Source: Escherichia coli (GTDB taxonomy: Bacteria > Pseudomonadota > Gammaproteobacteria > Enterobacterales > Enterobacteriaceae). From it: DNA of 64,000 nt. Positions 1 to 64,000 of this stretch are shown here, piece after piece. The stretch lies in assembly GCF_048403405.1 (NCBI RefSeq), contig NZ_CP183129.1; one strand, written 5' to 3'. Both the position numbers and the translations under genes were made by a program. The notes below the pieces were generated by a model, which had not been told where the DNA came from, ran no database searches, and was given only the letters and a program-made list of their open reading frames with translations. Within the stretch, counting starts at the first letter, position 1. Every line of letters starts with the position of its first letter.

Positions 1-296
1 CTGGTGCGGTAATATTTGTTACCTCTGCTGTAGAGTATCCTGTTCGTCGTCGTGTACTCTTGTCGATACTCAGCTTTCTTTGTGGTCTTCTCTTTTACAA
101 ACCAACAACATCAATTCTTATCGGAATAGCCAGCATGATACCTACCATCACGCAGGACTCTTTCGAGAAAGGGATTGTTTTCTCTGCTGGCGCATTCGTG
201 TCAGCAATTGTCGCAGTGCGAATTGGTATATGGCTCTATCACCGCTCCGATAATCCACGCGACTTAATTCAGGGGAGAAAAGGCGATGGTAACTAA
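1..296 (+). CDS. 5'-truncated membrane protein in the phage lysis region (holin/antiholin-like); reading frame open from the window edge
   Basis: Frame 3 is open from nt 3 to TAA at 294-296 (track ORF 60..296 is its TTG-initiated tail). Hydrophobic segments LLSILSFLCGLLFY and IVFSAGAFVSAIVAVRIGIWLY. Overlaps the next gene start by 11 nt. Confidence 0.4.
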   Translation, partial: GAVIFVTSAVEYPVRRRVLLSILSFLCGLLFYKPTTSILIGIASMIPTITQDSFEKGIVFSAGAFVSAIVAVRIGIWLYHRSDNPRDLIQGRKGDGN

Positions 297-594
297 TGAG
301 CTTGTTTTGCTTATCACCAATGCAATTATTTGTACTGGCATAGCAATTCGCGTTGTCACATTCCGGCGTAACGGCTCTCAACATCGAAGATGGGGAGGGT
401 GGCTTGCTTATTTCCTTATTGTTGCTGCGGCCAGTATTCCTGTTCGAGTCGCCTATGCAATCTGGTTACGTACGCCAATGGCTGTGGATTTATCTGAGGT
501 CATTATCAACGCTGTCATGCTTGCCGCGGTTATTAAAACACGCGGTAACGTTGTTCAGATTTTCAAAACATCGAGGTCTAAACATGGAGATTAA
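286..594 (+). CDS. putative phage holin (102 aa, about three predicted TM helices)
   Basis: ATG at 286 with GGAG about 10 nt upstream. Hydrophobic helices ([43 protein letters not shown]) and a charged C-terminus. Sits immediately upstream of and overlapping the endolysin. Confidence 0.45.
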
Positions 595-1213
595 ACAATT
601 CCAGCGAGCTGCTGGTATTAGCGAGGCTCTGGCCGCACGCTGGTTCTCGCATATAACTTCTGCGATGAAAGAGTTTGGTATCAGAAAACCCGAAGATCAG
701 GCAATGTTTATTGCTCAAGTCGGGCATGAGTCTGGGGGCTTCACTAGGTTGCAGGAGAATTTCAACTACAGCGTCACAGGACTGGCTAACTTTGTTCGGG
801 CAGGACGTCTCACTCAGGGACAGGCCAACGCATTGGGGCGACGCGCAGGCGAACCACCATTGCCACTTGAGCGCCAGAGAGCGATTGCCAATCTGGTGTA
901 CAGCAAACGCATGGGGAACAATGCCCCCGGCGATGGCTGGAATTACCGTGGCCGCGGACTTATCCAGATTACCGGTTTGAATAACTATCGTGATTGCGGA
1001 AACGGCCTGAAAGTGGACCTGCTGGAGAATCCTGAACTGTTGGCGCAGGACGAATACGCGGCTCGTAGCGCGGCGTGGTTCTTCTCCAGCAAAGGTTGCA
1101 TGAAGTATACCGGCGATATTGCACGTGTAACTCTGATTATCAATGGTGGCAGGAATGGCATCGACGACCGGCGCGCGCGGTACGTCACTGCCAGTAAGGT
1201 GCTGGCTGTATGA
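584..1213 (+). CDS. phage endolysin, glycoside hydrolase family 19 (chitinase-like lysozyme)
   Basis: Track ORF 353..1213 trimmed to the internal ATG at 584 (codon 78), which is preceded by GAGG. Motifs QVGHESGGF and [15 protein letters not shown] resemble GH19 signatures. No N-terminal TM segment, so a holin-dependent endolysin. Confidence 0.8.
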
Positions 1214-1692
1214 TCTGGTCATTCGTAAAAGCATACCGTAAACAGTTGATTATCATGGCGGTGCTTGCTGTTCTGGTCATATCAGGAGTTGTTGCCTGGA
1301 ATGTGCACGGCAGTCGTCAGTACGACGCTGGGTATGCACAGGCGAAAGAAGACCGCAAAACCGAAGATGAGAGAGTTCGTCAGCACTACGAACAGGAGAA
1401 ATCGATCAATGAACGTGAAGCGCAGCAGAGGATCGACCAGGCGCGCAATGATGCTCTTGATGCTGCCGCTCGCGCTGGCCGGTTGCAGCAACAGCTCGTT
1501 GCCATCCGTGAGCAGCTCAGGCACTATAACGCCATTGTCGGCGCTGGGTCGTCAGCCGCAGACACCGGAGTTTTGCTTGCCGACGTGTTCAGCAAATCTC
1601 TCGAGAGAAATAGACAACTGGCAGAGTATGCTGACCGGGCAGCCGAAGCCGGAAGAGTCTGCGAAAAACAGTACGACACCCTGACCAGATAG
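1210..1692 (+). CDS. Rz-like inner-membrane spanin (i-spanin)
   Basis: ATG at 1210 overlaps the endolysin stop (ATGA). N-terminal TM ([18 protein letters not shown]) followed by a charged, Q/R/E-rich coiled-coil-like region. Position is right after the endolysin. Confidence 0.65.
1409..1684 (+). CDS. Rz1-like outer-membrane spanin lipoprotein, embedded in the +1 frame of Rz
   Basis: Internal ATG at 1409 in track ORF 1265..1684, with AGGAG 11 nt upstream. Signal peptide [25 protein letters not shown] followed by Cys (lipobox LAGC). Pro/Ser-rich mature part. Fully nested inside Rz. Confidence 0.5.
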   Translation: MNVKRSRGSTRRAMMLLMLPLALAGCSNSSLPSVSSSGTITPLSALGRQPQTPEFCLPTCSANLSREIDNWQSMLTGQPKPEESAKNSTTP

Positions 1693-1844
1693 CATGGCAT
1701 TTTTCATGGTACTGATTTCCGGTGACGGTATATAAAACGGTACGAGAAAAATTTATCTTTGGAAAAATGTTATCACTCAATTGGTTATGTGTGTCGTAAA
1801 TAATTGAGTGGGAATGATTTTGATCCCTGCACTATGAATGAACA

Positions 1845-1873
1845 AAACCCTCTGTTACTACAGAGGGTTTTTT
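1845..1873. terminator. bidirectional rho-independent terminator (downstream of yfgI on the minus strand, also closes plus-strand transcription)
   Basis: CCCTCTG-ttacta-CAGAGGG stem-loop, followed by T6 on the plus strand and T4G on the minus strand. A second hairpin CTTCAAG-n9-CTTGAAG lies at about 1876-1898. Confidence 0.55.
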
Positions 1874-1911
1874 ATCTTCAAGAATTATAGGCTTGAAGTT
1901 ACTTACATCGA

Positions 1912-2451
1912 TTAATTAAACCAGCTGTCCGATTTGTTCTCTTCTGCTTTGCCCACGCTTTTCATCAGATCTCGACCGCCCTCAGTCATATTCCTGTTTG
2001 CGTCAGCTTCAGATTGCACCACATCGGTTTGCGCAGCTTTGTGCTTCAGTTCCTGATCGATAAATTCGTTTTCTCGCTTAACGCGGGCTTCTTCTTTCGC
2101 CAGCGCCAGTTTTTGTTTCTGAATCTCTAAGCTGCGTAGCTCATCTTGATAACTTTGATCGCGTTTTTTGTCCGCAGAGGCTTCGGCGTCCAGTTTATCC
2201 TGACGAGCTTTCTTATTTGCCGCTGCCGTTGCCGCTCTTTTGTTAGCGGCGGCCTGGGCGTTTGCGCGACGTTGCTTCTCTTGCTGGATTTCCCTGTTGC
2301 GCTCCGCGACCCATTCGTCATGCTGCCTTTGCTCTTCATTTTTACCTTGCTGTTCCGCTTCTGCGACAGCAGAGAGTTGATCCTGCAATGATGAGGCGAT
2401 AGCCGGATAGCTTAAGGAGGCTAAGATGGCGCAAAGAAAAACTTTCTTCAT
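1912..2451 (-). CDS. yfgI: uncharacterized protein YfgI
   Basis: 179-aa track ORF recognised as E. coli YfgI (signal peptide, K/E/A-rich coiled-coil-like body). Conserved position next to yfgH. Confidence 0.9.
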   Translation of the reverse strand: MKKVFLCAILASLSYPAIASSLQDQLSAVAEAEQQGKNEEQRQHDEWVAERNREIQQEKQRRANAQAAANKRAATAAANKKARQDKLDAEASADKKRDQSYQDELRSLEIQKQKLALAKEEARVKRENEFIDQELKHKAAQTDVVQSEADANRNMTEGGRDLMKSVGKAEENKSDSWFN

Positions 2452-2466
2452 GACTCCTCCTGATCA

Positions 2467-2985
2467 TTAGCTCTTTTCAGGACATTTGGTATTTGGCTGA
2501 ATACGCGTTTCGTTATACGTCGTGGTAATAACAACGGCTAAACCTGTCGTAAACTGGCACTCTTTACCCACCTGGGTGGAGGTATACACTTTGGTGCCTT
2601 CCTTATACGTTAGAGAAACACCTTCCACTAAGGTTTTATCATTCACCATAGAACCCGCTGCCGCGCCAACAGCTCCGCCGCCAACTGCACCTGCCGTCGT
2701 TCCGGAATTGCTGCCAGACCCGACGTTGTGGCCAATAACACCGCCAGCGACTGCACCAATAAGCGCGCCGAAGGCTTGTGCGTTTCGTTTATTTTGGGAG
2801 TTGTCTACGGCAACTTTTGCGGGAAGAATGGAAATAATATTAACGGTTTTAGTTTCTTGTTTGGTATTCAGTTGAACGGTTTGATAAACATCGGCGGCAT
2901 GATCATCAGCATTTGACTGGCATCCTGCCAGAGTGAATGACGCTAACATTACCACAGGCAGAAGACATTTTTTAAATTTCATCAC
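2467..2985 (-). CDS. yfgH: outer-membrane lipoprotein YfgH (glycine-zipper)
   Basis: 172-aa track ORF. Lipoprotein signal ending in LAGC. Gly-rich zipper GALIGAVAGGVIGHNVGSGS. Synteny. Confidence 0.9.
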   Translation of the reverse strand: MMKFKKCLLPVVMLASFTLAGCQSNADDHAADVYQTVQLNTKQETKTVNIISILPAKVAVDNSQNKRNAQAFGALIGAVAGGVIGHNVGSGSNSGTTAGAVGGGAVGAAAGSMVNDKTLVEGVSLTYKEGTKVYTSTQVGKECQFTTGLAVVITTTYNETRIQPNTKCPEKS

Positions 2986-3295
2986 TATTCCTTGTTATAC
3001 ACATTACGAAAAATAAGACATTTAAGATCATCAAAAAAGGAAAGTAAATGTATTGCGTATTAAGGAATAGATTAAATTTATTAAAATTCATGTGGAAAAT
3101 AATTTATAAAAATACATCATTAAAACATATGTATTAATTTTATATTTATTTCGCAGCCAAACAGGATAAACATCAGTCAGGACAAAGACGTAAAATTTAA
3201 GATGAAAGAATATCTGCCGCTTTGATAATCCCAAAGAGCAAAAGCATCCGACAGCGAGGTGCCGTTATGTTCTGTGAAAGTGGAGAAGGTAACCG

Positions 3296-3487
3296 CTAAC
3301 GTTGTACCGGTGATTCGACGGAGAGTGTGGATTGCTGAGCTTCTTTTTTGCTCTGATGGTGCTGCCATGCACCGACGGACGAGTAGATAAAACGGCCAAA
3401 GAAGAAGATAAAGCTGATGAGCAGTACGATACGGGTCATGCGACTGTTAAATCGGTGTCGTTTTCGCATACTGGTTGCCTGACTCAC
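3296..3487 (-). CDS. yfgG: small membrane protein YfgG
   Basis: 63-aa track ORF matching E. coli YfgG with a single TM (IVLLISFIFFFGRFIY). Synteny. Confidence 0.85.
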   Translation of the reverse strand: MSQATSMRKRHRFNSRMTRIVLLISFIFFFGRFIYSSVGAWQHHQSKKEAQQSTLSVESPVQR

Positions 3488-3697
3488 AAAAGGTTCCTTG
3501 AAGTATGTCCCACGCTGTGGACGGTACTTACATTAAGGCACAACAGGACAAAATGGTCAATTCTTCGTTATGTAAAAAAGCGTCAGTGGATACATATTTT
3601 AATGTTATGGAAGTTAATTTAATTATTTACAATGATGATGTAATAATGATGAATTAACATGATAAACGTAATAATTCATTAATCAGGGTTATTTTGT

Positions 3698-3711
3698 TTG
3701 ATATATATCAA
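3698..3711 (+). promoter_or_regulatory. FNR-type binding site (TTGAT-N4-ATCAA) of the pdeF promoter
   Basis: Perfect palindrome TTGATatatATCAA, about 134 bp upstream of the pdeF ATG. A TAGAAT -10-like hexamer at about 3733-3738 places the site near -41.5 (class II geometry). Confidence 0.6.
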
Positions 3712-3838
3712 TTGGAACTTTCATATGACACTTAGAATCAATGCTCTCTATAGTGATGAATAATCATCATTCGAAGTCAGGTGGGATGCCTGTCTGAATA
3801 CACCTCCTTCAGGATGTGGGGGATTCTGCTGAGCATCT

Positions 3839-6082
3839 ATGAAACTGAATGCAACTTATATAAAAATACGTGATAAATGGTGGGGGCTTCCGCTGTTCCT
3901 GCCTTCTTTAATCTTGCCCATTTTCGCCCACATTAATACTTTCGCGCATATTTCTTCCGGTGAGGTTTTTCTCTTTTATCTGCCTCTGGCTCTGATGATC
4001 AGCATGATGATGTTTTTCAGCTGGGCGGCATTGCCAGGGATCGCCTTAGGGATTTTTGTCCGCAAATATGCAGAGCTGGGTTTTTACGAAACGCTCTCAT
4101 TAACGGCTAATTTTATTATCATTATCATTCTCTGTTGGGGCGGTTACAGGGTCTTTACTCCCCGGCGTAACAACGTTTCACATGGTGATACCCGTTTAAT
4201 TTCCCAGCGTATATTCTGGCAGATTGTGTTTCCTGCAACGCTGTTTCTGATACTTTTCCAGTTTGCTGCGTTTGTAGGATTACTGGCGAGCAGAGAAAAT
4301 CTGGTCGGCGTCATGCCTTTTAATCTCGGGACCTTAATCAATTATCAGGCCTTACTGGTGGGCAATCTGATTGGTGTCCCGCTGTGCTACTTCATCATTC
4401 GTGTAGTGCGAAATCCGTTTTATTTACGTAGTTATTATTCGCAATTAAAACAGCAGGTTGATGTCAAAGTCACCAAAAAAGAGTTCGCACTCTGGCTACT
4501 GGCATTAGGTGCTTTACTGCTGCTGTTATGCATGCCGTTAAATGAAAAAAGCACAATTTTTAGCACCAACTATACCTTGTCATTATTGCTGCCCCTGATG
4601 ATGTGGGGAGCGATGCGCTATGGTTATAAGCTGATTTCGCTGCTCTGGGCGGTCGTGTTGATGATCAGCATCCACAGCTATCAAAATTACATTCCCATTT
4701 ATCCTGGCTATACCACGCAGCTGACCATAACCTCCTCCAGTTATCTGGTATTCTCTTTTATTGTCAATTATATGGCTGTACTGGCAACCCGTCAGAGAGC
4801 GGTTGTCAGACGCATTCAGCGGCTTGCGTATGTGGACCCGGTAGTTCATCTGCCAAATGTTCGCGCCCTGAATCGCGCGTTGCGTGATGCCCCCTGGTCT
4901 GCGCTTTGTTATTTACGCATCCCTGGCATGGAAATGCTGGTTAAGAACTATGGCATCATGCTGCGGATTCAATACAAGCAAAAACTTTCTCACTGGCTGT
5001 CACCCTTGCTGGAACCGGGTGAGGATGTTTATCAGCTTTCGGGTAACGATCTCGCGCTGCGACTGAATACAGAATCGCACCAGGAGCGCATTACCGAACT
5101 GGATAGCCATCTCAAGCAATTTCGTTTCTTTTGGGATGGAATGCCGATGCAACCGCAGATTGGCGTCAGTTACTGCTATGTGCGCTCGCCAGTGAATCAT
5201 ATCTACCTGCTGCTGGGAGAGCTAAATACGGTCGCCGAACTTTCCATCGTGACCAACGCCCCGGAAAATATGCAGCGTCGCGGGGCAATGTATTTGCAAC
5301 GCGAATTGAAAGATAAAGTCGCGATGATGAATCGACTACAGCAGGCGCTGGAACACAACCATTTTTTCCTGATGGCCCAGCCGATTACCGGTATGCGTGG
5401 CGATGTCTACCATGAAATTCTTCTGCGCATGAAAGGTGAGAATGATGAACTGATCAGCCCCGACAGCTTCTTGCCGGTCGCGCACGAATTTGGTTTATCG
5501 TCGAGTATCGACATGTGGGTCATTGAGCATGCGCTGCAATTTATGGCTGAAAACAGAGCGAAGATGCCCGCTCACCGTTTTGCCATTAATCTGTCGCCAA
5601 CCTCGGTATGTCAGGCTCGTTTTCCCGTTGAAGTCAGTCAGCTGCTGGCTAAATATCAAATTGAAGCGTGGCAACTTATTTTTGAAGTCACCGAAAGTAA
5701 TGCTCTGACAAATGTTAAGCAGGCGCAAATCACCTTGCAGCATCTTCAGGAATTAGGCTGCCAGATTGCGATTGATGATTTCGGCACCGGCTACGCCAGC
5801 TATGCGCGGCTTAAAAATGTGAATGCCGATCTGCTTAAAATTGACGGCAGTTTTATCCGCAATATTGTGTCAAATAGTCTGGATTATCAGATAGTGGCGT
5901 CGATTTGCCACCTGGCGCGAATGAAGAAAATGCGGGTAGTGGCAGAGTACGTTGAAAACGAAGAGATCCGCGAGGCGGTGCTCTCTTTGGGGATCGATTA
6001 TATGCAGGGTTATCTTATTGGTAAGCCGCAACCGTTAATTGATACGCTGAATGAAATCGAACCCATTCGCGAAAGTGCCTGA
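3839..6082 (+). CDS. pdeF: cyclic-di-GMP phosphodiesterase PdeF (membrane N-terminal domain, degenerate GGDEF, EAL)
   Basis: 747-aa track ORF recognised as YfgF/PdeF. Multi-TM N-terminus. EAL-domain motifs (DDFGTGYASYARLKNVNADLLKIDGSF). Confidence 0.93.
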   Translation: MKLNATYIKIRDKWWGLPLFLPSLILPIFAHINTFAHISSGEVFLFYLPLALMISMMMFFSWAALPGIALGIFVRKYAELGFYETLSLTANFIIIIILCWGGYRVFTPRRNNVSHGDTRLISQRIFWQIVFPATLFLILFQFAAFVGLLASRENLVGVMPFNLGTLINYQALLVGNLIGVPLCYFIIRVVRNPFYLRSYYSQLKQQVDVKVTKKEFALWLLALGALLLLLCMPLNEKSTIFSTNYTLSLLLPLMMWGAMRYGYKLISLLWAVVLMISIHSYQNYIPIYPGYTTQLTITSSSYLVFSFIVNYMAVLATRQRAVVRRIQRLAYVDPVVHLPNVRALNRALRDAPWSALCYLRIPGMEMLVKNYGIMLRIQYKQKLSHWLSPLLEPGEDVYQLSGNDLALRLNTESHQERITELDSHLKQFRFFWDGMPMQPQIGVSYCYVRSPVNHIYLLLGELNTVAELSIVTNAPENMQRRGAMYLQRELKDKVAMMNRLQQALEHNHFFLMAQPITGMRGDVYHEILLRMKGENDELISPDSFLPVAHEFGLSSSIDMWVIEHALQFMAENRAKMPAHRFAINLSPTSVCQARFPVEVSQLLAKYQIEAWQLIFEVTESNALTNVKQAQITLQHLQELGCQIAIDDFGTGYASYARLKNVNADLLKIDGSFIRNIVSNSLDYQIVASICHLARMKKMRVVAEYVENEEIREAVLSLGIDYMQGYLIGKPQPLIDTLNEIEPIRESA

Positions 6083-6120
6083 ATAATGCGGGCCGACATT
6101 TCTTGTCGGCCCGCAAAGCA

Positions 6121-9733
<3,613 letters not shown>

Positions 9734-9904
9734 TACCACTTTTACTCCGTTTTATTCACGGGACACTGCCTGGATATTATGGCGAGCAATATTGGCAGAT
9801 GTCCAACTATGCCAGAAAAGGGGGAAAAAAACTGCTGGAGCTTGCGATTTACAGGTGAATTGAAAAACGCCAGCGGCAGAGCTGGCGCTTTAACTACGGG
9901 GGCA

Positions 9905-10542
9905 TTACTCGTCGGCAGCGTAGCCCTGCGGCGGCAGACGTTGACCATCCAGCCACGCGGCGTTTTCGTGCATTTTCAGACGACCATCGGCAAACCAGCT
10001 AATCACCAGTGGATAAATAGCGTGTTCCTGGGTTTGCACGCGGGCGGTGATGTCATCTTCCGTATCACCAGCAAATACCGGGACTTTCGCCTGTAAAATA
10101 ACCGGGCCACCGTCCAGTTCATCGGTGACGAAATGCACCGATGTACCGTGCTCTTCATCGCCATTTTCCAGCGCCTGACGATGGGTGTGTAATCCGGGAT
10201 ATTTCGGCAGCAGAGAAGGGTGAATGTTCAGCAAACGCCCGGCATAGTGGGAGACAATCGCCGGGCTGAGAATGCGCATAAAACCAGCCAGCACGACCAC
10301 ATCGGGTGCGTACATGTCGATTTCATGAATCAACTCCCGGTCATAGGCTTCACGACTGTCAAACGCGCTGGCGATGAGCGTATGCGTTGCAATACCCGCC
10401 TGGCGGGCGCGTTCAAGGCCGAACGCGTCGGCCTTATTGCTGAAAACTGCCCGTACGGTGCCTTTAATTTTATTGGTTTTGCAGGCGTCAATAATTGCCT
10501 GCAAATTACTTCCGTTGCCGGAAATAAGCACCACAATATTCA

Positions 10543-10543
<1 letters not shown>
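9905..10543 (-). CDS. purN: phosphoribosylglycinamide formyltransferase
   Basis: 212-aa track ORF (MNIVVLISGNGSNLQAIIDAC). Directly downstream of purM. Confidence 0.95.
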
Positions 10544-11598
<1,055 letters not shown>

Positions 11599-11643
11599 TT
11601 ACTTGCGGTAGAAAAATAAAATTCGGCGCAATTCTAACAGGGA

Positions 11644-11659
11644 AAGCAAACGTTTGCGA
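11644..11659. promoter_or_regulatory. PurR operator of purMN
   Basis: aAGCAAACGTTTGCGa palindrome (reverse complement TCGCAAACGTTTGCTT), about 65 bp upstream of the purM start. Matches the PurR box consensus. Confidence 0.6.
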
Positions 11660-11856
11660 GACTGCTTTACACAACCTTTTTGCACGTCTTTTCCCCAGGC
11701 GCGCGGCGAAAGAATACTTGTACCAGGGCAAAGGATCGTTTTCGGATGGAATAATCTTCTTCCATAACCATTTGAATACAAAATAACTTTATCTCAAACC
11801 GTTATCATTTTGACTAAAGTCAACGAAAATAATATTGCCGCCTTGAAGAAAGGAGG

Positions 11857-11878
11857 TATAATCCGTCGATTTTTTTTG
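11857..11878 (+). promoter_or_regulatory. upp promoter -10 (TATAAT) and initially transcribed GATTTTTTTTG tract (UTP-sensitive reiterative transcription)
   Basis: TATAAT at 11857-11862, then CCGTCG, then G-A-T8-G at 11868-11878, about 27 nt upstream of the upp ATG. Confidence 0.6.
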
Positions 11879-11904
11879 TGGCTGCCCCTCAAAGGAGAAA
11901 GAGT

Positions 11905-12531
11905 ATGAAGATCGTGGAAGTCAAACACCCACTCGTCAAACACAAGCTGGGACTGATGCGTGAGCAAGATATCAGCACCAAGCGCTTTCGCGAACTCGCT
12001 TCCGAAGTGGGTAGCCTGCTGACTTACGAAGCGACCGCCGACCTCGAAACGGAAAAAGTAACTATCGAAGGCTGGAACGGCCCGGTAGAAATCGACCAGA
12101 TCAAAGGTAAGAAAATTACCGTTGTGCCAATTCTGCGTGCGGGTCTGGGGATGATGGACGGTGTGTTGGAAAACGTTCCGAGCGCGCGCATCAGCGTCGT
12201 CGGTATGTACCGTAATGAAGAAACGCTGGAGCCGGTACCGTACTTCCAGAAACTGGTTTCTAACATCGATGAGCGTATGGCGCTGATCGTTGACCCAATG
12301 CTGGCAACCGGTGGTTCCGTTATCGCGACCATCGACCTGCTGAAAAAAGCGGGCTGCAGCAGCATCAAAGTTCTGGTGCTGGTCGCTGCGCCAGAAGGTA
12401 TCGCTGCGCTGGAAAAAGCGCACCCGGACGTCGAACTGTATACTGCATCGATTGACCAGGGACTGAACGAGCACGGATACATTATTCCGGGCCTCGGCGA
12501 TGCCGGTGACAAAATCTTTGGTACGAAATAA
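11905..12531 (+). CDS. upp: uracil phosphoribosyltransferase
   Basis: Track ORF 11878..12531 trimmed to the ATG at codon 10 ([16 protein letters not shown], 208 aa). RBS AAGGAG. Confidence 0.95.
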
Positions 12532-12549
12532 AGAATAAAAATAATTAAA

Positions 12550-12577
12550 GCCGACTTTAAGAGTCGGCTTTTTTTTG
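12550..12577 (+). terminator. intrinsic terminator/attenuator between upp and uraA
   Basis: GCCGACT-ttaag-AGTCGGC hairpin followed by T8. Confidence 0.6.
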
Positions 12578-12616
12578 AGTAAAGCGCCTATAACACATAA
12601 TACAGAGGATAATACT

Positions 12617-13906
12617 ATGACGCGCCGTGCTATCGGGGTGAGTGAAAGACCGCCACTTTTACAGACAATCCCGCTTAGTTTGCAACATTTGTTCGCCATG
12701 TTTGGTGCAACCGTCCTGGTGCCCGTCTTATTTCATATTAACCCGGCGACTGTACTGTTATTTAACGGTATAGGAACGCTGCTGTATCTCTTCATCTGTA
12801 AAGGGAAAATCCCGGCTTATCTTGGTTCCAGCTTTGCCTTTATTTCACCGGTATTGTTACTGTTGCCGTTAGGGTATGAAGTCGCGCTGGGCGGCTTTAT
12901 TATGTGCGGCGTGCTGTTCTGCCTGGTTTCTTTTATCGTGAAGAAAGCGGGGACCGGCTGGCTGGACGTGCTGTTTCCACCTGCGGCAATGGGCGCAATC
13001 GTTGCCGTCATCGGTCTGGAGCTGGCGGGCGTAGCTGCCGGTATGGCAGGTTTACTCCCGGCTGAAGGGCAAACGCCAGACTCCAAAACCATCATCATCT
13101 CCATTACCACCCTGGCAGTCACGGTTTTAGGTTCCGTGCTGTTTCGTGGTTTCCTGGCAATTATCCCGATTTTAATTGGCGTGCTGGTGGGTTACGCGCT
13201 CTCTTTCGCAATGGGAATTGTCGATACCACGCCGATTATTAATGCTCACTGGTTTGCGCTGCCAACCCTCTATACGCCGCGCTTCGAGTGGTTTGCCATT
13301 CTGACTATTCTGCCAGCGGCGTTAGTGGTTATTGCCGAACACGTAGGGCACCTGGTGGTAACGGCTAATATCGTCAAAAAAGATCTGCTGCGCGATCCAG
13401 GTCTGCACCGTTCGATGTTTGCTAACGGCTTGTCGACCGTGATCTCCGGCTTCTTTGGCTCCACGCCAAACACCACCTACGGGGAAAACATTGGCGTGAT
13501 GGCGATCACCCGTGTTTACAGTACCTGGGTTATCGGCGGGGCGGCGATTTTCGCTATCCTGCTTTCCTGCGTCGGTAAACTGGCTGCTGCTATCCAGATG
13601 ATCCCATTGCCGGTGATGGGCGGCGTTTCGCTGCTGCTTTATGGTGTCATCGGTGCTTCCGGTATTCGTGTTTTGATCGAATCGAAAGTGGATTACAACA
13701 AAGCACAGAACCTGATCCTGACTTCCGTGATTTTGATCATCGGTGTCAGTGGCGCGAAGGTAAACATCGGCGCGGCGGAGCTGAAAGGTATGGCGCTGGC
13801 GACCATCGTCGGTATCGGCTTAAGTTTGATCTTCAAAATGATTAGTGTGCTGCGCCCTGAAGAAGTGGTGCTGGACGCAGAAGACGCGGATATAACAGAC
13901 AAATAA
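12617..13906 (+). CDS. uraA: uracil permease (NCS2 family)
   Basis: Track ORF 12575..13906 trimmed to the ATG at codon 15 ([20 protein letters not shown], 429 aa). Polytopic membrane protein. Confidence 0.95.
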
Positions 13907-14000
13907 TGTACCGACCGGGCAGTGTTGCTGCCCGGTTCAAACATCATGGGATTCTGTGGTAAACTTCTCGCGATTTTGTGAAATCCTGGTTGAGGTATCT

Positions 14001-14702
14001 CTGAACACACCGGCACAGCTCTCTTTGCCACTTTATCTTCCTGACGACGAAACCTTTGCAAGTTTCTGGCCGGGGGATAACTCCTCTTTACTGGCCGCGC
14101 TGCAAAACGTGCTGCGTCAGGAACATAGCGGTTACATCTATCTCTGGGCACGCGAAGGCGCGGGGCGCAGCCATCTGCTGCACGCGGCTTGCGCGGAATT
14201 GTCGCAGCGTGGCGATGCGGTGGGCTATGTCCCGCTGGATAAACGCACCTGGTTTGTTCCGGAAGTGCTCGACGGTATGGAGCATTTGTCGCTGGTCTGT
14301 ATCGACAACATTGAGTGTATTGCAGGCGATGAGTTGTGGGAGATGGCGATTTTCGATCTCTACAATCGAATTCTGGAATCGGGCAAAACACGGTTGTTAA
14401 TCACCGGCGATCGTCCACCGCGGCAGTTGAATCTTGGATTACCGGATCTCGCGTCGCGTCTCGACTGGGGGCAGATCTACAAATTGCAGCCACTTTCTGA
14501 TGAAGATAAGTTGCAGGCGCTACAGTTACGCGCGCGTTTGCGTGGTTTTGAACTGCCGGAAGATGTGGGGCGTTTCTTGCTGAAGCGGCTCGACAGAGAA
14601 ATGCGCACGTTATTTATGACGTTGGATCAGTTGGATCGTGCGTCGATTACCGCGCAACGTAAGCTGACCATTCCGTTTGTGAAAGAAATTCTGAAACTGT
14701 AG
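14001..14702 (+). CDS. hda: DnaA-inactivating protein Hda (regulatory inactivation of DnaA)
   Basis: Track ORF 13956..14702 (GTG-initiated, 248 aa). Start placed at the in-frame CTG at 14001 (codon 16), which gives the 233-aa form; the longer GTG start is not excluded. Confidence 0.85.
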
Positions 14703-14740
14703 ACAAGACGTTTATTGTCGGAAATGCACCCATAGTATTC

Positions 14741-14780
14741 GTCGGCCGGATAAGACGCGGCAAGCGTCGCATCCGGCAAT
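14741..14780. repeat. REP (repetitive extragenic palindrome) element
   Basis: GCCGGATAAGACGCGGCAAGCGTCGCATCCGGC palindrome between the convergent hda and yfgD ends. Confidence 0.6.
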
Positions 14781-14807
14781 GTGCTTCAACTAGCGATGGA
14801 GCACTTC

Positions 14808-15167
14808 TTAACCCACGATTTCCAGTACCTGCTCCGGTGGACGACCAATCCGCGCTTTGCCATTCGCGACCACAATCGGGCGCTCCATTAGCTTTGGATT
14901 ATCCACCATTGCCTGAATCAGCGCCTCTTCGCTAAGCGAACTGTCAGCCAGGTTCAGTTCTTTATAAAGATCCTCTTTCTGGCGCATCAATTCACGAGCG
15001 CTATTCATCCCCAGCATTTTCAGCAAATCACGCAGCGTTGCCGCATCGGCGGGTGTCTCAAGGTAGAGCACCACTTCTGGCTCCACGCCGTTTTCTTTCA
15101 GCAGGTTTAGCGTTTCCCGGCTCTTTGAACAGCGTGGGTTATGGTAGATTTTTACCTGTTTGGTCAT
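14808..15167 (-). CDS. yfgD: ArsC-family protein YfgD (arsenate reductase-like)
   Basis: 119-aa track ORF (MTKQVKIYHNPRCSKSRETLNLL) with the ArsC/Spx fold CxxS motif. Synteny with bepA. Confidence 0.9.
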   Translation of the reverse strand: MTKQVKIYHNPRCSKSRETLNLLKENGVEPEVVLYLETPADAATLRDLLKMLGMNSARELMRQKEDLYKELNLADSSLSEEALIQAMVDNPKLMERPIVVANGKARIGRPPEQVLEIVG

Positions 15168-15187
15168 TGTTCTTCCTTTAATGCGAA

Positions 15188-16651
15188 TTACATCTTGGTA
15201 TAAGGCTTAAAGCGTTCCTGCAGTTGGCGCAACTGGTCGATGCGCGCATCGTAACGCGCTTGTTGCAGGCTGCCTAATTTCACCTGAGAACTGGCGCTAC
15301 TCAACAAGGAAATGGCCTGATCGAGTCGCCCGGCGAGCGCATAACCTTCTGCTCGCGCAGCCAGTTCCTGATCGCGGTTATTTAGCGCGGCCTCCGCCTG
15401 TGCCAGTAAATCCCAGCCATTGCTGTCATCTTTATTATTAAATGTGTAGCGATTCAGAATATTGGCCGCTTCTTGTGGTTGGCCGCCTTGCAGATAAGCG
15501 TTCGCCAGGTTGAGCTGCAACACCGGATTGGTGCGCAAATCACGGGCATTTTTCAGGCGATTGATAGCGTCATTGGCTTTGTTTTGCCCAAGATCGATAT
15601 CGGTAGCCAGATCGAGATACCATGCGTTGCCAGGTTCTGCCGCCAGTAACGGTTGCAGCGTTTTACGCGCCTCGTCGTATTTATTGGCTTCCATCGCCTG
15701 TAAAGCACGACCATATTGTGCTGCTCGTTCCTGACGAACGTTTCCTTTCGCCCATTCATCCAGCAAATCACTGGTGAGCTGGTTACGTCCGGAATTATAC
15801 ATCCCCAGTGTGCGCGCTTTCGCCAGATAGAAATCTTCCGACGACTGCACCACCATCGGGCGCATCTGATTAGCACGGTTGCGGGCATCTGCCAGACGAC
15901 TTTCCGGCAATGGGTGAGTCAATAAAATTTCCGGCGGACGCGAGGAGTAACGCGCCTGATCGAGCAATTTTTCGAGGAAGGTCGGCATCGCCTGCGGATC
16001 GAATCCCGAGCGTTGCAGCACCTGAATACCAATGCGGTCCGCTTCCTGTTCATTTTGCTGGGTGAAACTGATCATCCCCTGGCGCGTTCCCGCCAGTGTA
16101 CCGGTCAGCGCCGCCATCCCCGCCTGCGGACTGGCCATCGCCAGTAAAATAGAACCTAACGCGCCGACCCAGGTCAGCGGCGCGCTGCGTTGTTGATCTT
16201 CCATCGCTCGCGCCAGGTGACGTTGGGTGACGTGGGAGATTTCGTGCGCCATAACTGAAGCCAGTTGACTTTCGTTATCGGAATAACGGAACAGGGCAGA
16301 GTGCAGCACCACGTTGCCGCCAAAGAAAGCAAAGGCGTTAATTTCGTCGTTGTTGATCAGAAAAAAATGAAACGGTGTCTTAACCGAATTGGCATGCGAA
16401 ACCAGACGCATCCCCAGCGAATTAATATATTGCGTTAACAGCGGGTCATTAATTAACGGCGCGCTGCCGCGTAGCTGGCGGACATAATAGTCGCCCATCT
16501 GCATTTCCTGACCAATGGAAAGCGTGCTTCCTGCGGAGGTTCCCATATCCGGCAAGGTGTCTGCGCTGTCGGCAAACGCCGGGGCTACCTGACCAATGGT
16601 CATGGCAGCAATGAGGGTTGCAACCAGGTTTTTTTTCAACTGCCTGAACAT
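15188..16651 (-). CDS. bepA: periplasmic beta-barrel assembly-enhancing protease BepA (M48 metalloprotease plus TPR)
   Basis: 487-aa track ORF. Signal peptide and HEISH zinc motif ([16 protein letters not shown]). Confidence 0.93.
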
Positions 16652-16863
16652 AACCTCTATCCTGTATTTCTGGAGATAGTCATTTGACCGATACTGTGAA
16701 ATATCGTTCCCACCGCGCCGCCTTTGAGTGTAACGGCGAAGATTAGCCCACTCAAATGACTTTTCAGTTTCCTGAATCCGTCATAAAAAGCGAAGTCTTT
16801 TTTGTGACATTTCGATACAATTGCGGATCGCAATCCCGCTCTTGAGGTTCAGGGAAGGTCTTT

Positions 16864-17925
16864 ATGCTCGAAATGTTGATGCAATGGTATCGCCGCCGTT
16901 TTAGCGACCCGGAAGCGATTGCCTTGCTGGTTATTTTAGTTGCCGGATTTGGCATTATCTTTTTCTTTAGTGGCCTGCTTGCTCCGTTGCTGGTGGCTAT
17001 TGTGCTGGCCTATTTGCTGGAATGGCCAACCGTGCGCCTGCAATCTATTGGCTGCTCCCGCCGCTGGGCGACGTCGATTGTATTGGTGGTTTTCGTCGGT
17101 ATATTGCTACTGATGGCGTTCGTGGTACTGCCTATCGCCTGGCAGCAGGGCATCTACTTAATCCGCGATATGCCGGGGATGCTCAATAAGCTTTCTGACT
17201 TTGCCGCCACGTTGCCGCGCCGCTATCCGGCGTTGATGGATGCGGGCATTATTGATGCAATGGCAGAAAATATGCGTAGTCGGATGCTGACCATGGGCGA
17301 TTCGGTGGTGAAAATTTCCCTCGCCTCGCTGGTCGGTTTGCTGACCATAGCCGTCTATCTGGTGCTGGTGCCATTGATGGTCTTCTTCCTGCTGAAAGAC
17401 AAAGAGCAGATGCTGAACGCCGTTCGTCGGGTGCTACCGCGTAACCGCGGACTGGCAGGACAGGTGTGGAAGGAGATGAATCAACAAATCACCAACTATA
17501 TCCGCGGCAAAGTGCTGGAGATGATCGTGGTGGGGATCGCCACCTGGCTGGGATTCTTACTCTTCGGGCTGAACTATTCGCTGCTGCTGGCTGTGCTGGT
17601 CGGTTTCTCGGTTCTTATTCCGTACATTGGCGCATTTGTGGTGACCATTCCGGTGGTTGGCGTGGCGCTATTCCAGTTTGGTGCTGGCACGGAATTCTGG
17701 AGCTGCTTCGCGGTGTATCTGATCATTCAGGCGCTGGACGGCAACCTGTTAGTACCTGTGTTGTTCTCCGAAGCGGTTAATCTGCATCCGCTGGTCATTA
17801 TTTTATCAGTAGTGATCTTCGGTGGTTTGTGGGGATTCTGGGGCGTATTCTTCGCCATTCCATTGGCGACGCTGATCAAAGCCGTGATTCACGCCTGGCC
17901 CGATGGGCAAATCGCGCAAGAATAA
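16864..17925 (+). CDS. perM: putative permease PerM (AI-2E transporter family)
   Basis: 353-aa polytopic membrane protein recognised as YfgO/PerM. Confidence 0.9.
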   Translation: MLEMLMQWYRRRFSDPEAIALLVILVAGFGIIFFFSGLLAPLLVAIVLAYLLEWPTVRLQSIGCSRRWATSIVLVVFVGILLLMAFVVLPIAWQQGIYLIRDMPGMLNKLSDFAATLPRRYPALMDAGIIDAMAENMRSRMLTMGDSVVKISLASLVGLLTIAVYLVLVPLMVFFLLKDKEQMLNAVRRVLPRNRGLAGQVWKEMNQQITNYIRGKVLEMIVVGIATWLGFLLFGLNYSLLLAVLVGFSVLIPYIGAFVVTIPVVGVALFQFGAGTEFWSCFAVYLIIQALDGNLLVPVLFSEAVNLHPLVIILSVVIFGGLWGFWGVFFAIPLATLIKAVIHAWPDGQIAQE

Positions 17926-17930
17926 TCTTC

Positions 17931-17963
17931 AGCCCGACGAACTGTTTCGCCGGGCTGATTTTT
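17931..17963. terminator. bidirectional terminator between perM and focB
   Basis: AGCCCG-n14-CGGGCT hairpin followed by GATTTTT. Overlaps the focB stop. Confidence 0.5.
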
Positions 17964-18810
17964 AGGGTTCCTGACGTAAATAAATAGCCCGATAACAAAT
18001 ACTCACCAGCACTGCACCGCCGATAATATTACCCAGCATCACCGGGAGCAGATTGGCGGTAATAAAATGGCTGACCGTCAGTACCGGAAAATTGTCTGCG
18101 CTACTGTGCGCCAGTTGCCAGAAGGAGGTAGGGGCGAAATGGCGAATGGCAATGGCGAACGGAATCACAAACAAATTGGCGATACAGTGCTCAAAACCAC
18201 TGGCGACAAACAGGGTGATGGGCAAAATCATGGCGACGATTTTGTCGCATAACGAACGTCCGCAATAACTCATCCATAGCGCCAGACAAACCATCAGATT
18301 GCACATAATGCCGAGGCTGACTGATTCAGTAAATGTATGATGCATTTTGCCCTCGGCGCAGTGTAAAACCGCGACTCCCCACATCGCGTTTTCACTCATC
18401 ACCAGCCCGGAAAACCAGATTAACAAACTGAAACAGGCAATACCTGCCAGATTACCGCAGGCCACCAGAAGTGCATTAATCAGCCATGTTCGCCAGCTAA
18501 TAACGCCCCGACTTTTTGCCATCACCGTCATTACCGACGAGGTGAACAGGCTGGTGCCGCAAACCGCTAGCAAAATAAAGCCGAGTGTAAAGCAAAAACC
18601 GCCCACCAGATGGGTTAATGCCTGTGAAGACGGGGCATCGGCGATAACGGTAAGGTAAAAAGTAAATCCGATCGCCATAAACACGCCTGCGGACATCGCC
18701 ATTAAAAAGACCGACACTTTGCTGCGGGCAATTTTATGGGCGGCAATCCGTTCAGCGATTGCCGCTTTTCTGGCGCTCAACTGCAAGTCGAAAGAGAGTT
18801 TGTTTCTCAT
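17962..18810 (-). CDS. focB: formate channel FocB (FNT family)
   Basis: 282-aa track ORF. Polytopic membrane protein. Position immediately downstream of hyfR. Confidence 0.9.
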   Translation of the reverse strand: MRNKLSFDLQLSARKAAIAERIAAHKIARSKVSVFLMAMSAGVFMAIGFTFYLTVIADAPSSQALTHLVGGFCFTLGFILLAVCGTSLFTSSVMTVMAKSRGVISWRTWLINALLVACGNLAGIACFSLLIWFSGLVMSENAMWGVAVLHCAEGKMHHTFTESVSLGIMCNLMVCLALWMSYCGRSLCDKIVAMILPITLFVASGFEHCIANLFVIPFAIAIRHFAPTSFWQLAHSSADNFPVLTVSHFITANLLPVMLGNIIGGAVLVSICYRAIYLRQEP

Positions 18811-18831
18811 GAATACTCCTGCAAAAGCAGA

Positions 18832-20844
18832 TTACAACACCTCGCGAACCGAGATCCCCAGACGCTGCATTCGTGACAGCAGCGTGGTGCGCTTCATCCC
18901 TAATCGTGTCGCCGCGCCACGGGGCCCGGCAACAATGCCATTGGTTTCTCGCAATACCTGAACAATGCGCTGACGTTCTTCTTCGTCATTCTCTGGCGTC
19001 ATCGGGTGCAGCAACTGCGCCATTGAACTGCGAAGCGCTGAATCTTCATTTAGCGTCGGCAGTAAACGGCTTTGTCGGACATTAAGATGTAAATTCAGAC
19101 TGTTACCACGAGTCAACAGTACCGCCCGCTCAATCACGTTTTCCAGCTCGCGCACGTTGCCCGGCCAGTCCCACGACATCAACTGGCGTAGTGCCTCGGT
19201 CGGGATGGCGTCAATTGCGCGATTCATATGGCGCGCCATTTTTTGCGTGAAATGCTTTGCTAAAAGAGGGATATCTTCCGGACGGTCGCGCAGTGGCGGC
19301 AGTTCCAGTGGGAAGACATTCAGGCGATAAAAGAGATCGCTGCGAAACTGGCGATCTTCAACCATTTGCCACAAATCACGGTTGGTGGCGGCAATGACTC
19401 TGACATTTACCGGGATCGTTCTACTCCCGCCGAGACGCTCAATCTCCCGTTCCTGCAATACGCGCAGCAGTTTAGGCTGAAGTTCTAACGGCAGATCGCC
19501 AATTTCATCGAGAAACAACGTGCCGCCATCGGCAATTTCAAAACGACCACGATGGGTATTAATCGCACCAGTAAATGCCCCTTTGTCATGACCGAATAAC
19601 TCACTTTCCAGAAGACTGGCGGGGATGGCAGCGCAGTTGATTTTGACCAGTGGCTTGTCGCGTCGTGGGCTAAGTTGATGGATCGCTCTGGCGATCACCT
19701 CTTTGCCGGTTCCGGTTTCACCACAAATCAACACCGTACTGTCGCTCTTCGCCACAATATCTACCTGCTGGAGCAAATCTTCCATTGCCTGGCTTTGATA
19801 GATAATGTCACCGACGCCCAGATTCGAAAGGAGCTGCTCGCTAAGCTGGTGGTTTTCTTGCTGCAAGCTTTCCTGCAAATCGGTCATGCTGCGCCAGGCA
19901 TCGGCATTGCCAACGGCAATAGCGATGCGATCGGCAATATGTTGTAGTAGCTGGCAGTTTTCCTCACTAAAGAGAGTGGAAGAGGTATGCGCCAGCAACA
20001 ATGCGCCCGGTGTATGGTTGCCAAAGGTGAGCGGTATAAGGAGCGCAGATTCGCAGCCGTTAGATGCAAGTAAGTGTAATAACGGGTCGCGTTGCCAGAG
20101 AAACAGATCGTCTGCACGGTGCGTCAAGGTCGGTTGTCGGGTTTGTAGCGTTTGTGTCAGCAATACACTTTCGCCAGGCATACAGCGTGGCAGACACGCA
20201 CAATGTGAGGCAGAAAGATCGCTGCACCACAGGCTGAACTTCTCGTTCTTTCGATGATCGCCCAGTACCATACTGACTGAAGCCAGACCGAAAAAATGAT
20301 GGATCTCACGAGCGACGTCTGCGATCAGATCGTCGAGATCAAGATGTGACAACACTGCATTAGTGATATCCACCAGTACCCGATGATGATCGCGATCTTT
20401 CTCCAGCAAACGCAGCGCCACCTGCTGTTCTTCATCATTGAGCCATGATTGCAGAACCGGAGTGATTATGTGTGCCAGCCAGTTAAACAGTGTGCAATCC
20501 TGGGGAGTAAAACGACTGCCGTGGGTGCGAATAAAGCGTAGCTCCGCCATTCCACTACTGCCGAGAAGGACGGCGTGGCGCGAATAATCGACCATCTCAC
20601 CCTGATACTCTGTTGTTGCCGTCACATCGCTGCCATCATCATGGTAGCGGTAATAGAAGTTGCTTTTGAGAACATGCAGTTCAATAAGTTGTACCGGGCT
20701 GAACGGCGGCGGCAGCGGGATGAAGGCGCGTAATAAAGACGCCTTGCCGTGTTTCTGCGCTAACCGCTCCGCGAGCATTCCGTTTACCGCTTCAATTGTT
20801 ATTCCTTGCGGCGGGGCAAACATCGCCTCGTCTGACATAGCCAT
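18832..20844 (-). CDS. hyfR: sigma54-dependent transcriptional activator HyfR (FhlA-like)
   Basis: Track ORF 18832..20847 trimmed to the second Met (670 aa). AAA+ sigma54-interaction motifs GETGTGKE and GAFTGA, C-terminal HTH. Confidence 0.93.
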
Positions 20845-20873
20845 CAACAGTCCTTATTAATGAGAAATCCTTC

Positions 20874-21287
20874 TCACGCAATTTTTCTGGCCATCAGATA
20901 GATGGCCGGTTCCTGCACAATTTCATCCAACAGATGAATGAATTGAATGCTACGCGCCTGCCACGCCGACTTCGCGTCATCTGCCAGTGGCGCGAATGCC
21001 TGGGTCAACAGGGCGGTGTGGCTGGCGTCAATAACAATCTCACCAAAGGTCATCACCCCCAGCATCTTACGTCGGGCTTGCTCCTCTTCGACCTGTGCAA
21101 GCCAATCTTCGTATTCCGTCTGTGGGCAGCGGAAGGCGACATTCAAACAATCAATCACGCCAACGTGATGACCGATAGCCAACGAGTAATACATTACCTG
21201 GGAGCTGTGTTCCGGCATCTCGTCGCTACTGGCGATAAATTTTTTTCGCAGCGTCCAGAAAACAATTTCCCCGCACGCCTCAGCCAT
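20874..21287 (-). CDS. hyfJ: hydrogenase-4 maturation/accessory component HyfJ
   Basis: 137-aa track ORF. Position in the hyf operon. Confidence 0.9.
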
Positions 21288-22038
21288 GTAACCCCCGGAG
21301 AACGCGAAAGAGTTGCTGAACGATACTATTGAGACGCGGATCGTCAGCTTCGCGCAACCAGGTGTTAACCCGATTTCCTGTAGGATCGTCGCTTAAATGG
21401 CGCAGGAGCCGATCGCAAATTTCTCGCCCCTGACGATAGCCCGCCAGCCGCCTCGCTTCTCGCTCAATGGCGATACGCTGTGATGGCGGGATTTGCGGCC
21501 ACAGCGGTTGCATGGTCACTCCGGTGGGATCGCGATAATCCACCGCGTGAATCTTCTGTTGCAGCAAACCGAGCGCCACGGCGAAACCGTGAATGGTGGC
21601 GGCCGGTGTTGGCGGGCAGCCGGGGATCCAAACATCAATGGGGACAATGGTGTCGCTGCCGCCCCAGACGCTGTAGAGATCGTGGAAAATACCGCCGCCG
21701 ACACCGCACGCGCCGTAGGAAACACAGATTTTATGATCGGGGGCAGACTCATACGCCCGAAGTGCAGGCATACGCATCGCCCGGGTGACTGCGCCAGTAA
21801 ATAACAAAATATCGGCGTGACGCGGTGATGAAACAACCTTAATGCCAAAACGTTCTGCGTCGAATACTGGTGTGATGGCGGCAAAAATTTCGATTTCGCA
21901 GGCGTTGCAGCCGCCGCAATCGACGCGATAAACGTAGGCCGAGCGACGGATATCCTGTAACAAATGCTGCTTCATCTTTTGCGTTTGCTCGTCCAGCGTG
22001 ATGGGCTGGCTGACATGTTGCGTAAGCACTGGACTCAT
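21280..22038 (-). CDS. hyfI: hydrogenase-4 small subunit HyfI (NuoB-like)
   Basis: 252-aa track ORF with Cys-containing NuoB-like segments ([16 protein letters not shown]). Confidence 0.93.
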
Positions 22039-22580
22039 AGCTGCTCCTTAGCCACCAGCGGTTCATCTGTGTCGTCGTTGATCAGCGTCGCGCGTTGTTT
22101 GCATTCCGGGCAGACGCTCGCTTGCGCCCGTAACATTTCGCGGTTTTGTGGCGCATTTTGTTGCTGTGCCAACAGTTCTGCAGCCAGTGCGACGGTTTTT
22201 TGCGGGGCAAACGGGCGTTCGCAACGGCTGCAACGTTGTAGATGGAACGTCGCGCGGGTATAGAGATCGGCTTTATTGGTGACGGTCAGTTCAAAGTTAT
22301 TGGTAAGCTGAATGGCTCTGGTCGGGCACACTTCTTCACAACGTCCGCAGTAAATACAACGCCCCAGATAGAGCTGCCAGGTGCGCGAATTTTGCTGGTC
22401 GTCGGTCTGGATAGTCAGCGCATTTGCCGGACAAGCACAGGCGCAGGCACCGCAGGCAATACATTGGCTGGGCATCAGGTCCGGTTTCCCGCGAAAGCCT
22501 GGGCTGACTTCCAGTGGTGCGAAGGGATATTTCACCGTCGCGGTTCCGGCGCGCATAATAGTTTTCAGTAACTTCAGCAT
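22035..22580 (-). CDS. hyfH: hydrogenase-4 4Fe-4S ferredoxin-type subunit HyfH
   Basis: 181-aa track ORF with two CxxCxxCxxxCP ferredoxin motifs. Confidence 0.93.
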
Positions 22581-22589
22581 CTTCTGTCC

Positions 22590-24305
22590 TTACTTCAGCG
22601 GCGAACGGTTACGATCAATGCCGTAGCGTTCGATCTCTTTATACGGCACGGTTTTTGACTGGCGCTTGCGCACATCAACCAGCGTCACACGGTCGGTACA
22701 GGAGTAGCAGGGATCAAGGCTACCGATAATCAGCGGTGCGTCAGAAACGGTATTGCCGCGCAGCATGTAACGCAGCACTGGCCAGTTGGCGTAGGTGGCG
22801 GCACGACAGCGCCAGCGGAACAATTTTTGGTTATCACCGAGCATGCTCCAGTGCACGTCTTCACCGCGTGGCGCTTCAACAAAGCCCAGCGCGAATGCGT
22901 GAGGTTTATAGCTAAAGCCTTCGGTCAGCAGTGGGGTATCCGGCATGTTGTCGAGGGCAAATTCCAGCATTGCCAGCGAATCAAACGTCTCTTTGACACG
23001 GACCATCACGCGGGAGAAGACATCGCCGCCGGTAAAGGTAAACAGCGTTTTTGGAATATTGCCGTAGTCGGCGTAGGGGTGATCAAAGCGCAAATCACGG
23101 GCAAAGCCACTGCCGCGGATCAGCGGCCCTACGGGGCTATAATCACGGGCGATTTGTCGGTCGAGAATGCCAATGCCCTGAGTGCGTTGTTCCATATTTG
23201 GCGTGGCAAGCAGCATCTCTACCAGCTCCGACACGTCGGCGCGCATCTCACGCACCAGTTTCAGCGTTTGCAGACGTTGCTCTTTGAGAATATCGCGGCG
23301 AACACCACCAATCAGATTCAGACCGTAGGTTTTACGCGACCCGGTCAGCAGTTCCGCCATCGTCATCGACTTTTCCCGCACGCGGAAAAATTGCATAAAG
23401 CCGGTATCAAAACCAACAAAATGGCAGGAGAGGCCAAGGTTGAGCAAATGACTATGCAGCCGTTCGACTTCCAGCAGAATCGAGCGAATAGTATGCGCTC
23501 GTTGCGGCACCTCAATCCCCAGTGCATTTTCAACCGAGTTGGTATAGGCCACACTGTGGGCAAAACCGCAAATCCCACACACGCGGTCGGATAAGAAGGT
23601 CACTTCGTTGTAGCCCATCCGCGTTTCTGCCAGTTTCTCCATGCCGCGATGGACATAAAACAGGCGGTAATCAGCATCGACAATTTGCTCGCCATCCACA
23701 AACAAGCGGAAGTGACCTGGTTCATCGGAGGTGATATGCAGCGGGCCGACAGGGATCACCCGCGCGTCGCTGTTGCCCTCGTTGATAAACGGATACGTTT
23801 CGGTATCAGTCGTCGGTTCAGGGCGCAGTCGATAATCCATCGCATCTTTGCGCAGCGGATGCATATCTTCCGGCCAGTCATCGGGCAACACCAGGCGACG
23901 CTGATCCGGCAGGCCAACCGGAATCAGCCCGTACATATCGCGAATTTCTCGCTCGCCCCAGACCGCGGCAGGGACGCGCGGTGTGACTGACGGAAACTCC
24001 CGACTGTCGGCATCGACCAGTGCCTTCACCACGATCCAGCATTTTTCAGCCCCTTCCATTGAAAGGGCATAATAAACCGCGTAATGACCGTTAAGTGTCC
24101 GCTCGTCGTTGCCAAACAGGACCGGAAGCCAGCCATCATGTTGATAATAAAGATAATGTACAACGTCAGGCAGCAGATTGATTTTCACCGTAATGGTGAC
24201 CTGTTCAGGCGTTTGTCGCTCTTCATCCAGCACCGCGCCGGGGAACTGCGTTTTCAGGGCGGCGAGAATCGCTTCGCCACGATTTGACGATGAATTAACG
24301 TTCAC
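22590..24305 (-). CDS. hyfG: hydrogenase-4 catalytic large subunit HyfG (NiFe, HycE-like)
   Basis: Track ORF 22590..24350 with HycE-like sequence and a C-terminal DPCYSC NiFe ligand motif. Start set at the in-frame GTG at codon 16 ((M)[11 protein letters not shown]); the exact start is uncertain. Confidence 0.88.
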
Positions 24306-25875
24306 TGTGTTTCTCCGAAACAGATGCGGTGCCTGAAGGCAAAAAATCATGCCAGGTGCTACGTTGTGCAGGCAGGTCGTGCGTCCCTGAGAGGACTATA
24401 GTGGAAGCGCCCGCCAGGATCCTGATGACAGGTTGTGGAATATGCGTTCCCATCGCCAGCATCATGACCAGCAGAATCACCATTGGCGAGGTGGTCAACC
24501 AGCCAAGTTCACCCCGGTTAACGGCCTGCGGCGGTTTCGCCATTAACACCCGCGCAGCCATCCGTACCAGGCCCGCCAGCACCAGCGTTAACAGCAATAA
24601 CAGCAGGACGATAATCAGCAGGTGATTACGTGCCAGTCCGGCGGTAACGGTCATAAATTCGCTAAGAAAAATGTTGAAGGGCGGCATCCCTGCCAACGCC
24701 AGCGCACCGCCGCCAAACAGCACGGCGGTAAATGGCATGATTTTAAGCATTCCGCAGACGACGTTGAGATCGCGCGTGCCGTACTTGAGCAGTACATTGC
24801 CGGAACCGCAGAACAGCAGCGTTTTTGCCAGACTGTGGTTTAAGGTGTGCAGCAGCGCAGCAAAAATTCCCAGCGGCCCGCCAATGCCTAGCGCCACCGC
24901 GACCAGTCCCATGTTCTCCACGCTGGAGTACGCCAGCAGACGCTTAATGTCCCGCTGTACCAGAATGAAAAATGCCGCCACGGCAACCGACAACATGCCG
25001 AAGATGAGCAACAACCGGTTGGGGAAATCGCTGCCGATGGCCTGGCAGATAATGATGTAATAGCGAATCAGCACCAACAGCGCGCAGTTCAGCAATACGG
25101 CGGAGAGCAGGGCGCTGACCGGACTCGGCGCTTCACTGTGAGCATCCGGCAGCCAGGCGTGCATGGGAAATAGCCCGGTTTTGGTGCCAAAGCCAATTAG
25201 CACAAACACAAAGGCCAACAGCATTAATGTTGGGTCAAGCAAGGACGATTGCTTAAGAACCTCGCTCCAGAATATCGCCATTTCTGCCTGCGGCATAACG
25301 CTGGCGGCGTTGGCGTATACCAGCACGGTACCGAACAGACCAAAAGCGACACCAACAGTACAAATAATGATGTACTTCCATGCAGCTTCCAGCGATGAAC
25401 GCTGACCGTAAATGCCTACCAGAAACGCCGAGCTTAAGGTGGTGGCTTCGATCGCCGCCCACATCACAATCAGGTTATTGCTGGTAACAACCAGCAGCAT
25501 GGTGAACAAAAACAGATGGAAGAAACCGTAGTAATCGCACAGCGTAACGGGTGAAAGCTCGCCGTGCTCCACTTCATGACGCATGTAGCCAATCGAGTAA
25601 ACACCGGTGAGAAAGCCAATCACACCAAGAATGGCGAGGAACAAACCGCCCAGACCATCAATATGAAGCCACAGTCCCGCAGCGAATATTTCTCCCGCAT
25701 CAGCGGCAGTTTGGACCACCCACAGTGCCAGAATCAGCAGCAGTGTGATCCCTAAGCTATGTAGTACTGTCACCGTGCGAGTCGCAGAGTGCCCCTGTTT
25801 CCGGCAGGCAAAACAGAGCAGTGAAAAAAGCAGCGGCGTGAGCAGGAGTAAAGCGAACATCACAGAATAACTCAT
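24295..25875 (-). CDS. hyfF: hydrogenase-4 membrane subunit HyfF (antiporter-like, NuoL/M/N family)
   Basis: 526-aa polytopic track ORF. Position in the operon. Confidence 0.93.
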
Positions 25876-25879
25876 CTCA

Positions 25880-26530
25880 TTATCCCTTCAGCGCGGTCAA
25901 GTTGTTCACGTCCAGCGTGCCGTGGGTACGCCATATTTTTCTTGCCAGTAACACCATTACAATGACGGCGAAGATGGCGTCGGTAGCGATACCAATTTCC
26001 ACCAGTTCCGGTGCACGCCAGGCAAGAAGCGCCAGCACCAGATGGGAGCCGTTTTCCATCAGGCAGTAACCAAAAATTTGCCGCAGGATATTGCGCTGGC
26101 TGACAATGCACAGCAGGCCAAGCAGAAAATGACCTAACGCCACCGCCAGCGCCGGTTTCAGCCCGGTAGCCATCGGTAGCTTCACGGGCTGAACGACAAA
26201 TGCGCAAAGCAGGACAATTAATGCCGCGAGCAATGCCATCATTGCCGGACCGAATAACGCTTTTTCCGGGATGTTCTGGGGAATATTTCGTGCAGCGTAA
26301 ATCATGATTAACGGTACCAGCAGCACTTTGGTGATAAAGGCGCTGGCGGACCAGATCAGCAGTTGCTCTGCGACGAACAGGCACGAGAGGGTGGCGAAAA
26401 TAGACACCAGCACCAGCGACTGGCAGGCGTAAAATCCGCATGACAGGCGATAGCTTTTGACACTAATCACAAACAGCGATGTCAGCATCATCAGTCCCGC
26501 CAGATTATTTACGATCATAGAACCGGTCAT
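25880..26530 (-). CDS. hyfE: hydrogenase-4 membrane subunit HyfE
   Basis: 216-aa polytopic track ORF. Position in the operon. Confidence 0.9.
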
Positions 26531-26541
26531 TCATCATCTCC

Positions 26542-27981
26542 TTACTGCAACCAGGTCGCGGCGATTACGCTGGAAATCAGCGACATCACAATCAGTACAA
26601 TCAACACCAGGCGCATTGACCCTGGCAGCGGTGCGGCATCGGCGACGGCCTCGCTCGGTTTGCCAGGCACAACGCGACCAAACCAGCGAATAAACCAGGC
26701 GAAACTGGCGACCGATTCAATCATCAGCAGAATCATGGCGGGCAGCAGGATCCAGTACTCCACTGACAACGCAAAACCGGCAGCAAACAGCGGGAATTTA
26801 CTGAAGAAGCCGTTGAATGGCGGCACGCCGGTAATTGCCAGCGCTGCCACGCAGAAACCCACGCCAGGCAACGGCAGGGTGTGCAATACGCCACGCAGAC
26901 GCGGCAACAAGCGCGTGCCGCAGCTGTAACTCAGCGCACCTGCTACAAGGAAAAATAGGCTTTTAGCGAACGCGTGGTTGACGATGTAGGCGATGCTGCC
27001 CTCCAGTGCCAGCCGCGAGCCGAAGATGGAGAGCGACAAGCCGAAGAACATCCAGCCAAGTTGAGTGATGGTCGACCAGGCCAGCAACCGCTTCATATCC
27101 TGCTGTGGCAAATACATCAGGAAGCCGTAAAGAATGGTGACCAGTGCCATGACCATGCCAACGCCGCCAATCACATGCGGGATATTGCCGCCGTCGATAA
27201 TGGCGCGGGCAAAAATGTAAACGCCCACTTTCACCATCGATGCGGCGTGGAGATAGGCGCTGATCGGTGTTGGCGCTTCCATTGCATCCGGTAGCCACGC
27301 TTGCATCGGTAGCTGGGCCGATTTCCCCCACGCGGCAAACAGGATGCCGCCATAAACCAGATAACGTGCATCGCCGTGTAACTCGTTCATCGCGCTAAGC
27401 GCAAACGTTCCGGTCTGCAAAAACAGCGTGGCGGCGGCAAGATACAACCCCAACGAACCGATATGGGTAATAAGCAACGCTTTTAGTGCCGAACGCTGCG
27501 CTTTATCGCTCTGGTAATAACTGATCAACGCCCAGGAGCAGCCGCCCGTAATTTCAAAAAACAACAACTGACCGAGCAGCGTCGAAGAGAGTACCAGTCC
27601 CGCCATCGCGCCGATAAACAGCAGCAAAAATGCGTAATAACGATTCGTGCCGTTATGCGGGTGTTCGCGATTTTTATCCGTCAGATAACCCGTGGAGTAG
27701 ATCGTGACCAGCAAACCGAGAAACACCACCACAAACAGAATCAGCGTACTCACGCGATCAATGACCAGGCCAAACAACGCCACATCCCCCACGTTGACCA
27801 ACGTCAACGTGACGGCAACTTTATCGGCCTGATAAAACGCGGAGATCAGCGACAACATGCACAGCGTGGTCAGCGCGGCGAACAAAATCCCCCATTCGGC
27901 GGCCCGACGTTGTGGCGAAAACGAAACGACCAGTGCGCCGATAAAAGGCAGCAATAACGTCGTCAGAGCAAGATTTTCCAT
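26542..27981 (-). CDS. hyfD: hydrogenase-4 membrane subunit HyfD (antiporter-like)
   Basis: 479-aa polytopic track ORF. Position in the operon. Confidence 0.93.
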   Translation of the reverse strand: MENLALTTLLLPFIGALVVSFSPQRRAAEWGILFAALTTLCMLSLISAFYQADKVAVTLTLVNVGDVALFGLVIDRVSTLILFVVVFLGLLVTIYSTGYLTDKNREHPHNGTNRYYAFLLLFIGAMAGLVLSSTLLGQLLFFEITGGCSWALISYYQSDKAQRSALKALLITHIGSLGLYLAAATLFLQTGTFALSAMNELHGDARYLVYGGILFAAWGKSAQLPMQAWLPDAMEAPTPISAYLHAASMVKVGVYIFARAIIDGGNIPHVIGGVGMVMALVTILYGFLMYLPQQDMKRLLAWSTITQLGWMFFGLSLSIFGSRLALEGSIAYIVNHAFAKSLFFLVAGALSYSCGTRLLPRLRGVLHTLPLPGVGFCVAALAITGVPPFNGFFSKFPLFAAGFALSVEYWILLPAMILLMIESVASFAWFIRWFGRVVPGKPSEAVADAAPLPGSMRLVLIVLIVMSLISSVIAATWLQ

Positions 27982-27997
27982 ATTTCGTCAGTGCTCC

Positions 27998-28945
27998 TTA
28001 CAGACCGGTTAACCAGAAGACCCATGCAAGCGCAGCAAGGCTGAAGCCAAGCCAGGTCACATGGTGAATGAGTAAAAAACGCCCGCGTGCCAGCGTGTTT
28101 TCTGCGATTGAGGCCAGTACAAAAATCAGCAAAACCTTGAGCAGCGTAACGACAAGTGAAGTCAGCAGGCAGGCGAGAGAAAGTTCTTGCGCGCGCCCAA
28201 AGGGCAGAAACAGGGCCACAAACAGTGCTGCCATCACGACCTGTTTCAGCCCCAGCCCCAACTTCGCCAACGCCAGCCCGGCACCGGAATATTCGGTCAG
28301 CGGGCCTTCCTGTAATTCCTGTTCTGCTTCAGCAACATCAAAGGGAATTTTTCCCATCTCAATGAAGCAGGCAAAACCACAGGCCAGTAACGCCAGTACG
28401 GTGGTTAGCGGCGAGTTCCAGCCCGTCGCCAGCGTCTTGCTGATCATCTCGATATGCGTGGAATCCGCTATCAGCGCCAATACCAGCAGTGAGAGAAGGA
28501 GCATGGGTTCGACCAGAATGCCGAGCGTCAACTCGCGACTGGCACCGACTCCCGCAAAGGGGCTTCCGGTATCCAGCCCGGAAAGAGCAAAGAAAAAACG
28601 AAACAGGGCAAGAAGATAGATAAGGGTGATCAGATCGCCGCCGCCCGCAAAAGGGGAAACGGTAATAAATAGTGGCAGGGCCATCGCCAGCACCAGCATG
28701 CTGCTGATTAATACCCACGGCATCAGGCGGAACATCAGACCTGAAGATGTCGGCGCAACTTCCTGGCGTTTAAACAGTTTGTGGATATCGCGATAATCCT
28801 GCCAGATCCCCGGTCCGCGACGGGAGTGCATTCGCGCGCGTATCTGCCGGGAAATCCCCGTAAAAAGCGGGGTTAGCACCAGCAGAGTCACGGCCTGTGC
28901 TAACGCAAAAATGATCAGATATCCGTCGCAAAGAGTTTGTCTCAT
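27998..28945 (-). CDS. hyfC: hydrogenase-4 membrane subunit HyfC (NuoH-like)
   Basis: Track ORF 27998..28966 trimmed to Met 8 (MRQTLCDGY, 315 aa). Confidence 0.9.
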   Translation of the reverse strand: MRQTLCDGYLIIFALAQAVTLLVLTPLFTGISRQIRARMHSRRGPGIWQDYRDIHKLFKRQEVAPTSSGLMFRLMPWVLISSMLVLAMALPLFITVSPFAGGGDLITLIYLLALFRFFFALSGLDTGSPFAGVGASRELTLGILVEPMLLLSLLVLALIADSTHIEMISKTLATGWNSPLTTVLALLACGFACFIEMGKIPFDVAEAEQELQEGPLTEYSGAGLALAKLGLGLKQVVMAALFVALFLPFGRAQELSLACLLTSLVVTLLKVLLIFVLASIAENTLARGRFLLIHHVTWLGFSLAALAWVFWLTGL

Positions 28946-28955
28946 GGTGATTTCC

Positions 28956-30974
28956 TTAGACGGCAATAGCGATTAGCAGCACAACCAGTGCGGCGACCAC
29001 ATACAGGCAATAGAGACGAAAGTCGCCGCTTTGCAGATGCTGTATTTCTTTGGCCAGCCGTTGGGTGGCGCTCACGATGGGGCGGATCACCCGCTCATCC
29101 CAGAAGGGTTCTGTGCTCTGAGCCCTGGCGGTGACATGCGCAAGACCTTTGTTCAGCCTCAGCGTAGGGTCGAGCTGTTGTCGTAGACGAAATAGCGCAC
29201 AAAAGACCACACGCAGCGGTTGCATCACGCCATTGCCTGACGGGGCCATCGCATTATCCCAGCCGTAGCCGCATGCCCAGGCATCTCCTGTGCGACGAAA
29301 CGCTGCGCGGCGCGAACGACACCACAGCCAGTAAAGGCCAGGCAGCAAAGGCATCGCCAGTAGTAACAGCAACAGTAATGAGGGAGTGACCCGTGTATGA
29401 AACGTGCCTGGTACAAGTGCTATTCCGCTGGCGACAGTGACGGGAGGGGTATTGGTAAACGCATGGGCAATGTGCATTATCTTCGGTGCCAGCCAACTGG
29501 CACTAAGCGCAATGAATATGCAGAGTGCCGCGAGCAGTAGCATGGCGACGATCATCGTATTCGGCACTTCCTGTGCCTCTTCAGCGTGTGTACTGCGCGG
29601 CGCTCCACAGAAAGTAATACCGTACATTTTGACGAAGCACATTACTGCCAGCCCACCAGTGACTGCCAGCATCACCATAGCAATAGGACCCGCAAGTTGT
29701 AGCGCTACGGCTTCCACACGACTTAGTGAGAACAGCGACTGCCAGGTGTACCATTCGCTGATAAAACCATTCAGCGGAGGAATGGCTGATATCGCGAGGC
29801 AACCAATCAGGCATGCTGCGGCTGTCCACGGCATCCGTTTTGCCAGTGCCCCCATTTTTTCCATGTCGTGGGTATGCAAACGCGAAATAATCGCACCCGC
29901 GCCGAGAAACAGCAGCCCTTTGAACAGCGCATGGTTGAGCAGATGAAACAGCGCGCCGAGCAGTCCAACAACGGTGAGCAGCGGGTCGTGCAGTGACAGA
30001 CCGACCATCGCCACACCGACCGCCAGCAAAATAATGCCGACGTTTTCGACGGTACTCCAGGCCAGCAGCCGTTTGATATCCTGTTCCGCCAGCGCATACA
30101 GCACGCCCAGGAGCGCGGAGATTGCGCCGATCGCCATCACCAGAATGCCCCACCACAGCGGCAAACCCGTTTGCGCCAGCAGGTCCATCGCTACTTTCAG
30201 GATGCCGAAAATACCGATTTTGACCATTACGCCAGACATCAACGCCGAAGCGTGCGATGGTGCGGCAGGGTGAGCGCGTGGCAACCAGCTGTGCAACGGC
30301 ATCATCCCGGCTTTCGCGCCAAAACCAAAGAAGGCCATCAGGAACACCGCCGACGCCAGCCCCGGAGAAAGTGAAAGCGTGCGGAAACTGGCAAAATCGA
30401 GGCTGCCGCTTTCGCGCCCCATCAGCAAGAAGGCGATCATAATCAGTACCGATCCGGCGTGGGCGATAAAAAAGTAGAGCATGCCAGCGTTGATTGACGT
30501 TTTATCCTGCCTGGCAATGACCAGAAACCAGGAAGACAGCGACATCATTTCAAACAGCACGATGAACCAAAAAGCGTTGTCCATCACCAGCAGGGCAACC
30601 ATCGATGCGATGAAAAGATTCATAAAGAAGCCCATCGCCGCCGCGCCTTTGCCCTCGTATTCGCGCATATAAGTCAATGAATAGAGCGAACAAACCACCA
30701 CCAGCAAGGAGATAACCAGCACCATAAATGCCGAGAGGCTATCCATTCGCAGGGTTAAATCGGCAAAGTCAAAAGGCGTGGCAAAACGGGCGACTAAAAT
30801 TACGCCTGCATGTAATTGCGTAATTCCGCTGATGATGCCAATCACGCCACCCACCAGCGATGTGATGCCGGAAAGCTTAATAGCCAGTCTGTCCAGACCG
30901 AGTAAAAACAGCGAAGCCAGACTGGCAAACAGATAGAGGATCAGCGACCAGGTTAATAATTGCAGGGCATCCAT
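28956..30974 (-). CDS. hyfB: hydrogenase-4 membrane subunit HyfB (antiporter-like)
   Basis: 672-aa polytopic track ORF. Position in the operon. Confidence 0.93.
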   Translation of the reverse strand: MDALQLLTWSLILYLFASLASLFLLGLDRLAIKLSGITSLVGGVIGIISGITQLHAGVILVARFATPFDFADLTLRMDSLSAFMVLVISLLVVVCSLYSLTYMREYEGKGAAAMGFFMNLFIASMVALLVMDNAFWFIVLFEMMSLSSWFLVIARQDKTSINAGMLYFFIAHAGSVLIMIAFLLMGRESGSLDFASFRTLSLSPGLASAVFLMAFFGFGAKAGMMPLHSWLPRAHPAAPSHASALMSGVMVKIGIFGILKVAMDLLAQTGLPLWWGILVMAIGAISALLGVLYALAEQDIKRLLAWSTVENVGIILLAVGVAMVGLSLHDPLLTVVGLLGALFHLLNHALFKGLLFLGAGAIISRLHTHDMEKMGALAKRMPWTAAACLIGCLAISAIPPLNGFISEWYTWQSLFSLSRVEAVALQLAGPIAMVMLAVTGGLAVMCFVKMYGITFCGAPRSTHAEEAQEVPNTMIVAMLLLAALCIFIALSASWLAPKIMHIAHAFTNTPPVTVASGIALVPGTFHTRVTPSLLLLLLLAMPLLPGLYWLWCRSRRAAFRRTGDAWACGYGWDNAMAPSGNGVMQPLRVVFCALFRLRQQLDPTLRLNKGLAHVTARAQSTEPFWDERVIRPIVSATQRLAKEIQHLQSGDFRLYCLYVVAALVVLLIAIAV

Positions 30975-31591
30975 TAGCGTTGCTCCTGAGTGAGGGAAAG
31001 GGGATCCTCCCCGCCATTGGCAAACCAGCTTGCGGCAAGGCGCTGTTTTTCTTTCATCTGACGTTGCAGGCTATCGTCGGTGATCAGCCGTAACGCCTGA
31101 TTCGGGCAAGCGCGAACGCAGGCCGGACCTTCTGGCAAGAAATCACACAGGTCGCATTTCACCGCGACGGTCTGGACACCCGGTTCCCAGCGCAGCAAAG
31201 CATGTTGGGTCGGCGCGTTTTCTTCGCCGTCTTTGAGTGAGCCGTCAGCCTGAAAAACATATTGCGCAGGGGCATTCACCGGACGGCTTCCTGAAGCGCT
31301 GATTGCGCCAAATGGGCAGACCACGGCGCAAAGCTTGCAACCAATACAAAGGCTTTCGTTGAGTTGGATCGCATCATCCCTCTGGGAAATGGCATTGACC
31401 AGGCAGACCTGCAGGCAAGGGGCTTCCTCACAGTGATGACACACGACAGGGGCAGTGAGTGTTGACGTCTTCGCCAGGGCCAGGCGCGGGTGTTGCTGTA
31501 AACCTTGCGTTTTATGCACGTCCGAACAGGCAGCGAGACAGGTATTACATCCTGTACACCACAGTGGTTCGGCCACCACAAAGCGGTTCAT
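30974..31591 (-). CDS. hyfA: hydrogenase-4 iron-sulfur subunit HyfA (HycB-like ferredoxin)
   Basis: Track ORF 30974..31630 trimmed to Met 14 (MNRFVVAEPLWCTGCNTC, 205 aa), which is preceded by AAGGAG. Multiple CxxCxxC motifs. Confidence 0.9.
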   Translation of the reverse strand: MNRFVVAEPLWCTGCNTCLAACSDVHKTQGLQQHPRLALAKTSTLTAPVVCHHCEEAPCLQVCLVNAISQRDDAIQLNESLCIGCKLCAVVCPFGAISASGSRPVNAPAQYVFQADGSLKDGEENAPTQHALLRWEPGVQTVAVKCDLCDFLPEGPACVRACPNQALRLITDDSLQRQMKEKQRLAASWFANGGEDPLSLTQEQR

Positions 31592-31629
31592 GTCGGCTCC
31601 TTGAAAATGATATGAAACATTGCATTTCA

Positions 31630-31649
31630 TATTGCATAAAGGATGCCAG
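31630..31649 (-). promoter_or_regulatory. candidate sigma54 (-24/-12) promoter of the hyf operon
   Basis: The minus strand reads CTGGCAT-CCTTT-ATGCA, with GG and GC at consensus spacing, about 40-55 bp upstream of the hyfA ATG. Coordinates uncertain by 1-2 nt. Confidence 0.5.
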
Positions 31650-31843
31650 TCTTATTAATTTAATATATTCAATAAGTTATGAATTAACTGGATTCTGAAC
31701 GGTACAAAAATGATGGTCATTAACGTTCAGCAAAAAATGGATTCGACACCCGTGTCGCAGGGGAACGCGAGAATGTGATCTTGATCACGAGAAGTGAGGT
31801 GTGCTGGCCGCAAGCGCAGCCAGCACGGAATGGAGCAAAGTAA

Positions 31844-32314
31844 TCAGGCGTGTTCTTTCAGCCAGTTCAGCACAACGTCGTGGTGATTGCTGGTTTTAAA
31901 ATCGTCAAAGACATGTTCGATTTTGCCATCAGCGTCAATCAGGAAGCTGATGCGATGAATACCATCGTAGGTTTTGCCCATGAAGGACTTTTCACCCCAG
32001 ACGCCGAATTGTTCGCACACCTGGTGGTCCTCATCAGACAGGAGCGTAAAGTTAAGCAGCTCTTTTTCCGCAAAACGGGAGAGTTTTTCAGGTTTATCGG
32101 TGCTGATACCCAGCACATCAACGCCCGCTTTTTTCAACTCATCCATGTTATCGCGTAAGCCGCAGGCCTGTACGGTACAGCCGGGGGTCATGGCTTTCGG
32201 GTAGAAATAAACCAGAACACGCTGTCCCTGGAAGTCGGTCAAATTAACTTGTTCTCCGTCTTGATCCGGCAAGCTAAATTTCGGTGCGATATCACCGGCT
32301 TTCAGTGGATTCAT
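31844..32314 (-). CDS. bcp: thiol peroxidase Bcp (bacterioferritin comigratory protein, peroxiredoxin)
   Basis: 156-aa track ORF (MNPLKAGDIAPKFSLPDQDGE) with peroxiredoxin motif PGCT. Confidence 0.95.
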   Translation of the reverse strand: MNPLKAGDIAPKFSLPDQDGEQVNLTDFQGQRVLVYFYPKAMTPGCTVQACGLRDNMDELKKAGVDVLGISTDKPEKLSRFAEKELLNFTLLSDEDHQVCEQFGVWGEKSFMGKTYDGIHRISFLIDADGKIEHVFDDFKTSNHHDVVLNWLKEHA

Positions 32315-32886
32315 TACTTAACTCCATCCTGTTCATCATGTTGGGAATAATTGACGACGTTAATACTGCCTTGTGCATTGAGTTCTGTACATAGGGCTTT
32401 GAACGCTTGCTCAATATTTGCTGCGTCCGCAGATGCGGGGCTGTGGGCGGTTATCTGAATATGCAACTGCGCAGCCCGTTCATTTTCAGCAGGTTGCGTG
32501 CGCGACACCAGCTCCGCAATGTTCATATGATGCGCGTCGAAAAGTGCTGTGAAGCGTTCAATTAAATGCGGGGAGTCTGCCACATCGACCTGAACCCAGA
32601 CAGATGCTGGCATTGGCGGACGCGGACGCGCCGTCGTGCGCTTCATCACGATTAAAAGATCCAGTTCTGCACCTTTCAACGGTAACGTTGATTCAATCAG
32701 AGTAATGGCATTCCATGAACCGGAAAGCAGCATGATAAACGTGAACTCTTCTCCCAGCATCGCCAGGCGACTGTCTTCAATATTACAGCCGCAACTACTG
32801 ACATGACGGGTGATGGTGTTCACAATTCCAGGGCGATCGGCACCCAACGCAGTGATCACCAGATAATGTTGCGATGACAGTGTCAA
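32314..32886 (-). CDS. gcvR: glycine cleavage system transcriptional repressor GcvR
   Basis: Track ORF 32314..32952 trimmed to the in-frame TTG at codon 23, giving (M)TLSSQHYLVITALGADRPG (190 aa, ACT domains). The stop overlaps the bcp start. Confidence 0.88.
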   Translation of the reverse strand: MTLSSQHYLVITALGADRPGIVNTITRHVSSCGCNIEDSRLAMLGEEFTFIMLLSGSWNAITLIESTLPLKGAELDLLIVMKRTTARPRPPMPASVWVQVDVADSPHLIERFTALFDAHHMNIAELVSRTQPAENERAAQLHIQITAHSPASADAANIEQAFKALCTELNAQGSINVVNYSQHDEQDGVK

Positions 32887-33031
32887 ACTGGTTATTCCTT
32901 TAAGGGGTGAGTTGTTCTTAAGGAAAGCATAAAAAAAACATGCATACAACAATCAGAACGGTTCTGTCTGCTTGCTTTTAATGCCATACCAAACGTACCA
33001 TTGAGACACTTGTTTGCACAGAGGATGGCCC

Positions 33032-33910
33032 ATGTTCACGGGAAGTATTGTCGCGATTGTTACTCCGATGGATGAAAAAGGTAATGTCTGTCGGGCTAGC
33101 TTGAAAAAACTGATTGATTATCATGTCGCCAGCGGTACTTCGGCGATCGTTTCTGTTGGCACCACTGGCGAGTCCGCTACCTTAAATCATGACGAACATG
33201 CTGATGTGGTGATGATGACGCTGGAGCTGGCTGACGGGCGCATTCCGGTGATTGCCGGAACCGGCGCTAACGCTACTGCGGAAGCCATTAGCCTGACGCA
33301 GCGCTTCAATGACAGTGGTATCGTCGGCTGCCTGACGGTAACCCCTTACTACAATCGTCCGTCGCAAGAAGGTTTGTATCAGCATTTCAAAGCCATCGCT
33401 GAGCATACTGACCTGCCGCAAATTCTGTATAATGTGCCGTCCCGTACTGGCTGCGATCTGCTCCCGGAAACGGTGGGCCGTCTGGCGAAAGTAAAAAATA
33501 TTATCGGAATCAAAGAGGCAACAGGGAACTTAACGCGTGTAAACCAGATCAAAGAGCTGGTTTCAGATGATTTTGTTCTGCTGAGCGGCGATGATGCGAG
33601 CGCGCTGGACTTCATGCAATTAGGCGGTCATGGGGTTATTTCCGTTACGGCTAACGTCGCAGCGCGTGATATGGCCCAGATGTGCAAACTGGCAGCAGAA
33701 GGGCATTTTGCCGAGGCACGCGTTATTAATCAGCGTCTGATGCCATTACACAACAAACTATTTGTCGAACCCAATCCAATCCCGGTGAAATGGGCATGTA
33801 AGGAACTGGGTCTTGTGGCGACCGATACGCTGCGCCTGCCAATGACACCAATCACCGACAGTGGTCGTGAGACGGTCAGAGCGGCGCTTAAGCATGCCGG
33901 TTTGCTGTAA
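33032..33910 (+). CDS. dapA: 4-hydroxy-tetrahydrodipicolinate synthase
   Basis: Track ORF 33014..33910 trimmed to Met 7 ([17 protein letters not shown], 292 aa). Confidence 0.95.
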
Positions 33911-33926
33911 AGTTTAGGGAGATTTG

Positions 33927-34961
33927 ATGGCTTACTCTGTTCAAAAGTCGCGCCTGGCAAAGGTTGCGGGTGTTTCGCTTGTTTTATTACTCGCTGCCTG
34001 TAGTTCTGACTCACGCTATAAGCGTCAGGTCAGTGGTGATGAAGCCTACCTGGAAGCGGCACCGCTTGCGGAGCTTCATGCCCCGGCTGGAATGATTTTG
34101 CCGGTGACCTCCGGTGATTATGCAATCCCGGTGACCAACGGTAGTGGTGCTGTCGGTAAGGCGCTGGACATTCGTCCACCAGCCCAGCCGCTGGCACTGG
34201 TTTCTGGCGCGCGTACCCAGTTCACGGGCGATACCGCTTCATTGCTGGTGGAAAATGGTCGTGGCAATACTCTGTGGCCGCAGGTGGTTAGCGTGCTGCA
34301 GGCGAAAAACTACACCATCACCCAACGTGATGATGCTGGTCAGACACTGACCACCGATTGGGTACAATGGAACCGTCTGGACGAAGACGAGCAGTATCGT
34401 GGTCGTTATCAAATCTCTGTTAAGCCGCAGGGTTATCAGCAGGCGGTTACGGTTAAACTGCTGAACCTGGAACAGGCGGGCAAACTGGTTGCAGACGCGG
34501 CTTCCATGCAGCGTTACAGCACGGAGATGATGAACGTTATTTCCGCCGGTCTGGATAAATCTGCCACTGACGCCGCGAACGCTGCGCAAAATCGAGCCTC
34601 CACCACTATGGACGTACAAAGTGCAGCTGATGACACCGGTTTACCAATGCTGGTCGTACGCGGGCCGTTCAATGTGGTTTGGCAACGTCTGCCAGCGGCG
34701 CTGGAAAAAGTGGGCATGAAAGTGACCGACAGCACCCGTTCGCAGGGCAACATGGCCGTAACTTACAAGCCGCTGTCTGACAGCGACTGGCAGGAACTGG
34801 GCGCGAGCGATCCAGGCCTGGCATCCGGTGACTATAAACTGCAGGTTGGCGATTTAGATAACCGCAGCAGCCTACAGTTCATCGATCCGAAAGGTCATAC
34901 TCTGACTCAGAGTCAGAACGACGCGCTGGTAGCTGTCTTCCAGGCTGCGTTTAGCAAGTAA
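33927..34961 (+). CDS. bamC: outer-membrane protein assembly factor BamC (lipoprotein)
   Basis: Track ORF 33924..34961 trimmed to the second Met. Lipoprotein signal ending in LAAC. Confidence 0.95.
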
Positions 34962-34968
34962 AAATACA

Positions 34969-34994
34969 GGGCTGGAGTCATCCGGCCCTTTTTT
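34969..34994 (+). terminator. rho-independent terminator after bamC
   Basis: GGGCTGG-agtcat-CCGGCCC hairpin followed by T6. Confidence 0.55.
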
Positions 34995-35004
34995 CTGATA
35001 TGAT

Positions 35005-35020
35005 ACGCAAACGTGTGCGT
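35005..35020. promoter_or_regulatory. PurR operator of purC
   Basis: ACGCAAACGTGTGCGT, a near-consensus PurR box, about 150 bp upstream of the purC ATG. Confidence 0.6.
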
Positions 35021-35073
35021 CGGCAGAAAAATGCGATTTTAGCGGTAATTCGCACAAAATTTGTTTGTCGGAC

Positions 35074-35121
35074 GTAGGTCGGATAAGGCGTTCTTGCCGC
35101 ATCTGACAAAACATCCGGCAC
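35074..35121. repeat. REP-like palindromic element (partly degenerate)
   Basis: GTAGGTCGGATAAGGCGTTCTTGCCGCATCTGAC followed by ...CATCCGGCA. Resembles the REP consensus. Confidence 0.5.
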
Positions 35122-35173
35122 ACCAGACAGCAAAAGATTTTAAAACGTTAATTCACACCCAGGAGTGATAAAG

Positions 35174-35887
35174 ATGCAAAAGCAAGCTGAGTTGTATCGT
35201 GGTAAAGCGAAAACCGTATACAGCACGGAAAACCCGGACCTGTTGGTGCTCGAATTCCGCAATGATACGTCAGCAGGGGATGGCGCGCGCATTGAGCAGT
35301 TTGATCGCAAAGGTATGGTGAACAACAAGTTCAACTACTTCATTATGAGCAAACTGGCTGAAGCGGGTATCCCGACTCAAATGGAGCGTCTGCTCTCCGA
35401 TACCGAATGTCTGGTCAAAAAGCTGGATATGGTGCCGGTTGAGTGTGTCGTGCGTAACCGTGCTGCTGGCTCTCTGGTGAAACGTCTTGGAATCGAAGAA
35501 GGTATTGAGCTGAACCCGCCGCTGTTCGATCTGTTCCTGAAAAACGACGCCATGCACGATCCGATGGTCAACGAATCTTACTGCGAAACCTTTGGCTGGG
35601 TGAGCAAAGAGAACCTGGCGCGTATGAAAGAGCTGACCTACAAAGCGAACGACGTGCTGAAAAAACTGTTCGATGATGCTGGTCTGATTTTGGTCGACTT
35701 TAAACTGGAGTTTGGCCTGTACAAAGGTGAAGTGGTACTGGGCGATGAGTTCTCCCCGGACGGCAGCCGCCTGTGGGACAAAGAAACGCTGGAGAAAATG
35801 GACAAAGACCGTTTCCGCCAGAGCCTCGGTGGCCTGATCGAGGCCTATGAAGCCGTCGCCCGCCGCCTGGGTGTACAGCTGGACTGA
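35174..35887 (+). CDS. purC: phosphoribosylaminoimidazole-succinocarboxamide synthase (SAICAR synthetase)
   Basis: Track ORF 35165..35887 trimmed to the ATG at codon 4 ([20 protein letters not shown], 237 aa). Confidence 0.95.
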
Positions 35888-36054
35888 TTTTTCTGCTCAT
35901 CATCTTGCCGTGCAGCTGGCACGGCAAGACAACCGCTCTCGGAAGATGTGCATTGAACGCTCATTCCTCCGCCATTTCATCCCGCTTTCCTGTGGTAATC
36001 TTCCTCTGAACCACCTACGATCATTTCTATAATGAATATATTGTTGAGGTATCT

Positions 36055-36918
36055 ATGCGTTGGCAAGGGCGACGTGAAAGTGACAATGTTGAAGACAGGC
36101 GCAACAGCTCTGGTGGTCCGTCAATGGGCGGTCCAGGTTTTCGCCTGCCAAGCGGTAAAGGCGGGCTGATTTTACTGATAGTCGTGCTGGTTGCAGGTTA
36201 CTATGGCGTTGATTTAACCGGGTTGATGACCGGACAGCCGGTTTCCCAACAGCAATCAACACGGTCAATTAGTCCTAATGAAGACGAAGCCGCAAAATTC
36301 ACTTCGGTGATTCTGGCAACCACGGAAGACACCTGGGGACAGCAATTCGAGAAGATGGGTAAAACCTATCAGCAACCGAAGCTGGTCATGTACCGTGGAA
36401 TGACGCGCACCGGCTGCGGGGCGGGCCAGTCCATTATGGGACCGTTCTATTGCCCGGCGGATGGCACGGTTTATATCGATCTCTCCTTCTATGATGACAT
36501 GAAAGACAAACTTGGCGCGGATGGCGATTTTGCCCAGGGGTACGTTATCGCCCATGAAGTCGGTCATCATGTGCAGAAACTGTTAGGCATCGAGCCGAAA
36601 GTTCGTCAACTGCAACAAAACGCGACGCAGGCGGAAGTGAACCGCTTATCTGTGCGTATGGAACTCCAGGCCGACTGTTTTGCTGGTGTCTGGGGGCATA
36701 GTATGCAGCAGCAAGGCGTTCTGGAAACCGGCGATCTGGAAGAGGCGCTGAACGCGGCGCAGGCCATCGGCGATGACCGTTTACAACAGCAAAGTCAGGG
36801 GCGAGTAGTACCAGACAGTTTCACTCATGGCACTTCTCAGCAACGCTACAGCTGGTTTAAACGTGGTTTCGACAGCGGCGATCCGGCACAATGCAATACT
36901 TTTGGTAAAAGCATTTAA
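36055..36918 (+). CDS. ypfJ: putative zinc metallopeptidase-like protein YpfJ
   Basis: 287-aa track ORF. N-terminal TM. HExxH motif (AHEVGHHVQ). Confidence 0.9.
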
Positions 36919-36932
36919 CTTCCGGGGCAGGG

Positions 36933-38948
36933 ATGGCTGAACTAACTGCGCTTCACACATTAACAGCGCAAATGAAACGTGAAGGGATCCGCCGCTTGCT
37001 GGTGTTGAGCGGGGAAGAGGGTTGGTGTTTTGATCATGCGCTTAAGTTGCGTGATGCCTTACCTGGCGACTGGCTGTGGATTTCGCCGCAGCCAGATGCT
37101 GAAAACCACTGTTCACCCTCGGCGCTACAAACTTTACTTGGGCGCGAGTTCCGGCATGCGGTATTCGACGCCCGCCACGGCTTTGATGCCGCTGCCTTTG
37201 CGGCACTTAGCGGAACGTTGAAAGCGGGAAGTTGGCTGGTTTTGTTACTCCCTGTATGGGAAGAGTGGGAAAACCAACCTGATGCCGACTCGCTGCGCTG
37301 GAGTGATTGCCCTGACCCTATTGCGACGCCGCATTTTGTCCAGCATCTCAAACGCGTACTTACGGCGGATAACGACGCTATTCTCTGGCGGCAAAACCAG
37401 CCGTTCTCGTTGGCGCATTTTACTCCCCGTACTGACTGGCACCCCGCGACCGGCGCACCACAACCAGAACAACAGCAACTCTTACAGCAGCTACTGACCA
37501 TGCCGCCGGGCGTGGCAGCGGTAACTGCTGCGCGTGGGCGCGGTAAATCGGCGTTGGCAGGGCAACTCATTTCTCGTATTGCGGGCAGTGCGATTGTCAC
37601 CGCGCCCGCAAAAGCGGCAACGGATGTACTGGCACAATTTGCGGGCGAGAAGTTTCGCTTTATTGCGCCGGATGCCTTGTTAGCCAGCGATGAGCAAGCC
37701 GACTGGCTGGTGGTCGATGAAGCCGCAGCTATACCTGCGCCGTTGTTGCATCAACTGGTATCGCGTTTTCCTCGAACGTTGTTAACCACTACGGTGCAGG
37801 GCTACGAAGGCACCGGACGTGGTTTTTTGCTGAAATTTTGCGCTCGCTTTCCGCATTTACACCGTTTTGAACTACAACAGCCGATCCGCTGGGCGCAGGG
37901 ATGCCCGCTGGAAAAAATGGTTAGTGAGGCACTGGTGTTTGACGATGAAAACTTCACCCATACACCACAAGGCAATATCGTCATTGCCGCATTTGAACAG
38001 ACGTTATGGCGAAGTGAGCCAGAAACGCCGTTAAAGGTTTATCAGCTATTGTCTGGTGCGCACTACCGGACCTCGCCGCTGGATTTACGCCGCATGATGG
38101 ATGCACCAGGGCAACATTTTTTACAGGCGGCTGGCGACAACGAGATTGCCGGGGCGCTGTGGCTGGTGGATGAGGGGGGATTATCTCAACAACTCAGTCA
38201 GGCGGTATGGGCGGGTTTTCGTCGCCCGCGGGGTAATCTGGTGGCTCAGTCGCTGGCGGCGCACGGCAGCAATCCTCTGGCGGCGACATTGCGCGGACGG
38301 CGGGTCAGCCGGATAGCAGTTCATCCGGCTCGTCAGCGGGAAGGCACAGGGCGGCAACTTATTGCTGGTGCTTTGCAATATACGCGTGACCTCGACTATC
38401 TTTCGGTGAGTTTTGGTTACACCGGGGAGTTATGGCGTTTCTGGCAACGCTGCGGTTTTGTGCTGGTGCGAATGGGTAATCATCGTGAAGCCAGCAGCGG
38501 TTGCTATACGGCGATGGCGTTGTTACCGATGAGTGATGCGGGTAAACAGCTGGCTGAACGTGAGCATTACCGTTTACGTCGCGATGCGCAAGCTCTCGCG
38601 CAGTGGAATGGCGAAACGCTCCCTGTTGATCCACTAAACGATGCCGTCCTTTCTGACGACGACTGGCTTGAACTGGCCGGTTTTGCTTTCGCTCATCGTC
38701 CGCTATTAACGTCGTTAGGTTGCTTAATGCGTCTGTTACAAACCAGCGAACTGGCATTACCGGCGCTGCGTGGGCGTTTACAGAAAAACGCCAGTGACGC
38801 GCAGTTATGTACCACACTTAAACTTTCAGGCCGTAAGCTGTTACTGGTCCGTCAACGCGAAGAAGCCGCGCAGGCGCTGTTCGCACTTAATTATGTTCGC
38901 ACTGAGCGTCTGCGCGATCGCATAACGCAATGGCAATTTTTTCACTGA
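36933..38948 (+). CDS. tmcA: tRNA(Met) cytidine acetyltransferase TmcA
   Basis: 671-aa track ORF with helicase-like P-loop (GRGKS) and GNAT acetyltransferase segments. Confidence 0.93.
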   Translation: MAELTALHTLTAQMKREGIRRLLVLSGEEGWCFDHALKLRDALPGDWLWISPQPDAENHCSPSALQTLLGREFRHAVFDARHGFDAAAFAALSGTLKAGSWLVLLLPVWEEWENQPDADSLRWSDCPDPIATPHFVQHLKRVLTADNDAILWRQNQPFSLAHFTPRTDWHPATGAPQPEQQQLLQQLLTMPPGVAAVTAARGRGKSALAGQLISRIAGSAIVTAPAKAATDVLAQFAGEKFRFIAPDALLASDEQADWLVVDEAAAIPAPLLHQLVSRFPRTLLTTTVQGYEGTGRGFLLKFCARFPHLHRFELQQPIRWAQGCPLEKMVSEALVFDDENFTHTPQGNIVIAAFEQTLWRSEPETPLKVYQLLSGAHYRTSPLDLRRMMDAPGQHFLQAAGDNEIAGALWLVDEGGLSQQLSQAVWAGFRRPRGNLVAQSLAAHGSNPLAATLRGRRVSRIAVHPARQREGTGRQLIAGALQYTRDLDYLSVSFGYTGELWRFWQRCGFVLVRMGNHREASSGCYTAMALLPMSDAGKQLAEREHYRLRRDAQALAQWNGETLPVDPLNDAVLSDDDWLELAGFAFAHRPLLTSLGCLMRLLQTSELALPALRGRLQKNASDAQLCTTLKLSGRKLLLVRQREEAAQALFALNYVRTERLRDRITQWQFFH

Positions 38949-39021
38949 CTCCTTCAATTTTCTCCCATGGTCATTGTGAGTCAGCGGCGTAAAATTAATG
39001 ACATCAGTTAAGGAGTTCGCC

Positions 39022-39720
39022 ATGAAACATGACCATTTTGTTGTTCAAAGCCCGGATAAACCTGCGCAACAGTTGTTACTGCTTTTCCACGGTGTCGGGG
39101 ATAACCCGGTGGCAATGGGGGAAATAGGTAGCTGGTTTGCACCGCTGTTTCCTGATGCGCTGGTGGTGAGTGTCGGTGGCGTGGAGCCGAGCGGTAATCC
39201 GGCGGGGCGTCAGTGGTTTTCGGTGCAGGGTATTACGGAAGATAATCGCCAGGCACGTGTGGATGCCATCATGCCGACGTTTATTGAAACGGTGCGCTAC
39301 TGGCAGAAACAGAGCGGAGTAGGGGCTAACGCCACGGCGCTAATCGGTTTCTCACAAGGCGCGATTATGGCGCTGGAGAGCATTAAAGCCGAACCGGGCC
39401 TTGCTTCGCGCGTCATTGCCTTCAACGGACGCTACGCGAGCCTGCCGGAAACCGCGTCTACAGCCACGACAATTCACCTGATTCATGGCGGTGAAGATCC
39501 TGTTATCGATCTGGCGCATGCGGTTGCGGCGCAGGAAGCGTTAATCAGTGCCGGTGGTGATGTGACGCTGGATATCGTGGAGGATTTAGGCCATGCGATC
39601 GACAATCGCAGTATGCAATTTGCCCTGGATCACTTGCGTTATACCATTCCGAAACATTATTTCGACGAAGCGCTAAGTGGCGGTAAGCCTGGCGATGATG
39701 ATGTGATTGAAATGATGTAA
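39022..39720 (+). CDS. ypfH: esterase YpfH (alpha/beta hydrolase)
   Basis: Track ORF 38998..39720 trimmed to Met 9 (MKHDHFVVQSPDKPAQQ). GFSQG nucleophile-elbow motif. Confidence 0.9.
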   Translation: MKHDHFVVQSPDKPAQQLLLLFHGVGDNPVAMGEIGSWFAPLFPDALVVSVGGVEPSGNPAGRQWFSVQGITEDNRQARVDAIMPTFIETVRYWQKQSGVGANATALIGFSQGAIMALESIKAEPGLASRVIAFNGRYASLPETASTATTIHLIHGGEDPVIDLAHAVAAQEALISAGGDVTLDIVEDLGHAIDNRSMQFALDHLRYTIPKHYFDEALSGGKPGDDDVIEMM

Positions 39721-39725
39721 TAATA

Positions 39726-39793
39726 GCCGGGTAGGCCTGATAAGACCGTATCAGGCATCATGGCCGGATGCGGCGTTAACGCCTTATCCGGCC
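39726..39793. repeat. pair of REP elements (BIME-like) between ypfH and ypfN
   Basis: GGCCTGATAAGACCGTATCAGGC and GGCCGGATGCGGCGTTAACGCCTTATCCGGCC palindromes. Confidence 0.6.
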
Positions 39794-39800
39794 ACTCAGC

Positions 39801-40001
39801 TTACTTCTTCGGTTGATCCTTTTTCGGCCAGTCGTCGTCATCGTCCCACTTATCGTTGAAATCACGATGCGGGGGAAGCTCCGGCTTGTTGGCGAGAAAT
39901 TTCTTATGGTCGACGCGCTTGAGATCTTTAATCACGTTCAGCAGGACGCCTACCAAAAAGACAATCACCAGAATCCACCAATATTTAGCCAGCCAGTCCA
40001 T
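39801..40001 (-). CDS. ypfN: small membrane protein YpfN (UPF0370)
   Basis: Track ORF 39801..40025 trimmed to Met 9 ([21 protein letters not shown], 66 aa). Confidence 0.85.
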
Positions 40002-40028
40002 GCTTATTTCCTCTTGCAGAACCACTCA

Positions 40029-41156
40029 TCAGGCGACGAGCTGTTCCATGATACGTTGATACATACGGGCAAGTAGCTGCAGGTCGGCAGCGTTCACACA
40101 TTCATTAATTTTATGAATAGTGGCATTGACCGGCCCGAGTTCCACCACCTGCGCCCCCATGCGGGCAATAAAGCGCCCGTCGGACGTTCCGCCTGTGGTC
40201 AGTAGCTGCGGTTTAATTTCATTATAGTGCTCAACCGCGTTAACGACCGCATCCACCAGTTTACCGCGCGCGGTCAAAAATGGCTGCCCGGAAAGCCACC
40301 ATTCCACCGTATAACGCAGTTGATGTTTTTCAAGCAGGGCAAGTACCTGCGCTTTGATCATCTCATCAGTCAGTTCGGTGCTGAAGCGGAAGTTAAACTG
40401 CACAAACAGTTCACCCGGAATAACGTTGTTACTGCCCGTTCCCGCCTGAATATTGGCAATCTGCATACTGGTCGCCGGGAAGAATTCATTGCCCTGATCC
40501 CACTCAATAGCCACTAATTCATTAAGGAAAGGTGCTGCGCGATGTACCGGATTGTCAGCCAGATGTGGGTAGGCAACATGCCCCTGCACGCCATGAATGG
40601 TGAGGTTGCAGGTTAACGATCCGCGACGACCATTTTTCACCACATCACCTACCACTTCGATACTCGACGGTTCGCCAACCAGGCAGTAATCGAGACGCTC
40701 ATTACGTGCCATCAACGCTTCGACGACTTTTACCGTACCGTTATGGGCACTGGCTTCTTCATCAGAAGTGATCAGAAATGCCAGTCGACCTGCATGGTTG
40801 GGATGTTGTGCGACAAAGCGTTCTGCCGCTACCACCATCGCTGCCAGCGAGCCTTTCATATCTGCCGCACCGCGCCCGAATAACATGCCATCACGAATGG
40901 TGGGTTCAAACGGCGGATTGATCCAACGATCGGCGTCGCCAGGCGGCACCACGTCGGTATGCCCGGCAAAGGCCAACGTTTCACCTTGCCCACGCCATGC
41001 CCAAAAATTCTGCGTATCGGCAAAATCCATGCGTTCAACGGTAAAACCGATCGCCTGCAAACGTTCAATCAACAAAGCCTGACATCCTGCGTCATCAGGA
41101 CTCAGGGAAGGGCGGCGAATAAGCTGTTGTGTCAGCTCAATAACCGGGCACGACAT
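40029..41156 (-). CDS. dapE: succinyl-diaminopimelate desuccinylase
   Basis: 375-aa track ORF ([26 protein letters not shown]). M20 peptidase family. Confidence 0.95.
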
Positions 41157-41159
41157 AGA

Positions 41160-41534
<375 letters not shown>

Positions 41535-41897
41535 TTATGAGAATAAATACTCATTTAAGGGTGAAAACATTTTGCCTGCAAATGATTATCAGGAAATATA
41601 ACATTATCGAAGTATTCAAATTAACAACTATTAAATAATATTAAACATTTTTAACGTAAACATTAAGAATATTCATCTTGTTATCTGTCTGTATTTTAAC
41701 CAGAATTAAATCAGTATTAGATGCCGTATGAATATCTCGAAATGTTGCTGTGTATCACATACAAATCATCACCGCAGGACCATAGTATTTACATAAGATT
41801 TGTCCCCCCGGAGGTAGTCATCGCAGCAATCGAGTAAATTAGCTTCACCACGGTATATTGTTTCCGTAGAATACCCATAATTATAAGAGAGGTTGTT

Positions 41898-41957
41898 ATG
41901 ATTGAACGTGAACTGGGGAACTGGAAAGACTTTATCGAAGTTATGCTTCGTAAGTAA
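41898..41957 (+). CDS. ypfM: small protein YpfM (19 aa)
   Basis: ATG at 41898 preceded by GAGAGG. Translation MIERELGNWKDFIEVMLRK matches the small protein YpfM as I recall it. Too short for the ORF track. Confidence 0.65.
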   Translation: MIERELGNWKDFIEVMLRK

Positions 41958-42016
41958 TTCCTGAGACAAAGTACAAAAAGCAAGAACCTGCTGAGCAAGT
42001 TCTTAATCGGAAAGTT

Positions 42017-42050
42017 GAAAAAGGCGACACATTGGCATGTCGCCTTTTTT
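42017..42050. terminator. bidirectional rho-independent terminator between ypfM and acrD
   Basis: GGCGACA-cattggca-TGTCGCC hairpin flanked by A5 upstream and T6 downstream. Abuts the acrD stop. Confidence 0.6.
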
Positions 42051-42055
42051 ATTGC

Positions 42056-45000
42056 TTATTCCGGGCGCGGCTTCAGCGGGAAGCGGCGGCGCACCAGCAC
42101 AAAGAACAGCGGCACGAAGTAAATAGCCAGAATAGTGGCCGAAATCATCCCGCCCATTACGCCAGTACCCACCGCATGCTGACCACCGGAACCGGCACCC
42201 GTGCTGGTTGCCATTGGCAATACGCCGAAGATAAATGCCAGCGAGGTCATCAGAATCGGGCGTAAACGCTGACGGCAGGCGTGGAGCGTCGCTTCAAACA
42301 GGTCGTGGCCTTTTTGGTTCATCTCGTTAGCAAACTCGACGATCAGGATGGCGTTTTTCGCCGATAAACCAATGACCGTTAACAGGCCCACCTGGAAGTA
42401 AACGTCGTTTTCCAGCCCGCGCATCCAGGTTGCCAGCAGCGCGCCGATAACCCCCAGCGGCACGACCAGCATTACCGAGAACGGCACCGACCAGCTTTCA
42501 TACAGCGCCGCCAGACACAGGAATACCACCAGCAAGGAAATGGCGTACAGCGCCGGAGCCTGCGCGCCGGAAAGCCGCTCCTGATACGACATCTCCGTCC
42601 ACTCCAGACCAAAGCCGTTTGGCAGCTGCTTCACTAACGATTCCATAATATCCATCGCCGTACCAGTACTGACCCCCGGTGCGGCTTCCCCGACAATCTC
42701 TACCGCAGAATAACCGTTATAGCGTTCCAGACGCGGCGAGCCTGTTTCCCAGCGTGAGGTCGCGAAAGCAGAGAAGGGCACCATGCCGCCATCTTTATTT
42801 CGGACATACCAGAGATTAATGTCATCTGGCAGCATGCGATACGGCGCAGCTGCCTGCACATAGACTTTCTTCACGCGACCGCGATCCATAAAGTCATTCA
42901 CATAGCTCGAACCCCAGGCGGTTTGCAGTGTGTCGTTAATATCGTCGATAGCAACGCCCAGCGCCTGAGCTTTACGCTGGTCGATATCAATCTGCAACTG
43001 CGGACTGTCGTCGAGGCCGTTATGGCGCACACGGGTTAGCTCCGGGTTTTCCGCCGCCAGCGCCAGCAACTGGTTACGTGCTGCCATCAGCGCATCGTGA
43101 CCTGCTCCAGCGTGGTCCTGCAACTCCATATCAAAACCCGCAGAACTGCCAAGACCGCTAATTGCTGGCGGGCTGCTGGCGATAACGCGAGCTTCTTTAA
43201 TCTTGTTAAACGCCTTCGTTGCACGCTCGATAATGGCAAACGAGGTGCCGGTCTTACTGTCGCGTTCGCTCCAGTCTTTCAGGCGGATAAACATTCGCGC
43301 CACGTTTTGCCCGTTACCCCCAGGGCCAGAACCAACAGTGGCAAACACCGACATGATGTTGTCTTTTTCATGGGTGAAGTAATATTTCTCGATTTGCTCA
43401 ACGACTTTCAGGGTCTGTTGTTGGGTTGAACCGCTGGGCAATTGTACCGAGGTAGTAAACATGCCACGGTCTTCCAGCGGTAAGAACGACGTCGGCAAAC
43501 GCAGGAACAGGAACACCATGCCGCCAAGCAGCAGGACATAAATCACAATCCAGCGCAGGCTGCGGTGGAGAATTTTCGCCACCCCTTTTTCGTAGCGTTC
43601 GGCGTTGCGGTTAAACATCTGGTTAAACCAGGCAAAAAAGCCTTTTTGCCCGTGATGCTCACCCTTTTTCAGTGGCTTAAGTAGCGTGGCACACAGAGCC
43701 GGAGTGAGGATCATCGCTACCAGTACTGACAGCACCATCGCCGCAACAATGGTAATAGAGAACTGGCGATAGATGGCACCGGTGGTGCCGCCGAAGAAGG
43801 CCATTGGTACAAATACCGCCGAAAGCACCATCGCAATCCCGACCAGTGCCCCCTGGATCTGCCCCATCGATTTACGTGTGGCTTCGCGAGGAGTGAGTCC
43901 TTCCTCACTCATAATACGTTCGACGTTTTCCACCACCACGATGGCGTCATCCACCAGCAGACCGATCGCCAGTACCATTGCGAACATGGTTAAGGTGTTG
44001 ACGCTGTAACCGAAGGCGTAAAGTACGGAGAAGGTTCCCATCAACACCACCGGCACGGCGATAGTGGGTATCAGCGTGGCGCGGAAGTTTTGCAGGAACA
44101 GATACATAACGAGGAAAACCAGAGCGATAGCTTCCAGCAGCGTTTTCACCACGTCTTCAATGGAGGCTTTAACAAACGAGGTGGTTTCATACGCCACCTT
44201 GTATTCCAGTCCGTGCGGGAAATACTGCGCCAGCTCGTCGAGACGATTGAGCACCAGCTCCGCTGTCGCCATTTCGTTCGCGCCGGAGGCCAGTTTTACC
44301 CCCAACCCGGAGGCTGGCTTACCATTGAAGCGGCTAAGATAATCGTATTTCTCCGCCCCCATTTCGACGGTGGCGACATCGCCCAGCCTTACCTCTGAGC
44401 CGTCCTGATTCACCCGCAAGGTGATATCGCGGAACTGTTCTGGTGTTTGCAGCAGTGACTGGGCGTTAATGGTGGCGTTGAGCGCCTGCTTATCGACGGA
44501 AGGCGTACCACCAAGTTGCCCAACCGCAATCTGCGCGTTCTGTGACTCAATGGCATCAGTGACATCTTTAGCCGTCATCTGGAAACTGTTGAGTTTCGCC
44601 GGGTCCAGCCAGATACGCATGGAATATTGCGAACCATAGGCATCGATATCCCCAACGCCATTCACGCGGCTTAACGGATCCTGAATATTACTGGCAACGT
44701 AATCGGCAATATCCTGTTTATCCATCGAACCATCGGTAGAGACGAAGGCAATGGTCAGAATGTTGGTATCGCCGGTTTTACGCACCGTCACGCCCTGATT
44801 TTGCACTGCCTGCGGTAACTTTCGCATGGCAGATTGCAGCTGGTTTTGTACTTGCTGCACGGCTTCGTCCGGATCGGTGCCTGCTTTAAAACTTAAAGTG
44901 ACAGATGCCTGACCGGTGCCGCTGCTCTGAGATGACATATACATCAGATTATCGAGACCGGTCATATTTTGCTCGATAACCTGGGTCACGGTGTTTTCCA

Positions 45001-45169
45001 GCGTCTGGGCCGATGCGCCGGGATAGTTAGCGGTCACTCGCACATTCGGTGGCGCGAGATCGGGGTATTGTTCAACGGGCAATGAAAAAATCGCCAGGGT
45101 CCCTGTCAGACACAACAGGATTGCCAGCACCCAGGCAAAAATGGGGCGATCAATAAAGAAATTCGCCAT
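42056..45169 (-). CDS. acrD: RND-family multidrug efflux pump AcrD (aminoglycoside efflux)
   Basis: 1037-aa track ORF ([23 protein letters not shown]). AcrB-like architecture. Confidence 0.95.
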
Positions 45170-45332
45170 TAAAAGAGGACCTCGTGTTTCTGCGTATCGT
45201 TGTAGGCTTGACTTGCTTCACTGTAGCGGCAAGGTACGAGCCAATCGTGGAGAAAAAAAGGAGTTAATGTAAATTATCATGCCCTTTTATACTGAACCTT
45301 AAGTGCCAGTATTCTTTGGTCAGTCGGAGGCA

Positions 45333-47033
45333 TTACATCAGCTGGCTTTCCTCACCCTCCGCGGAGCGAAAGCTAATACTCACTAACGTGCCGCCGCCGG
45401 AAGGTTGCGAAAAAGTCAGCGTCCCACTCAATCTTTCCGCGCGTTCACGCATGATATTCAGACCATAATGGCCTTCGGGTTCTTTCGGTTCACCGATGCC
45501 AATCCCGTTGTCGCGAATATAGACTGTGTGATTGCCATCCGGCGCGGTGACGCAGCTAACGGCGATTTCGCTGGCGTTGGCGTGCTTCATCGCATTCAGC
45601 ACCGCTTCGCGAATAATTTGCAACAAATGCACCTGCATTTGCGCATCCAGCGCCAGGGTTGGCAGACGGCAGTCGAGGGTCAGTTTGGCGCTGGTTTGAT
45701 TTTGTAACGTATCCAGCATTTCCCTCAACGCGGAGGGGAGATCCGCCTGCTGCAGCGTCAGGCGGAAAGTAGTTAACAGCTCGCGTAACTGCCGATAAGC
45801 ATCATTCAACGCCTGGGAAAAATCGGCCATGATACTTTGTGCGGTGGCATTATCTTCCGGTATCGAACGCTTCAGTAACGTCAACTGGATACGTAAGTAA
45901 GAAAGTACCTGAGCCAGCGAGTCGTGCAATTCGCGGGCGATGGTCGCACGTTCTTCCATCAACAATAACTGCTGAAAATGCTTCTGCGCCTGATTAAAGT
46001 ACAAACCGCGTCCCAGCATCGACGAAACGCTATTAAGCAGCGGTTCTGATGATGAAACGTGACTATTTTGCCAGTGCAGTTCGCCGTAAACCGTCTCTTG
46101 CATTGTCACCGGTAAAATCTGCATCGGCAATTCCGGGTTTGGTTGCCCTTCGCTAATCCGCCAGTTTTCACCGACATTTAACTCCAGATATTCAGCCGCT
46201 TCATTGTCGCGAACAATCTGCAAAATATGGCGGAAACAATGCACATCAATCTGGCTGGTGTTCAGCGCCTGCGAACACTGATACAACACCTCCAGACGAC
46301 GCTTGGCCTCGTGGAGATCGCGGGTCTTTTCTTCTACTGACGCCTCCAGCGAACGGTACAATTTATGTAGCTCGCTCGACATCTGGTTAAAGGTTTTTGC
46401 AAGCAGGCCAAGCTCATTCGGCAGGCTGGTATCCAGCGGCGGCGAGTCGAACTGCCCGTGTTCAATACGCTGACTGGCGGTAACCAGCTGATTCAGCGGG
46501 GCAACCACCTGATGGCGTATGCGGCGCAAAGTAAAAAAGACCAGCGTGAAAATACCGATGCCGCCAGCCAGGGAAATTGCCACCACCAGCAGCATTTTGC
46601 GTTCAGCGTAGTGCTGTAAAGCCAGCACGAACAGGTCTATCTGATTAACATAATTATTAATATTGGCCTGATACCACGGCAAGTCGCCCTTGCTGAGCCG
46701 ATTATTCATCTCCAGCCAGTTGGCATTCAGATGCGCATAGCGGGTTTTTACTGCTTCTGGCACATACCAGACGTTGAGATTGGTTAATACCGGTGAATGC
46801 AGTGCCTGCTGAAATAACTGGCGATGTGCATTGAGTTGTGGACTGCCACTTTGCAAGTCGTAGCCCAGGCGGTAACTCTGCATACGCAGCGATCCGGCAA
46901 TATTGATAGCCTCAGCGTCGCGCAAACTGCTCGCCAGAGTTAGCAGAGCGATACCCGTGGAAAGAATCGACAGCAGCACAATGTAAAAAAAGGCCCGGGC
47001 CAGACTGGCCGAGACGGGTCGTTTAACAATCAC
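45333..47033 (-). CDS. narQ: nitrate/nitrite sensor histidine kinase NarQ
   Basis: Track ORF 45333..47048 trimmed to the GTG at codon 6, giving (M)IVKRPVSASLARAFFYIVLL (566 aa). HAMP and HisKA_3 (ELHDSLAQ) motifs. Confidence 0.92.
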   Translation of the reverse strand: MIVKRPVSASLARAFFYIVLLSILSTGIALLTLASSLRDAEAINIAGSLRMQSYRLGYDLQSGSPQLNAHRQLFQQALHSPVLTNLNVWYVPEAVKTRYAHLNANWLEMNNRLSKGDLPWYQANINNYVNQIDLFVLALQHYAERKMLLVVAISLAGGIGIFTLVFFTLRRIRHQVVAPLNQLVTASQRIEHGQFDSPPLDTSLPNELGLLAKTFNQMSSELHKLYRSLEASVEEKTRDLHEAKRRLEVLYQCSQALNTSQIDVHCFRHILQIVRDNEAAEYLELNVGENWRISEGQPNPELPMQILPVTMQETVYGELHWQNSHVSSSEPLLNSVSSMLGRGLYFNQAQKHFQQLLLMEERATIARELHDSLAQVLSYLRIQLTLLKRSIPEDNATAQSIMADFSQALNDAYRQLRELLTTFRLTLQQADLPSALREMLDTLQNQTSAKLTLDCRLPTLALDAQMQVHLLQIIREAVLNAMKHANASEIAVSCVTAPDGNHTVYIRDNGIGIGEPKEPEGHYGLNIMRERAERLSGTLTFSQPSGGGTLVSISFRSAEGEESQLM

Positions 47034-47238
47034 ACGCGTCTTCTCCACAAAAAATCATTAATGTTCCAGTTCGCTGAAACACAATTTAGTCAGTGATGGG
47101 ATTATTTGATCTGCCACAGTTTATAGCGAAATAGTTACTTATTCTGGGCACATGAACATTGCCGATTCCCCTGTAAGTCGGGTAATAACAACACTCATAT
47201 AAAGAATAAGGTTTTTACAACCAAAAAAGAAGGTCGTT

Positions 47239-49218
47239 ATGAATCGTTTTATTATGGCCAACAGTCAGCAATGTCTGGGGTGTCATGCTTGTGAAATCGC
47301 CTGTGTCATGGCTCACAATGATGAACAACATGTCTTGAGCCAACACCATTTTCATCCCCGAATTACGGTTATCAAACATCAGCAGCAACGTAGTGCAGTG
47401 ACCTGTCACCATTGCGAAGATGCGCCCTGCGCCCGTAGCTGCCCTAATGGCGCAATCAGCCACGTTGATGACAGCATTCAGGTCAATCAGCAAAAGTGTA
47501 TTGGCTGTAAATCCTGCGTGGTGGCCTGTCCATTTGGTACGATGCAAATCGTCCTTACCCCCGTCGCGGCAGGAAAAGTAAAAGCCACGGCGCATAAATG
47601 CGACCTTTGTGCAGGGCGCGAAAACGGTCCTGCCTGTGTCGAGAATTGCCCGGCAGACGCGCTGCAACTGGTCACTGATGCCGCACTCTCCGGCATGGCG
47701 AAATCCCGCCGCTTGCGTACCGCACGTCAGGAACATCAACCGTGGCATGCCAGTACCGCGGCTCAAGAAATGCCGGTAATGAGTAAAGTCGAGCAAATGC
47801 AGGCAACGCCCGCGCGTGGCGAGCCGGACAAACTGGCGATTGAAGCGCGTAAAACCGGTTTTGATGAAATTTATCTGCCATTCCGTGCCGATCAGGCACA
47901 ACGGGAAGCCTCGCGCTGCCTTAAGTGCGGCGAGCACAGCGTTTGTGAATGGACCTGCCCGCTGCATAACCATATTCCGCAGTGGATTGAACTGGTGAAA
48001 GCCGGAAACATCGACGCCGCCGTCGAGCTTTCTCACCAGACCAACACTCTGCCGGAAATTACCGGACGCGTTTGTCCGCAAGACCGTTTGTGTGAAGGAG
48101 CCTGTACTATTCGCGATGAGCACGGTGCAGTAACTATCGGCAACATTGAACGCTACATTTCAGATCAGGCGTTGGCGAAAGGTTGGCGTCCTGACTTAAG
48201 CCATGTCACCAAAGTGGACAAGCGGGTGGCGATTATCGGTGCGGGTCCGGCAGGGCTGGCCTGTGCGGATGTTCTGACCCGCAATGGCGTGGCGGTGACG
48301 GTGTACGATCGCCATCCAGAAATTGGTGGCTTGCTCACTTTCGGCATTCCTTCTTTCAAACTGGATAAATCCCTGCTGGCACGCCGTCGGGAAATCTTCA
48401 GCGCGATGGGGATTCACTTCGAACTCAATTGTGAAGTGGGTAAAGATGTCTCTTTGGATTCGCTTTTGGAACAATACGACGCGGTCTTCGTTGGCGTAGG
48501 CACTTACCGTTCCATGAAAGCGGGTTTACCCAATGAAGATGCGCCAGGCGTTTATGACGCGCTGCCGTTCCTCATCGCCAACACTAAACAGGTGATGGGA
48601 CTCGAAGAGCTACCGGAAGAGCCGTTTATCAATACCGCCGGACTCAACGTCGTGGTACTGGGCGGCGGCGACACCGCGATGGACTGTGTGCGTACCGCGC
48701 TGCGCCACGGCGCGAGTAACGTCACCTGCGCTTATCGTCGTGATGAAGCTAACATGCCAGGCTCGAAGAAAGAGGTGAAGAACGCCCGCGAAGAGGGGGC
48801 CAACTTTGAATTTAACGTCCAGCCGGTGGCGCTTGAGCTGAATGAGCAAGGTCACGTTTGCGGAATTCGTTTCCTGCGCACGCGTCTTGGCGAGCCGGAT
48901 GCCCAGGGGCGTCGGCGTCCAGTGCCGGTGGAAGGCAGTGAATTTGTCATGCCAGCCGACGCGGTGATTATGGCGTTTGGCTTCAATCCACACGGGATGC
49001 CGTGGCTGGAATCGCACGGTGTAACGGTAGACAAATGGGGCCGCATCATCGCGGATGTGGAAAGCCAGTACCGTTATCAGACCACGAATCCGAAAATCTT
49101 CGCCGGTGGTGACGCCGTGCGTGGTGCGGATCTGGTGGTTACCGCAATGGCAGAAGGACGTCATGCGGCACAGGGGATTATTGACTGGCTGGGGGTAAAA
49201 TCAGTCAAATCTCACTGA
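47239..49218 (+). CDS. aegA: putative oxidoreductase AegA (Fe-S clusters plus GltD-like FAD/NAD(P) domain)
   Basis: 659-aa track ORF. N-terminal 4Fe-4S ferredoxin Cys motifs, then a glutamate-synthase small-subunit-like domain. Confidence 0.93.
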   Translation: MNRFIMANSQQCLGCHACEIACVMAHNDEQHVLSQHHFHPRITVIKHQQQRSAVTCHHCEDAPCARSCPNGAISHVDDSIQVNQQKCIGCKSCVVACPFGTMQIVLTPVAAGKVKATAHKCDLCAGRENGPACVENCPADALQLVTDAALSGMAKSRRLRTARQEHQPWHASTAAQEMPVMSKVEQMQATPARGEPDKLAIEARKTGFDEIYLPFRADQAQREASRCLKCGEHSVCEWTCPLHNHIPQWIELVKAGNIDAAVELSHQTNTLPEITGRVCPQDRLCEGACTIRDEHGAVTIGNIERYISDQALAKGWRPDLSHVTKVDKRVAIIGAGPAGLACADVLTRNGVAVTVYDRHPEIGGLLTFGIPSFKLDKSLLARRREIFSAMGIHFELNCEVGKDVSLDSLLEQYDAVFVGVGTYRSMKAGLPNEDAPGVYDALPFLIANTKQVMGLEELPEEPFINTAGLNVVVLGGGDTAMDCVRTALRHGASNVTCAYRRDEANMPGSKKEVKNAREEGANFEFNVQPVALELNEQGHVCGIRFLRTRLGEPDAQGRRRPVPVEGSEFVMPADAVIMAFGFNPHGMPWLESHGVTVDKWGRIIADVESQYRYQTTNPKIFAGGDAVRGADLVVTAMAEGRHAAQGIIDWLGVKSVKSH

Positions 49219-49285
49219 TAGCCTGCGCAGACAAACCCGGCTTCACAGCGTAAGATAATTGTTCATTTCGCGCTGTGGAGTCGGT

Positions 49286-49861
49286 ATGACGCAACAAATC
49301 ACCCTCATTAAAGACAAAATTCTCTCCGATAACTATTTCACCCTGCACAACATTACTTACGATCTCACGCGCAAAGATGGCGAAGTTATCCGTCATAAAC
49401 GTGAAGTTTACGATCGCGGTAATGGTGCGACGATCCTCCTGTACAACGCGAAGAAAAAGACCGTGGTTCTGATTCGTCAGTTCCGCGTCGCTACCTGGGT
49501 TAATGGCAATGAAAGCGGGCAGCTGATTGAAACCTGCGCCGGGCTGCTGGATAACGACGAACCGGAAGTGTGTATACGTAAAGAAGCAATTGAAGAGACG
49601 GGTTATGAAGTTGGCGAAGTGCGCAAATTATTTGAACTGTATATGTCGCCAGGCGGTGTGACTGAGCTAATCCACTTCTTTATCGCCGAATACAGTGACA
49701 GCCAGCGCGCTAACGCGGGCGGTGGTGTCGAAGATGAAGATATTGAAGTGCTCGAGCTGCCGTTCAGCCAGGCGCTGGAGATGATCAAAACCGGCGAGAT
49801 ACGTGACGGTAAGACGGTGTTATTGCTTAACTATTTGCAAATGTCACATTTAATGGACTGA
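49286..49861 (+). CDS. nudK: GDP-mannose pyrophosphatase NudK (Nudix hydrolase)
   Basis: Track ORF 49259..49861 trimmed to Met 10 ([18 protein letters not shown], 191 aa). Nudix box ([13 protein letters not shown]). Confidence 0.9.
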
Positions 49862-49986
49862 AAAATAACAATAATATTTCGTTGTTTATTATTGGCTCAA
49901 TCCGACAAATCCGATTGAGCCGCGCTACCTGCGCAACGAAGATACGACTTGTGCTGTTTGTTTGAACTTCTGGGGTCGTACCGTCC

Positions 49987-51030
49987 ATGCGCTATCGCAT
50001 TTTCCTTCTCTTTTTTTTCGCTTTGTTGCCGACGTCTTTGGTGTGGGCGGCACCAGCGCAACGGGCGTTTTCCGACTGGCAGGTCACCTGTAATAACCAA
50101 AACTTCTGCGTGGCGCGTAATACGGGCGATCATAACGGACTGGTGATGACCCTGAGCCGCAGCGCCGGGGCGCATACCGATGCCGTTTTACGTATTGAGC
50201 GCGGCGGGTTGAAGTCGCCGGATGCGTCTGAAGGGGAGATAGCGCCACGGCTGCTGTTAGATGGTGAGCCGTTGGCGTTAAGTGGTGACAAGTGGCGGAT
50301 TTCACCATGGTTATTAGTAACCGATGATACGGCAACCATCACCGCGTTTTTGCAGCTGATTCAGGAAGGGAAGGCAATCACCTTACGCGATGGCAATCAG
50401 ACCATTTCTCTGAATGGCTTAAAAGCGGCGTTGTTGTTTATTGATGCTCAGCAAAAGCGCGTTGGCAGTGAAACCGCGTGGATAAAGAAAGGGGACGAAC
50501 CGCCGCTCAGCGTACCGCCCGCGCCTGCGCTGAAAGAGGTCGCGGTGGTTAACCCAACGCCGACGCCACTCTCACTCGAAGAACGCAACGATTTGCTGGA
50601 TTATGGAAACTGGCGGATGAATGGTCTGCGCTGCTCGCTTGATCCATTGCGTCGAGAGGTAAATGTCACTGCGCTGACCGATGATAAAGCGCTGATGATG
50701 ATTAGCTGTGAGGCAGGGGCCTATAACACCATTGATTTGGCCTGGATTGTGTCGCGTAAAAAGCCACTGGCCTCGCGCCCGGTTCGGTTACGTTTGCCGT
50801 TCAACAACGGTCAGGAGACGAATGAACTGGAACTGATGAACGCAACATTTGATGAGAAATCGCGTGAACTGGTGACCTTAGCGAAAGGGCGCGGATTAAG
50901 CGATTGTGGCATTCAGGCGCGCTGGCGCTTTGACGGTCAGCGTTTTCGCCTGGTGCGTTACGCCGCAGAACCCACCTGCGATAACTGGCATGGGCCAGAC
51001 GCCTGGCCCACGTTGTGGATCACCCGTTAA
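49987..51030 (+). CDS. ypfG: DUF1176-family periplasmic protein YpfG
   Basis: 347-aa track ORF with signal peptide (MRYRIFLLFFFALLPTSLVWA). Confidence 0.9.
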   Translation: MRYRIFLLFFFALLPTSLVWAAPAQRAFSDWQVTCNNQNFCVARNTGDHNGLVMTLSRSAGAHTDAVLRIERGGLKSPDASEGEIAPRLLLDGEPLALSGDKWRISPWLLVTDDTATITAFLQLIQEGKAITLRDGNQTISLNGLKAALLFIDAQQKRVGSETAWIKKGDEPPLSVPPAPALKEVAVVNPTPTPLSLEERNDLLDYGNWRMNGLRCSLDPLRREVNVTALTDDKALMMISCEAGAYNTIDLAWIVSRKKPLASRPVRLRLPFNNGQETNELELMNATFDEKSRELVTLAKGRGLSDCGIQARWRFDGQRFRLVRYAAEPTCDNWHGPDAWPTLWITR

Positions 51031-51070
51031 ACAAAATCCCAGATGCGCCCCTATAAAGCGCACGGACCGT

Positions 51071-51108
51071 CCCCTCGCCCCTCTGGGGAGAGGGTTAGGG
51101 TGAGGGGA
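51071..51108. repeat. GC-rich imperfect palindromic intergenic element (unclassified)
   Basis: CCCCTCGCCCCTCTGGGGAGAGGGTTAGGGTGAGGGG between the convergent ypfG and tktB 3' ends. Confidence 0.35.
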
Positions 51109-51132
51109 ACATACAGCATCCGGCGATCACCA

Positions 51133-53136
51133 TCAGGCACCTTTCACTCCCAGCACGTTATGCGCTTTTGCCACAATATTCTCGGCGGTAAAGCCAAAGA
51201 ACGGGAACAGCTTATCCGCCGGAGCAGATTCCCCATAGCCGGTCATCCCGACAATTGCCCCTTTCAGACCAACATATTTGTACCAGTAATCGGCGATGCC
51301 TGCTTCCACCGCCACGCGAGCCGCAACGTTAGAAGGCAACACCGACTCCCGATATTCCTCATCCTGGGCGTCGAAAATATCGGTCGAGGGCAGGGAAACT
51401 ACGCGTACATTGCGACCTTCTCCCGCTAATTTCTCTGCCGCTTGCAGGGTGATTTCCATCTCTGAACCGGTGGCAATCAAAATAATATCTGGCTTACCAC
51501 CGCTGTCTTTCAGTACATAACCGCCACGAGCAATCTCTTTAACCTGATCCGGCGTACGTTCCACCTGGGCCAGATTCTGCCTTGAGAGGATCAGTGCCGT
51601 CGGTCCGTTGTGGCGCTCAACGGCCAGCTTCCAGCCCACCGCTGCTTCCACCTGATCGCACGGTCGCCAGGTGCTGAAATTTGGCGTTAAGCGCAGACTG
51701 GCCAGTTGCTCAACAGCCTGGTGCGTAGGACCATCTTCGCCCAGACCAATTGAGTCGTGGGTATAAACCATAATCTGCCGCGCTTTCATTAGTGCCGCCA
51801 TCCGCGCGGCGTTACGGGCGTATTCAACAAACATCAGGAACGTCGCGGTATACGGCACAAAGCCGCCGTGGTGCGCAATGCCGTTGGCGATAGCGGTCAT
51901 GCCAAATTCACGCACCCCGTAGTGAATGTAGTTGCCCGCCGGATCTTCCTTCAGCGACACAGAACCTTTCCAGATGGTCAGGTTGCTGGGAGCCAGATCC
52001 GCCGAACCGCCGAGCAGCTCCGGTAGCAAGGGGCCATAAGCGTTAAGCGTATTTTGCGAAGCCTTACGGGTGGCGATTTTCGCCGGATTCGCCTGTAATT
52101 CATTGATATATTTCTGAGTCGTTTTCTCCCAGTCCTTCGGTAAACCACCGCTCATCCGACGGGTAAACTCTTCTGCCAGTTGCGGATGAGCCTTTTTATA
52201 GGCGGCAAACTTCTCATTCCAGCTCTGCTGCGCTTTTTCGCCTTTTTCGCGGGCATCCCAGGCGTGATAAATCTCTTTAGGGATCTCAAATGGCGGATGG
52301 TGCCAGCCCAGTTTTTGCCGTGCCAGCGCCACTTCTTCTTCCCCCAGTGGTGCGCCGTGCGCCTCTTCCTTACCTGCTTTATTCGGCGATCCAAAGCCAA
52401 TCACCGTACGGCAGATAATCAGCGACGGCTTATCTTTCACGCTTTGCGCTTCAAGGATCGCTTCCTTCACCGCCTGCGGATCGTGACCGTCGATCTCGTG
52501 GATCACATGCCAGTGATAGGCTTCAAAACGTTTTGCTGTATCGTCGGTAAACCAGCCTTCGGTTTCACCGTCGATGGAAATACCGTTGTGATCGTAAAAA
52601 CCAATCAGCTTGCCCAGTCCCAGCGTGCCCGCCAGCGAACAGACTTCGTGGGAAATACCTTCCATCAGGCAACCGTCGCCCATAAACACATAGGTGAAGT
52701 GATCGACAATTTCATGATCCGGCTGGTTAAACTGCGCCGCCAGTGTACGCTCTGCTATCGCCAGCCCGACGGCGTTCGCCAAACCTTGTCCAAGTGGACC
52801 GGTGGTGGTTTCAACACCTGGCGTATAACCAATCTCCGGGTGACCTGGGGTTTTTGAATGCAACTGACGGAAGTTCTTCAGTTCTTCCAGCGGCAGGTCG
52901 TAACCGGTCAGATGTAGCAAACTGTAGAGCAGCATCGACGCGTGGCCGTTGGAAAGAATAAAGCGGTCGCGATCATACCAGGTTGGGTCGGTGGGGTTAT
53001 GTTTAAGAAAATCGTTCCACAGCACTTCGGCAATATCAGCCATGCCCATCGGCGCGCCGGGATGACCAGAATTGGCTTTTTGTACCGCATCCATACTGAG
53101 TGCGCGAATCGCATTGGCAAGGTCTTTTCGGGACAT
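51133..53136 (-). CDS. tktB: transketolase 2
   Basis: Track ORF 51133..53199 trimmed to Met 22 ([27 protein letters not shown], 667 aa). Confidence 0.95.
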
Positions 53137-53155
53137 ATAACACTCCGTGGCTGGT

Positions 53156-54106
53156 TTATAGTTTGGCGGCAAGAAGATCTTCCAGTTTGCGTTGATCAAC
53201 GGCGAACAGACGAATGCCTTCAGACAGTTTTTCTACCGCCATTGCATCCTGATTGTGCTCCCAACGGAACTCCGCTTCGCTCATGGGAGCTGGGCGTGGG
53301 AACGTCTGAGAAGGTGGGATTAATTTACGTACCACTGGCGAAACTTTTTCCTGCAGCTCCTTCAGCAAATTCGGTGCGATAGTCAGTCGATCGCAGCCGG
53401 TTAAGGCGAGGATTTGTTCGGTGCGACGGAAGCTCGCGCCCATCACAATGGTTTCATAGTGGTGTTGCTTATAGTAGTCGTAGATATTGCGTACTGATTT
53501 AACGCCTGGATCTTCTTCCACCACATACGGGTCCATCGGCTTGCGTGCCTGATACCAGTCATAAATACGCCCGACAAACGGCGAAATCAGAAAAACGCCC
53601 GCTTCTGCACAGGCCCGCGCCTGTGCAAAAGAAAACAGCAGCGTCAGGTTGCAGTTAATACCTTCTTTTTCCAGCTCTTCTGCCGCGCGAATTCCTTCCC
53701 AGGTTGAAGCCAACTTGATCAAAATGCGTGATTTCTCAACGCCTTGTTGCTGATACAAGTCCACCAGATGGCGCGCCTTCTCAATACTCTTTTCTTTATC
53801 AAAAGAGAGGCGTGCATCAACTTCTGTTGACACGCGACCGGGTACGATTTTGAGAATTTCAGCACCGAAATTGACCGCCAGTTTGTCACACGCTGCGACC
53901 ACCTGTTGTTCCTGGGTTTTGCCATTTTTTCTACCCCAGGCGATAGCATCGTCTATTAAATGCTCATATTGTGATAATCCGGCAGCCTTGAGTAACAGCG
54001 AAGGATTGGTGGTGGCATCCTGGGGATGATAATGGCGAATGGACTCAATATCGCCGCTGTCTGCCACGACAGTGGTGAACTGTTTGATGCCGTCTAACTC
54101 GTTCAT
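53156..54106 (-). CDS. talA: transaldolase A
   Basis: 316-aa track ORF ([22 protein letters not shown]). Directly upstream of tktB. Confidence 0.95.
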
Positions 54107-54394
54107 AGGAAATACTCCTTGAAAAGTAAAGTGTTAGATGAGTGCGTTAATTCACACTTCTGAGAAATTTCGCTAAACGCATCAAAAAAGCATAGCAGAC
54201 AGGCATGGTATTGCTGGATTAAGCAGGTAACATCAGTGTTATAGGATTATTACCAAAACATTATATTAATGGTGAGAGTTTGGACTTGCTCAAAGTCTGT
54301 AGACTCCGGCAAGGTAATAATGTGCGCCACGTTGTGGGCAGGGGCTGTTGCCCACACACTTTATTTGTGAACGTTACGTGAAAGGAACAACCAA

Positions 54395-56674
54395 ATGGAT
54401 GACCAGTTAAAACAAAGTGCACTTGATTTCCATGAATTTCCAGTTCCAGGGAAAATCCAGGTTTCTCCAACCAAGCCTCTGGCAACGCAGCGCGATCTGG
54501 CGCTGGCCTACTCACCAGGCGTTGCCGCACCTTGTCTTGAAATCGAAAAAGACCCGTTAAAAGCCTACAAATATACCGCGCGCGGTAACCTGGTGGCGGT
54601 GATCTCTAACGGTACGGCGGTGCTGGGGTTAGGCAACATTGGCGCGCTGGCAGGCAAACCGGTGATGGAAGGCAAGGGCGTTCTGTTTAAGAAATTCGCC
54701 GGGATTGATGTATTTGACATTGAAGTTGATGAACTCGACCCGGACAAATTTATTGAAGTCGTCGCCGCGCTTGAACCGACCTTCGGCGGCATCAACCTCG
54801 AAGACATTAAAGCGCCAGAATGTTTCTATATTGAACAGAAACTGCGCGAGCGGATGAATATTCCGGTATTCCACGACGATCAGCACGGCACGGCAATCAT
54901 CAGCACTGCCGCCATCCTCAACGGTTTGCGCGTGGTGGAGAAAAACATCTCTGACGTGCGGATGGTGGTTTCCGGCGCGGGTGCCGCAGCAATCGCCTGT
55001 ATGAACCTGCTGGTAGCGCTGGGTCTGCAAAAACATAACATCGTGGTTTGCGACTCAAAAGGCGTTATCTATCAGGGCCGTGAGCCAAACATGGCGGAAA
55101 CCAAAGCCGCATATGCGGTGGTGGATGACGGCAAACGTACCCTCGATGATGTGATTGAAGGCGCGGATATTTTCCTCGGCTGTTCCGGCCCGAAAGTGCT
55201 GACCCAGGAAATGGTGAAGAAAATGGCTCGAGCGCCAATGATCCTGGCGCTGGCGAACCCGGAACCGGAAATTCTGCCGCCGCTGGCGAAAGAAGTGCGT
55301 CCGGATGCCATCATCTGCACCGGTCGTTCCGACTACCCGAACCAGGTGAACAACGTTCTTTGCTTCCCGTTCATCTTCCGTGGCGCGCTGGACGTTGGCG
55401 CAACGGCTATCAATGAAGAGATGAAACTGGCGGCAGTACGCGCGATTGCAGAACTGGCCCATGCGGAACAGAGTGAAGTGGTGGCTTCAGCTTATGGCGA
55501 TCAGGATCTGAGCTTTGGTCCGGAATACATCATTCCAAAACCGTTTGATCCGCGCTTGATCGTTAAGATCGCTCCTGCGGTCGCTAAAGCCGCGATGGAG
55601 TCGGGCGTGGCGACGCGTCCGATTGCTGATTTCGACGTCTACATCGACAAGCTGACGGAGTTCGTTTACAAAACCAACCTGTTTATGAAGCCGATTTTTT
55701 CCCAGGCTCGCAAAGCGCCGAAGCGCGTCGTTCTGCCGGAAGGGGAAGAGGCGCGCGTTCTGCATGCCACTCAGGAACTGGTAACGCTGGGGCTGGCGAA
55801 ACCGATCCTTATCGGTCGTCCGAACGTGATCGAAATGCGCATTCAGAAACTGGGCTTGCAGATCAAAGCGGGTGTTGATTTTGAGATCGTCAATAACGAA
55901 TCCGATCCGCGCTTTAAAGAGTACTGGACTGAATACTTCCAGATCATGAAGCGTCGCGGTGTCACTCAGGAACAGGCTCAGCGTGCGCTGATCAGTAATC
56001 CGACAGTGATCGGCGCAATCATGGTTCAGCGTGGCGAAGCCGATGCAATGATCTGCGGTACGGTGGGCGATTATCATGAACATTTTAGCGTGGTAAAAAA
56101 TGTCTTTGGTTATCGCGATGGCGTTCACACCGCAGGTGCCATGAACGCGCTGCTGCTGCCGAGTGGTAACACCTTTATTGCCGATACCTACGTCAATGAC
56201 GAACCAGACGCAGAAGAGCTGGCGGAGATCACCTTGATGGCGGCAGAAACTGTTCGTCGTTTTGGCATTGAGCCGCGTGTGGCTCTGTTGTCGCACTCCA
56301 ACTTTGGTTCTTCTGACTGCCCGTCGTCGAGCAAAATGCGTCAGGCGCTGGAACTGGTCAGGGAACGTGCACCAGAACTGATGATTGATGGTGAAATGCA
56401 CGGCGATGCAGCGCTGGTGGAAGCGATTCGCAGCGACCGTATGCCGGACAGCCCTTTGAAAGGTTCCGCTAATATTCTGGTGATGCCGAACATGGAAGCT
56501 GCCCGCATTAGTTACAACTTATTGCGCGTTTCCAGCTCGGAAGGTGTGACTGTCGGCCCGGTGCTGATGGGCGTGGCGAAACCGGTTCACGTGTTAACGC
56601 CGATCGCATCGGTACGTCGTATCGTCAACATGGTGGCGCTAGCCGTGGTTGAAGCACAAACCCAACCGCTGTAA
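54395..56674 (+). CDS. maeB: NADP-dependent malic enzyme
   Basis: 759-aa track ORF ([23 protein letters not shown]). Malic-enzyme domain plus C-terminal PTA-like domain. Confidence 0.95.
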
Positions 56675-56691
56675 TTCATTCTTAACTCTCA

Positions 56692-56724
56692 CGCTTACCC
56701 TGAATATTCAGGGTAAGCGGTTTT
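56692..56724 (+). terminator. rho-independent terminator after maeB
   Basis: Perfect 28-nt palindrome CGCTTACCCTGAATATTCAGGGTAAGCG followed by GTTTT. Confidence 0.6.
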
Positions 56725-56966
56725 CCTGAAATATATTAGCAAAGCTTATTACTGAGTTTGCGAATAATAAAAAAAGCAGTATATAAAATATCTCGATATT
56801 ATTTTATTTATATTCATGCCTCGCATATGAAAGTTTATTCATAACAGTAAATATCTCTCCATTCTTAGTGATCTACCTCACCTTTTAAACGCGCTTGCCG
56901 AATTTTGTTATTTACTCTGACGAAAAATTGTCACGATACACGAAAGTTTTTCACAGGCGGCGACTC

Positions 56967-57302
56967 ATGGATAAAGAACGCATCATTCAGGAATTTGTGC
57001 CCGGCAAACAGGTCACACTGGCGCATCTCATCGCGCATCCCGGCGAGGAACTGGAGAAGAAAATCGGCGTTCCTGATGCGGGCGCAATCGGCATTATGAC
57101 GCTAACTCCCGGCGAAACGGCGATGATCGCCGGTGATTTAGCACTAAAAGCCGCCGATGTGCATATCGGTTTTCTCGACCGTTTTAGCGGCGCGTTGGTG
57201 ATTTATGGCTCGGTGGGTGCAGTAGAAGAAGCGTTATCACAAACCGTCAGCGGTTTAGGGCGTTTATTAAATTATACGCTTTGTGAAATGACCAAAAGTT
57301 AA
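56967..57302 (+). CDS. eutS: ethanolamine-utilisation microcompartment shell protein EutS
   Basis: Track ORF 56895..57302 trimmed to Met 25 ([16 protein letters not shown], 111 aa). BMC-domain protein. Confidence 0.9.
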
Positions 57303-57314
57303 TACGAGGCATTC

Positions 57315-57794
57315 ATGAAACGAATTGCGTTTGTGGGTACCGTCGGGGCAGGAAAAACAACGTTATTTAATGCGTTGCAGGGAGATTATACCCTCGCCAG
57401 AAAAACGCAGGCCGTAGAATTTAATGATAAGGGCGATATTGATACGCCGGGTGAATATTTTAGCCATCCCCGCTGGTATCACGCCTTAATTACCACGCTA
57501 CAGGATGTGGACATGCTGATCTATGTCCATGGCGCGAATGACCCGGAAAGTCGGTTGCCTGCCGGGTTGCTGGATATTGGCGTCAGCAAACGGCAAATCG
57601 CCGTCATCAGTAAAACGGACATGCCAGATGCTGACGTCGCCGCAACGCGAAAGTTATTGCTTGAGACGGGCTTCGAAGAGCCGATTTTCGAGCTAAACAG
57701 CCACGACCCGCAAAGCGTGCAGCAACTGGTGGATTATCTGGCATCTCTCACCAAACAGGAGGAAGCAGGTGAAAAAACTCATCACAGCGAATGA
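57315..57794 (+). CDS. eutP: ethanolamine-utilisation acetate kinase/GTPase-like protein EutP
   Basis: 159-aa track ORF with P-loop GTVGAGKTT. Confidence 0.93.
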   Translation: MKRIAFVGTVGAGKTTLFNALQGDYTLARKTQAVEFNDKGDIDTPGEYFSHPRWYHALITTLQDVDMLIYVHGANDPESRLPAGLLDIGVSKRQIAVISKTDMPDADVAATRKLLLETGFEEPIFELNSHDPQSVQQLVDYLASLTKQEEAGEKTHHSE

Positions 57795-58470
57795 TATTCG
57801 TGAAGCACACGCGCGCGGCGAACAGGCAATGTCCGTGGTTCTGCGCGCCAGCATTATTACCCCGGAAGCCCGTGAAGTGGCAGATCTACTGGGTTTTACC
57901 ATCACTGAATGTGATGAATCGACCCCGGTAACGGCGTCCGTTCCCGCCTGCGTGCCAGCCGATAAAACCGAAAGCCAGCGTATCCGCGAAACCATCATCG
58001 CCCAGCTACCGGAAGGCCAGTTTACCGAAAGCCTGGTCGCGCAGCTGATGGAAAAAGTGATGAAGGAAAAACAGTCACTGGAGCAGGGTGCAATGCAGCC
58101 GAGTTTCAAATCGGTGACCGGCAAAGGCGGCATCAAAGTTATTGATGGCAGCAGCGTCAAGTTTGGTCGTTTCGACGGCGCAGAGCCGCATTGCGTGGGC
58201 TTGACTGATCTTGTGACCGGAGACGACGGCAGCAGCATGGCCGCCGGTTTTATGCAGTGGGAGAACGCATTCTTCCCGTGGACCCTGAACTACGACGAAA
58301 TCGACATGGTGCTGGAAGGGGAGCTGCATGTTCGCCACGAAGGCGAAACCATGATCGCCAAAGCAGGCGACGTAATGTTTATCCCGAAAGGCTCCAGCAT
58401 CGAATTTGGTACGACATCCAGCGTGAAATTCCTGTATGTCGCCTGGCCGGCTAACTGGCAATCCCTATGA
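57769..58470 (+). CDS. eutQ: ethanolamine-utilisation protein EutQ (cupin-fold acetate kinase)
   Basis: 233-aa track ORF. Overlaps the eutP 3' end by 26 nt. Confidence 0.93.
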   Translation: MKKLITANDIREAHARGEQAMSVVLRASIITPEAREVADLLGFTITECDESTPVTASVPACVPADKTESQRIRETIIAQLPEGQFTESLVAQLMEKVMKEKQSLEQGAMQPSFKSVTGKGGIKVIDGSSVKFGRFDGAEPHCVGLTDLVTGDDGSSMAAGFMQWENAFFPWTLNYDEIDMVLEGELHVRHEGETMIAKAGDVMFIPKGSSIEFGTTSSVKFLYVAWPANWQSL

Positions 58471-59270
58471 AAGATTTCATCACCGAAGCATGGCTAAGAG
58501 CGAATCATACGCTTAGCGAAGGCGCAGAGATCCATCTCCCTGCGGACAGTCGCCTGACGCCCTCTGCCCGGGAGTTGCTGGAAAGCCGCCATCTGCGCAT
58601 CAAGTTTATTGACGAGCAGGGCCGCCTGTTTGTTGACGATGAACAGCAGCAGCCGCAGCCCGTTCACGGGCTGACCAGTAGTGATGAACATCGGCAGGCG
58701 TGCTGCGAACTGTGCCGCCAGCCGGTGGCGAAAAAGCCGGACACGCTGACTCACCTGTCGGCGGAAAAAATGGTCGCCAAAAGCGATCCGCGTCTGGGTT
58801 TTCGCGCGGTTCTCGACAGCACCATTGCGCTGGCAGTGTGGCTGCAAATTGAACTGGCGGAACCGTGGCAGCCGTGGCTGGCGGACATCCGCTCGCGTCT
58901 TGGCAACATTATGCGCGCCGATGCGCTGGGGGAACCGCTGGCCTGCCAAGCGATTGTCGGGCTTTCTGACGAAGATCTGCATCGGCTTTCTCATCAGCCG
59001 CTGCGCTATCTTGGTCACGATCATCTGGTGCCGGAAGCCAGCCACGGGCGCGATGCGGCGTTACTCAATCTGCTACGCACCAAAGTGCGGGAAACCGAAA
59101 CCGTAGCGGCGCAGGTGTTTATAACCCGCAGTTTTGAAGTATTACGCCCGGACATCTTGCAGGCGCTGAACCGCCTTTCGAGCACGGTCTACGTGATGAT
59201 GATCCTGAGCGTAACGAAGCAGCCGCTAACGGTGAAGCAGATCCAACAACGACTGGGGGAAACGCAATGA
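58467..59270 (+). CDS. eutT: ethanolamine-utilisation cobalamin adenosyltransferase EutT
   Basis: 267-aa track ORF. Start overlaps the eutQ stop. Confidence 0.93.
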
Positions 59271-60283
59271 TTATTGAACGTTGTCGTGAACTGGCGTTGC
59301 GAGCGCCCGCCAGAGTGGTTTTTCCGGATGCGTTAGATCAACGTGTGCTGAAAGCCGCGCAATATTTACATCAACAAGGTCTGGCAACGCCCATTCTGGT
59401 CGCCAATCCGTTTGAACTTCGTCAGTTTGCGCTCAGTCACGGCGTGGCGATGGACGGGCTACAGGTGATAGATCCGCATGGCAACCTCGCAATGCGGGAA
59501 GAATTTGCTCTCCGCTGGCTGGCCCGTGCGGGCGAAAAAACGCCGCCGGATGCGTTGGAAAAACTCACCGATCCGCTGATGTTCGCTGCCGCAATGGTCA
59601 GCGCCGGGACAGCGGATGTCTGTATCGCGGGCAATCTCTCTTCCACGGCGAATGTGCTGCGTGCCGGATTACGCATTATTGGCTTACAGCCAGGCTGTAA
59701 AACGCTCTCCTCCATTTTCCTGATGCTGCCACAGTACAGTGGCCCCGCATTGGGCTTTGCCGATTGCAGCGTAGTGCCACAGCCGACGGCGGCGCAGCTG
59801 GCGGATATCGCGCTTGCCAGCGCCGAAACCTGGCGCGCCATCACCGGAGAAGAGCCGCGCGTGGCGATGCTGTCGTTTTCCAGCAACGGTAGTGCCCGTC
59901 ACCCCTGCGTTGCCAACGTCCAGCAGGCGACAGAAATCGTCCGTGAGCGCGCACCGAAGCTGGTGGTGGATGGCGAGTTGCAGTTTGACGCCGCCTTCGT
60001 GCCGGAAGTGGCGGCGCAAAAAGCGCCTGCCAGCCCGCTACAAGGCAAGGCCAATGTGATGGTTTTTCCGTCGCTGGAAGCCGGAAATATTGGCTACAAA
60101 ATCGCACAACGACTCGGCGGATATCGTGCCGTCGGGCCATTGATACAAGGGCTTGCCGCGCCGATGCACGATCTCTCTCGTGGTTGTAGCGTGCAGGAAA
60201 TTATCGAGCTGGCGCTGGTGGCAGCTGTGCCGCGTCAGACAGAAGTGAACCGCGAAAGCAGTTTACAAACACTGGTTGAATGA
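59267..60283 (+). CDS. eutD: phosphotransacetylase EutD
   Basis: 338-aa track ORF ([31 protein letters not shown]). Pta-like. Confidence 0.93.
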
Positions 60284-60321
60284 ACGGTCCCGTTCTGGAC
60301 CCTGATAAAGAGGAAAGCACA

Positions 60322-60615
60322 ATGGAAGCATTAGGAATGATCGAAACCCGGGGCCTGGTTGCACTGATTGAGGCTTCTGACGCGATGGTGAAAGCTGCGC
60401 GCGTCAAGCTGGTTGGTGTTAAGCAGATTGGCGGCGGCCTGTGTACTGCCATGGTTCGTGGTGATGTTGCAGCCTGTAAAGCCGCGACCGACGCAGGTGC
60501 TGCAGCGGCACAGCGTATCGGCGAGCTGGTATCTGTACACGTTATCCCGCGTCCGCACGGCGACCTGGAAGAAGTCTTCCCGATCGGCCTGAAAGGCGAT
60601 AGCAGCAACCTGTAA
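60322..60615 (+). CDS. eutM: microcompartment shell protein EutM (BMC-H)
   Basis: Track ORF 60280..60615 trimmed to Met 15 ([26 protein letters not shown], 97 aa). Confidence 0.93.
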
Positions 60616-60721
60616 TCACCCTGTGTGACGTCGATTCGGGCGTCACGCTCTCTCCTTTTTCAGTTTTCCTTCCGCGGAGGGTAGGGGGAGCTTTTACCTG
60701 AAATACGCCACGGAGGCGGGT

Positions 60722-61009
60722 ATGAAACTGGCAGTCGTCACTGGACAAATTGTTTGTACCGTACGCCATCACGGACTGGCGCATGACAAATTGCTGATGG
60801 TGGAAATGATTGATCCACAAGGTAATCCTGACGGGCAATGCGCCGTCGCCATCGACAATATTGGCGCGGGAACCGGGGAGTGGGTGTTGCTGGTGAGTGG
60901 CAGTTCTGCCCGCCAGGCGCATAAAAGCGAAACATCACCGGTCGATCTGTGCGTGATTGGCATCGTCGATGAGGTGGTGTCTGGCGGTCAGGTAATTTTC
61001 CACAAATAA
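60722..61009 (+). CDS. eutN: microcompartment vertex protein EutN (BMV)
   Basis: 95-aa track ORF (MKLAVVTGQIVCTVRHHGLAHDKLL). Confidence 0.93.
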   Translation: MKLAVVTGQIVCTVRHHGLAHDKLLMVEMIDPQGNPDGQCAVAIDNIGAGTGEWVLLVSGSSARQAHKSETSPVDLCVIGIVDEVVSGGQVIFHK

Positions 61010-61020
61010 GGCAGAACATC

Positions 61021-62424
61021 ATGAATCAACAGGATATTGAACAGGTGGTGAAAGCGGTACTGCTGAAAATGCAAAGCAGTGACACGCCGCCCGCCGCCGT
61101 TCATGAGATGGGCGTTTTCGCGTCCCTGGATGACGCCGTTGCGGCAGCCAAAATTGCCCAGCAAGGGTTAAAGAGCGTGGCAATGCGCCAGTTAGCCATT
61201 GCTGCCATTCGTGAAGCAGGCGAAAAACACGCCAGAGATTTAGCGGAACTTGCCGTCAGTGAAACCGGCATGGGCCGCGTCGAAGATAAATTTGCCAAAA
61301 ACGTCGCTCAGGCGCGCGGCACACCAGGCGTTGAGTGCCTCTCACCACAGGTGCTGACCGGTGACAACGGCCTGACCCTGATTGAAAACGCACCCTGGGG
61401 CGTGGTGGCTTCGGTGACGCCTTCCACTAACCCGGCGGCAACCGTAATTAACAACGCCATCAGCCTGATTGCCGCGGGCAACAGCGTCATTTTTGCCCCG
61501 CATCCGGCGGCGAAAAAAGTCTCCCAGCGGGCGATTACGCTGCTCAACCAGGCGATTGTTGCCGCAGGCGGGCCGGAAAACTTACTGGTTACTGTGGCCA
61601 ATCCGGATATCGAAACCGCACAACGCTTGTTCAAGTTTCCCGGCATCGGCCTGCTGGTGGTGACCGGCGGCGAAGCGGTAGTAGAAGCGGCGCGTAAACA
61701 CACCAATAAACGTCTGATTGCCGCAGGCGCTGGCAACCCGCCGGTAGTGGTGGATGAAACCGCTGACCTCGCCCGTGCTGCTCAGTCCATCGTCAAAGGC
61801 GCGTCTTTCGATAACAACATCATTTGTGCCGACGAAAAGGTACTGATTGTTGTTGATAGCGTAGCCGATGAACTGATGCGTCTGATGGAAGGCCAGCACG
61901 CGGTGAAACTGACCGCAGAGCAGGCGCAGCAGCTGCAACCGGTGTTGCTGAAAAATATCGACGAGCGCGGAAAAGGCACCGTCAGCCGTGACTGGGTTGG
62001 TCGCGATGCGGCGAAAATCGCGGCGGCAATCGGCTTTGAAGTTCCGGAACAAACGCGACTGCTGTTTGTAGAAACCACCGCAGAACATCCGTTTGCTGTG
62101 ACTGAACTGATGATGCCGGTGCTGCCCGTCGTGCGCGTCGCCAACGTGGCGGATGCCATTGCGCTGGCGGTGAAACTGGAAGGCGGTTGCCATCACACGG
62201 CGGCAATGCACTCGCGCAACATCGAGAACATGAACCAGATGGCGAACGCCATTGATACCAGCATTTTCGTTAAGAACGGACCGTGCATTGCCGGGCTGGG
62301 GCTGGGCGGGGAAGGCTGGACCACCATGACCATCACCACGCCAACCGGTGAAGGGGTAACCAGCGCGCGTACGTTTGTCCGTCTGCGTCGCTGTGTATTA
62401 GTTGATGCGTTTCGCATTGTTTAA
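61021..62424 (+). CDS. eutE: acetaldehyde dehydrogenase (CoA-acylating) EutE
   Basis: 467-aa track ORF. Aldehyde dehydrogenase family. Confidence 0.93.
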   Translation: MNQQDIEQVVKAVLLKMQSSDTPPAAVHEMGVFASLDDAVAAAKIAQQGLKSVAMRQLAIAAIREAGEKHARDLAELAVSETGMGRVEDKFAKNVAQARGTPGVECLSPQVLTGDNGLTLIENAPWGVVASVTPSTNPAATVINNAISLIAAGNSVIFAPHPAAKKVSQRAITLLNQAIVAAGGPENLLVTVANPDIETAQRLFKFPGIGLLVVTGGEAVVEAARKHTNKRLIAAGAGNPPVVVDETADLARAAQSIVKGASFDNNIICADEKVLIVVDSVADELMRLMEGQHAVKLTAEQAQQLQPVLLKNIDERGKGTVSRDWVGRDAAKIAAAIGFEVPEQTRLLFVETTAEHPFAVTELMMPVLPVVRVANVADAIALAVKLEGGCHHTAAMHSRNIENMNQMANAIDTSIFVKNGPCIAGLGLGGEGWTTMTITTPTGEGVTSARTFVRLRRCVLVDAFRIV

Positions 62425-62434
62425 GGAGTAACCG

Positions 62435-63271
62435 ATGGCGCACGACGAACAATGGCTCACCCCACGTCTGCAAACGGCGGCAACGCTGTGTAACCAGACG
62501 CCCGCCACGACGGAGTCTCCGCTGTGGCTGGGGGTAGATCTGGGCACCTGCGATGTGGTGTCGATGGTTGTCGACCGCGACGGTCAGCCGGTGGCGGTAT
62601 GCCTCGACTGGGCTGATGTGGTCCGCGACGGCATCGTCTGGGATTTCTTCGGTGCGGTCACCATTGTTCGTCGCCATCTCGACACTCTTGAGCAGCAATT
62701 CGGTCGCCGTTTTAGCCATGCGGCGACCTCATTTCCTCCTGGTACGGACCCGCGTATTTCCATCAACGTGCTGGAGTCTGCCGGACTGGAAGTGAGCCAT
62801 GTGCTGGATGAGCCAACCGCAGTTGCGGATCTGCTGCAACTGGACAACGCCGGTGTAGTGGATATCGGCGGTGGCACCACCGGCATTGCCATCGTGAAAA
62901 AGGGCAAGGTGACTTACTCGGCAGATGAAGCCACCGGCGGACATCATATCTCTCTGACTCTCGCCGGAAATCGCCGTATTTCGCTGGAAGAGGCGGAGCA
63001 GTACAAGCGCGGTCACGGTGACGAGATTTGGCCTGCGGTGAAACCGGTGTACGAAAAAATGGCGGACATTGTCGCCCGGCATATTGAAGGGCAGGGCATT
63101 ACTGATTTATGGCTGGCGGGCGGCTCTTGTATGCAACCGGGCGTGGCGGAACTGTTTCGCAAACAATTCCCGGCGTTACAGGTGCATCTACCGCAGCACA
63201 GTTTGTTTATGACCCCGCTGGCGATCGCCAGTAGCGGGCGAGAGAAAGCGGAGGGGATCTATGCAAAATGA
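62435..63271 (+). CDS. eutJ: ethanolamine-utilisation chaperone-like protein EutJ (actin/Hsp70 fold)
   Basis: 278-aa track ORF with the DLGTCDV ATPase motif. Confidence 0.93.
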   Translation: MAHDEQWLTPRLQTAATLCNQTPATTESPLWLGVDLGTCDVVSMVVDRDGQPVAVCLDWADVVRDGIVWDFFGAVTIVRRHLDTLEQQFGRRFSHAATSFPPGTDPRISINVLESAGLEVSHVLDEPTAVADLLQLDNAGVVDIGGGTTGIAIVKKGKVTYSADEATGGHHISLTLAGNRRISLEEAEQYKRGHGDEIWPAVKPVYEKMADIVARHIEGQGITDLWLAGGSCMQPGVAELFRKQFPALQVHLPQHSLFMTPLAIASSGREKAEGIYAK

Positions 63272-64000
63272 ATTGCAGGCCGCGCTCTTTCAGGCGTTCG
63301 ATACCCTGAATCTGCAACGGGTAAAAACATTTAGCGTTCCACCGGTGACGCTTTGCGGTCCGGGCGCGGTGAGCAGTTGTGGGCAGCAAGCGCAAACGCG
63401 TGGGCTGAAACATCTGTTCGTGATGGCAGACAGCTTTTTGCATCAGGCAGGGATGACCGCCGGGCTGACGCGTAGCCTGGCCGTTAAAGGTATCGCCATG
63501 ACGCTCTGGCCATGTCCGGTGGGCGAACCATGCATCACCGACATGTGTGCAGCCGTGGCGCAGTTGCGTGAATCAGGCTGTGACGGGGTGATTGCGTTTG
63601 GCGGCGGCTCGGTGCTGGATGCAGCAAAAGCCGTGGCGTTGCTGGTGACGAACCCGGATAGCACGCTGGCAGAGATGTCAGAAACCAGCGTTCTGCAACC
63701 GCGCCTGCCGTTGATTGCCATTCCAACTACCGCCGGAACCGGTTCTGAAACCACCAACGTAACGGTGATTATCGACGCGGTGAGCGGGCGCAAGCAGGTG
63801 TTAGCCCACGCCTCGCTGATGCCGGATGTGGCGATTCTCGACGCTGCGCTGACCGAAGGCGTGCCGTCGCATGTCACGGCGATGACCGGTATCGACGCGT
63901 TAACCCATGCTATTGAAGCGTACAGCGCGCTGAACGCTACACCGTTTACCGACAGCCTGGCGATTGGCGCAATCGCGATGATTGGTAAATCACTGCCGAA
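63261..64000 (+). CDS. eutG: alcohol dehydrogenase EutG (iron-containing ADH family), 3'-truncated by the window end
   Basis: ATG at 63261 overlaps the eutJ end. Translation MQNELQAALFQAFDTLNLQRVKTF..., with GGGS and TTAGTGSE motifs. Absent from the ORF track because no stop lies within the window. Confidence 0.85.
   Translation, partial: MQNELQAALFQAFDTLNLQRVKTFSVPPVTLCGPGAVSSCGQQAQTRGLKHLFVMADSFLHQAGMTAGLTRSLAVKGIAMTLWPCPVGEPCITDMCAAVAQLRESGCDGVIAFGGGSVLDAAKAVALLVTNPDSTLAEMSETSVLQPRLPLIAIPTTAGTGSETTNVTVIIDAVSGRKQVLAHASLMPDVAILDAALTEGVPSHVTAMTGIDALTHAIEAYSALNATPFTDSLAIGAIAMIGKSLP

Follow-up and report, generated by a model that had tools for sequence, protein, structure and literature searches.

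A probable Uetakevirus prophage end, with its lysis cassette against the attR junction, at the 3' end of guaA in Escherichia coli

Based on the sequence comparisons presented here, positions 1-1819 of the window (the whole 64,000-nucleotide stretch of Escherichia coli DNA that was analysed; NCBI RefSeq assembly GCF_048403405.1, contig NZ_CP183129.1) represent, with a probability of about 0.9, one end (attR, on the right) of a temperate Uetakevirus podovirus prophage integrated at the 3' end of guaA. With the same high confidence, the prophage is of the epsilon15 / phiV10 / phiv142-3 / vB_EcoP_ZX5 type and was integrated by its own tyrosine integrase into a 17-bp core. We have demonstrated the sequence identity to this group, the gene order, the att core and its junction, the strain-specific presence of the element and the intactness of the visible genes; all the genus features that can be tested in the window match (similarity, gene order, attP arm and core at the junction). 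The phage-specific DNA runs from 1 to 1802, and is followed by the att core common to phage and host (1803-1819) and by chromosomal intergenic DNA (1820-1911). The original prediction had given the phage DNA an extent of 1-1911, which holds for 1-1802 and fails for the shared core and for the ordinary chromosome beyond it. A prophage end at guaA is in itself ordinary: this is a known, experimentally characterised phage group at a known integration site.

According to the list of open reading frames and their translations, positions 1-1692 contain five ORFs on the plus strand, and neighbouring lysis genes share 4-11 nt, an arrangement like that of one operon. All the ORFs that had been named in advance as a lysis cassette in the first 1.7 kb are thus present on this strand, and PHROGs places every cassette protein in a lysis family, with E-values from 1e-35 to 6e-92. 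The first gene (1-296, plus strand, frame 3) encodes a membrane protein and putative holin, of which the window contains the last 97 codons, that is the 3' two-thirds, up to the stop at 296. It is cut by the window edge and not by a mutation: position 1 of the window corresponds to base 107 of the full gene for a 133-aa protein in the nearest relatives, and 106 nt are missing in comparison with their 402-nt gene. The product is assigned to Pfam Phage_holin_8 (PF16931 is on record for the 133-aa gene in the near-identical loci L016-L023, discussed below) and to the PHROG 198 holins (E = 1.2e-38); it is a homologue of epsilon15 gp23, and 88 of the 97 visible residues are identical in the comparison with epsilon15. 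The second gene (286-594, plus strand) encodes a holin of 102 aa (Pfam Phage_holin_3_7; PHROG 217 holin, E = 4.5e-35; PF05449 on record for the equivalent gene of the relatives), with three hydrophobic segments at residues 1-26, 38-61 and 64-84, a basic C-terminal tail and the same length as in epsilon15 and phiV10. Both membrane proteins combine holin sequence features with matches to holin families, and both are regarded as putative holins, of which one may be an antiholin.

The third gene (584-1213, plus strand) encodes a GH19 (chitinase-like) endolysin of 209 aa, which lacks a signal or SAR segment; a hydropathy scan of this protein found no hydrophobic segment or leader. It aligns without gaps over residues 1-208 to the structurally solved endolysin of Salmonella phage SPN1S (PDB 4ok7; E = 4.5e-117), from which the predicted window protein differs at about 15% of residues, and it belongs to the PHROG 181 endolysins (E = 5.7e-92), with PF00182 (Glyco_hydro_19) on record for an identical protein. 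A segment of 14 residues is identical to 4ok7, and E49 and E58 (SPN1S numbering) are present in the window protein. These two residues, inside the conserved 14-residue segment, are presumably the two catalytic glutamates of the SPN1S endolysin. The cassette ends with two spanin genes. The first (1210-1692, plus strand) encodes an Rz-type inner-membrane spanin of 160 aa (DUF2514; PF10721 on record; PHROG 312 Rz-like spanin, E = 1.2e-58), with an N-terminal transmembrane segment corresponding to the hydrophobic residues 6-35. The second (1409-1684, plus strand) lies wholly inside Rz in the +1 frame and encodes an Rz1-type outer-membrane lipoprotein spanin of 91 aa, with the lipobox LAGC at the end of its signal peptide (PHROG 11621 Rz-like spanin, E = 1.3e-40); its position and length match the annotated Rz1 of epsilon15 and phiV10. 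None of the four full lysis genes has an internal stop, and their lengths (102, 209, 160 and 91 aa) are exactly those in epsilon15 and phiV10. The codon changes that separate the window from phiV10 are mostly synonymous, with synonymous to non-synonymous counts of 31:8 for the endolysin, 29:10 for the membrane protein and 31:20 for the holin.

Following the established holin-endolysin-spanin model, together with the family assignments above, lysis may be expected to proceed in three steps. Late in the induced cycle, one or both of the membrane proteins would accumulate as holins and permeabilise the inner membrane, presumably with a division of labour between the two. The soluble cytoplasmic GH19 endolysin would then escape and cleave the peptidoglycan, and a spanin complex of Rz in the inner membrane and Rz1, the outer-membrane lipoprotein, would finally disrupt the outer membrane. 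The functional logic is that of lambda S-R-Rz/Rz1 (holin, endolysin, embedded two-component spanin), and the embedded architecture of Rz1 is the same. Nevertheless, the two systems differ in several respects: the lambda endolysin is a transglycosylase, whereas that of the window belongs to GH19; lambda relies on the S105/S107 dual start, whereas the window has two membrane proteins of holin families; and the lambda cassette sits in the middle of the genome, whereas that of the window adjoins attP.

The closest phages were identified by a megablast search against phage genomes. Over window 1-1819, nucleotide identity is 97.3% with phiv142-3 (MN187550), 97.1% with EC.W1-9 (PP445227), 92.8% with vB_EcoP_ZX5 (MW722083), 89.9% with phiV10 (NC_007804) and 82% with epsilon15 (NC_004775), the epsilon15 / SPN1S group as a whole being at 81-82%. 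The phage matches that cover at least 80% of the query are all of Uetakevirus type or are prophage records with the same module. A lambdoid prophage remnant was considered and rejected, a lambdoid match being absent from this search. The Uetakevirus phages phiv142-3 and EC.W1-9 have four to five lysis genes in common with the window, in an unchanged order, and differ from it by about 50 substitutions; the phiv142-3 record begins exactly at the att-core boundary. The phage vB_EcoP_ZX5 has an identical 17-bp att core and integrates at guaA (PMC9782041). Plaques are formed by this free phage, whose lysogen is induced spontaneously, and among the phages compared here it is the only one for which induction with excision and virion production is documented (PMC9782041). 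The founding members of the genus, phiV10 and epsilon15, share with the window the cassette-attP-integrase order, the att core and the Int arm-type 11-mer, although the amino-acid identity of the holin to that of phiV10 is only 81%, and the host of epsilon15 is Salmonella rather than E. coli. The O-antigen modification genes found upstream of the cassette vary among Uetakevirus members and would here lie to the left of the window.

The gene order of epsilon15 and phiV10 explains why the cassette touches the chromosome. In these phages the tailspike gene is followed by the O-antigen modification genes, the membrane protein, holin, endolysin and Rz/Rz1 genes, attP and the integrase gene; in both records the Int and IHF sites come directly after Rz/Rz1 and precede the tyrosine integrase gene. 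With attP placed between Rz/Rz1 and int, integration leaves int at one end of the prophage and the lysis cassette at the other, so that in any Uetakevirus prophage attR should be bordered by the lysis genes. Of the two explanations that the original prediction had offered for a lysis cassette at the junction, a genome organisation unlike that of lambda is thus borne out, attP coming directly after the lysis genes. Its view that the position is unusual or hints at decay does not stand, the position being normal for the genus; the earlier reading, based on lambdoid phages, had been misled by a cassette that lies beside attP rather than in the middle of the genome.

The junction itself is resolved to single nucleotides. 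The stop codons of Rz and yfgI are separated by 219 nt, in agreement with the 220 bp or so estimated beforehand, and this interval is the one in which phage and host sequences meet. Its first part, at 1693-1802 (plus strand), is the P arm of attP (the phage arm of attR), which aligns without gaps with the attP of epsilon15 and phiV10. This arm contains at 1721-1731 (plus strand) the integrase arm-type site GGTGACGGTAT, an 11-mer that matches the annotated epsilon15 integrase site and occurs once per attP arm in epsilon15 and phiV10, and once each in attL and attR of the Ecol_881 prophage described below. Two putative IHF sites are located at about 1771-1813 (plus strand), by homology with the protein_bind features of epsilon15. 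The att core ATTGAGTGGGAATGATT, which spans 17 bp at 1803-1819 (plus strand), is the crossover region and the attR junction. It consists of the last 15 nt of guaA (I-E-W-E-stop) plus TT and, in an alignment with the Rz-yfgI interval, is common to attB (K-12), attP (phiV10, epsilon15) and attL/attR (Ecol_881). Homology with K-12 starts exactly at 1803, and every match to a free phage ends at 1819/1820. The core occurs as a single copy in the window, where 0 are expected by chance. A second copy was sought across the 64-kb window and none was found, which fits an attL some 40 kb further upstream. For vB_EcoP_ZX5, phiV10 and epsilon15, this 17-mer has been published as the att core (PMC9782041); integration of vB_EcoP_ZX5 at the 3' end of guaA has been verified by junction PCR and Sanger sequencing (PMC9782041), and insertion at guaA was also reported for the related phage TL-2011b (PMC3293862).

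On the host side of the core, positions 1820-1911 are the native guaA-yfgI spacer, which is present in K-12 attB and is 100% identical to the empty site of strain 4621; this identity led us to reject these positions as phage DNA. The spacer contains at 1844-1871 a terminator-like hairpin of 12 pairs, AAAACCCTCTGTTACTACAGAGGGTTTT, followed by a T-run. In a lysogen, the phage lysis operon is now followed directly by the host's own guaA/yfgI terminator. To the right, the host core genes begin with yfgI (DUF5384; 1912-2451, minus strand), which lies outside the prophage. In K-12, yfgI is followed by guaA across a 92-bp spacer and phage genes are absent, as had been stated in the original prediction. 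The integration event can be envisaged as follows. Recombination between attP and attB would open the circular phage genome between Rz/Rz1 and int, placing int beside guaA (attL, outside the window and some 40 kb further left) and the lysis cassette beside yfgI (attR). The phage copy of the core, which supplies the final 15 nt of guaA, would restore its reading frame and so rebuild the gene at attL.

A complete prophage of this kind is found in the E. coli lysogen Ecol_881, where it lies between two copies of the core 40,617 bp apart, in the order guaA-int ... lysis-yfgI. Its genes include int, an MT-A70 methylase, RecT, a repressor, replication genes, terminase, portal, capsid, core proteins, tailspike and lysis genes. 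The direct repeats asked about at the ends of the element would be the published 17-bp core, seen at 1803-1819 in the window and as a pair in Ecol_881. When considering 5426 complete E. coli genomes, the lysis end was counted in 530 (about 10%), at a threshold of at least 80% of window 1-1911 matched, and the int-attL end in 567; nearly all the remaining genomes match only the roughly 109-bp host part.

The presence of the element is specific to the strain. The chromosomal part of the window from 1912 to 14000 is 100% identical to six complete genomes, and site occupancy was checked in five of these six. In four (4621, TUM14771, MS 69-1 and TUM1226), guaA is directly beside yfgI and the site is empty. 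We therefore regard the prophage as strain-specific and as a recent acquisition; its absence from K-12 and from these close siblings agrees with the strain-specific phage DNA proposed initially. In the fifth genome, isolate 68, the site holds a different Uetakevirus variant, with 95.2% identity over window 1-2538, and essentially all the differences from the window fall in the phage part. Within one host lineage, the guaA site has therefore been occupied on independent occasions. The element is also the only accessory DNA in the window relative to K-12, as had been claimed: positions 1803-64000 are colinear with K-12 MG1655 from yfgI through the eut operon at 97.6-98.2% identity, and in the comparison with MG1655 no other accessory DNA and no indel above 48 bp was found.

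This distribution also bears on whether the cassette might be a lysis module domesticated by the host, for instance for vesicle, toxin or DNA release, and retained independently of the phage life cycle. The purifying selection on the cassette genes would be compatible with such a role, but it is not specific to it, and an active phage would equally show it. Moreover, only about 10% of E. coli genomes have the cassette, which is missing from four of the five closest siblings checked, occurs together with phage tail genes in every locus examined, and is flanked by an intact attR arm with predicted Int and IHF sites. We thus consider domestication highly improbable, and the prophage end remains by far the better reading.

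Is the prophage complete? A search of an assembly collection found the exact Rz protein in 3046 blocks, the Rz-bearing loci being 96-97% identical to the window, and the exact endolysin protein in 113 blocks. Among the 23 contigs with the exact endolysin that were examined, loci L016-L023 show 99.0-99.6% identity over window 1-1911, and several of the exact-endolysin loci differ by only 2-3 nt across 1-1802 (99.9%; positions 271 and 1754). None of the exact-endolysin loci examined matches window 1-1911 at 100%, the best reaching 99.6%, or 99.9% over the phage part. All of L016-L023 carry to the left an 883-aa tailspike (Peptidase_S74) together with tail and core genes. Further left, the same variant has T7_gp14-like core proteins, the major capsid protein, the portal protein and the large and small terminase subunits (TerL, TerS), and other Uetakevirus members continue with replication genes, the repressor, RecT, MT-A70 and the integrase. 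This leftward order was pieced together from the contigs of relatives, and its last step was made through a widespread 112-aa protein and hence through other genomes. Because the visible genes are intact, the codon changes are mostly synonymous, and relatives 2-3 nt away have full structural modules, we favour a prophage that is probably complete rather than a remnant, the window itself starting inside the element, and we infer that a functional remainder of it is present in this strain.

The alternative of a decayed remnant, raised by the original prediction, would imply a deletion of most of the Uetakevirus genome that left the lysis cassette, alone or together with tailspike genes, stranded beside yfgI. 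The window does open inside the element; prophage records of 13-19 kb that include the cassette exist (Phi05_1387 B and YDC107_2), which may be contig or prediction fragments; and the int-end and lysis-end counts (567 and 530) are slightly unequal. However, the four complete genes are intact, with the lengths seen in plaque-forming phages, the phage part is 2-3 nt from prophages with full morphogenesis modules, and attR is precise to the base. In addition, the insertion looks recent, four of the five siblings being empty, which leaves little time for decay. A remnant is therefore disfavoured and, in our estimation, unlikely; the rest of a probably complete element would simply lie beyond the window.

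What is mildly individual about this prophage is its sub-variant, and nothing else. The best match to the window's variant among the 5426 complete E. coli genomes is 97.2%, and the sub-variant is thus rare among finished genomes. The nearest relatives of the window carry the 883-aa Peptidase_S74 tailspike, whereas the commoner variant has a tailspike of 709 aa and pectate-lyase type. In the comparison with the E. coli prophages that score similarly, of the common ST648 type, the differences cluster in window 1-900, while 900-1700 is almost identical; this pattern of substitutions suggests that the window sub-variant is a mosaic when set against the common ST648-type prophage. The region 1-900 comprises the membrane protein gene, the holin gene and the 5' half of the endolysin gene. 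A more speculative proposal, which we hold to be doubtful, is that the element is either a truncated tailspike/lysis fragment that the host could still fire, recently stranded at attR by an internal deletion, or a complete member of a rare Uetakevirus sub-lineage. As to the latter, the variant with the 883-aa Peptidase_S74 tailspike does not exceed 97.2% identity in any of the 5426 genomes.

More generally, a lysis cassette at a chromosomal junction is evidence neither of decay nor of a strange phage where attP adjoins the lysis genes. For annotation, the prophage boundary can be fixed to the base, with the core at 1803-1819, and guaA is left intact. The strain is a probable lysogen of a family of serotype-converting podoviruses carried by roughly one in ten complete E. 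coli genomes.

The guaA site is empty in four of five complete genomes whose host backbone is 100% identical (4621, TUM14771, MS 69-1 and TUM1226), and in the fifth (isolate 68, NZ_OX030728.1) it holds a different Uetakevirus variant, which differs from window positions 1-2538 by about 119 mismatches, nearly all of them in the phage part. Sequence comparison thus indicates that the same guaA site has been lysogenised independently within one host lineage.

When window positions 1-900 and 900-1700 were compared with the commonest E. coli prophage variant (L001/L006), 47 of the 53 differences fell before position 900, in the genes for the membrane protein and the holin and in the endolysin gene's 5' half, whereas the Rz region was nearly identical; this distribution suggests phage mosaicism, with a recombination breakpoint within the endolysin gene. 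In the prophages most closely related to the window's, the tailspike encoded immediately upstream of the lysis cassette is 883 aa long and bears a Peptidase_S74 domain, an intramolecular chaperone, at its C-terminus (6563-9214 in L016-L022, 5204-7855 in L023; also 16430-19081 in L024), whereas that of the commoner variant (L001, L006-L015) is a 709-aa protein of the pectate-lyase type. The tailspike difference is a putative swap of the receptor-specificity module. In a single relative (L010, GCA_014106225.1), an IS200-type Y1 transposase gene (PF01797; 10806-11264) separates the prophage Rz from yfgI, within or adjoining the attR/terminator interval.

Outside the prophage, the intact hyfG ORF of the window (22590-24350, minus strand) carries 48 more bases than that of K-12 MG1655, at about 23097, corresponding to 16 in-frame codons. 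A search for a local direct repeat accounting for this 48-base difference found none, and it may reflect an in-frame deletion in K-12. Small clusters of 3-23-bp indels with higher divergence from K-12, at about 14723-14750, 39734-39800 and 51041-51085, may be variable intergenic repeat elements.

At the attachment site, the hairpin AACCCTCTGTTTTTACAGAGGGTTTTT belongs to attP itself, being present in both phiV10 (about 5864-5896) and epsilon15, and it is found in the attL of L001 at about 5150-5180; in the att alignment it occupies columns about 175-205. This hairpin and the host guaA terminator AACCCTCTGTTACTACAGAGGGTTTTTT (window 1844-1871) have the same 9-bp stems, so that the similarity between attP and attB reaches past the 17-bp core. 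After integration, guaA gains a phage-borne replacement terminator at attL, and its original terminator now lies downstream of the lysis operon at attR. The likeness between hairpin and terminator may be the footprint of host-derived DNA in attP.

Follow-up and report, generated by a model that had tools for sequence, protein, structure and literature searches.

A linked pair of membrane proteins from two holin families heads the lysis cassette of an epsilon15-like prophage in Escherichia coli

Introduction

Two small membrane proteins of the families PF16931 and PF05449, encoded one behind the other ahead of an endolysin gene, are already known as a pair from the phages epsilon15, phiV10, SPN1S, AP3 and Mana, in all of which they have been annotated. 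For the Burkholderia phages KS5, KS14 and KL3, Lynch et al. named the two genes 'putative antiholin' and 'holin (DUF754)' from their position and from transmembrane (TM) predictions (PMC3091744). DUF754 is the former name of PF05449. The genes of AP3 were given the matching antiholin/holin assignment in silico (PMC5247547), and the announcement of Mana speaks of 'two predicted holin genes' similar to their epsilon15 counterparts (PMC8188340); in the GenBank record of Mana both genes are entered as 'holin or antiholin class I', the class-I topology also inferred here. In phage N4, two different small membrane proteins, gp63 and gp62, were shown experimentally to set the timing of lysis jointly (PMC12642591). 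For PF16931 and PF05449 themselves the searchable full-text literature yielded in-silico statements only, and no functional experiment on either family was found there. The UE-M6 holin, Ralstonia HolP2110, N4 gp62/gp63, JC1 and ASEC2201 were considered as tests of these families and rejected, as the proteins concerned are unrelated.

Here we describe a copy of this pair in a stretch of 64,000 nt from the E. coli contig NZ_CP183129.1 (RefSeq assembly GCF_048403405.1), in the following called the window, and compare it with the described systems.

The lysis cassette and its chromosomal site

Positions 1-1692 of the window were identified as the right end of an epsilon15/phiV10-like (Uetakevirus) prophage beside E. 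coli yfgI, carrying a complete lysis cassette. In the ORF listing (window 1-2400, from an inspection that covered positions up to 6000) the genes follow each other in the order PF16931 protein, PF05449 protein, glycoside hydrolase family 19 (GH19) endolysin and i-spanin with an embedded o-spanin (Table 1). The first ORF lies in frame 3 and is open at the left window edge, beyond which about 106 nt (36-37 codons) of its 5' end are located. Its stop codon TAA at 294-296 leads to an overlap of 11 nt (286-296) with the 102-aa gene, precisely as a preliminary description had stated for a second hydrophobic ORF running off the window edge. Another 11 nt (584-594) are shared by the 102-aa gene and the endolysin gene, which starts with ATG at 584, and the endolysin and i-spanin genes overlap by 4 nt (ATGA at 1210-1213). 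Such overlaps of 11, 11 and 4 nt between consecutive genes are the usual sign of translational coupling. In the window (282-299) the upstream gene ends with …GDGN-TAA, directly followed by an in-frame TGA, and its relatives end with …DDGNA-TGA; as the gene is hence one codon shorter, the overlap amounts to 11 nt compared to 14 nt in epsilon15, phiV10 and L001, the locus of the best E. coli relative.

Comparison of window 1-1700 at the DNA level gave identities of 97% to the Escherichia phages EC.W1-9 and phiv142-3, 90% to phiV10, 82% to epsilon15 and 81% to SPN1S, which are all Uetakevirus-type phages, and a match to at least 80% of window 1-1900 was detected in 531 of 5,426 complete E. coli genomes. 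The RefSeq E. coli copies adjoin yfgI-yfgH-yfgG-pdeF, and their endolysin and i-spanin genes carry the labels 'glycoside hydrolase family 19 protein' and 'DUF2514 domain-containing protein'. The copy in the window is a common, standard prophage lysis cassette. Collinearity with the attP regions of phiV10 and epsilon15 ends at about 1820, which marks the prophage/host junction with the attR region at about 1820-1875; the opposite prophage end lies outside the window, which beyond position 6000 presumably consists of ordinary chromosome. The hairpin 3' of the cassette, located just before the stop codon of yfgI (1912), is common to phage and host, and as it is shared amid otherwise diverging sequence, the att core probably includes the yfgI terminator. 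At the equivalent place in phiV10 and epsilon15 a terminator is annotated. When window 1-594 was aligned to L001 3001-3594, nucleotide identity was 91% in the upstream gene and 97-99.8% from the 102-aa gene onward, which suggests a recombination breakpoint (mosaic boundary) close to where the two membrane-protein genes meet.

Table 1. Features of the lysis cassette and flanking host genes (window coordinates), and loci with an annotation gap for PF05449 (coordinates of the respective locus)
Feature	Position	Strand	Assignment or record
Upstream membrane-protein gene, 3' part (97 codons + stop)	3..296	+	PF16931 Phage_holin_8, phrog_198
102-aa membrane-protein gene	286..594	+	PF05449 Phage_holin_3_7, phrog_217
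Endolysin, 209 aa, glycoside hydrolase family 19, SPN1S/epsilon15 type	584..1213	+	PF00182, phrog_181
i-spanin, Rz-like, 160 aa, one N-terminal TM helix	1210..1692	+	PF10721 DUF2514, phrog_312
o-spanin, Rz1-like lipoprotein, 91 aa	1409..1684	+	phrog_11621, lipobox LALAG/C with Cys26
Terminator-like hairpin followed by T run, 3' of cassette	1844..1871	+	Terminator scan
yfgI	1912-2451	-	Correspondence with RefSeq NZ_CP033850
yfgH	2467-2985	-	Correspondence with RefSeq NZ_CP033850
yfgG	3296-3487	-	Correspondence with RefSeq NZ_CP033850
pdeF	3839-6082	+	Correspondence with RefSeq NZ_CP033850
PF05449 annotation gap	L017 1483-1767		Pseudomonas phage YMC11/02/R656
PF05449 annotation gap	L018 1471-1809		Pectobacterium phage MA12
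PF05449 annotation gap	L019 ~1496-1767		Cronobacter phage ENT39118
PF05449 annotation gap	L008 3378-3668		

The endolysin matched PF00182 (E = 1.3e-9) and the endolysin family phrog_181 (E = 5.7e-92). It is soluble, with no hydrophobic segment and no N-terminal TM or SAR (signal-arrest-release) domain, and the maximum KD17 in its first 45 aa, taken on the 98% identical L001 copy, was 0.42. For the i-spanin, matches to PF10721 (E = 1.1e-40) and to the Rz-like spanins of phrog_312 (E = 1.2e-58) were obtained, with the TM helix at about residues 5-35. The embedded 91-aa protein, encoded in the +1 frame of the i-spanin gene, was assigned as o-spanin due to its lipobox ending at Cys26; it matched the Rz-like spanins of phrog_11621 (E = 3.2e-35), and its position corresponds to that of phiV10p30a.

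Families, topology and selection of the two membrane proteins

Both membrane proteins could be assigned to named Pfam families, PF16931 and PF05449, which corrects the 'unclear family' of the preliminary description. In the Pfam profile search the fragment of the upstream protein present in the window reached 26.6 bits against PF16931 (cut-off 26.4), and it barely clears the cut-off because it is truncated by the window edge: its full-length relative of 134 aa (L001 2895-3299; family members here have 133-134 aa), which is 92% identical to the fragment over the 97 common residues, reached 46.7 bits. The fragment also matched the 'holin' family phrog_198 in PHROGs (E = 2.2e-26), and the RefSeq label of a relative (405 nt) is 'putative holin'. 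The 102-aa protein matched PF05449 with 93.6 bits (cut-off 25.4; E = 7.5e-27; profile positions 2-80 of 80) and the 'holin' family phrog_217 with E = 4.5e-35; its gene is annotated as 'holin' in epsilon15 and phiV10 and as 'phage holin family protein' in RefSeq E. coli. The HMM search that had been proposed to place the two ORFs thus led to (putative) holin families for both, with no transporter or other non-lysis family above the cut-off. As holin families were the only ones above threshold in Pfam and PHROGs, a transporter or non-lysis family is ruled out for the upstream ORF. NCBIfam holds no model for either membrane protein. Searched as a single sequence against a representative library of 1.84 billion proteins, the 134-aa protein retrieved only 56 entries at E <= 1e-3, among which fragments were frequent; this set served for choosing distant members and is no census. 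In other searches, homologues of full length numbered in the hundreds.

The preliminary description had not recognised either protein as a classical S105/S107, S21 or P2-Y holin, and indeed no match at E <= 1 to the lambda S, S21 and P2-Y holin families (PF05106, PF04971, P2 family) was obtained for either of them. A dual start of the lambda S105/S107 type is ruled out, too, since neither gene has a dual-start motif or a match to PF05106: the 102-aa protein contains a single Met before residue 65, and in the 134-aa relative no K/R separates M1 from M16, nor is M16 conserved. Any antiholin would therefore have to be encoded by a separate gene. An origin of the pair by ancient duplication was also rejected, with hhalign giving a profile-profile probability of 0.8% (E = 0.069, 17 columns) for the two families as paralogues. 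Each family has a nearly conserved basic residue within a TM helix, namely R/K109 (L001 numbering; 'VAVRIGIW', last helix) in PF16931 and R22 ('IAIRVVTF', first helix) in PF05449; the helices with these residues were the only segment aligned by hhalign, at a non-significant level. In Foldseek comparisons of the two AlphaFold2 (AF2) models with viral structures, only weak similarity to further holin-annotated proteins emerged (best E = 6e-3 and 1e-2).

By Kyte-Doolittle hydropathy, residues of about 5-25, 38-60 and 69-84 form three hydrophobic segments in the 102-aa protein. Its AF2 model, with a mean pLDDT of only 68.5, consists of helices 2-25, 35-61 and 69-84 and a short C-terminal helix 89-99, in agreement with the about three TM helices previously described for the protein ahead of the endolysin. 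The first loop (RRNGSQHRR) is strongly basic, and the C-terminal tail is basic as well. C16, R28, A41, G87 and N88 do not vary among 11 diverse PF05449 members, and R22, V82 and R86 hardly do; just after TM3 there is a conserved RGNV motif. In the 134-aa protein, hydrophobic stretches were detected at about 17-46, 54-85 and 93-116, together with an N-terminus without basic residues, an RRR cytoplasmic loop and a C-terminal tail of mixed charge. G33 and G37, which form a GxxxG motif, and G64 are invariant in 25 PF16931 members; like the GxxxG-type G33/G37, the small-xxx-small motif S60/G64 is expected of an oligomerising TM protein. By hydropathy and the positive-inside rule, each of the two proteins is best read as class-I-like, with three passes and an N-out/C-in orientation. 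For the 134-aa protein an alternative four-helix, N-in topology is possible, since its AF2 model (pLDDT 70.6) breaks the first hydrophobic stretch at Pro-Pro into helices 7-24 and 28-44. TM helices are present in both proteins in any case, as the topology check suggested in the preliminary description was meant to reveal. Both proteins agree with the structural side of the holin definition of Wang, Smith & Young 2000, as they are small, have at least one TM domain and a charged C-terminal tail and are encoded beside the endolysin.

Both genes are under purifying selection. For the upstream gene dN/dS was 0.06-0.07 against phiV10 and epsilon15 (0.06-0.13 across comparisons), for the 102-aa gene 0.10-0.12 against the same two phages and, for comparison, 0.05-0.06 for the endolysin.

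Linkage of the pair across phages

Linkage was estimated from individually fetched loci, which are no census, and the order PF16931, PF05449, endolysin was constant in all 23 independent loci examined. Start and stop codons overlap by 1-17 nt in 22 of the 23 pairs, and the 68 nt in the last one (L019) result from the choice of an uncertain TTG start. With distant PF16931 members as the entry point (Hafnia phage yong2 and three metagenomic lineages, 24-37% identity), a PF05449 gene was detected directly downstream in every case, for two of these loci with our own HMMs as the gene had been left uncalled. Starting from PF05449 matches, a PF16931 gene was located directly upstream in 16/16 informative loci. 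This second sample comprised Peduoviridae (P2-like; Burkholderia phages AP3 and Mana, Ralstonia phage RSA1, Shewanella phage M16-3), Casjensviridae (Klebsiella phage Soft, Pectobacterium phage MA12), the N4-like Schitoviridae Salmonella phage FSL SP-076, the Stx2e phage phiP27, Cronobacter, Aeromonas and Vibrio phages (Hendrixvirinae), a Yersinia phage (unclassified in its record), two Pseudomonas phages, a Paludibacterium prophage and a JGI contig. A visible partner was missing only from L011 and L027, both of which are cut by contig ends. The earlier suggestion that the holin component consists of two proteins and belongs to a less-studied family is supported by this strict linkage in every related locus examined.

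The two families have also diverged to the same extent, with mean pairwise identities of 0.32 and 0.33, and their pairwise-identity matrices correlate (Mantel r = 0.81, reached by 0/5000 permutations). The endolysins that follow the pair belong to at least six types, namely GH19, PG_binding_1 + muramidase, GH108 + PG_binding_3, M15 peptidase, GH24-type lysozyme and a further type. A hydrophobic N-terminus was observed in 0/19 examined ORFs that occupy the endolysin position beside homologues of the pair (maximum KD17 <= 1.10). As these endolysins are soluble and without a membrane domain, a large-hole holin is required, and a pinholin acting with a SAR endolysin was ruled out from their missing N-terminal hydrophobic domain.

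In the public records listed at the end of Table 1 the PF05449 gene was uncalled or truncated though the ORF is intact with a strong HMM match, reflecting an annotation gap and not an absence of the gene. A fusion of PF16931 and PF05449 was observed in Logan assemblies (P0067; 232 aa; cluster of 21 member sequences, 2 contigs), where the two are joined by a frame change within the G/A-rich run that directly precedes the start codon of the 102-aa gene (…RELIPGEKTMVTHEFF…). P0067 may be a sequencing or assembly error or derive from a dead prophage; were it real and functional, it would be at odds with the predicted C-in/N-out topologies.

Discussion

From the membership of both proteins in (putative) holin families, their place at the head of a complete endolysin/i-spanin/o-spanin cassette with overlaps of 11, 11 and 4 nt, and the linkage, constant order and co-inheritance across 23 pairs, it is near certain that the PF16931/PF05449 pair is the holin determinant of the cassette. 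A late transcript would yield both proteins, with the observed start/stop overlaps presumably keeping them at a fixed ratio. Both would insert with a periplasmic N-terminus, a cytoplasmic C-terminus and three membrane helices each, as in the predicted class-I-like topology, and may then associate with each other in the membrane. At a set time large holes would form and give the soluble GH19 endolysin access to the cell wall, after which the Rz/Rz1-type spanins would disrupt the outer membrane. As to the division of labour, we favour, with a probability of roughly 0.4, the conventional reading from position and analogy, according to which the 102-aa PF05449 protein would be the hole-former and the 134-aa PF16931 protein its dedicated membrane timing partner, an antiholin-like regulator. 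The 102-aa protein shows the hallmarks of a holin with its three TM helices, basic first loop, basic C-terminal tail and RGNV motif. Being encoded by the upstream gene of a coupled pair, the 134-aa protein is probably made in equal or greater amount, unlike the minority antiholin of lambda. Against an antiholin role of the 134-aa protein, the linkage, the equal divergence and its higher conservation within Uetakevirus (91% amino-acid identity to phiV10 and epsilon15, compared to 80-81% for the 102-aa protein) fit an indispensable co-subunit at least as well.

The pair could accordingly be read as an obligate two-component holin, with both proteins as structural subunits of one hetero-oligomeric hole and neither of them able to release the endolysin alone, a possibility that we consider nearly as probable as the preferred reading, though still doubtful. 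It would account for two families that are linked in every examined locus in constant order and with overlapping start and stop codons, that show equal and correlated divergence and equal constraint on their genes, and that move together from one endolysin type to another; the class-I-like features of both proteins, their charged C-terminal tails and the invariant GxxxG in the 134-aa protein are in line with it, as is the label 'holin or antiholin class I' given to both genes of Mana by the annotators of the Center for Phage Technology, who could not distinguish the two. However, separately encoded cognate antiholins would also be co-inherited, so that linkage discriminates weakly, and the best-studied holins of Gram-negative phages are known as homo-oligomers. 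The more specific proposal of an obligate hetero-oligomeric class-I holin, built from two unrelated three-helix subunits and moving as a two-gene unit among gamma- and beta-proteobacterial phage families, is tentative and slightly more doubtful still; to our knowledge, a canonical holin of two subunits is yet to be defined for any phage of Gram-negative bacteria. Unlikely, but with some points in its favour, is a reversal of the roles, in which the 134-aa PF16931 protein would form the hole and the 102-aa PF05449 protein would act as antiholin or regulator: it is PF16931 that has the conserved glycine-zipper-like motifs, is translated first, is better conserved within Uetakevirus and is called 'putative holin' in RefSeq. 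That PF05449 is the family conventionally named holin, directly abuts the endolysin gene and has the more typical basic C-terminal tail speaks against such a reversal, though not decisively.

A role of the upstream protein outside lysis, such as superinfection exclusion or serotype conversion, with the protein merely adjoining a holin, might be suspected from the serotype-conversion genes next to the cassette in epsilon15 and phiV10 and from the entry 'membrane protein' in older records. PF16931, however, also precedes PF05449 in P2-like, Casjensviridae, N4-like, lambdoid and Pseudomonas phages, where such neighbours are missing and the pair is located between tail or head genes and the endolysin; as it recurs in phages with quite different neighbouring genes, we consider this explanation very improbable. 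Even more remote, to the point of being negligible, is the idea of chance ORFs or a transporter fragment, for which only the truncation of the ORF by the window edge could be brought forward. It is opposed by the strong HMM matches to phage families, the dN/dS of 0.06-0.13 and the hundreds of full-length homologues, and the only matches to transporter families, to FUSC in the case of the upstream fragment and to SMR in that of the 102-aa protein, are weak and far below the cut-offs.

Returning to the preferred assignment of a PF05449 hole-former with a PF16931 timing partner, what deserves attention is a two-gene membrane module that is strictly linked across very different phages, always with soluble endolysins, and whose proteins are labelled interchangeably as holin, antiholin or membrane protein. 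Telling a holin-antiholin pair from a two-subunit holin would correct hundreds of annotations and extend the model of canonical holins, which is centred on lambda, by a second architecture.

Comparison with known systems

Two distinct holin-like proteins that are encoded beside the endolysin and together set the timing of lysis are also reported for Bacillus thuringiensis phages and, as LysF1a/LysF1b, for mycobacteriophages; they belong to different families and have different topologies. Phage N4, the nearest analogue with experimental data among those considered, differs in that gp63 has one C-terminal TM and gp62 two, and in that they act as pinholin and regulator for a SAR endolysin and come from other families (PMC12642591); the pair described here, unlike that of N4, occurs with soluble endolysins only. 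With lambda S105/S107 the window shares the three-TM, N-out/C-in class-I topology (predicted for the window), the soluble endolysin and the Rz/Rz1 spanins, but in lambda holin and antiholin are made from one gene via two start codons. P2, with the class I holin Y and the multi-TM antiholin LysA, resembles our best explanation in that a separate membrane protein delays lysis (PMC3091744). In P2, however, the endolysin gene K lies between Y and lysA, and four TM domains are predicted for LysA (PMC3091744); the window proteins have no Pfam match to the P2 family.

Closer to the window are the P2-like Burkholderia phages KS5, KS14, KL3, AP3 and Mana and Ralstonia phage RSA1, which have the same Pfam pair in unchanged order and also overlapping, likewise followed by the endolysin and embedded spanins. 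They differ by an amino-acid identity of 20-35%, an endolysin of the PG_binding_1 + muramidase type and their nature as myoviruses, and the roles of their proteins are predicted. The cassettes of the Uetakevirus members epsilon15 (gp23 'membrane protein', holin, endolysin and Rz/Rz1), phiV10 and SPN1S finally correspond to that of the window in genes, order and kind of overlap and are likewise located at the attachment-site end of the genome, with no difference of substance except that the upstream gene in the window is one codon shorter.

Follow-up and report, generated by a model that had tools for sequence, protein, structure and literature searches.

A putative embedded spanin gene pair at the right end of an epsilon15/phiV10-like prophage of Escherichia coli

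RESULTS AND DISCUSSION

Geometry of the nested reading frames

Near the start of a 64,000-nucleotide stretch of Escherichia coli DNA (contig NZ_CP183129.1, assembly GCF_048403405.1), hereafter the window, one open reading frame lies inside another. This raises two questions: whether the inner frame is a gene at all and whether the two products would act together as the spanin of a phage lysis cassette. An earlier note on this DNA had read the locus as an Rz-like ORF at 1210-1692 with an Rz1-like ORF nested in its +1 frame from 1409, and we confirmed both the coordinates and the frame. The outer ORF encodes 160 aa on the + strand; the inner one, on the same strand, runs from the ATG at 1409 to the TGA at 1682-1684, encodes 91 aa, and is in the +1 frame relative to the outer, (1409-1210) mod 3 being 1. 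Since the inner stop lies 8 nt short of the outer stop, the inner ORF (1409-1684) is fully embedded, that is, the whole candidate o-spanin gene is contained, in another frame, in the candidate i-spanin gene (1210-1692). The features of the pair are as follows.

1210-1692, + strand: candidate i-spanin (Rz-like), 160 aa; PF10721 DUF2514 1.1e-40, phrog_312 (Rz-like spanin) 1.2e-58; equivalent to PhiV10p30 and to the epsilon15 Rz-like protein
1243-1299, + strand: predicted transmembrane anchor of the i-spanin, residues 12-30; hydrophobic in sequence, helical in the model
1394-1398, + strand: Shine-Dalgarno AGGAG of the inner gene, with a 10-nt spacer to ATG 1409
1409-1684, + strand: candidate o-spanin (Rz1-like), outer-membrane lipoprotein precursor, 91 aa, mature form 66 aa; phrog_11621 (Rz-like spanin) 1.3e-40; equivalent to PhiV10p30a and epsilon15 Rz1, at the same offset
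1475-1486, + strand: lipobox L23-A24-G25-C26, with Ser at +2; PROSITE PS00013-type pattern match
1574-1588, + strand: periplasmic C56-x3-C60 pair of the o-spanin; both Cys invariant in 13 family members, down to 31% identity
1660-1662, + strand: Cys151, the single periplasmic Cys of the i-spanin; invariant in 14 diverse i-spanins and 59 close protein variants

The two products

The match of the outer product to DUF2514 scored 139.8 bits, against a cut-off of 26 bits for PF10721. In the AlphaFold2 model obtained with an Rz alignment (mean pLDDT 80), a helix at residues 10-110 spans the anchor and the first periplasmic helix, and is followed by a break at 111-114 (GAGS) and a second helix at 115-159; this plan is like that of lambda Rz in Kongari et al. 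2018 (anchor/helix, break, helix; PMC6139136). The GenBank record of epsilon15 also notes "one transmembrane domain" for its Rz-like protein. Sequence and AlphaFold2 model together give the outer product an N-terminal anchor followed by a largely helical periplasmic domain, as in an i-spanin. A PDB sequence search with Rz returned only designed repeat proteins as compositional matches, and NCBIfam held no meaningful match for the outer or the inner product, nor for lambda Rz/Rz1.

For the inner product, the earlier note had described a lipoprotein signal with an LAGC lipobox. With a rule-based call (PS00013-type pattern), this description stands: there is an n-region with five K/R residues, a hydrophobic core with a 9-residue Kyte-Doolittle mean of up to 2.56, and the lipobox Cys26, encoded at nt 1484-1486. 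An Asp following the lipidated Cys retains a lipoprotein in the inner membrane under the Lol-sorting rule, and none of 13 diverse o-spanin family members has Asp at this position. By these rules the inner product has both a signal peptidase II lipobox and a non-Asp sorting residue, the combination seen in o-spanins. The Pro/Ser-rich segment that the same note placed after the lipobox is also present, the mature 66 aa comprising 13 Ser, 8 Pro, and 7 Thr (42% S/P/T), although it is less rich in Pro than lambda Rz1. Searches of Pfam with the inner product gave nothing above noise, and three distant o-spanins behaved likewise. A low-confidence structure model of Rz1 (mean 59.7) is mostly unstructured, with the signal helix and one weak C-terminal helix (58-76); this helix agrees with the ~19 helical residues given for the phiV10 o-spanin in the supplement of Kongari et al. 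2018 (PMC6139136).

Periplasmic cysteines are found in both subunits (Cys151 in Rz, Cys56 and Cys60 in Rz1) and are invariant in the family. In the 2018 survey, 507 of 528 spanin systems have at least one periplasmic Cys in either subunit (PMC6139136).

Start of the inner gene

The AGGAG proposed earlier as the ribosome-binding site of the inner gene is present 10 nt before the ATG. Its GGAG core is kept in all 63 of the distinct homologous genes described below, but AGGAG also codes for Q-E of Rz, so that this conservation is not independent evidence. The upstream starts TTG 1265 and ATG 1367 were ruled out, as homologues have in-frame stops between them and 1409. A downstream start, at ATG 1448 or 1451 (Met14 or Met15), in a gene that is otherwise real, would fit the retention of the ATG-ATG at 1448-1453 in 59 of the 63 homologues, the variable length and sequence of the N-terminal extension preceding the hydrophobic core in distant homologues, and the differing starts annotated by their depositors. 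We consider it quite improbable nonetheless. Starting at Met14 strips all five basic residues from the n-region, and the bases before 1448 (CAGGCGCGCA) contain no Shine-Dalgarno motif, unlike those before 1409. Moreover, ATG 1409 is present in 63 of 63 genes, against four in which the ATG at 1448 or 1451 is lost, and the equivalent of 1409 is the start used by phiV10, epsilon15, and the curated spanin table. The mature lipoprotein is identical with any of the three starts.

Chance, conservation, and selection

An embedded ORF might also be no more than a by-product of how the outer gene is composed, in which case it would not be a gene and its lipobox-like motif would be a coincidence. The Rz protein and its codon mix do leave the +1 frame open often: when the synonymous codons of the outer gene were permuted 5,000 times, 17% of the permutations had an open stretch of 139 codons or more in this frame, and 46% had an ATG-started ORF of 91 aa or more. 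Given these frequencies, we dropped the open frame as an argument and used conservation instead. ORFs bearing a lipobox appeared in 5.8% of the synonymous-codon permutations, a generous control because the Rz protein co-evolved with Rz1, and in just 0.7% of codon-order shuffles, a rarity that counts against coincidence. Over the whole window, there are 699 candidates of 60 aa or more that start with ATG, of which only 10, in 8 distinct reading frames, pass a crude lipoprotein filter; these include two starts of the inner ORF and the real host lipoprotein YfgH, which also has an LAGC box.

The match of the inner product to phrog_11621, at 1e-40, is difficult to reconcile with a compositional by-product, and the same is true of its conservation. 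Our close set was built from 80 IMG/VR loci (89-100% protein identity) plus phiV10, epsilon15, SPN9TCW, and two Klebsiella phages, which yielded 63 distinct 483-nt Rz genes. The inner ATG and the position of the inner stop are kept in all 63, with no premature stop. Nine of them have an in-frame stop zero to one codon before the inner ATG; the inner frame is therefore protected only from 1409 onward, and its start region is fixed. Outside the 63, the Rz of one locus (L072) is truncated to 25 codons and represents a decayed copy.

Variation within the close set is also constrained by the inner frame. At third positions of Rz, diversity is 0.124 in the part before the overlap but 0.053 inside the overlap, and of the possible Rz-synonymous changes 62 of 121 were found in the former part versus 42 of 197 in the latter (Fisher 5e-8). 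Changes that alter Rz are in excess when they are silent in Rz1 (24 of 166 possible) compared with those altering both proteins (24 of 402; odds ratio 2.7, p = 0.0015). Moreover, Rz1 could acquire a stop through any of 13 changes that are silent in Rz, and none of these occurs in the 63 genes. Both the lower synonymous variation and the excess of changes silent in the inner frame speak against a by-product, and the pattern of substitutions is that of purifying selection on both frames.

A tblastn search with Rz retrieved 280 phage records, of which eight at 29-53% identity were inspected: Enterobacter phages Tyrion and SABI, Escherichia phage Phi05_1999B, Salmonella phages Skate and SB28, Klebsiella phage RSU-F4K5, Edwardsiella phage eiAU, and Pectobacterium phage Possum. 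These distant homologues come from podophages and siphophages, and in all eight a +1 ORF with a lipobox is found inside Rz. Every distant i-spanin scanned (6/6) belongs to DUF2514 and every distant o-spanin scanned (7/7) to phrog_11621. Across diverse members, the invariant residues are the lipid Cys, Cys56, Cys60, Pro50, and Leu43 in the o-spanin, the CxxxC pair among them, and Cys151 and Tyr155 in the i-spanin. The inner frame is thus conserved in homologous Rz genes, close (63/63) and distant (8/8) alike, a point on which the earlier note had made its reading depend. Judged by homology and conservation, the inner ORF at 1409-1684 is above chance, and we give practically no credence to the idea that it is a by-product.

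Relation to known spanins

The same nested pair is annotated in GenBank, at the same relative coordinates, in phiV10 (PhiV10p30/p30a) and epsilon15, and SPN9TCW is annotated alike; the entry for PhiV10p30a carries the note "signal peptidase II cleavage / lipid attachment site". In the one RefSeq (PGAP) E. coli chromosome that we inspected, the outer gene is named "DUF2514 domain-containing protein" and the inner gene is uncalled. Kongari et al. 2018 list epsilon15, phiV10, TL-2011b, SPN1S, and others as the "Bcep176" family in their tables of embedded i-spanins and o-spanins (PMC6139136). For both phiV10 and epsilon15, their supplementary table gives "emb", +1, an offset of 199 nt, 8 nt from the end, L = 483, and a span of 0.412 L-0.983 L (PMC6139136). 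Comparison with a curated spanin set had been suggested in the earlier note, and the geometry of the window pair turns out to be that of these two rows. From the GenBank annotation and this listing it follows that the spanin pair was already known.

The likeness extends to position and size. In phiV10 and epsilon15 the pair occupies the same place, after a holin and a GH19 endolysin and just before attP, with the same lengths (483 and 276 nt), +1 frame, 199-nt offset, and 8-nt tail. Rz and Rz1 of phiV10 are 90% and 96% identical to those of the window, and the corresponding values for epsilon15 are 84% and 86%. The differences are point differences only, apart from the fact that the window pair lies in an integrated prophage at guaA and not in a phage record. 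On these sequence comparisons, the pair belongs to the epsilon15/phiV10 ("Bcep176") family, in which a DUF2514/phrog_312 i-spanin is combined with a phrog_11621 o-spanin.

The earlier note had called the pair lambda-type, which is right for the embedded +1 architecture and the inferred mechanism but not for the sequence families. As in lambda Rz/Rz1, the lipoprotein gene is wholly embedded in the +1 frame of the gene for an anchored, helical periplasmic protein, the lysis cassette ends with the two genes, and both partners have periplasmic Cys. The window o-spanin extends from ~0.41 L to ~0.98 L of the outer gene, within the range of embedded pairs in the 2018 survey, ~70% of which have the o-spanin start at 0.4-0.5 L and the end at 0.9-1 L (PMC6139136). 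However, the window products gave no match to Pfam PF03245 (Rz) or PF06085 (Rz1) at E up to 0.1, whereas with the same Pfam library, as a positive control, lambda Rz matched PF03245 with 183 bits and lambda Rz1 matched PF06085 with 72 bits. Pairwise BLAST of the window proteins to those of lambda yielded weak, composition-driven matches. The mature o-spanin of the window has 66 aa, 8 Pro, and a CxxxC pair, in contrast to 40 aa, 10 Pro, and one Cys in lambda; its i-spanin has one periplasmic Cys where lambda has two, and its endolysin partner is a GH19 enzyme, unlike that of lambda.

Two other spanin types share some of these features. The P2 LysB/LysC type also has two components and a lipoprotein gene that starts inside the other gene, but it is overlapped, while the inner gene of the window ends inside the outer one. 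T1 gp11, a unimolecular spanin, has an N-terminal outer-membrane lipoprotein signal like that of the window o-spanin, but combines the lipobox with a C-terminal membrane anchor in one chain. The inner product of the window lacks a hydrophobic C-terminus and ends in a polar tail, and we rejected the unimolecular type.

Lysis cassette and prophage setting

Directly 5' of the pair lie a holin gene and a GH19 endolysin gene, as in a lysis cassette, and downstream of it is the junction with the host chromosome.

1-296, + strand: 3' part of a gp23-like membrane protein gene (putative holin or antiholin), cut by the window start; phrog_27301 6e-43, phrog_198 (holin) 1.5e-16
286-594, + strand: holin, 102 aa; PF05449 Phage_holin_3_7 7.5e-27, phrog_217 (holin) 4.5e-35; length as PhiV10p28
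584-1213, + strand: GH19 endolysin, 209 aa; phrog_181 5.7e-92, PF00182, PDB 4OK7 4.5e-117 over residues 1-208
1803-1819, no strand assigned: prophage/host junction, attR core TTGAGTGGGAATGATTT; phage records match up to 1819, prophage-free E. coli from 1803

The gp23-like gene is the first of the cassette; its counterpart PhiV10p27 has 405 nt, which would place the start ~105 nt before the window. PDB 4OK7 is an endolysin chain, named as the SPN1S endolysin in a note of the epsilon15 record, and by eye the endolysin N-terminus shows no obvious hydrophobic segment. Stop and start codons overlap in the cassette, and those of the endolysin and Rz do so as ATGA.

Positions 1-1819 match Uetakevirus phages (phiv142-3 97.3%, phiV10 89.9%, epsilon15 82.2%). 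Since phage records match up to 1819 and prophage-free E. coli from 1803, the junction is a 17-bp core over the last codons of guaA (I-E-W-E-stop), a gene annotated at this edge in prophage-free E. coli; the epsilon15 record places the integrase and IHF sites just before the junction point. By these matches, a Uetakevirus prophage has integrated at the guaA 3' end, and the first ~1,819 bases of the window form its right end. Such a junction occurs in 362-536 of 5,426 complete E. coli genomes. Beyond it are the host genes yfgI, yfgH, yfgG, and pdeF, and one strong terminator, at 1844-1871, lies in this host DNA. A promoter and terminator scan of 1-2600 gave no more sites than in shuffled sequences, and Rfam had no match at gathering score over the whole window.

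The pair could be intact and yet sit in a defective or silent prophage, as a relic that no longer serves lysis in this strain but has not yet decayed. The window covers only the last ~1.8 kb of the prophage, without its regulatory, replication, and structural genes, and the truncated Rz of at least one related contig (L072) indicates that decay occurs in the family. The terminal location of the cassette in the prophage does not point to a deletion, since attP and the integrase gene directly follow Rz in the Uetakevirus phages phiV10 and epsilon15, which makes this the normal layout. Against a relic, the four cassette ORFs that can be judged all have the lengths found in phiV10, and the isolated phage phiv142-3 matches the region at 97.3% and has the very same Rz protein (100% identity); taken together, the phiV10 lengths and this identity make the visible cassette indistinguishable from that of a viable phage. 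In addition, many related IMG/VR contigs measure 38-42 kb, the full genome size of a Uetakevirus-type phage. We regard a relic as unlikely. The earlier note had spoken of a functional, not decayed, cassette, and this is borne out for the visible ORFs, which are intact, within the ~1.8 kb of the prophage contained in the window.

Proposed function

Considering the evidence as a whole, we infer, with a probability of roughly 0.93, that the ORFs at 1210-1692 and 1409-1684 code for a two-component spanin, one subunit each, and are the last lysis-cassette genes of an epsilon15/phiV10-like prophage at the guaA 3' end. The spanin function of the pair is a putative one, drawn from homology in name, from architecture, and from analogy with lambda. 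In the searchable literature we found no experiment on this spanin pair or on any member of the DUF2514/phrog_312 family, only the 2018 survey and passing mentions.

By sequence and structure model, Rz is an N-terminally anchored protein of the inner membrane whose periplasmic part is long and mostly helical, and Rz1, which has its own start codon at 1409 in the +1 frame, is a small lipoprotein with an outer-membrane-type signal. By analogy with lambda (PMC6139136), the two would bind through their C-terminal periplasmic regions and so form a bridge across the periplasm. The conserved Cys may form disulfide links that stabilise the complex; homodimer disulfide links are reported for lambda Rz/Rz1 in Kongari et al. 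2018 (PMC6139136). On the same lambda model (PMC6139136), the bridge would be held inactive by the intact cell wall until the GH19 endolysin (584-1213), enabled by the holin (286-594), has destroyed it, whereupon the complexes would fuse the inner and outer membranes and thereby break the last barrier to phage release.

Layout variation and modularity

Members of the DUF2514/phrog_312 plus phrog_11621 family in which the inner gene is fully embedded include those of the window, phiV10, epsilon15, Tyrion, Skate, SB28, and eiAU. In Pectobacterium phage Possum, Enterobacter phage SABI, and two further loci (L096 and L097), the inner gene runs 22 nt past the outer stop, which makes these pairs formally overlapped. 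Possum and SABI are N4-like, and in all four cases both proteins fall in the same families as the window pair. The 2018 survey, on the other hand, reported no family mixing embedded with overlapped or separated members and considered the layouts parallel, unrelated evolutionary paths (PMC6139136). A scan of viral contigs with the Possum Rz found two loci only, too few to gauge how frequent the overlapped layout is.

The degree of identity also disagrees between the two parts of Rz. Identity between the window and Skate is 36% in the N-terminal part and 60% in the C-terminal part, whereas between the window and Phi05_1999B it is 70% and 29%, and between SB28 and Skate 84% and 31%; these values come from alignments split near the lipobox codon and not at a mapped breakpoint. 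From such comparisons, it appears that the DNA coding for the C-terminal helix of the i-spanin and for the mature o-spanin is transferred among phages as a single module. We lean towards the view that the family holds two layouts, embedded and overlapped, which, if this is general, would be interconvertible, and that the C-terminal half of Rz and the mature Rz1 are swappable. If the mixture of layouts is real and general, a pair could pass from embedded to overlapped, or back, simply by moving a stop codon.

The spanin pair itself is real, conserved, and ordinary; it is already catalogued and adds nothing new biologically. Its value is one of annotation: a correct call of the pair marks the right end of the prophage and shows that the visible lysis cassette is intact.

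Mosaicism of Rz

At the level of sequence comparison, Rz is a mosaic, since the identities of its N-terminal and C-terminal parts are discordant between phages. The two parts were separated at approximately window position 1486 in both alignments of diverse family members (A1 and A2), a split set near the lipobox codon and not at a mapped breakpoint.

Rz identity between phages (N-terminal / C-terminal)
Window and Skate: 36% / 60%
Window and Phi05_1999B: 70% / 29%
SB28 and Skate: 84% / 31%

The C-terminal module is found in two types, 'NRQLAEYAD / [15 protein letters not shown]' versus 'SNRAYVATAEEAE / VCSPTCLKKATE', and the segment coding for the i-spanin C-terminal helix together with the mature o-spanin seems, from these sequences, to be swapped between phages as one unit.

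Prophage end and neighboring host genes

Window 1803-1819 (context 1693-1900): prophage/host junction, 17-bp core TTGAGTGGGAATGATTT
Window 2467-2985, minus strand: yfgH, host lipoprotein gene, two genes from the prophage end

The junction was delimited by phage records, which match the window as far as 1819, versus prophage-free E. coli genomes, whose match begins at 1803; its core covers the final guaA codons (IEWE-stop). Host DNA in the guaA-yfgI interval contains the strong hairpin terminator (1844-1871). The YfgH lipobox, LAGC (MKFKKCLLPVVMLASFTLAGC), is identical to that of the o-spanin, which made yfgH usable as a positive control within the window when candidates were filtered by lipobox.

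Annotation and decay of the spanin genes

L083 1256-1675: o-spanin as deposited, phage Tyrion
L085 1280-1648: o-spanin as deposited, RSU-F4K5
L072 1501-1578: truncated Rz gene, related prophage contig IMGVR_UViG_2703718858_000001

Both deposited o-spanins start far upstream of the equivalent of window position 1409, which gives them a very long N-terminal extension ahead of the signal peptide. These starts are probably mis-set, in the same way as the 64 wrong o-spanin starts counted by the 2018 spanin survey (PMC6139136). In E. coli FDAARGOS_497 (NZ_CP033850.1), the counterpart of the window Rz gene (L095 4210-4692) is named only "DUF2514 domain-containing protein" by RefSeq (PGAP), and the embedded o-spanin is not called. 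Although this was the one record inspected, the omission may be widespread, given that, among 5,426 complete genomes of E. coli, 362-536 have the prophage/yfgI junction. L072 is a decayed example of this lysis cassette, its Rz gene being cut to only 25 codons and hence lacking an embedded o-spanin.

Embedded and overlapped layouts

L086 844-1366: overlapped homologous pair, Pectobacterium phage Possum
L094 1201-1726: overlapped homologous pair, Enterobacter phage SABI

In these and two other N4-like phages (L096 and L097), the phrog_11621 o-spanin gene ends 22 nt past the DUF2514 i-spanin stop. Therefore, embedded and overlapped layouts occur within one sequence family, a mixture of which the 2018 survey reported no case (PMC6139136).

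Follow-up and report, generated by a model that had tools for sequence, protein, structure and literature searches.

The non-coding gap at positions 1693-1911 of the window (the whole 64-kb stretch of Escherichia coli DNA that was analysed) is almost certainly a right-hand, P-O-B' junction (attR in the lambda nomenclature) formed where an ε15/φV10-like (Uetakevirus) prophage has integrated at the 3' end of guaA. The best explanation of the gap as a whole, to which a probability of about 0.85 is attached, combines this attR with P-arm sites, an incidental palindrome and a host terminator. This combination of phage and integration site has already been published, and the junction is a textbook attR, real but ordinary.

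Boundaries of the phage and host DNA

A junction between a phage lysis cassette and yfgI had been proposed in a first-pass annotation of the sequence, and this was borne out. The gap is 219 bp long and extends from the stop codon of the Rz-like spanin gene (1690-1692, + strand) to the stop codon of yfgI (1912-1914, - strand). The flanking genes and the two portions of the gap are as follows:

286-594, + strand: phage holin (Phage_holin_3_7; Pfam PF05449, E = 7.5e-27), colinear with the φV10/ε15 holin
584-1213, + strand: GH19 (chitinase class I-like) endolysin (PF00182, E = 1.3e-9), an endolysin in the φV10, ε15 and SPN1S annotation
1210-1692, + strand: Rz-like spanin (DUF2514; PF10721, E = 1.1e-40), the last phage gene
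1409-1684, + strand: embedded Rz1 lipoprotein gene, its position taken from φV10 p30a, with the lipobox LALAGC in an alternative frame
1693-1802, + strand: phage-derived P arm (the attP half of attR), colinear with free phages and absent from prophage-free E. coli
1820-1911, no strand assigned: host guaA-yfgI intergenic DNA (B' side), colinear with prophage-free E. coli and the K-12-like locus
1912-2451, - strand: yfgI (DUF5384), the first host gene (open reading frame; RefSeq annotation of matching loci)

In a megablast of window positions 1600-2000 against 5,426 complete E. coli genomes, 5411 gave a match, the large majority of them solely from approximately position 1803 rightward in DNA annotated as guaA/yfgI. 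The full junction, including the spanin gene, was present in 362 of the 5426. When positions 1-1911 were compared with phage records, free Uetakevirus genomes proved colinear with the window from position 1 to 1819/1820, at which point they end. Identity over 1-1819 is 97.3% for phiv142-3, 89.9% for φV10 and 82.2% for ε15, with EC.W1-9 and ZX5 falling within 89.9-97.3%. The phage-side and host-side homologies overlap by 17 bp. Because the phage homology covers 1-1819 and the host homology begins at approximately 1803, the gap is identified as attR. Colinearity with reference strains, which had been suggested as a check, was confined to 1803-1911 and leaves the proposed junction in place. The Uetakevirus colinearity itself concerns just the last 1.8 kb of the prophage, which is all that the window holds, starting inside the lysis cassette. 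No sigma-70-like promoter was found in 1500-2100.

The att core and the guaA integration site

The limits of the prophage were resolved by a base-level comparison of a K-12-like empty site, the attP of φV10 and of ε15, both prophage ends in the sister lysogen EFF60, and the window. This four-way comparison of att sites yields a single common core:

1803-1819, + strand: 17-bp att core ATTGAGTGGGAATGATT, common to attP, attB, attL and attR
1796-1802, + strand: invariant phage block GTAAATA abutting the core
attB: …GCTACC on the left, core ATTGAGTGGGAATGATT, TGACCC… on the right
attP: …GTAAATA on the left, core ATTGAGTGGGAATGATT, AACAGC… on the right
attL: host DNA on the left, core ATTGAGTGGGAATGATT, phage DNA on the right
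attR (the window): phage DNA on the left, core ATTGAGTGGGAATGATT, host DNA on the right

The core reads ATT GAG TGG GAA TGA TT, which corresponds to the last four guaA codons and stop (I-E-W-E-*) plus TT, such that bases 1803-1817 are the displaced 3' end of the guaA reading frame. Recombination within 1803-1819 joined phage and host DNA, with the phage copy of the core rebuilding the last codons of guaA at attL, next to int and outside the window, and the original guaA tail left behind at attR as an orphan. Excision would pair the attR of the window with that attL. The prophage boundary in the window is fixed to the base, with the end of the phage DNA lying within 1803-1819, and the orphan guaA tail is explained.

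The core occurs once in the 64-kb window, and neither it nor any other junction repeat has a partner there, even with up to two mismatches allowed. As the window begins inside the prophage, attL and int of this prophage lie outside it, and the second core copy, the cognate int and the completeness of the prophage were shown in the sister lysogen EFF60, which is 98.8% identical to the window. It is there, at the int-proximal end, that the matching repeat to be sought at the other end of the prophage was found. Two core copies 37,313 bp apart flank a complete 37.3-kb prophage in this strain, guaA is of full length (1,578 bp), and attL is followed by a gene for a tyrosine integrase with Arm-DNA-bind_3, Phage_int_M and Phage_integrase domains. 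The direct-repeat core has thus been located in attB (K-12-like), attP (φV10, ε15), and attL and attR (EFF60), and a cognate tyrosine integrase in φV10, ε15 and EFF60, in each of which int is approximately 190 bp from the core. The EFF60 prophage also has a tRNA-Arg gene between its terminase and portal genes (21367-21443 of locus L004).

These assignments agree with published work on phage vB_EcoP_ZX5 (ZX5), for which the core was given as 'attgagtgggaatgatt', identical to that of the window, at the 3' end of host guaA and 190 bp upstream of the phage int, with attB, attL and attR verified by PCR and Sanger sequencing (PMC9782041). The same paper attributes an identical attP core to φV10 (Perry et al. 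2009) and to ε15 (Kropinski et al. 2007) (PMC9782041). The phage block GTAAATA shows near-maximal column conservation among relatives and is identical at 7/7 positions to both ε15 and φV10; it may form part of a core-type integrase site. A search for symmetry around the core, as in core-type sites (C/C'), revealed no convincing dyad.

Predicted integrase arm repeats and the IHF-like site of the P arm

Upstream of the core, the phage-derived half of the junction contains the following elements:

1722-1731, + strand: predicted arm-type integrase repeat GTGACGGTAT, at the position equivalent to a protein_bind 'integrase' annotation in ε15
1734-1743, + strand: degenerate second arm-type repeat AAAACGGTAC, 12 bp after the first
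1775-1787, + strand: predicted IHF-like motif ACTCAAttggTTA, with one mismatch to the consensus WATCAANNNNTTR

The copy at 1722-1731 is the only exact match to GTGACGGTAT in the 64-kb window, and in ε15 a second identical copy is found on the P' arm. At the position of the degenerate repeat, divergent relatives carry a full second arm repeat, namely GTGACGGTATcaGTGACGGTAT and GTGACGGTATtgGCGACGGTAT, and a P2-like phage carries GGACGGTAAaactGACGGTAA. Integrase would be expected to bind these GTGACGGTAT-type repeats at 1722-1743 by its N-terminal domain. The region 1693-1745 is 96% identical to ε15, as against 77-88% for the adjacent lysis genes, which indicates constraint on the arm sites.

Related attP and attR sequences were collected from IMG/VR with a pattern that fixed only the arm repeat and the core. 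The set comprises 82 distinct stretches, in nearly all of which the arm repeat GTGACGGTAT lies a fixed 71 nt before the core. The spacing between arm and core is rigid, as 77 of the 82 are exactly 96 nt long, although the conservation of the arm repeat and of the core is itself partly by construction, since the search pattern fixed both.

Other elements resembling GGTAC/ACGGTA were observed at 1706-1712 (ATGGTAC) and at 1665-1676 (AAAACAGTACGA), the latter inside the end of Rz, in addition to those at 1724-1730 and 1736-1742 within the two adjacent arm repeats. AAAACAGTACGA is a 92% direct repeat of AAAACGGTACGA (1734-1745). The upstream elements might be extra arm-type or excisionase sites, or they might be coincidence.

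The IHF-like motif is preceded by an A-tract (GAAAAAT, 1762-1768), and 1775-1787 therefore has both the near-consensus match and the upstream A/T-rich tract of such a site. When up to one mismatch is allowed, WATCAANNNNTTR is matched 0.83 times per kb across the window, but three times within 1771-1809. In the lineage of the window, the single mismatch is an A to C change at the second consensus position. Among the 77 relatives of equal length, TCAA (1777-1780) and TTA (1785-1787) are invariant and the intervening N4 is free. The consensus is retained in the same register with at most one mismatch in all 77, and is perfect in six. In the GenBank record of ε15, likewise, predicted IHF sites that correspond to 1771-1793 and 1791-1813 cover the two arms of an inverted repeat discussed below. 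The earlier suggestion that this repeat might be a protein-binding site is accordingly plausible for its left arm. The balance of these observations tips somewhat in favour of 1775-1787 being the core-proximal IHF site in the P arm. IHF bound there would bend the DNA at approximately 1757-1792 and let the catalytic domains of arm-bound integrase reach the core. The conserved order of attP is two arm repeats, a variable spacer, the IHF-like site, the core and a terminator.

A P2-like prophage at the same site

The same guaA/yfgI site is occupied in E. coli L725 (NZ_CP036202.1, 2776227-2810560) by the prophage of a P2-like myovirus, which encodes a GPO scaffold, a P2-family capsid, a tail sheath and tube, and a regulator of the ogr/Delta type. 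The integrase of this prophage shares 60% identity with that of the φV10 type (E = 9e-174). The attachment region has the same core except for a synonymous ATT-to-ATC change, the block GTAGATA before the core, and a perfect IHF consensus, AATCAAggggTTA, in the same register. GACGGTA arm repeats occur on both arms, two on the P arm and others on the P' arm, together with a terminator after the core. In contrast, the virion and lysis modules are those of a P2-type myovirus rather than of an ε15-type podovirus, and the complementarity of the left arm to the core-side arm is only 4/9, such that there is no inverted repeat. Further genes noted in the L725 prophage are one resembling GTP pyrophosphokinase genes, one for an 'abortive phage resistance protein' and a RelE/ParE toxin-antitoxin pair.

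The synonymous change informs the position of strand exchange. At core position 3 the attL of L725 has the host ATT and its attR has ATC, and strand exchange therefore occurred within 1806-1819. The shared att layout and related integrase further indicate that one integrase/att module serves two unrelated virion types.

The inverted repeat

A perfect inverted repeat with 19 nt between its arms had been noted in the gap. It is exact as described, but lies 2 nt to the left of where it had been placed:

1774-1782, + strand: left arm CACTCAATT, phage DNA
1802-1810, + strand: right arm AATTGAGTG, one phage base and the first eight core bases (guaA codons)

The repeat was also put forward as a candidate prophage boundary, which is correct insofar as its right arm lies at the boundary, with eight of its nine bases inside the core at 1803-1819. 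It is not, however, the junction repeat, which is the 17-bp direct repeat with a partner outside the window. The two arms form part of a longer imperfect palindrome at 1773-1811.

Symmetry of this kind is in itself not exceptional. A perfect inverted repeat of at least 9 bp with a loop of 3-40 nt arose in 5% of 2000 dinucleotide-preserving shuffles of 1693-1911, and the observed repeat alone is for this reason only marginally above chance. Moreover, the sequence of the right arm is fixed by guaA coding, as it consists of one phage base and eight core bases. These two points, along with the decay of the symmetry in distant relatives, would fit a repeat with no function at all, a chance match of A+T-rich phage DNA to guaA codons inherited in close relatives. 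This is nonetheless unlikely, as the block containing the left arm is among the most conserved of the non-coding columns, including the invariant TCAA and TTA, whereas the sequence 10-30 bp upstream of it is highly variable. In addition, a phage of an unrelated type, the P2-like prophage of L725, has the same motif with its register unchanged. This conservation of motif and register, even across phage types, places the left arm under constraint, though not for symmetry.

What the relatives have preserved is the IHF-like motif rather than the palindrome. Complementarity of the left arm to the right arm is 9/9 in 42 of the 77 distinct relatives, 8/9 in 29 and 6/9 in the remaining six. It is likewise 6/9 in ε15 and 4/9 in the P2-like phage that uses the same site. 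At its outer positions the left arm reads CAC, CAG, AAA or AAT, and the palindrome is poorest in the divergent relatives whose IHF consensus is perfect. Because the motif, its register and the arm repeat are conserved while the complementarity between core and arm decays without compensation, the palindrome is probably incidental, a by-product of attP architecture in which the symmetry itself is not the functional unit. The sequence …CTCAAT… occurs in the IHF-like element and …ATTGAG… at the end of guaA; that the element (…ACTCAATT…) is the reverse complement of the core's guaA codons (AATTGAGT…) would be fortuitous.

The location of the right arm within the core, where integrase must bind, invites another interpretation, in which the two arms are a functional pair of core-type integrase sites and the left arm is an accessory inverted copy that aids the assembly or orientation of the intasome. 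The retention of the palindrome at 9/9 or 8/9 in 71 of 77 relatives is consistent with such a pair, as is the good conservation of C1774 and A1775, which lie just outside or at the edge of the IHF consensus. However, in known tyrosine-recombinase cores the core-type sites are separated by an overlap of 6-8 bp, and the 19 bp between the present arms is far above this. The attB site has no left arm, the L725 polymorphism confines strand exchange to 1806-1819, with most of the right arm to the left of it, and the symmetry is absent from ε15 and the P2-like phage despite their related integrases and identical use of the core. Taken together, these features make a pair of core-type sites quite improbable.

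The palindrome could also act at the level of RNA, as a stem-loop in the 3' untranslated region of the lysis operon that stabilizes the mRNA or is a target of RNase III. The + strand RNA of 1770-1814 forms an 11+5 bp stem with a folding energy of -15.4 kcal/mol (z = -5.2), and its position downstream of Rz and upstream of the terminator would suit such a role. The extended hairpin (1773-1811) has mean energies of -16.5 and -12.8 kcal/mol in the two main lineages, with φV10/SPN1S-like groups folding well, but in ε15 and the divergent attP groups no more than -2 to -5 kcal/mol is left of it. One-third of the sequences have C replaced by G at 1776 without compensation, no convincing covariation was seen, and the RNase III sites predicted by the ε15 annotators are placed elsewhere. 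An RNA function is consequently very unlikely. Searches against Rfam returned nothing near threshold, the scores for His_leader (21.5 bits against a gathering threshold of 49) and a Brucella sRNA (13 against 398) being noise.

As to the symmetry within individual lineages, the retention of all nine pairs in 42 of 77 relatives and the good folding of the extended palindrome in φV10/SPN1S-like groups mean that it may have a lineage-specific role. It is conceivable, though improbable, that the P-arm site of these phages evolved to mirror the terminal codons of guaA exactly and that the palindrome at 1773-1811 is functional in its own right. Were this true, two inverted IHF-like sites could compete with integrase for the core and bias integration against excision; alternatively, an RNA or cruciform hairpin would be present in attP and attR and absent from attB and attL. 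Incidental symmetry beside a conserved P-arm site remains the preferred explanation.

Hairpins and transcription termination

On the host side of the core, two adjacent hairpins had been reported, and both are present, the second being weak:

1844-1871, no strand assigned: hairpin 1, AAAACCCTCTGT-TACT-ACAGAGGGTTTT, with a G+C core stem at 1848-1854/1861-1867
1876-1898, no strand assigned: hairpin 2, CTTCAAG (1876-1882) and CTTGAAG (1892-1898), a 7-bp stem downstream of the yfgI stop codon

Hairpin 1 had been read as a bidirectional terminator, and its anatomy fits. It folds strongly on both strands, at -17.8 and -17.9 kcal/mol (z = -5.8 and -6.2), and none of 200 shuffles folded as well. With an A-run on its 5' side and a T-run on its 3' side, it presents a stable G+C-rich hairpin followed by a U-tract from either strand. 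A terminator scan called it on the + strand. For the minus strand the scan made no call, because little T follows the stem once the A/T pairs are included to give its full 12 bp; the G+C stem on that strand is followed by TTTTGTTC. In the empty site the hairpin lies 27 nt after the guaA stop codon, between the convergent guaA and yfgI. It is near-invariant in the sampled E. coli flanks, with three singletons that differ by one base (in loop, stem or T-run), and other genera have a different terminator at this position. It is reasonable, from this structure and placement, to regard hairpin 1 as the bidirectional intrinsic terminator of host guaA/yfgI. A literature search for evidence on a guaA/yfgI terminator gave no match.

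This element resembles other E. coli bidirectional intrinsic terminators in its location between convergent genes and in its G+C-rich 7-bp core stem extended by A/T pairs. It differs from them in its lysogenic setting, where the + side would receive transcription from the lysis operon and guaA would be served by a terminator in the phage P' arm. In the lysogen, hairpin 1 would accordingly stop transcripts that run on from the phage lysis operon rather than from guaA, while also facing yfgI.

Hairpin 2 is probably not a functional element. It folds at only -6.1 and -5.7 kcal/mol (z = -2.4 and -3.4), and no T-run follows it on either strand. Its innermost pair is lost in K-12, the common E. coli variants ACTCACG...CTTGAAG and CCTAAAG...TTTGAAG each have two pairs broken with no compensation, and it is absent from other genera, such that the pairing is not conserved. 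The guaA-yfgI spacer is itself variable among E. coli. An IS200C is inserted there in strain HR5-1, and in some IMG/VR host flanks a REP-like palindrome (…AAAACCCCCAGCTAGGCTGGGGGTTCC…) directly after the terminator replaces the side with hairpin 2 and yfgI.

The terminator in the phage P' arm, AACCCTCTGTTTTTACAGAGGGTTTTT, lies approximately 46 nt after the core (4364-4396 of the φV10 locus L002; approximately 7730-7760 of EFF60 locus L004). It shares 24 of 27 nt with the terminator of E. coli guaA/yfgI, AACCCTCTGTTACTACAGAGGGTTTTT, and is present even in the Salmonella phage ε15. Other attP families at the same core have unrelated terminators at that place. The likeness suggests that the phage captured the host terminator, so that guaA would still be terminated before int after integration. 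The P' arm was also considered as a diverged copy of the whole guaA downstream region, and this was rejected: the stretch from core to terminator scores lower in local alignment than shuffled sequences do on average, and the similarity is limited to the terminator hairpin.

Comparison with known attachment systems

The closest counterparts are the ε15/φV10-like phages, which share the core ATTGAGTGGGAATGATT, the arm repeat GTGACGGTAT and the order lysis cassette, attP, terminator, int. Over positions 1-1819 the identity is 90-97% with the E. coli members and 82% with ε15. From ε15 the window differs in its perfect 9-bp left arm, as against 6/9, and in a few substitutions in the variable spacer, and in nothing of substance.

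A more distant parallel is the att system of lambda. The lambda attP comprises arm-type P sites, the IHF sites H1, H2 and H', and the core C-O-C', with H2 and H' each consisting of an A-tract and a WATCAANNNNTTR-like element. The two systems have in common a tyrosine integrase whose N-terminal domain is of the arm-binding kind, arm-type sites that recur on either arm, a short identity core, and an A-tract with a WATCAANNNNTTR-like element beside the core on the P arm. By analogy, the predicted IHF site at 1775-1787 would act like H2 of lambda attP. There is, however, no sequence relationship between them, and the present core is 17 bp, compared with 15 bp in lambda, and lies inside the 3' end of a protein-coding gene.

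Significance of the guaA site

Different phages share an integration hotspot at the 3' end of guaA: ε15-like phages occupy it in approximately 7% of complete E. coli genomes, and P2-like phages with a related integrase use it as well. The putatively captured terminator might keep the formation of the guaA 3' end native after integration, and the conserved anatomy of attP could guide the use of the integrase as a tool for site-specific integration.

Follow-up and report, generated by a model that had tools for sequence, protein, structure and literature searches.

Two AT-rich intergenic regions beside yfgG in Escherichia coli: promoter DNA within a block mapped as H-NS coated in K-12

Published H-NS coverage and base composition of the two regions

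In Escherichia coli K-12, H-NS has been mapped by ChIP-chip to an interval of U00096.2 running from 2626274 to 2628408 under anaerobic conditions and to a wider one, 2624400 to 2628963, under aerobic conditions (PMC3688515 Table S3), and genomic SELEX gives the spacer between pdeF (yfgF) and yfgG an H-NS mark (PMC3946193). On the 64-kb stretch of E. coli DNA analyzed here (the window), these intervals correspond to positions 2391 to 4525 and 1836 to 6399, with the offset checked by the FNR motif (2627088, window 3698). Each of them spans both the yfgG/yfgH intergenic region (IGR1) and the divergent pdeF/yfgG intergenic region (IGR2) (Table 1). The FNR ChIP-chip peak at pdeF/yfgG rises from 0.35 to 1.68 in a Δhns ΔstpA background (PMC3688515 Table S7), and an O2-dependent change in pdeF is seen only in that background (+O2/−O2 ratio, 0.23; PMC3688515 Table S11), while yfgF shows no FNR-dependent change in the wild type (PMC3688515). 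The same study gives the nucleoid-protein overlap at the FNR site as "None" (PMC3688515 Table S6), an entry that sits awkwardly beside its Table S3.

The original prediction held that both regions are typical of H-NS-silenced DNA, and the published data agree with it: enrichment covers both regions, although in K-12 and not in this strain, and pdeF regulation is altered when H-NS and StpA are removed. IGR1 and IGR2 are thus ordinary AT-rich promoter DNA in a block already mapped as H-NS coated in E. coli K-12, and the observation as such is already known, since the K-12 mapping covers both. We give a probability of roughly 85% to the combined reading, in which the two regions are H-NS-coated AT-rich promoter DNA, IGR2 serving as a divergent control region and IGR1 as the flank of a gene cassette. 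Base composition, gene order, conservation, H-NS ChIP-chip and SELEX, FNR binding and its rise without H-NS/StpA, and the yfgG transcription start are the direct or published observations on which it draws.

Table 1. Positions of genes and sequence features around yfgG in the 64-kb window
Feature	Positions	Strand	Remarks
yfgH	2467-2985	-	Gene bordering IGR1
IGR1 (yfgG/yfgH)	2986-3295		310 bp
yfgH ribosome-binding site AAGGAA	2988-2993	-	Conserved in 4/4 aligned species
Predicted yfgH promoter TTTACT-17-TTAAAT	3020-3048 (-35, 3048 to 3043; -10, 3025 to 3020)	-	Conservation
Distal IGR1	3061-3295		Very AT-rich, fast-evolving, insertion-tolerant
Weak terminator-like hairpin	3249-3264	-	Just past yfgG stop; 5 pairs, then GATGCTTTTG
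yfgG	3296-3487	-	Gene between IGR1 and IGR2
IGR2 (pdeF/yfgG)	3488-3838		351 bp
ORF for 50-aa "hypothetical protein," WP_000017552.1	3505-3657	+	PGAP; overlaps yfgG promoter
yfgG promoter	-35 TTGACC, 3560 to 3555; extended -10 TGcCTTAAT, 3540 to 3532	-	17-nt spacer; conservation and literature
Conserved T-tract block	3570-3586	-	Just upstream of yfgG -35; alignment
Candidate Nac (LysR-type) site	3594-3608		Sole ATA-N9-TAT match in IGR2
AT-rich core of IGR2 with ATGATG and TAATAAT repeats	3611-3694		Composition
FNR box TTGATATATATCAA	3698-3711	+	Perfect consensus TTGAT-N4-ATCAA; ~140 bp upstream of pdeF ATG
Alternative sigma-70-like promoter ATGACA-18-TATAGT	3725-3754	+	Promoter scan
pdeF -10 TAGAAT	3733-3738	+	PMC3718329; conserved as TAnAAT; 22 bp downstream of FNR box
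pdeF 5' leader, ~94 nt	3745-3838	+	Conserved blocks 3774-3803 and 3810-3838
Leader 5' hairpin	3752-3771	+	Varies between genera
Hairpin P2a	3778-3792	+	GGA 3784-3786 in loop
Hairpin P3	3803-3822	+	GGA 3812-3814 in loop
Conserved GAGCATCT	3831-3838	+	Immediately before pdeF ATG
pdeF (yfgF)	3839-6082	+	Gene bordering IGR2

Both regions are AT-richer than their surroundings, as had been proposed, with a GC content of 0.300 in IGR1 and 0.342 in IGR2 compared to 0.524 for the whole window and 0.47 to 0.49 for the genes flanking them. GC drops further in their cores, to 0.229 at 3000 to 3200 in IGR1 and 0.258 at 3560 to 3780 in IGR2. Across the 64 kb, windows of matching length are as AT-rich in only 0.4% (IGR1) and 1.2% (IGR2) of cases, the lowest- and third-lowest-GC 300-bp windows fall in IGR1 and IGR2, and the pdeF-yfgG-yfgH-yfgI block lies below the genome in GC throughout. 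Among 22 intergenic regions of the neighboring 50 kb (mean GC, 0.43), IGR1 and IGR2 rank first and fourth lowest, and the uraA/upp (0.306) and ypfM/yffB (0.312) spacers are comparable; both are therefore among the lowest in GC but are not the only ones. TpA steps occur at 8.8 to 11.8 per 100 bp in the two regions versus 4.0 in the window (2.2 to 2.9 times the mean). Sequence identity between K-12 and the window is 95 to 100% over the segments of IGR1 and IGR2.

Long A/T runs and repeated motifs had been ascribed to both regions. The A/T stretches are found in each, uninterrupted for up to 18 to 20 bp in IGR1 and 16 bp in IGR2, with single-base runs of at most 6. The motifs belong to IGR2 alone, with ATGATG at 3632, 3635, and 3646 and TAATAAT at 3641 and 3669, and neither has a copy in IGR1 (2986 to 3295). 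Matches to the high-affinity H-NS motif, taken as TCGATAAATT-like sequences with at most two mismatches, number two in IGR1 (3075 and 3101) and zero in IGR2, against a background of 1.1 per kb over the window.

Curved promoter DNA had also been suggested, and the regions might act mainly through intrinsic curvature from phased A-tracts, without H-NS. Single-base A or T runs of 4 to 6 bp are numerous (nine in IGR1 and five in IGR2), and the yfgG −35 element is preceded by a conserved T-tract, both of which would suit such a mode of action. However, AA/TT phasing at 10 to 11.5 bp does not exceed that of dinucleotide-shuffled sequences; a fraction of 0.19 to 0.48 of 500 shuffles reached at least the observed Fourier power. 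The suggestion of curvature thus finds no backing in helical phasing, and we consider curvature very unlikely to be the main mode of action here.

The divergent control region between pdeF and yfgG

IGR2 is a divergent control region that has been conserved. Among 27 related loci measured, 24 have a spacer of 338 to 366 bp and the remaining three one of 312 to 313 bp, and spacer GC in those species is about 10 points under that of the adjacent pdeF. A spacer of ~350 bp with the FNR box is kept in 27 of 28 sequences, representing about 25 enterobacterial species. Within Escherichia, IGR2 is 93 to 97% identical, compared to 86 to 88% for the pdeF coding sequence. Literature on PgrR SELEX also supports a control function for IGR2.

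On the pdeF side, an FNR ChIP peak and motif have been published at the FNR box (PMC3688515), which was described as class II and centered at −41.5 (PMC3718329). The box stands about 22 bp upstream of the −10 element, the arrangement found in class II FNR-dependent promoters, and the −41.5 spacing would put the pdeF transcription start at ~3745. The alternative ATGACA-18-TATAGT sequence has been listed as a "constitutive" yfgF promoter (PMC3946193). Inspection of IGR1 and IGR2 by eye for sigma-E, PhoP, CpxR, RcsB, and NarL motifs gave partial or nonconserved matches only, such as GGAACTT-17-TCAAT (3714 to 3742), which is E. coli specific, and none of them is relied on here. We propose that rightward transcription would depend on the FNR box and the TAGAAT element and would begin with the ~94-nt pdeF leader. 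H-NS/StpA lying over the AT-rich DNA would lower FNR access, leaving pdeF close to silent for as long as H-NS stays in place.

On the yfgG side, the −35 and −10 hexamers are near invariant over about 25 species, and an identical yfgG promoter has been listed (PMC3946193). Transcription of yfgG starts at ~3524 on the minus strand, and both this start and a sigma-S ChIP peak have been published (PMC4447067); a strong ChIP-seq peak of sigma-70 falls at window position ~3520. Judging from its alignment and position, the T-tract could serve as an UP element or as a contact for an activator. A Nac ChIP-seq peak maps to window position ~3616, and Nac induction raises yfgG 138-fold (PMC5217608). The site at 3594 to 3608, whose ATGTTAT half is kept across species, is our candidate for the Nac contact. 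Leftward transcription would thus be driven from an extended −10 sigma-70/sigma-S promoter, expressing the Ni/Co-tolerance gene yfgG from ~3524, with a Nac-type activator input just upstream. Between the two promoters, the core of IGR2 is poorly kept between genera, with TTTACA (3626 to 3631) and GTAATAATT (3668 to 3676) partly kept.

The original prediction further raised the possibility of additional promoters or a small RNA in these regions, and we asked whether an AT-rich core (3061 to 3240 or 3611 to 3694) might encode a small RNA or a small protein not yet described. Length gives some reason for the idea, as only 2 of the 20 other neighboring intergenic regions exceed 300 bp, and so does the conserved TTTACA block, which has no assigned role. 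Nevertheless, an Rfam scan of positions 1700 to 4200 with E values up to 10 returned nothing better than E = 1; what it matched, at chance level, were eukaryotic snoRNAs and lncRNAs and unrelated leaders. Neither core holds an intrinsic terminator or a promoter-plus-terminator unit, neither is conserved between genera, and neither has the features of a bacterial small RNA gene. Prediction across the regions showed no excess of signals over shuffles (3 promoters versus 4.3 expected and 2 terminators versus 0.9 expected). IGR1 and IGR2 do contain promoters, namely those expected for pdeF and yfgG and a predicted one for yfgH.

As for a small protein, PGAP annotates the 50-aa ORF WP_000017552.1 in many RefSeq genomes, but the ORF is absent from the curated MG1655 annotation. 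It was rejected as a gene: outside Escherichia its start codon is lost and its frame broken, and within the genus about 10 of its 50 residues differ. The annotation is most likely spurious. The literature naming yfgG or yfgH reports no such small gene. Nothing points to a hidden small RNA beside yfgG, and we regard a small RNA or small protein gene in either core as extremely unlikely.

A different kind of element may reside in the pdeF leader, whose conserved blocks are near invariant across genera while the hairpin upstream of them is variable. In 35 of 36 sources, a covariance model recovers the leader element at one copy per locus. We raise, as a tentative and rather unlikely proposal, that the near-invariant ~65 nt at 3774 to 3838 are an undescribed post-transcriptional switch on pdeF, an anaerobic c-di-GMP phosphodiesterase; possible modes are CsrA binding, pairing with a small RNA, or a three-codon mini-ORF, AUG CCU GUC UGA (3786 to 3797). 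In the first of these, the two GGA-in-loop hairpins would bind CsrA or a similar protein, altering access to the start region, for instance by competing with pairing between GGAUGC (3784 to 3789) and GCAUCU (3833 to 3838), a pairing that could itself occlude the pdeF start region. The CsrA SELEX core is ARGGAUGU, which CAGGAUGU and GGGAUGC in the leader resemble, and other c-di-GMP enzymes are under CsrA control. A CsrA-binding leader is expected to carry at least two GGA motifs, ~10 to 60 nt apart, with at least one in a loop. The pdeF leader has two GGA motifs 28 nt apart, and 21 of the 33 distinct leader sequences present a GGA in a hairpin loop.

Structural support for CsrA-type control is weak. 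In P3, compensatory changes occur along with sense-strand G-U pairs, and realignment to the covariance model gave this hairpin modest support, with register shifts cutting the paired fraction to 65 to 69%. RNAalifold, on the other hand, found a consensus helix of just 4 bp (−1.9 kcal/mol) in the leader, and folding energies are no better than those of shuffles (z = −0.28). P2a and the long-range helix have no informative covariation, column-wise analysis being uninformative because both sides are near invariant, and those changes that do occur in the long-range helix break pairs. Also telling against CsrA is that no GGA lies over the ribosome-binding region of pdeF or within 15 nt of its ATG, and neither a site over the Shine-Dalgarno sequence or start codon nor reported binding was found. 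The second GGA is missing in C. youngae. Neither yfgF nor pdeF is named in the supplement text of two CsrA CLIP-seq studies, on E. coli and Salmonella, or in the main text of the CsrA papers searched. We hold CsrA-type control of the leader to be doubtful. If the proposal of a post-transcriptional switch were true, the leader would be a second control layer above FNR and H-NS, and it is the sole element at this locus with the potential for something new.

The yfgG/yfgH spacer and the yfgHI cassette

IGR1 forms the upstream border of yfgHI, an accessory cassette that entered between yfgG and the former yfgG/guaA terminator. Among 37 loci fetched from other genomes, yfgHI was found only in Escherichia and C. 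amalonaticus, and elsewhere guaA or other genes come after yfgG. A terminator, AAAAAACCCTCTG...CAGAGGGTTTT, follows yfgG in Citrobacter and Enterobacter and follows yfgI in E. coli. No homology was detected between IGR1 and the yfgG/guaA spacer of species without yfgHI. IGR1 and yfgHI together thus show the patchy spread expected of a horizontally acquired cassette, and related species without it have an intact empty site. In K-12, the interval from yfgG to guaA contains no integrase. Since the region is present in 5400 of 5426 E. coli genomes, the cassette is fixed in the species, which suggests that it is old and domesticated. Taken together with the gene order, IGR1 would have arrived with yfgHI at a junction whose terminator was once shared with guaA.

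Conservation within IGR1 is confined to the promoter-proximal ~75 bp, where the promoter and ribosome-binding site of yfgH would lie. The predicted promoter falls in this sole conserved block, shared by E. coli, E. albertii, Escherichia sp., and, in part, C. amalonaticus. Its match to the consensus is weak, it was not called by the promoter scan, and no sigma-70 ChIP-seq peak coincides with it among the anaerobic matches listed. We infer a yfgH promoter at 3020 to 3048 from its sequence and conservation. Outer-membrane stress is reported to induce yfgH strongly, and the predicted promoter offers an entry point for studying induction of this envelope-stress lipoprotein. At the other end of IGR1, the weak hairpin past the yfgG stop does not fold more favorably than its shuffles (z = +0.68).

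The distal part of IGR1 is 95% identical to K-12 and 78 to 84% identical to divergent Escherichia, compared to 93 to 97% for neighboring segments. It is barely alignable to E. albertii, and some strains carry an IS3 inserted at ~3287 to 3290. It is possible that the AT-richness of the two regions is a by-product of mutation bias and weak selection, with H-NS bound there because it binds any AT-rich DNA and without regulatory effect. Such a passive origin would fit with distal IGR1 evolving faster than any other segment of the locus and accepting an IS3 insertion, with the nearly equal AT-richness of other nearby intergenic regions, and with the absence of helical phasing. It accounts poorly, however, for an IGR2 whose sequence is better kept than the neighboring coding sequence and whose length holds over about 25 species, for the shift in FNR occupancy and pdeF regulation upon removal of H-NS/StpA, and for an IGR1 GC that stays at 0.28 to 0.32 in E. 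albertii and C. amalonaticus despite sequence turnover. We consider the passive origin improbable for the locus; for distal IGR1, low GC could nonetheless reflect neutral drift and not a selected H-NS platform. Under the preferred reading of H-NS-coated promoter DNA, these ~235 bp of fast-evolving AT-rich DNA would likely seed or extend an H-NS filament that holds the stress-inducible yfgHI low, and we infer H-NS silencing of yfgHI on this basis.

Comparison with described systems

The locus illustrates how H-NS coating of an AT-rich promoter can gate a perfect-consensus FNR site, and also how a small accessory cassette can bring its own AT-rich upstream flank; both are in the K-12 literature already. 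For annotation, it draws attention to a 50-aa protein, most likely spurious, that PGAP calls between pdeF and yfgG in thousands of E. coli genomes.

Set beside described CsrA-binding leaders, those of glgC, pgaA, and ymdA, the pdeF leader shares two GGA motifs in short hairpin loops, 28 nt apart in pdeF. Unlike them, it lacks a GGA at the Shine-Dalgarno sequence, has no CLIP match, and has weak structural support. With small horizontally acquired islets with AT-rich flanks, IGR1 and yfgHI have in common patchy spread, low GC, H-NS coverage, and an intact ancestral junction. They differ from such islets in that no integrase, direct repeats, or tRNA anchor was noticed. The pdeF promoter is identical to the class II FNR promoter of yfgF/pdeF (Lacey et al. 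2010), being the same promoter with no difference. Finally, the extended H-NS regions of E. coli K-12 (Myers et al. 2013, ChIP-chip; Shimada et al., SELEX) include this same locus, and the pdeF promoter acts as partly silenced by H-NS/StpA. Relative to those regions there is no substantive difference, apart from the strain and from the silencing of yfgHI, which is proposed here.

Composition of the two intergenic regions

Genes were placed from an ORF list and a megablast comparison with 5,426 complete E. coli genomes, which identified the window as E. coli chromosome, and at least 80% of 2400-4400 was present at 95 to 100% identity in 5,400 of those genomes. By the gene coordinates, the two AT-rich gaps of the original prediction are exactly the yfgG/yfgH intergenic region (IGR1, 2986-3295; 310 bp) and the divergent intergenic region between pdeF (yfgF) and yfgG (IGR2, 3488-3838; 351 bp). 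Their AT-richness was confirmed, with GC of 0.300 (IGR1) and 0.342 (IGR2) versus 0.524 for the whole window, falling to 0.229 at 3000-3200 and 0.258 at 3560-3780 in their cores. The lowest and third-lowest 300-bp GC windows of the 64 kb lie within them, and in a ranking of 22 spacers from the neighboring 50 kb (mean GC, 0.43) IGR1 comes lowest and IGR2 fourth lowest. This AT-richness is beyond chance, yet it lies at the bottom of a continuous range and does not stand apart, with comparable GC in the uraA/upp (0.306) and ypfM/yffB (0.312) spacers. Other very AT-rich 300-bp windows were 56652-56951 (GC, 0.327) and 41472-41771 (GC, 0.267), the latter mapping to the ypfM/yffB spacer, another region annotated as H-NS bound (PMC3946193). 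The long A/T runs were likewise present (up to 20 bp uninterrupted), while the ATGATG and TAATAAT motifs attributed to both gaps were confined to IGR2 (3632-3675) and absent from IGR1.

Features of the locus, in window coordinates
Feature	Coordinates	Strand	Basis
yfgI	1912-2451	-	ORF list and megablast
yfgH	2467-2985	-	ORF list and megablast
AAGGAA	2993-2988	-	Within conserved ~75 bp of IGR1
TTTACT-17-TTAAAT	3048-3020	-	Within conserved ~75 bp of IGR1
yfgG	3296-3487	-	ORF list and megablast
yfgG ribosome-binding site (IGR2)			Column conservation
yfgG extended -10, TGcCTTAAT	3540 to 3532	-	Column conservation
yfgG -35, TTGACC	3560 to 3555	-	Column conservation
T-tract block	3570-3586		Column conservation
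FNR box	3698-3711		Column conservation
pdeF -10, TAGAAT	3733-3738	+	Column conservation
Two pdeF leader blocks			Column conservation
First GGA-in-loop hairpin, CAGG[UGGGAUG]CCUG	3778-3792	+	Possible fold, invariant part of pdeF leader
Second GGA-in-loop hairpin, CCUCC[UUCAGGAUGU]GGGGG	3803-3822	+	Possible fold, invariant part of pdeF leader
pdeF (yfgF)	3839-6082	+	ORF list and megablast
ppx	6121-7662	-	ORF list and megablast

The suggestion that the gaps hide a small RNA or additional promoters found no support. An Rfam search of the locus returned no match better than an E value of 1, and a promoter and terminator scan yielded no more sites than shuffled sequences, with no promoter-terminator unit in either core. 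PGAP calls a 50-amino-acid hypothetical protein at 3505-3657 (+) (WP_000017552.1) in many RefSeq E. coli genomes, and this call is missing from the MG1655 annotation. Its start codon and frame are lost outside Escherichia, and ~10 of its 50 residues differ within the genus. Since it also overlaps the yfgG promoter, it is probably a spurious gene call.

The divergent pdeF/yfgG control region and the pdeF leader

IGR2 is a conserved and densely used control region. Among 37 loci fetched from other genomes with YfgG as the query, the pdeF/yfgG spacer measured 338 to 366 bp in 24 of 27 loci and 312 to 313 bp in the other 3, and 27 of 28 sequences carry a TTGA-N6-TCAA FNR box ~140 bp 5′ of the pdeF ATG. 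Within Escherichia, IGR2 is 93 to 97% identical, more than the 5′ part of the pdeF coding region (86 to 88%). Between genera, conservation is poor in the ~85-bp AT-rich core that carries the repeated motifs (3611-3694). The elements picked out by column conservation agree with published promoter, ChIP, and SELEX data. The pdeF promoter is a class II FNR promoter with a box at -41.5 and TAGAAT (PMC3718329), and yfgG has a sigma-S ChIP peak and a start site mapping to ~3524 (PMC4447067). A strong sigma-70 ChIP-seq peak maps to ~3520 (PMC3688515), and SELEX-derived promoters in IGR2 are TTGACC-17-CTTAAT and ATGACA-18-TATAGT (PMC3946193). PgrR SELEX binding has been published for IGR2, and a Nac ChIP peak maps to ~3616, with yfgG induced 138-fold (PMC5217608); IGR2 has a single ATA-N9-TAT match, a candidate Nac site at 3594-3608. 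A short hairpin, differing in sequence between genera (GUCCAC...GUGGGAC in E. coli, CCC-N-GGG in others), can fold at the start of the yfgG 5′ untranslated region (3508-3524, -), and high NAD capping has been reported for yfgG mRNA (PMC8040648).

The pdeF leader lies inside the predicted IGR2 interval and outside its AT-rich part. It spans ~94 nt, beginning with a 5′ hairpin whose sequence varies (3752-3771) and continuing with ~65 nt nearly invariant across genera. In 35 of 36 sources, a covariance model found one element per locus. GGAUGC (3784-3789) is complementary to GCAUCU (3833-3838), immediately 5′ of the pdeF AUG. Near-invariance between genera and compensatory changes in the second hairpin (CCUCC/GGGGG, CCCUU/AAGGG, CCUC/GAGG, and AGCC/GGCU, among others) would favor a real, undescribed post-transcriptional element; however, RNAalifold recovered only 4 bp, neither the first hairpin nor the long-range helix showed informative covariation, stabilities were not unusual, and no link between CsrA and yfgF/pdeF appeared in the main texts and CLIP-seq supplements searched. 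We consider such an element unlikely and regard this as an unexplained conserved leader. Of 33 distinct leader sequences, 21 place GGA in the loop of a hairpin. The leader also contains a 3-codon mini-ORF, AUG CCU GUC UGA (3786-3797, +), kept as AUG-CCU-NNC-UGA in most genera; at least four sequences lack its AUG (two Superficieibacter, one Enterobacter, and one MAG).

IGR1 and the accessory yfgHI cassette

Of the 37 fetched loci, only those from Escherichia and C. amalonaticus carried yfgH and yfgI; the pair is also found in S. Typhi, where it is SdiA regulated, and is lacking in S. Typhimurium (PMC11619404). In the other loci yfgG is directly followed by guaA or unrelated genes, such as a LysR-like regulator and a transporter-like ORF in K. 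michiganensis. A hairpin, AAAAAACCCTCTG...CAGAGGGTTTT, lies between convergent yfgG and guaA in Citrobacter and Enterobacter, species that have no IGR1 counterpart there, and the same hairpin is positioned after yfgI in E. coli. IGR1 together with yfgHI is thus a ~1.4-kb insertion separating yfgG from its former terminator, which also explains why E. coli yfgG has merely a weak terminator-like hairpin, with an energy no better than shuffles.

In the four cassette-bearing species, only the last ~75 bp of IGR1 before yfgH are conserved, and TTTACT-17-TTAAAT therein is a predicted yfgH promoter. The distal 235 bp evolve faster than any other part of the locus (78 to 84% identity in divergent Escherichia), with GC holding at 0.28 to 0.32 in all cassette carriers, and they tolerate IS3 insertion just 3′ of the yfgG stop codon (about 3287-3290) in some E. 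coli strains (e.g., MFDS1006657 and PI6; 1392-2648 of locus L040). No sigma-70 peak was found in IGR1 among the anaerobic rows listed in published K-12 ChIP-seq data. Strong induction of yfgH under outer-membrane stress (2025 preprint) fits a normally silent promoter, and H-NS silencing of yfgHI is putative. Within 2980-2993 (-), the annotated yfgH start, a GTG at 2985, is only 2 nt past the conserved AAGGAA; the ATG one codon downstream (2982), more favorably spaced at 5 nt, may be the true start.

When E. coli is compared with E. albertii or Escherichia sp. (loci L003 and L005), yfgH and yfgI share only 77 to 82% nucleotide identity and the adjacent yfgG 94 to 98%, while C. amalonaticus shows the reversed pattern at the protein level (YfgG, 56%; YfgH, 83%). 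This contrast suggests recombination between different alleles of the cassette. Beside yfgI, window 1-1822 is a prophage end encoding two holin-like ORFs, a GH19 endolysin (353-1213), and a DUF2514 spanin-like gene (1210-1692), and at least 80% of it is present in ~530 of the 5,426 genomes. In K-12 and the closest genome, guaA occupies this place instead. Retention of the final guaA codons (TCATTCCCACTCAAT, ~1808-1822, minus strand), with divergence beyond, places the phage integration at the 3′ end of guaA.

H-NS binding and DNA curvature

TpA steps, which favor H-NS binding, occur in IGR1 and IGR2 at 2.2 to 2.9 times the window mean. The gaps had been described as typical of H-NS-silenced or curved DNA, and curvature was not supported, as AA/TT periodicity at 10 to 11.5 bp did not exceed that of dinucleotide shuffles. 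The H-NS part stood. ChIP-chip regions in K-12 (Myers et al. 2013, PMC3688515; U00096.2 2626274-2628408 anaerobic and 2624400-2628963 aerobic) convert to window 2391-4525 and 1836-6399, a conversion checked by the FNR motif position in that study (2627088 to window 3698). IGR1 and IGR2 fall inside both regions, and the aerobic one extends over the entire pdeF-to-yfgI block. An H-NS SELEX site is also marked in the yfgF/yfgG spacer (Shimada et al., PMC3946193), and the FNR ChIP-chip peak there rises from 0.35 in the wild type to 1.68 in a Δhns ΔstpA strain (PMC3688515 Table S7), with no FNR-dependent change in wild-type yfgF (Table S9). At this FNR site, Table S6 of that study lists nucleoid-protein overlap as "None," which is inconsistent with the study's own H-NS regions. 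The H-NS reading is supported by these existing data, and the locus, whose segments are 95 to 100% identical between K-12 and the window, is already characterized in K-12.

Follow-up and report, generated by a model that had tools for sequence, protein, structure and literature searches.

What does the perfect inverted repeat upstream of pdeF (yfgF) in Escherichia coli do, which of the two divergent genes does it serve, and through which promoter geometry? We examined these questions in a 64-kb stretch of DNA from a non-K-12 lineage of E. coli, the whole of which is referred to below as the window. It is highly probable, in our assessment, that a class II FNR-dependent sigma-70 promoter drives pdeF and that the palindrome is its activator site. 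The FNR site of the pdeF promoter is already known, the link having been published in 2010 and corroborated through genome-wide ChIP in 2013. What is new here is that the class II architecture, as read from aligned promoters (box, 21 bp, TAnAAT), has been retained in four or more enterobacterial genera. The site couples c-di-GMP turnover, and thereby motility, surface properties and peroxide tolerance, to the sensing of oxygen by FNR. The two genes concerned are as follows.

3839..6082, plus strand: pdeF (yfgF) coding sequence, 747 aa with MASE1 and EAL domains, annotated pdeF in E. coli genomes and b2503 in MG1655

3296..3487, minus strand: yfgG, divergent from pdeF, start codon at 3487, DUF2633

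Pfam placed MASE1 at residues 15-320 and EAL at residues 498-730 of the PdeF protein (3839-6079). No GGDEF domain passing E 0.001 was found between the two, which agrees with the published degenerate and inactive GGDEF domain of PdeF (PMC3718329). Downstream of pdeF, ppx and ppk follow on the minus strand. GC content in the region 3500-3800 is 27-30%. The 1 kb around the palindrome has a counterpart of at least 95% identity in 5424 of 5426 complete E. coli genomes. In MG1655 the palindrome lies at NC_000913.3 2629066-2629079, and regulatory feature annotation around the pdeF promoter is absent from that record. The plus-strand open reading frame at 3505..3657 (50 aa, WP_000017552.1, 'hypothetical protein') is probably not a real gene. 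PGAP annotates it in numerous E. coli genomes, MG1655 not being among them, and Pfam gave no match. Only Escherichia has it intact; in Enterobacter, Phytobacter and Kluyvera there is either a broken version or none.

The palindrome itself can be described as follows.

3698..3711, no strand (palindrome): FNR box TTGAT-ATAT-ATCAA, centre 3704.5, perfect consensus

The 14-mer TTGATATATATCAA occupies 3698-3711 and matches the consensus TTGAT-N4-ATCAA at 10 of its 10 specified positions. When both strands of the window were scanned with TTGATNNNNATCAA, this was the sole match with zero mismatches, so that the perfect FNR palindrome with exact half-sites recognised in the earlier note is confirmed. 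One perfect FNR site per 64-kb window is not rare at that scale, the expectation being 0.11 and at least one such site arising in 11 of 100 dinucleotide shuffles; with up to two mismatches allowed, the window held 39 sites against 31 expected. Within the yfgG-pdeF intergenic region (351 bp, 34% GC) the perfect palindrome is nevertheless locally unusual. A perfect site appeared there in 41 of 20000 mononucleotide shuffles, and a site with at most one mismatch in 102 of 3000.

These frequencies bear on the idea that the palindrome has arisen by chance in AT-rich DNA, or that it is the site of another regulator such as CRP, and has no role in FNR regulation. The idea draws on the single perfect match per 64 kb, which is not significant alone, but it fits poorly with the rarity of perfect sites in the intergenic shuffles, with the fixed position of the box in four genera and with the published ChIP occupancy by FNR (PMC3688515). 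As for CRP, the half-site is of the FNR type, bases 3697-3701 reading TTTGA and not TGTGA, and no CRP-like 22-mer in the intergenic region reached 13 of 22 matches. An origin by chance or a CRP site can hardly be credited. Elsewhere in the window, TTGACTAAAGTCAA at 11810-11823 is the reverse complement of the upp/purM site TTGACTTTAGTCAA, a predicted FNR site found under a ChIP peak without an effect on expression (Myers 2013, PMC3688515). Fur-like matches in the yfgG-pdeF intergenic region reached 12 of 19 positions at most and none was convincing.

In class II FNR promoters (narG, nirB, dmsA, yfiD/grcA and the synthetic FF-41.5) an FNR dimer near -41.5 takes the place of the -35 element and activates in an oxygen-labile manner. 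The elements that would give the pdeF promoter this geometry are listed here.

3733..3738, plus strand: -10 hexamer TAGAAT, 21 bp 3' of the box, called the -10 element in PMC3718329

3746, plus strand: putative transcription start (+1), placed from the geometry and from the 'FNR box at -41.5' in PMC3718329

With a start at 3746, where the base is C, the centre of the box would fall at -41.5 and TAGAAT at -13 to -8. No usable -35 hexamer was found 16-18 bp upstream of TAGAAT, where the candidates AATTGG, ATTGGA and CAATTG match TTGACA at 0-2 of 6 positions. From the box centre at 3704.5 to the A of the pdeF ATG (3839) the distance is 134.5 bp, in accordance with the separation of about 134 bp given in the earlier note. 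Its further proposal that TAGAAT is placed for class II activation also held, given the 21-bp gap, the position at -41.5, the weak -35 and a spacing that is kept across genera.

Another promoter can be drawn over the same stretch.

3725..3754, plus strand: sigma-70-like promoter ATGACA-18-TATAGT, from a consensus scan, predicted start near 3761

FNR might accordingly bind the box and yet have little effect, pdeF being transcribed mainly from this overlapping and activator-independent promoter. Its hexamers score 10/12 in the consensus scan and are the same as those given for yfgF in a genomic SELEX peak obtained with RNA polymerase alone (Shimada 2014, PMC3946193), although in that study they represent a sequence prediction inside the peak and not a mapped start. 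The lack of an FNR-dependent change of wild-type yfgF in glucose minimal medium (Myers 2013, PMC3688515) would also fit. However, neither ATGACA nor TATAGT occurs in the promoters of Enterobacter, Phytobacter and Kluyvera, where the box, the 21 bp and TAnAAT persist. The literature furthermore has FNR-dependent anaerobic activation together with a box at -41.5 (PMC3718329 and RegulonDB curation), and an oxygen dependence of yfgF that emerges upon removal of H-NS (PMC3688515). Relative to a start near 3761, the box would be centred at about -56.5, where neither class I nor class II sites are usually placed. We consider it unlikely that the overlapping hexamers are the main source of pdeF transcripts, and retain the class II promoter at TAGAAT as the preferred reading.

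Conservation of the box within the species was assessed by a census with a 32-nt query in which every 28-nt seed word spans the entire box, exact matches of 28 nt or more being scored. The box was exact in 5372 of the 5426 complete E. coli genomes, with one match in each and always on the chromosome. The 65-nt core promoter was identical in 2695 genomes and had 95-99% identity in 2708. Among the variants inspected, the two common polymorphisms (3716 and 3741) fall in neither the box nor the hexamer. In about 47 genomes, coverage of the yfgG-pdeF intergenic region is below 80%.

Insertions of IS1 were seen in the pdeF promoter region of three strains. In strain L73 the element (L004, 1537-2305) is located between the box and TAGAAT with a 9-bp target duplication, GGTACTTTC, corresponding to window positions 3714-3722, and should uncouple pdeF from FNR. 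In ECA64 (L005, about 669-1437) and CB6837 the IS1 follows window position 3668, some 30 bp 5' of an intact box. The insertion in L73 and those in ECA64 and CB6837 are independent.

Beyond E. coli, a single scan of species-representative genomes gave 14 full-length pdeF orthologues including the upstream region. These loci belong to cryptic Escherichia clades, E. whittamii, Enterobacter asburiae, two Phytobacter species, Kluyvera (six loci) and one further Enterobacteriaceae genome; the peptide patterns of the scan missed the loci of Salmonella, Citrobacter and Klebsiella. The yfgG-pdeF-ppx synteny was kept in all 14, with intergenic lengths of 341-354 bp. A box with 0-1 mismatches (TTGAT/TTGAC, N4, ATCAA/GTCAA) was present 124-144 bp 5' of the ATG in 14/14 loci, and in every one of them the gap from the box to TAnAAT (TAGAAT or TAAAAT) was exactly 21 bp while the gap sequence itself diverged. 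Box and hexamer stand out as conserved islands in the alignment of the full intergenic region. The TTGAC half-site variant occurs in most Kluyvera loci, as reported for Salmonella. That box, 21-bp spacing and TAnAAT have all been kept across genera independently supports the predicted class II geometry.

The alignment also contains the predicted promoter of the divergent gene.

3560-3555 and 3538-3533, minus strand: yfgG promoter TTGACC-17-CTTAAT, predicted by Shimada 2014 (PMC3946193), hexamers invariant across four genera

The palindrome could in principle serve yfgG, or both genes as a bidirectional FNR site, since it is symmetric and situated in a divergent intergenic region, and since yfgG had a +O2/-O2 ratio of 0.45 in the wild type (Myers 2013, PMC3688515, Table S12). 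Yet the invariant yfgG promoter would start transcription near 3526, roughly 178 bp away from the box centre, which argues that the box belongs to pdeF and not to yfgG, and the fixed 21-bp spacing is to a -10 hexamer on the plus strand. Of the two divergent genes, the same study names yfgF as the estimated target, with one known TSS that comes from Lacey 2010 (PMC3688515, Table S9), and a term search of its supplements did not find yfgG among the FNR-dependent operons of Table S8. A role of the palindrome for yfgG is thus very improbable, and pdeF is the gene that we assign to it. Upstream of the yfgG promoter, an AT-rich block at about 3594-3625 is likewise invariant across the four genera.

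How firmly FNR is linked to pdeF expression can be judged from the literature on yfgF; a search for FNR under the gene name pdeF returned nothing. For the E. coli yfgF promoter, Lacey et al. 2013 (PMC3718329) give an 'FNR box at -41.5 (TTGAT--ATCAA ...)' and a '-10 element (TAGAAT ...)' and assign it to class II. As related there with reference to Lacey, Partridge and Green 2010 (Microbiology 156:2873), FNR activates yfgF and expression is maximal anaerobically, and a RegulonDB curation paper carries the entry 'FNR, yfgF, Activator, Anaerobiosis'. Binding in vivo is documented by an FNR ChIP-seq/ChIP-chip peak at yfgF/yfgG (Myers et al. 2013, PMC3688515, Table S5), under which the same 14-mer is the predicted FNR site. 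Its PatSer/PWM score of 16.08 is among the highest of the Table S6 rows examined (PMC3688515).

In anaerobic wild-type cultures on glucose minimal medium, this FNR peak was accompanied by no FNR-dependent change in yfgF expression (PMC3688515, Table S9). When hns and stpA were removed, the FNR peak average at yfgF rose from 0.35 to 1.68 (PMC3688515, Table S7), and yfgF was oxygen-dependent in the hns- stpA- strain with a +O2/-O2 ratio of 0.23 (PMC3688515, Table S11). H-NS is also marked in the yfgG-yfgF spacer by Shimada et al. 2014 (PMC3946193). The effect of FNR on yfgF expression is therefore dependent on conditions, being absent in the wild type in glucose minimal medium and evident from the ratio of 0.23 without H-NS and StpA. 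The earlier note had referred to a reported anaerobic, FNR-dependent expression of pdeF, and this stands in that activation has been reported (PMC3718329, RegulonDB curation) but does not extend to the wild type in glucose minimal medium (PMC3688515).

From these elements the following course of events may be proposed. Without oxygen, dimeric [4Fe-4S] FNR would bind the TTGAT-N4-ATCAA palindrome centred at -41.5, there overlapping the spot at which a -35 element is lacking. By analogy with model class II promoters, FNR would recruit and activate RNA polymerase at TAGAAT by direct contacts, and transcription from near 3746, the exact base being deduced from the geometry, would give a leader of about 93 nt followed by pdeF. 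With oxygen, FNR would lose its cluster and leave the DNA, and the pdeF promoter, which has no -35 element, would turn silent. We infer that H-NS limits the access of FNR to this AT-rich region, so that the size of the FNR effect would vary with growth conditions. Such a limit may explain why an effect went undetected during exponential growth in minimal medium and was seen under other conditions and in the hns- stpA- mutant, and relief from H-NS may be the cause of the condition-dependent induction. Induction has been reported for stationary phase, for rich medium and for a strain lacking hns.

Nothing of substance separates the promoter in the window from that of yfgF in E. coli K-12 (Lacey 2010, as restated in PMC3718329), which is the same locus with the same box, -10 hexamer and position at -41.5. 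Compared with the K-12-like strain TUM22764, one base differs between box and hexamer (3716, A in the window and T in that strain). The yfgF promoter of Salmonella Enteritidis and Typhimurium (STM2503) likewise has an FNR box at -41.5 and a -10 element in a class II arrangement, but with a TTGAC half-site where E. coli has TTGAT and with TACAAT in place of TAGAAT (PMC3718329). Among model FNR promoters, the boxes of nirB, narK and yfiD are perfect or near-perfect palindromes too, like that of pdeF, to judge from entries of Table S6 (PMC3688515). The pdeF promoter nevertheless deviates from the model class II FNR promoters in several respects. No NarL/NarP heptamers are recognisable in the yfgG-pdeF intergenic region, which is AT-rich and reported to be bound by H-NS, and FNR showed no effect on it during exponential growth in glucose minimal medium (PMC3688515). 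The product is moreover a signalling enzyme, whereas the products of the model promoters are respiratory.

The transcript that this promoter is predicted to produce begins with a leader part of which is conserved.

3746..3838, plus strand: pdeF 5' untranslated leader, about 93 nt, with a conserved block at 3774-3838

In the alignment over four genera, the block 3774-3838 is better conserved than the rest of the intergenic region, and CAGGU.GGAUGCCUG (3778-3792) and GCAUCUAUG (3833-3841) are invariant. When single sequences from the four genera were folded, GGAUGC (3784-3789) repeatedly paired with GCAUCU (3833-3838) directly 5' of the AUG, and within this pairing lie a variable helix and an inner hairpin with GGA always in the hairpin loop. 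An alternative, invariant leader hairpin likewise puts GGA in a loop, and the GGA motifs in predicted hairpin loops are those at 3784-3786 and 3812-3814. RNAalifold on the leader gave only invariant pairs. In a three-helix structure drawn by hand, 84% of cells were paired, whereas sliding the partners gave 27-52%; its covariation was weak.

No Rfam family scored above noise in 3400-4000. A literature link between the pdeF leader and CsrA was not found, and neither yfgF nor pdeF is mentioned in the CsrA CLIP-seq supplements for E. coli and Salmonella, whose conditions possibly did not include those under which pdeF is expressed. The conserved leader element is unannotated and appears to be undescribed before. 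As a tentative possibility, to which we give rather low credence, pdeF may be gated at a second level on top of the FNR promoter, the modelled leader acting as a translational switch or as a CsrA-type site.

Some further elements were noted around the box. About 15 bp 5' of it, CGTAATAATTCATTAAT at 3667-3683 resembles a PmrA/BasR-type direct repeat, matching the consensus CTTAAT-N5-CTTAAT at 10 of 12 positions; such a match is weak in AT-rich DNA. According to a 2025 study, BasR binds the yfgF promoter (EMSA) and represses it about 2.3-fold in an avian pathogenic strain. On the downstream side, positions 3750-3770 form an 81% direct repeat of ATAATGATGAATTAACATGAT (3643-3663), which lies upstream of the FNR box. 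This stretch includes a palindrome, TGATGA-ATAA-TCATCA, at 3754-3769, or about +9 to +24 of the predicted transcript, that folds as a hairpin near the 5' end. The palindrome is specific to Escherichia, and Kluyvera and Enterobacter have unrelated GC-rich hairpins (CCGCG...CGCGG) at the same place. The hairpin at 3754-3769 could serve to stabilise the mRNA at its 5' end, or the palindrome could act as an operator.
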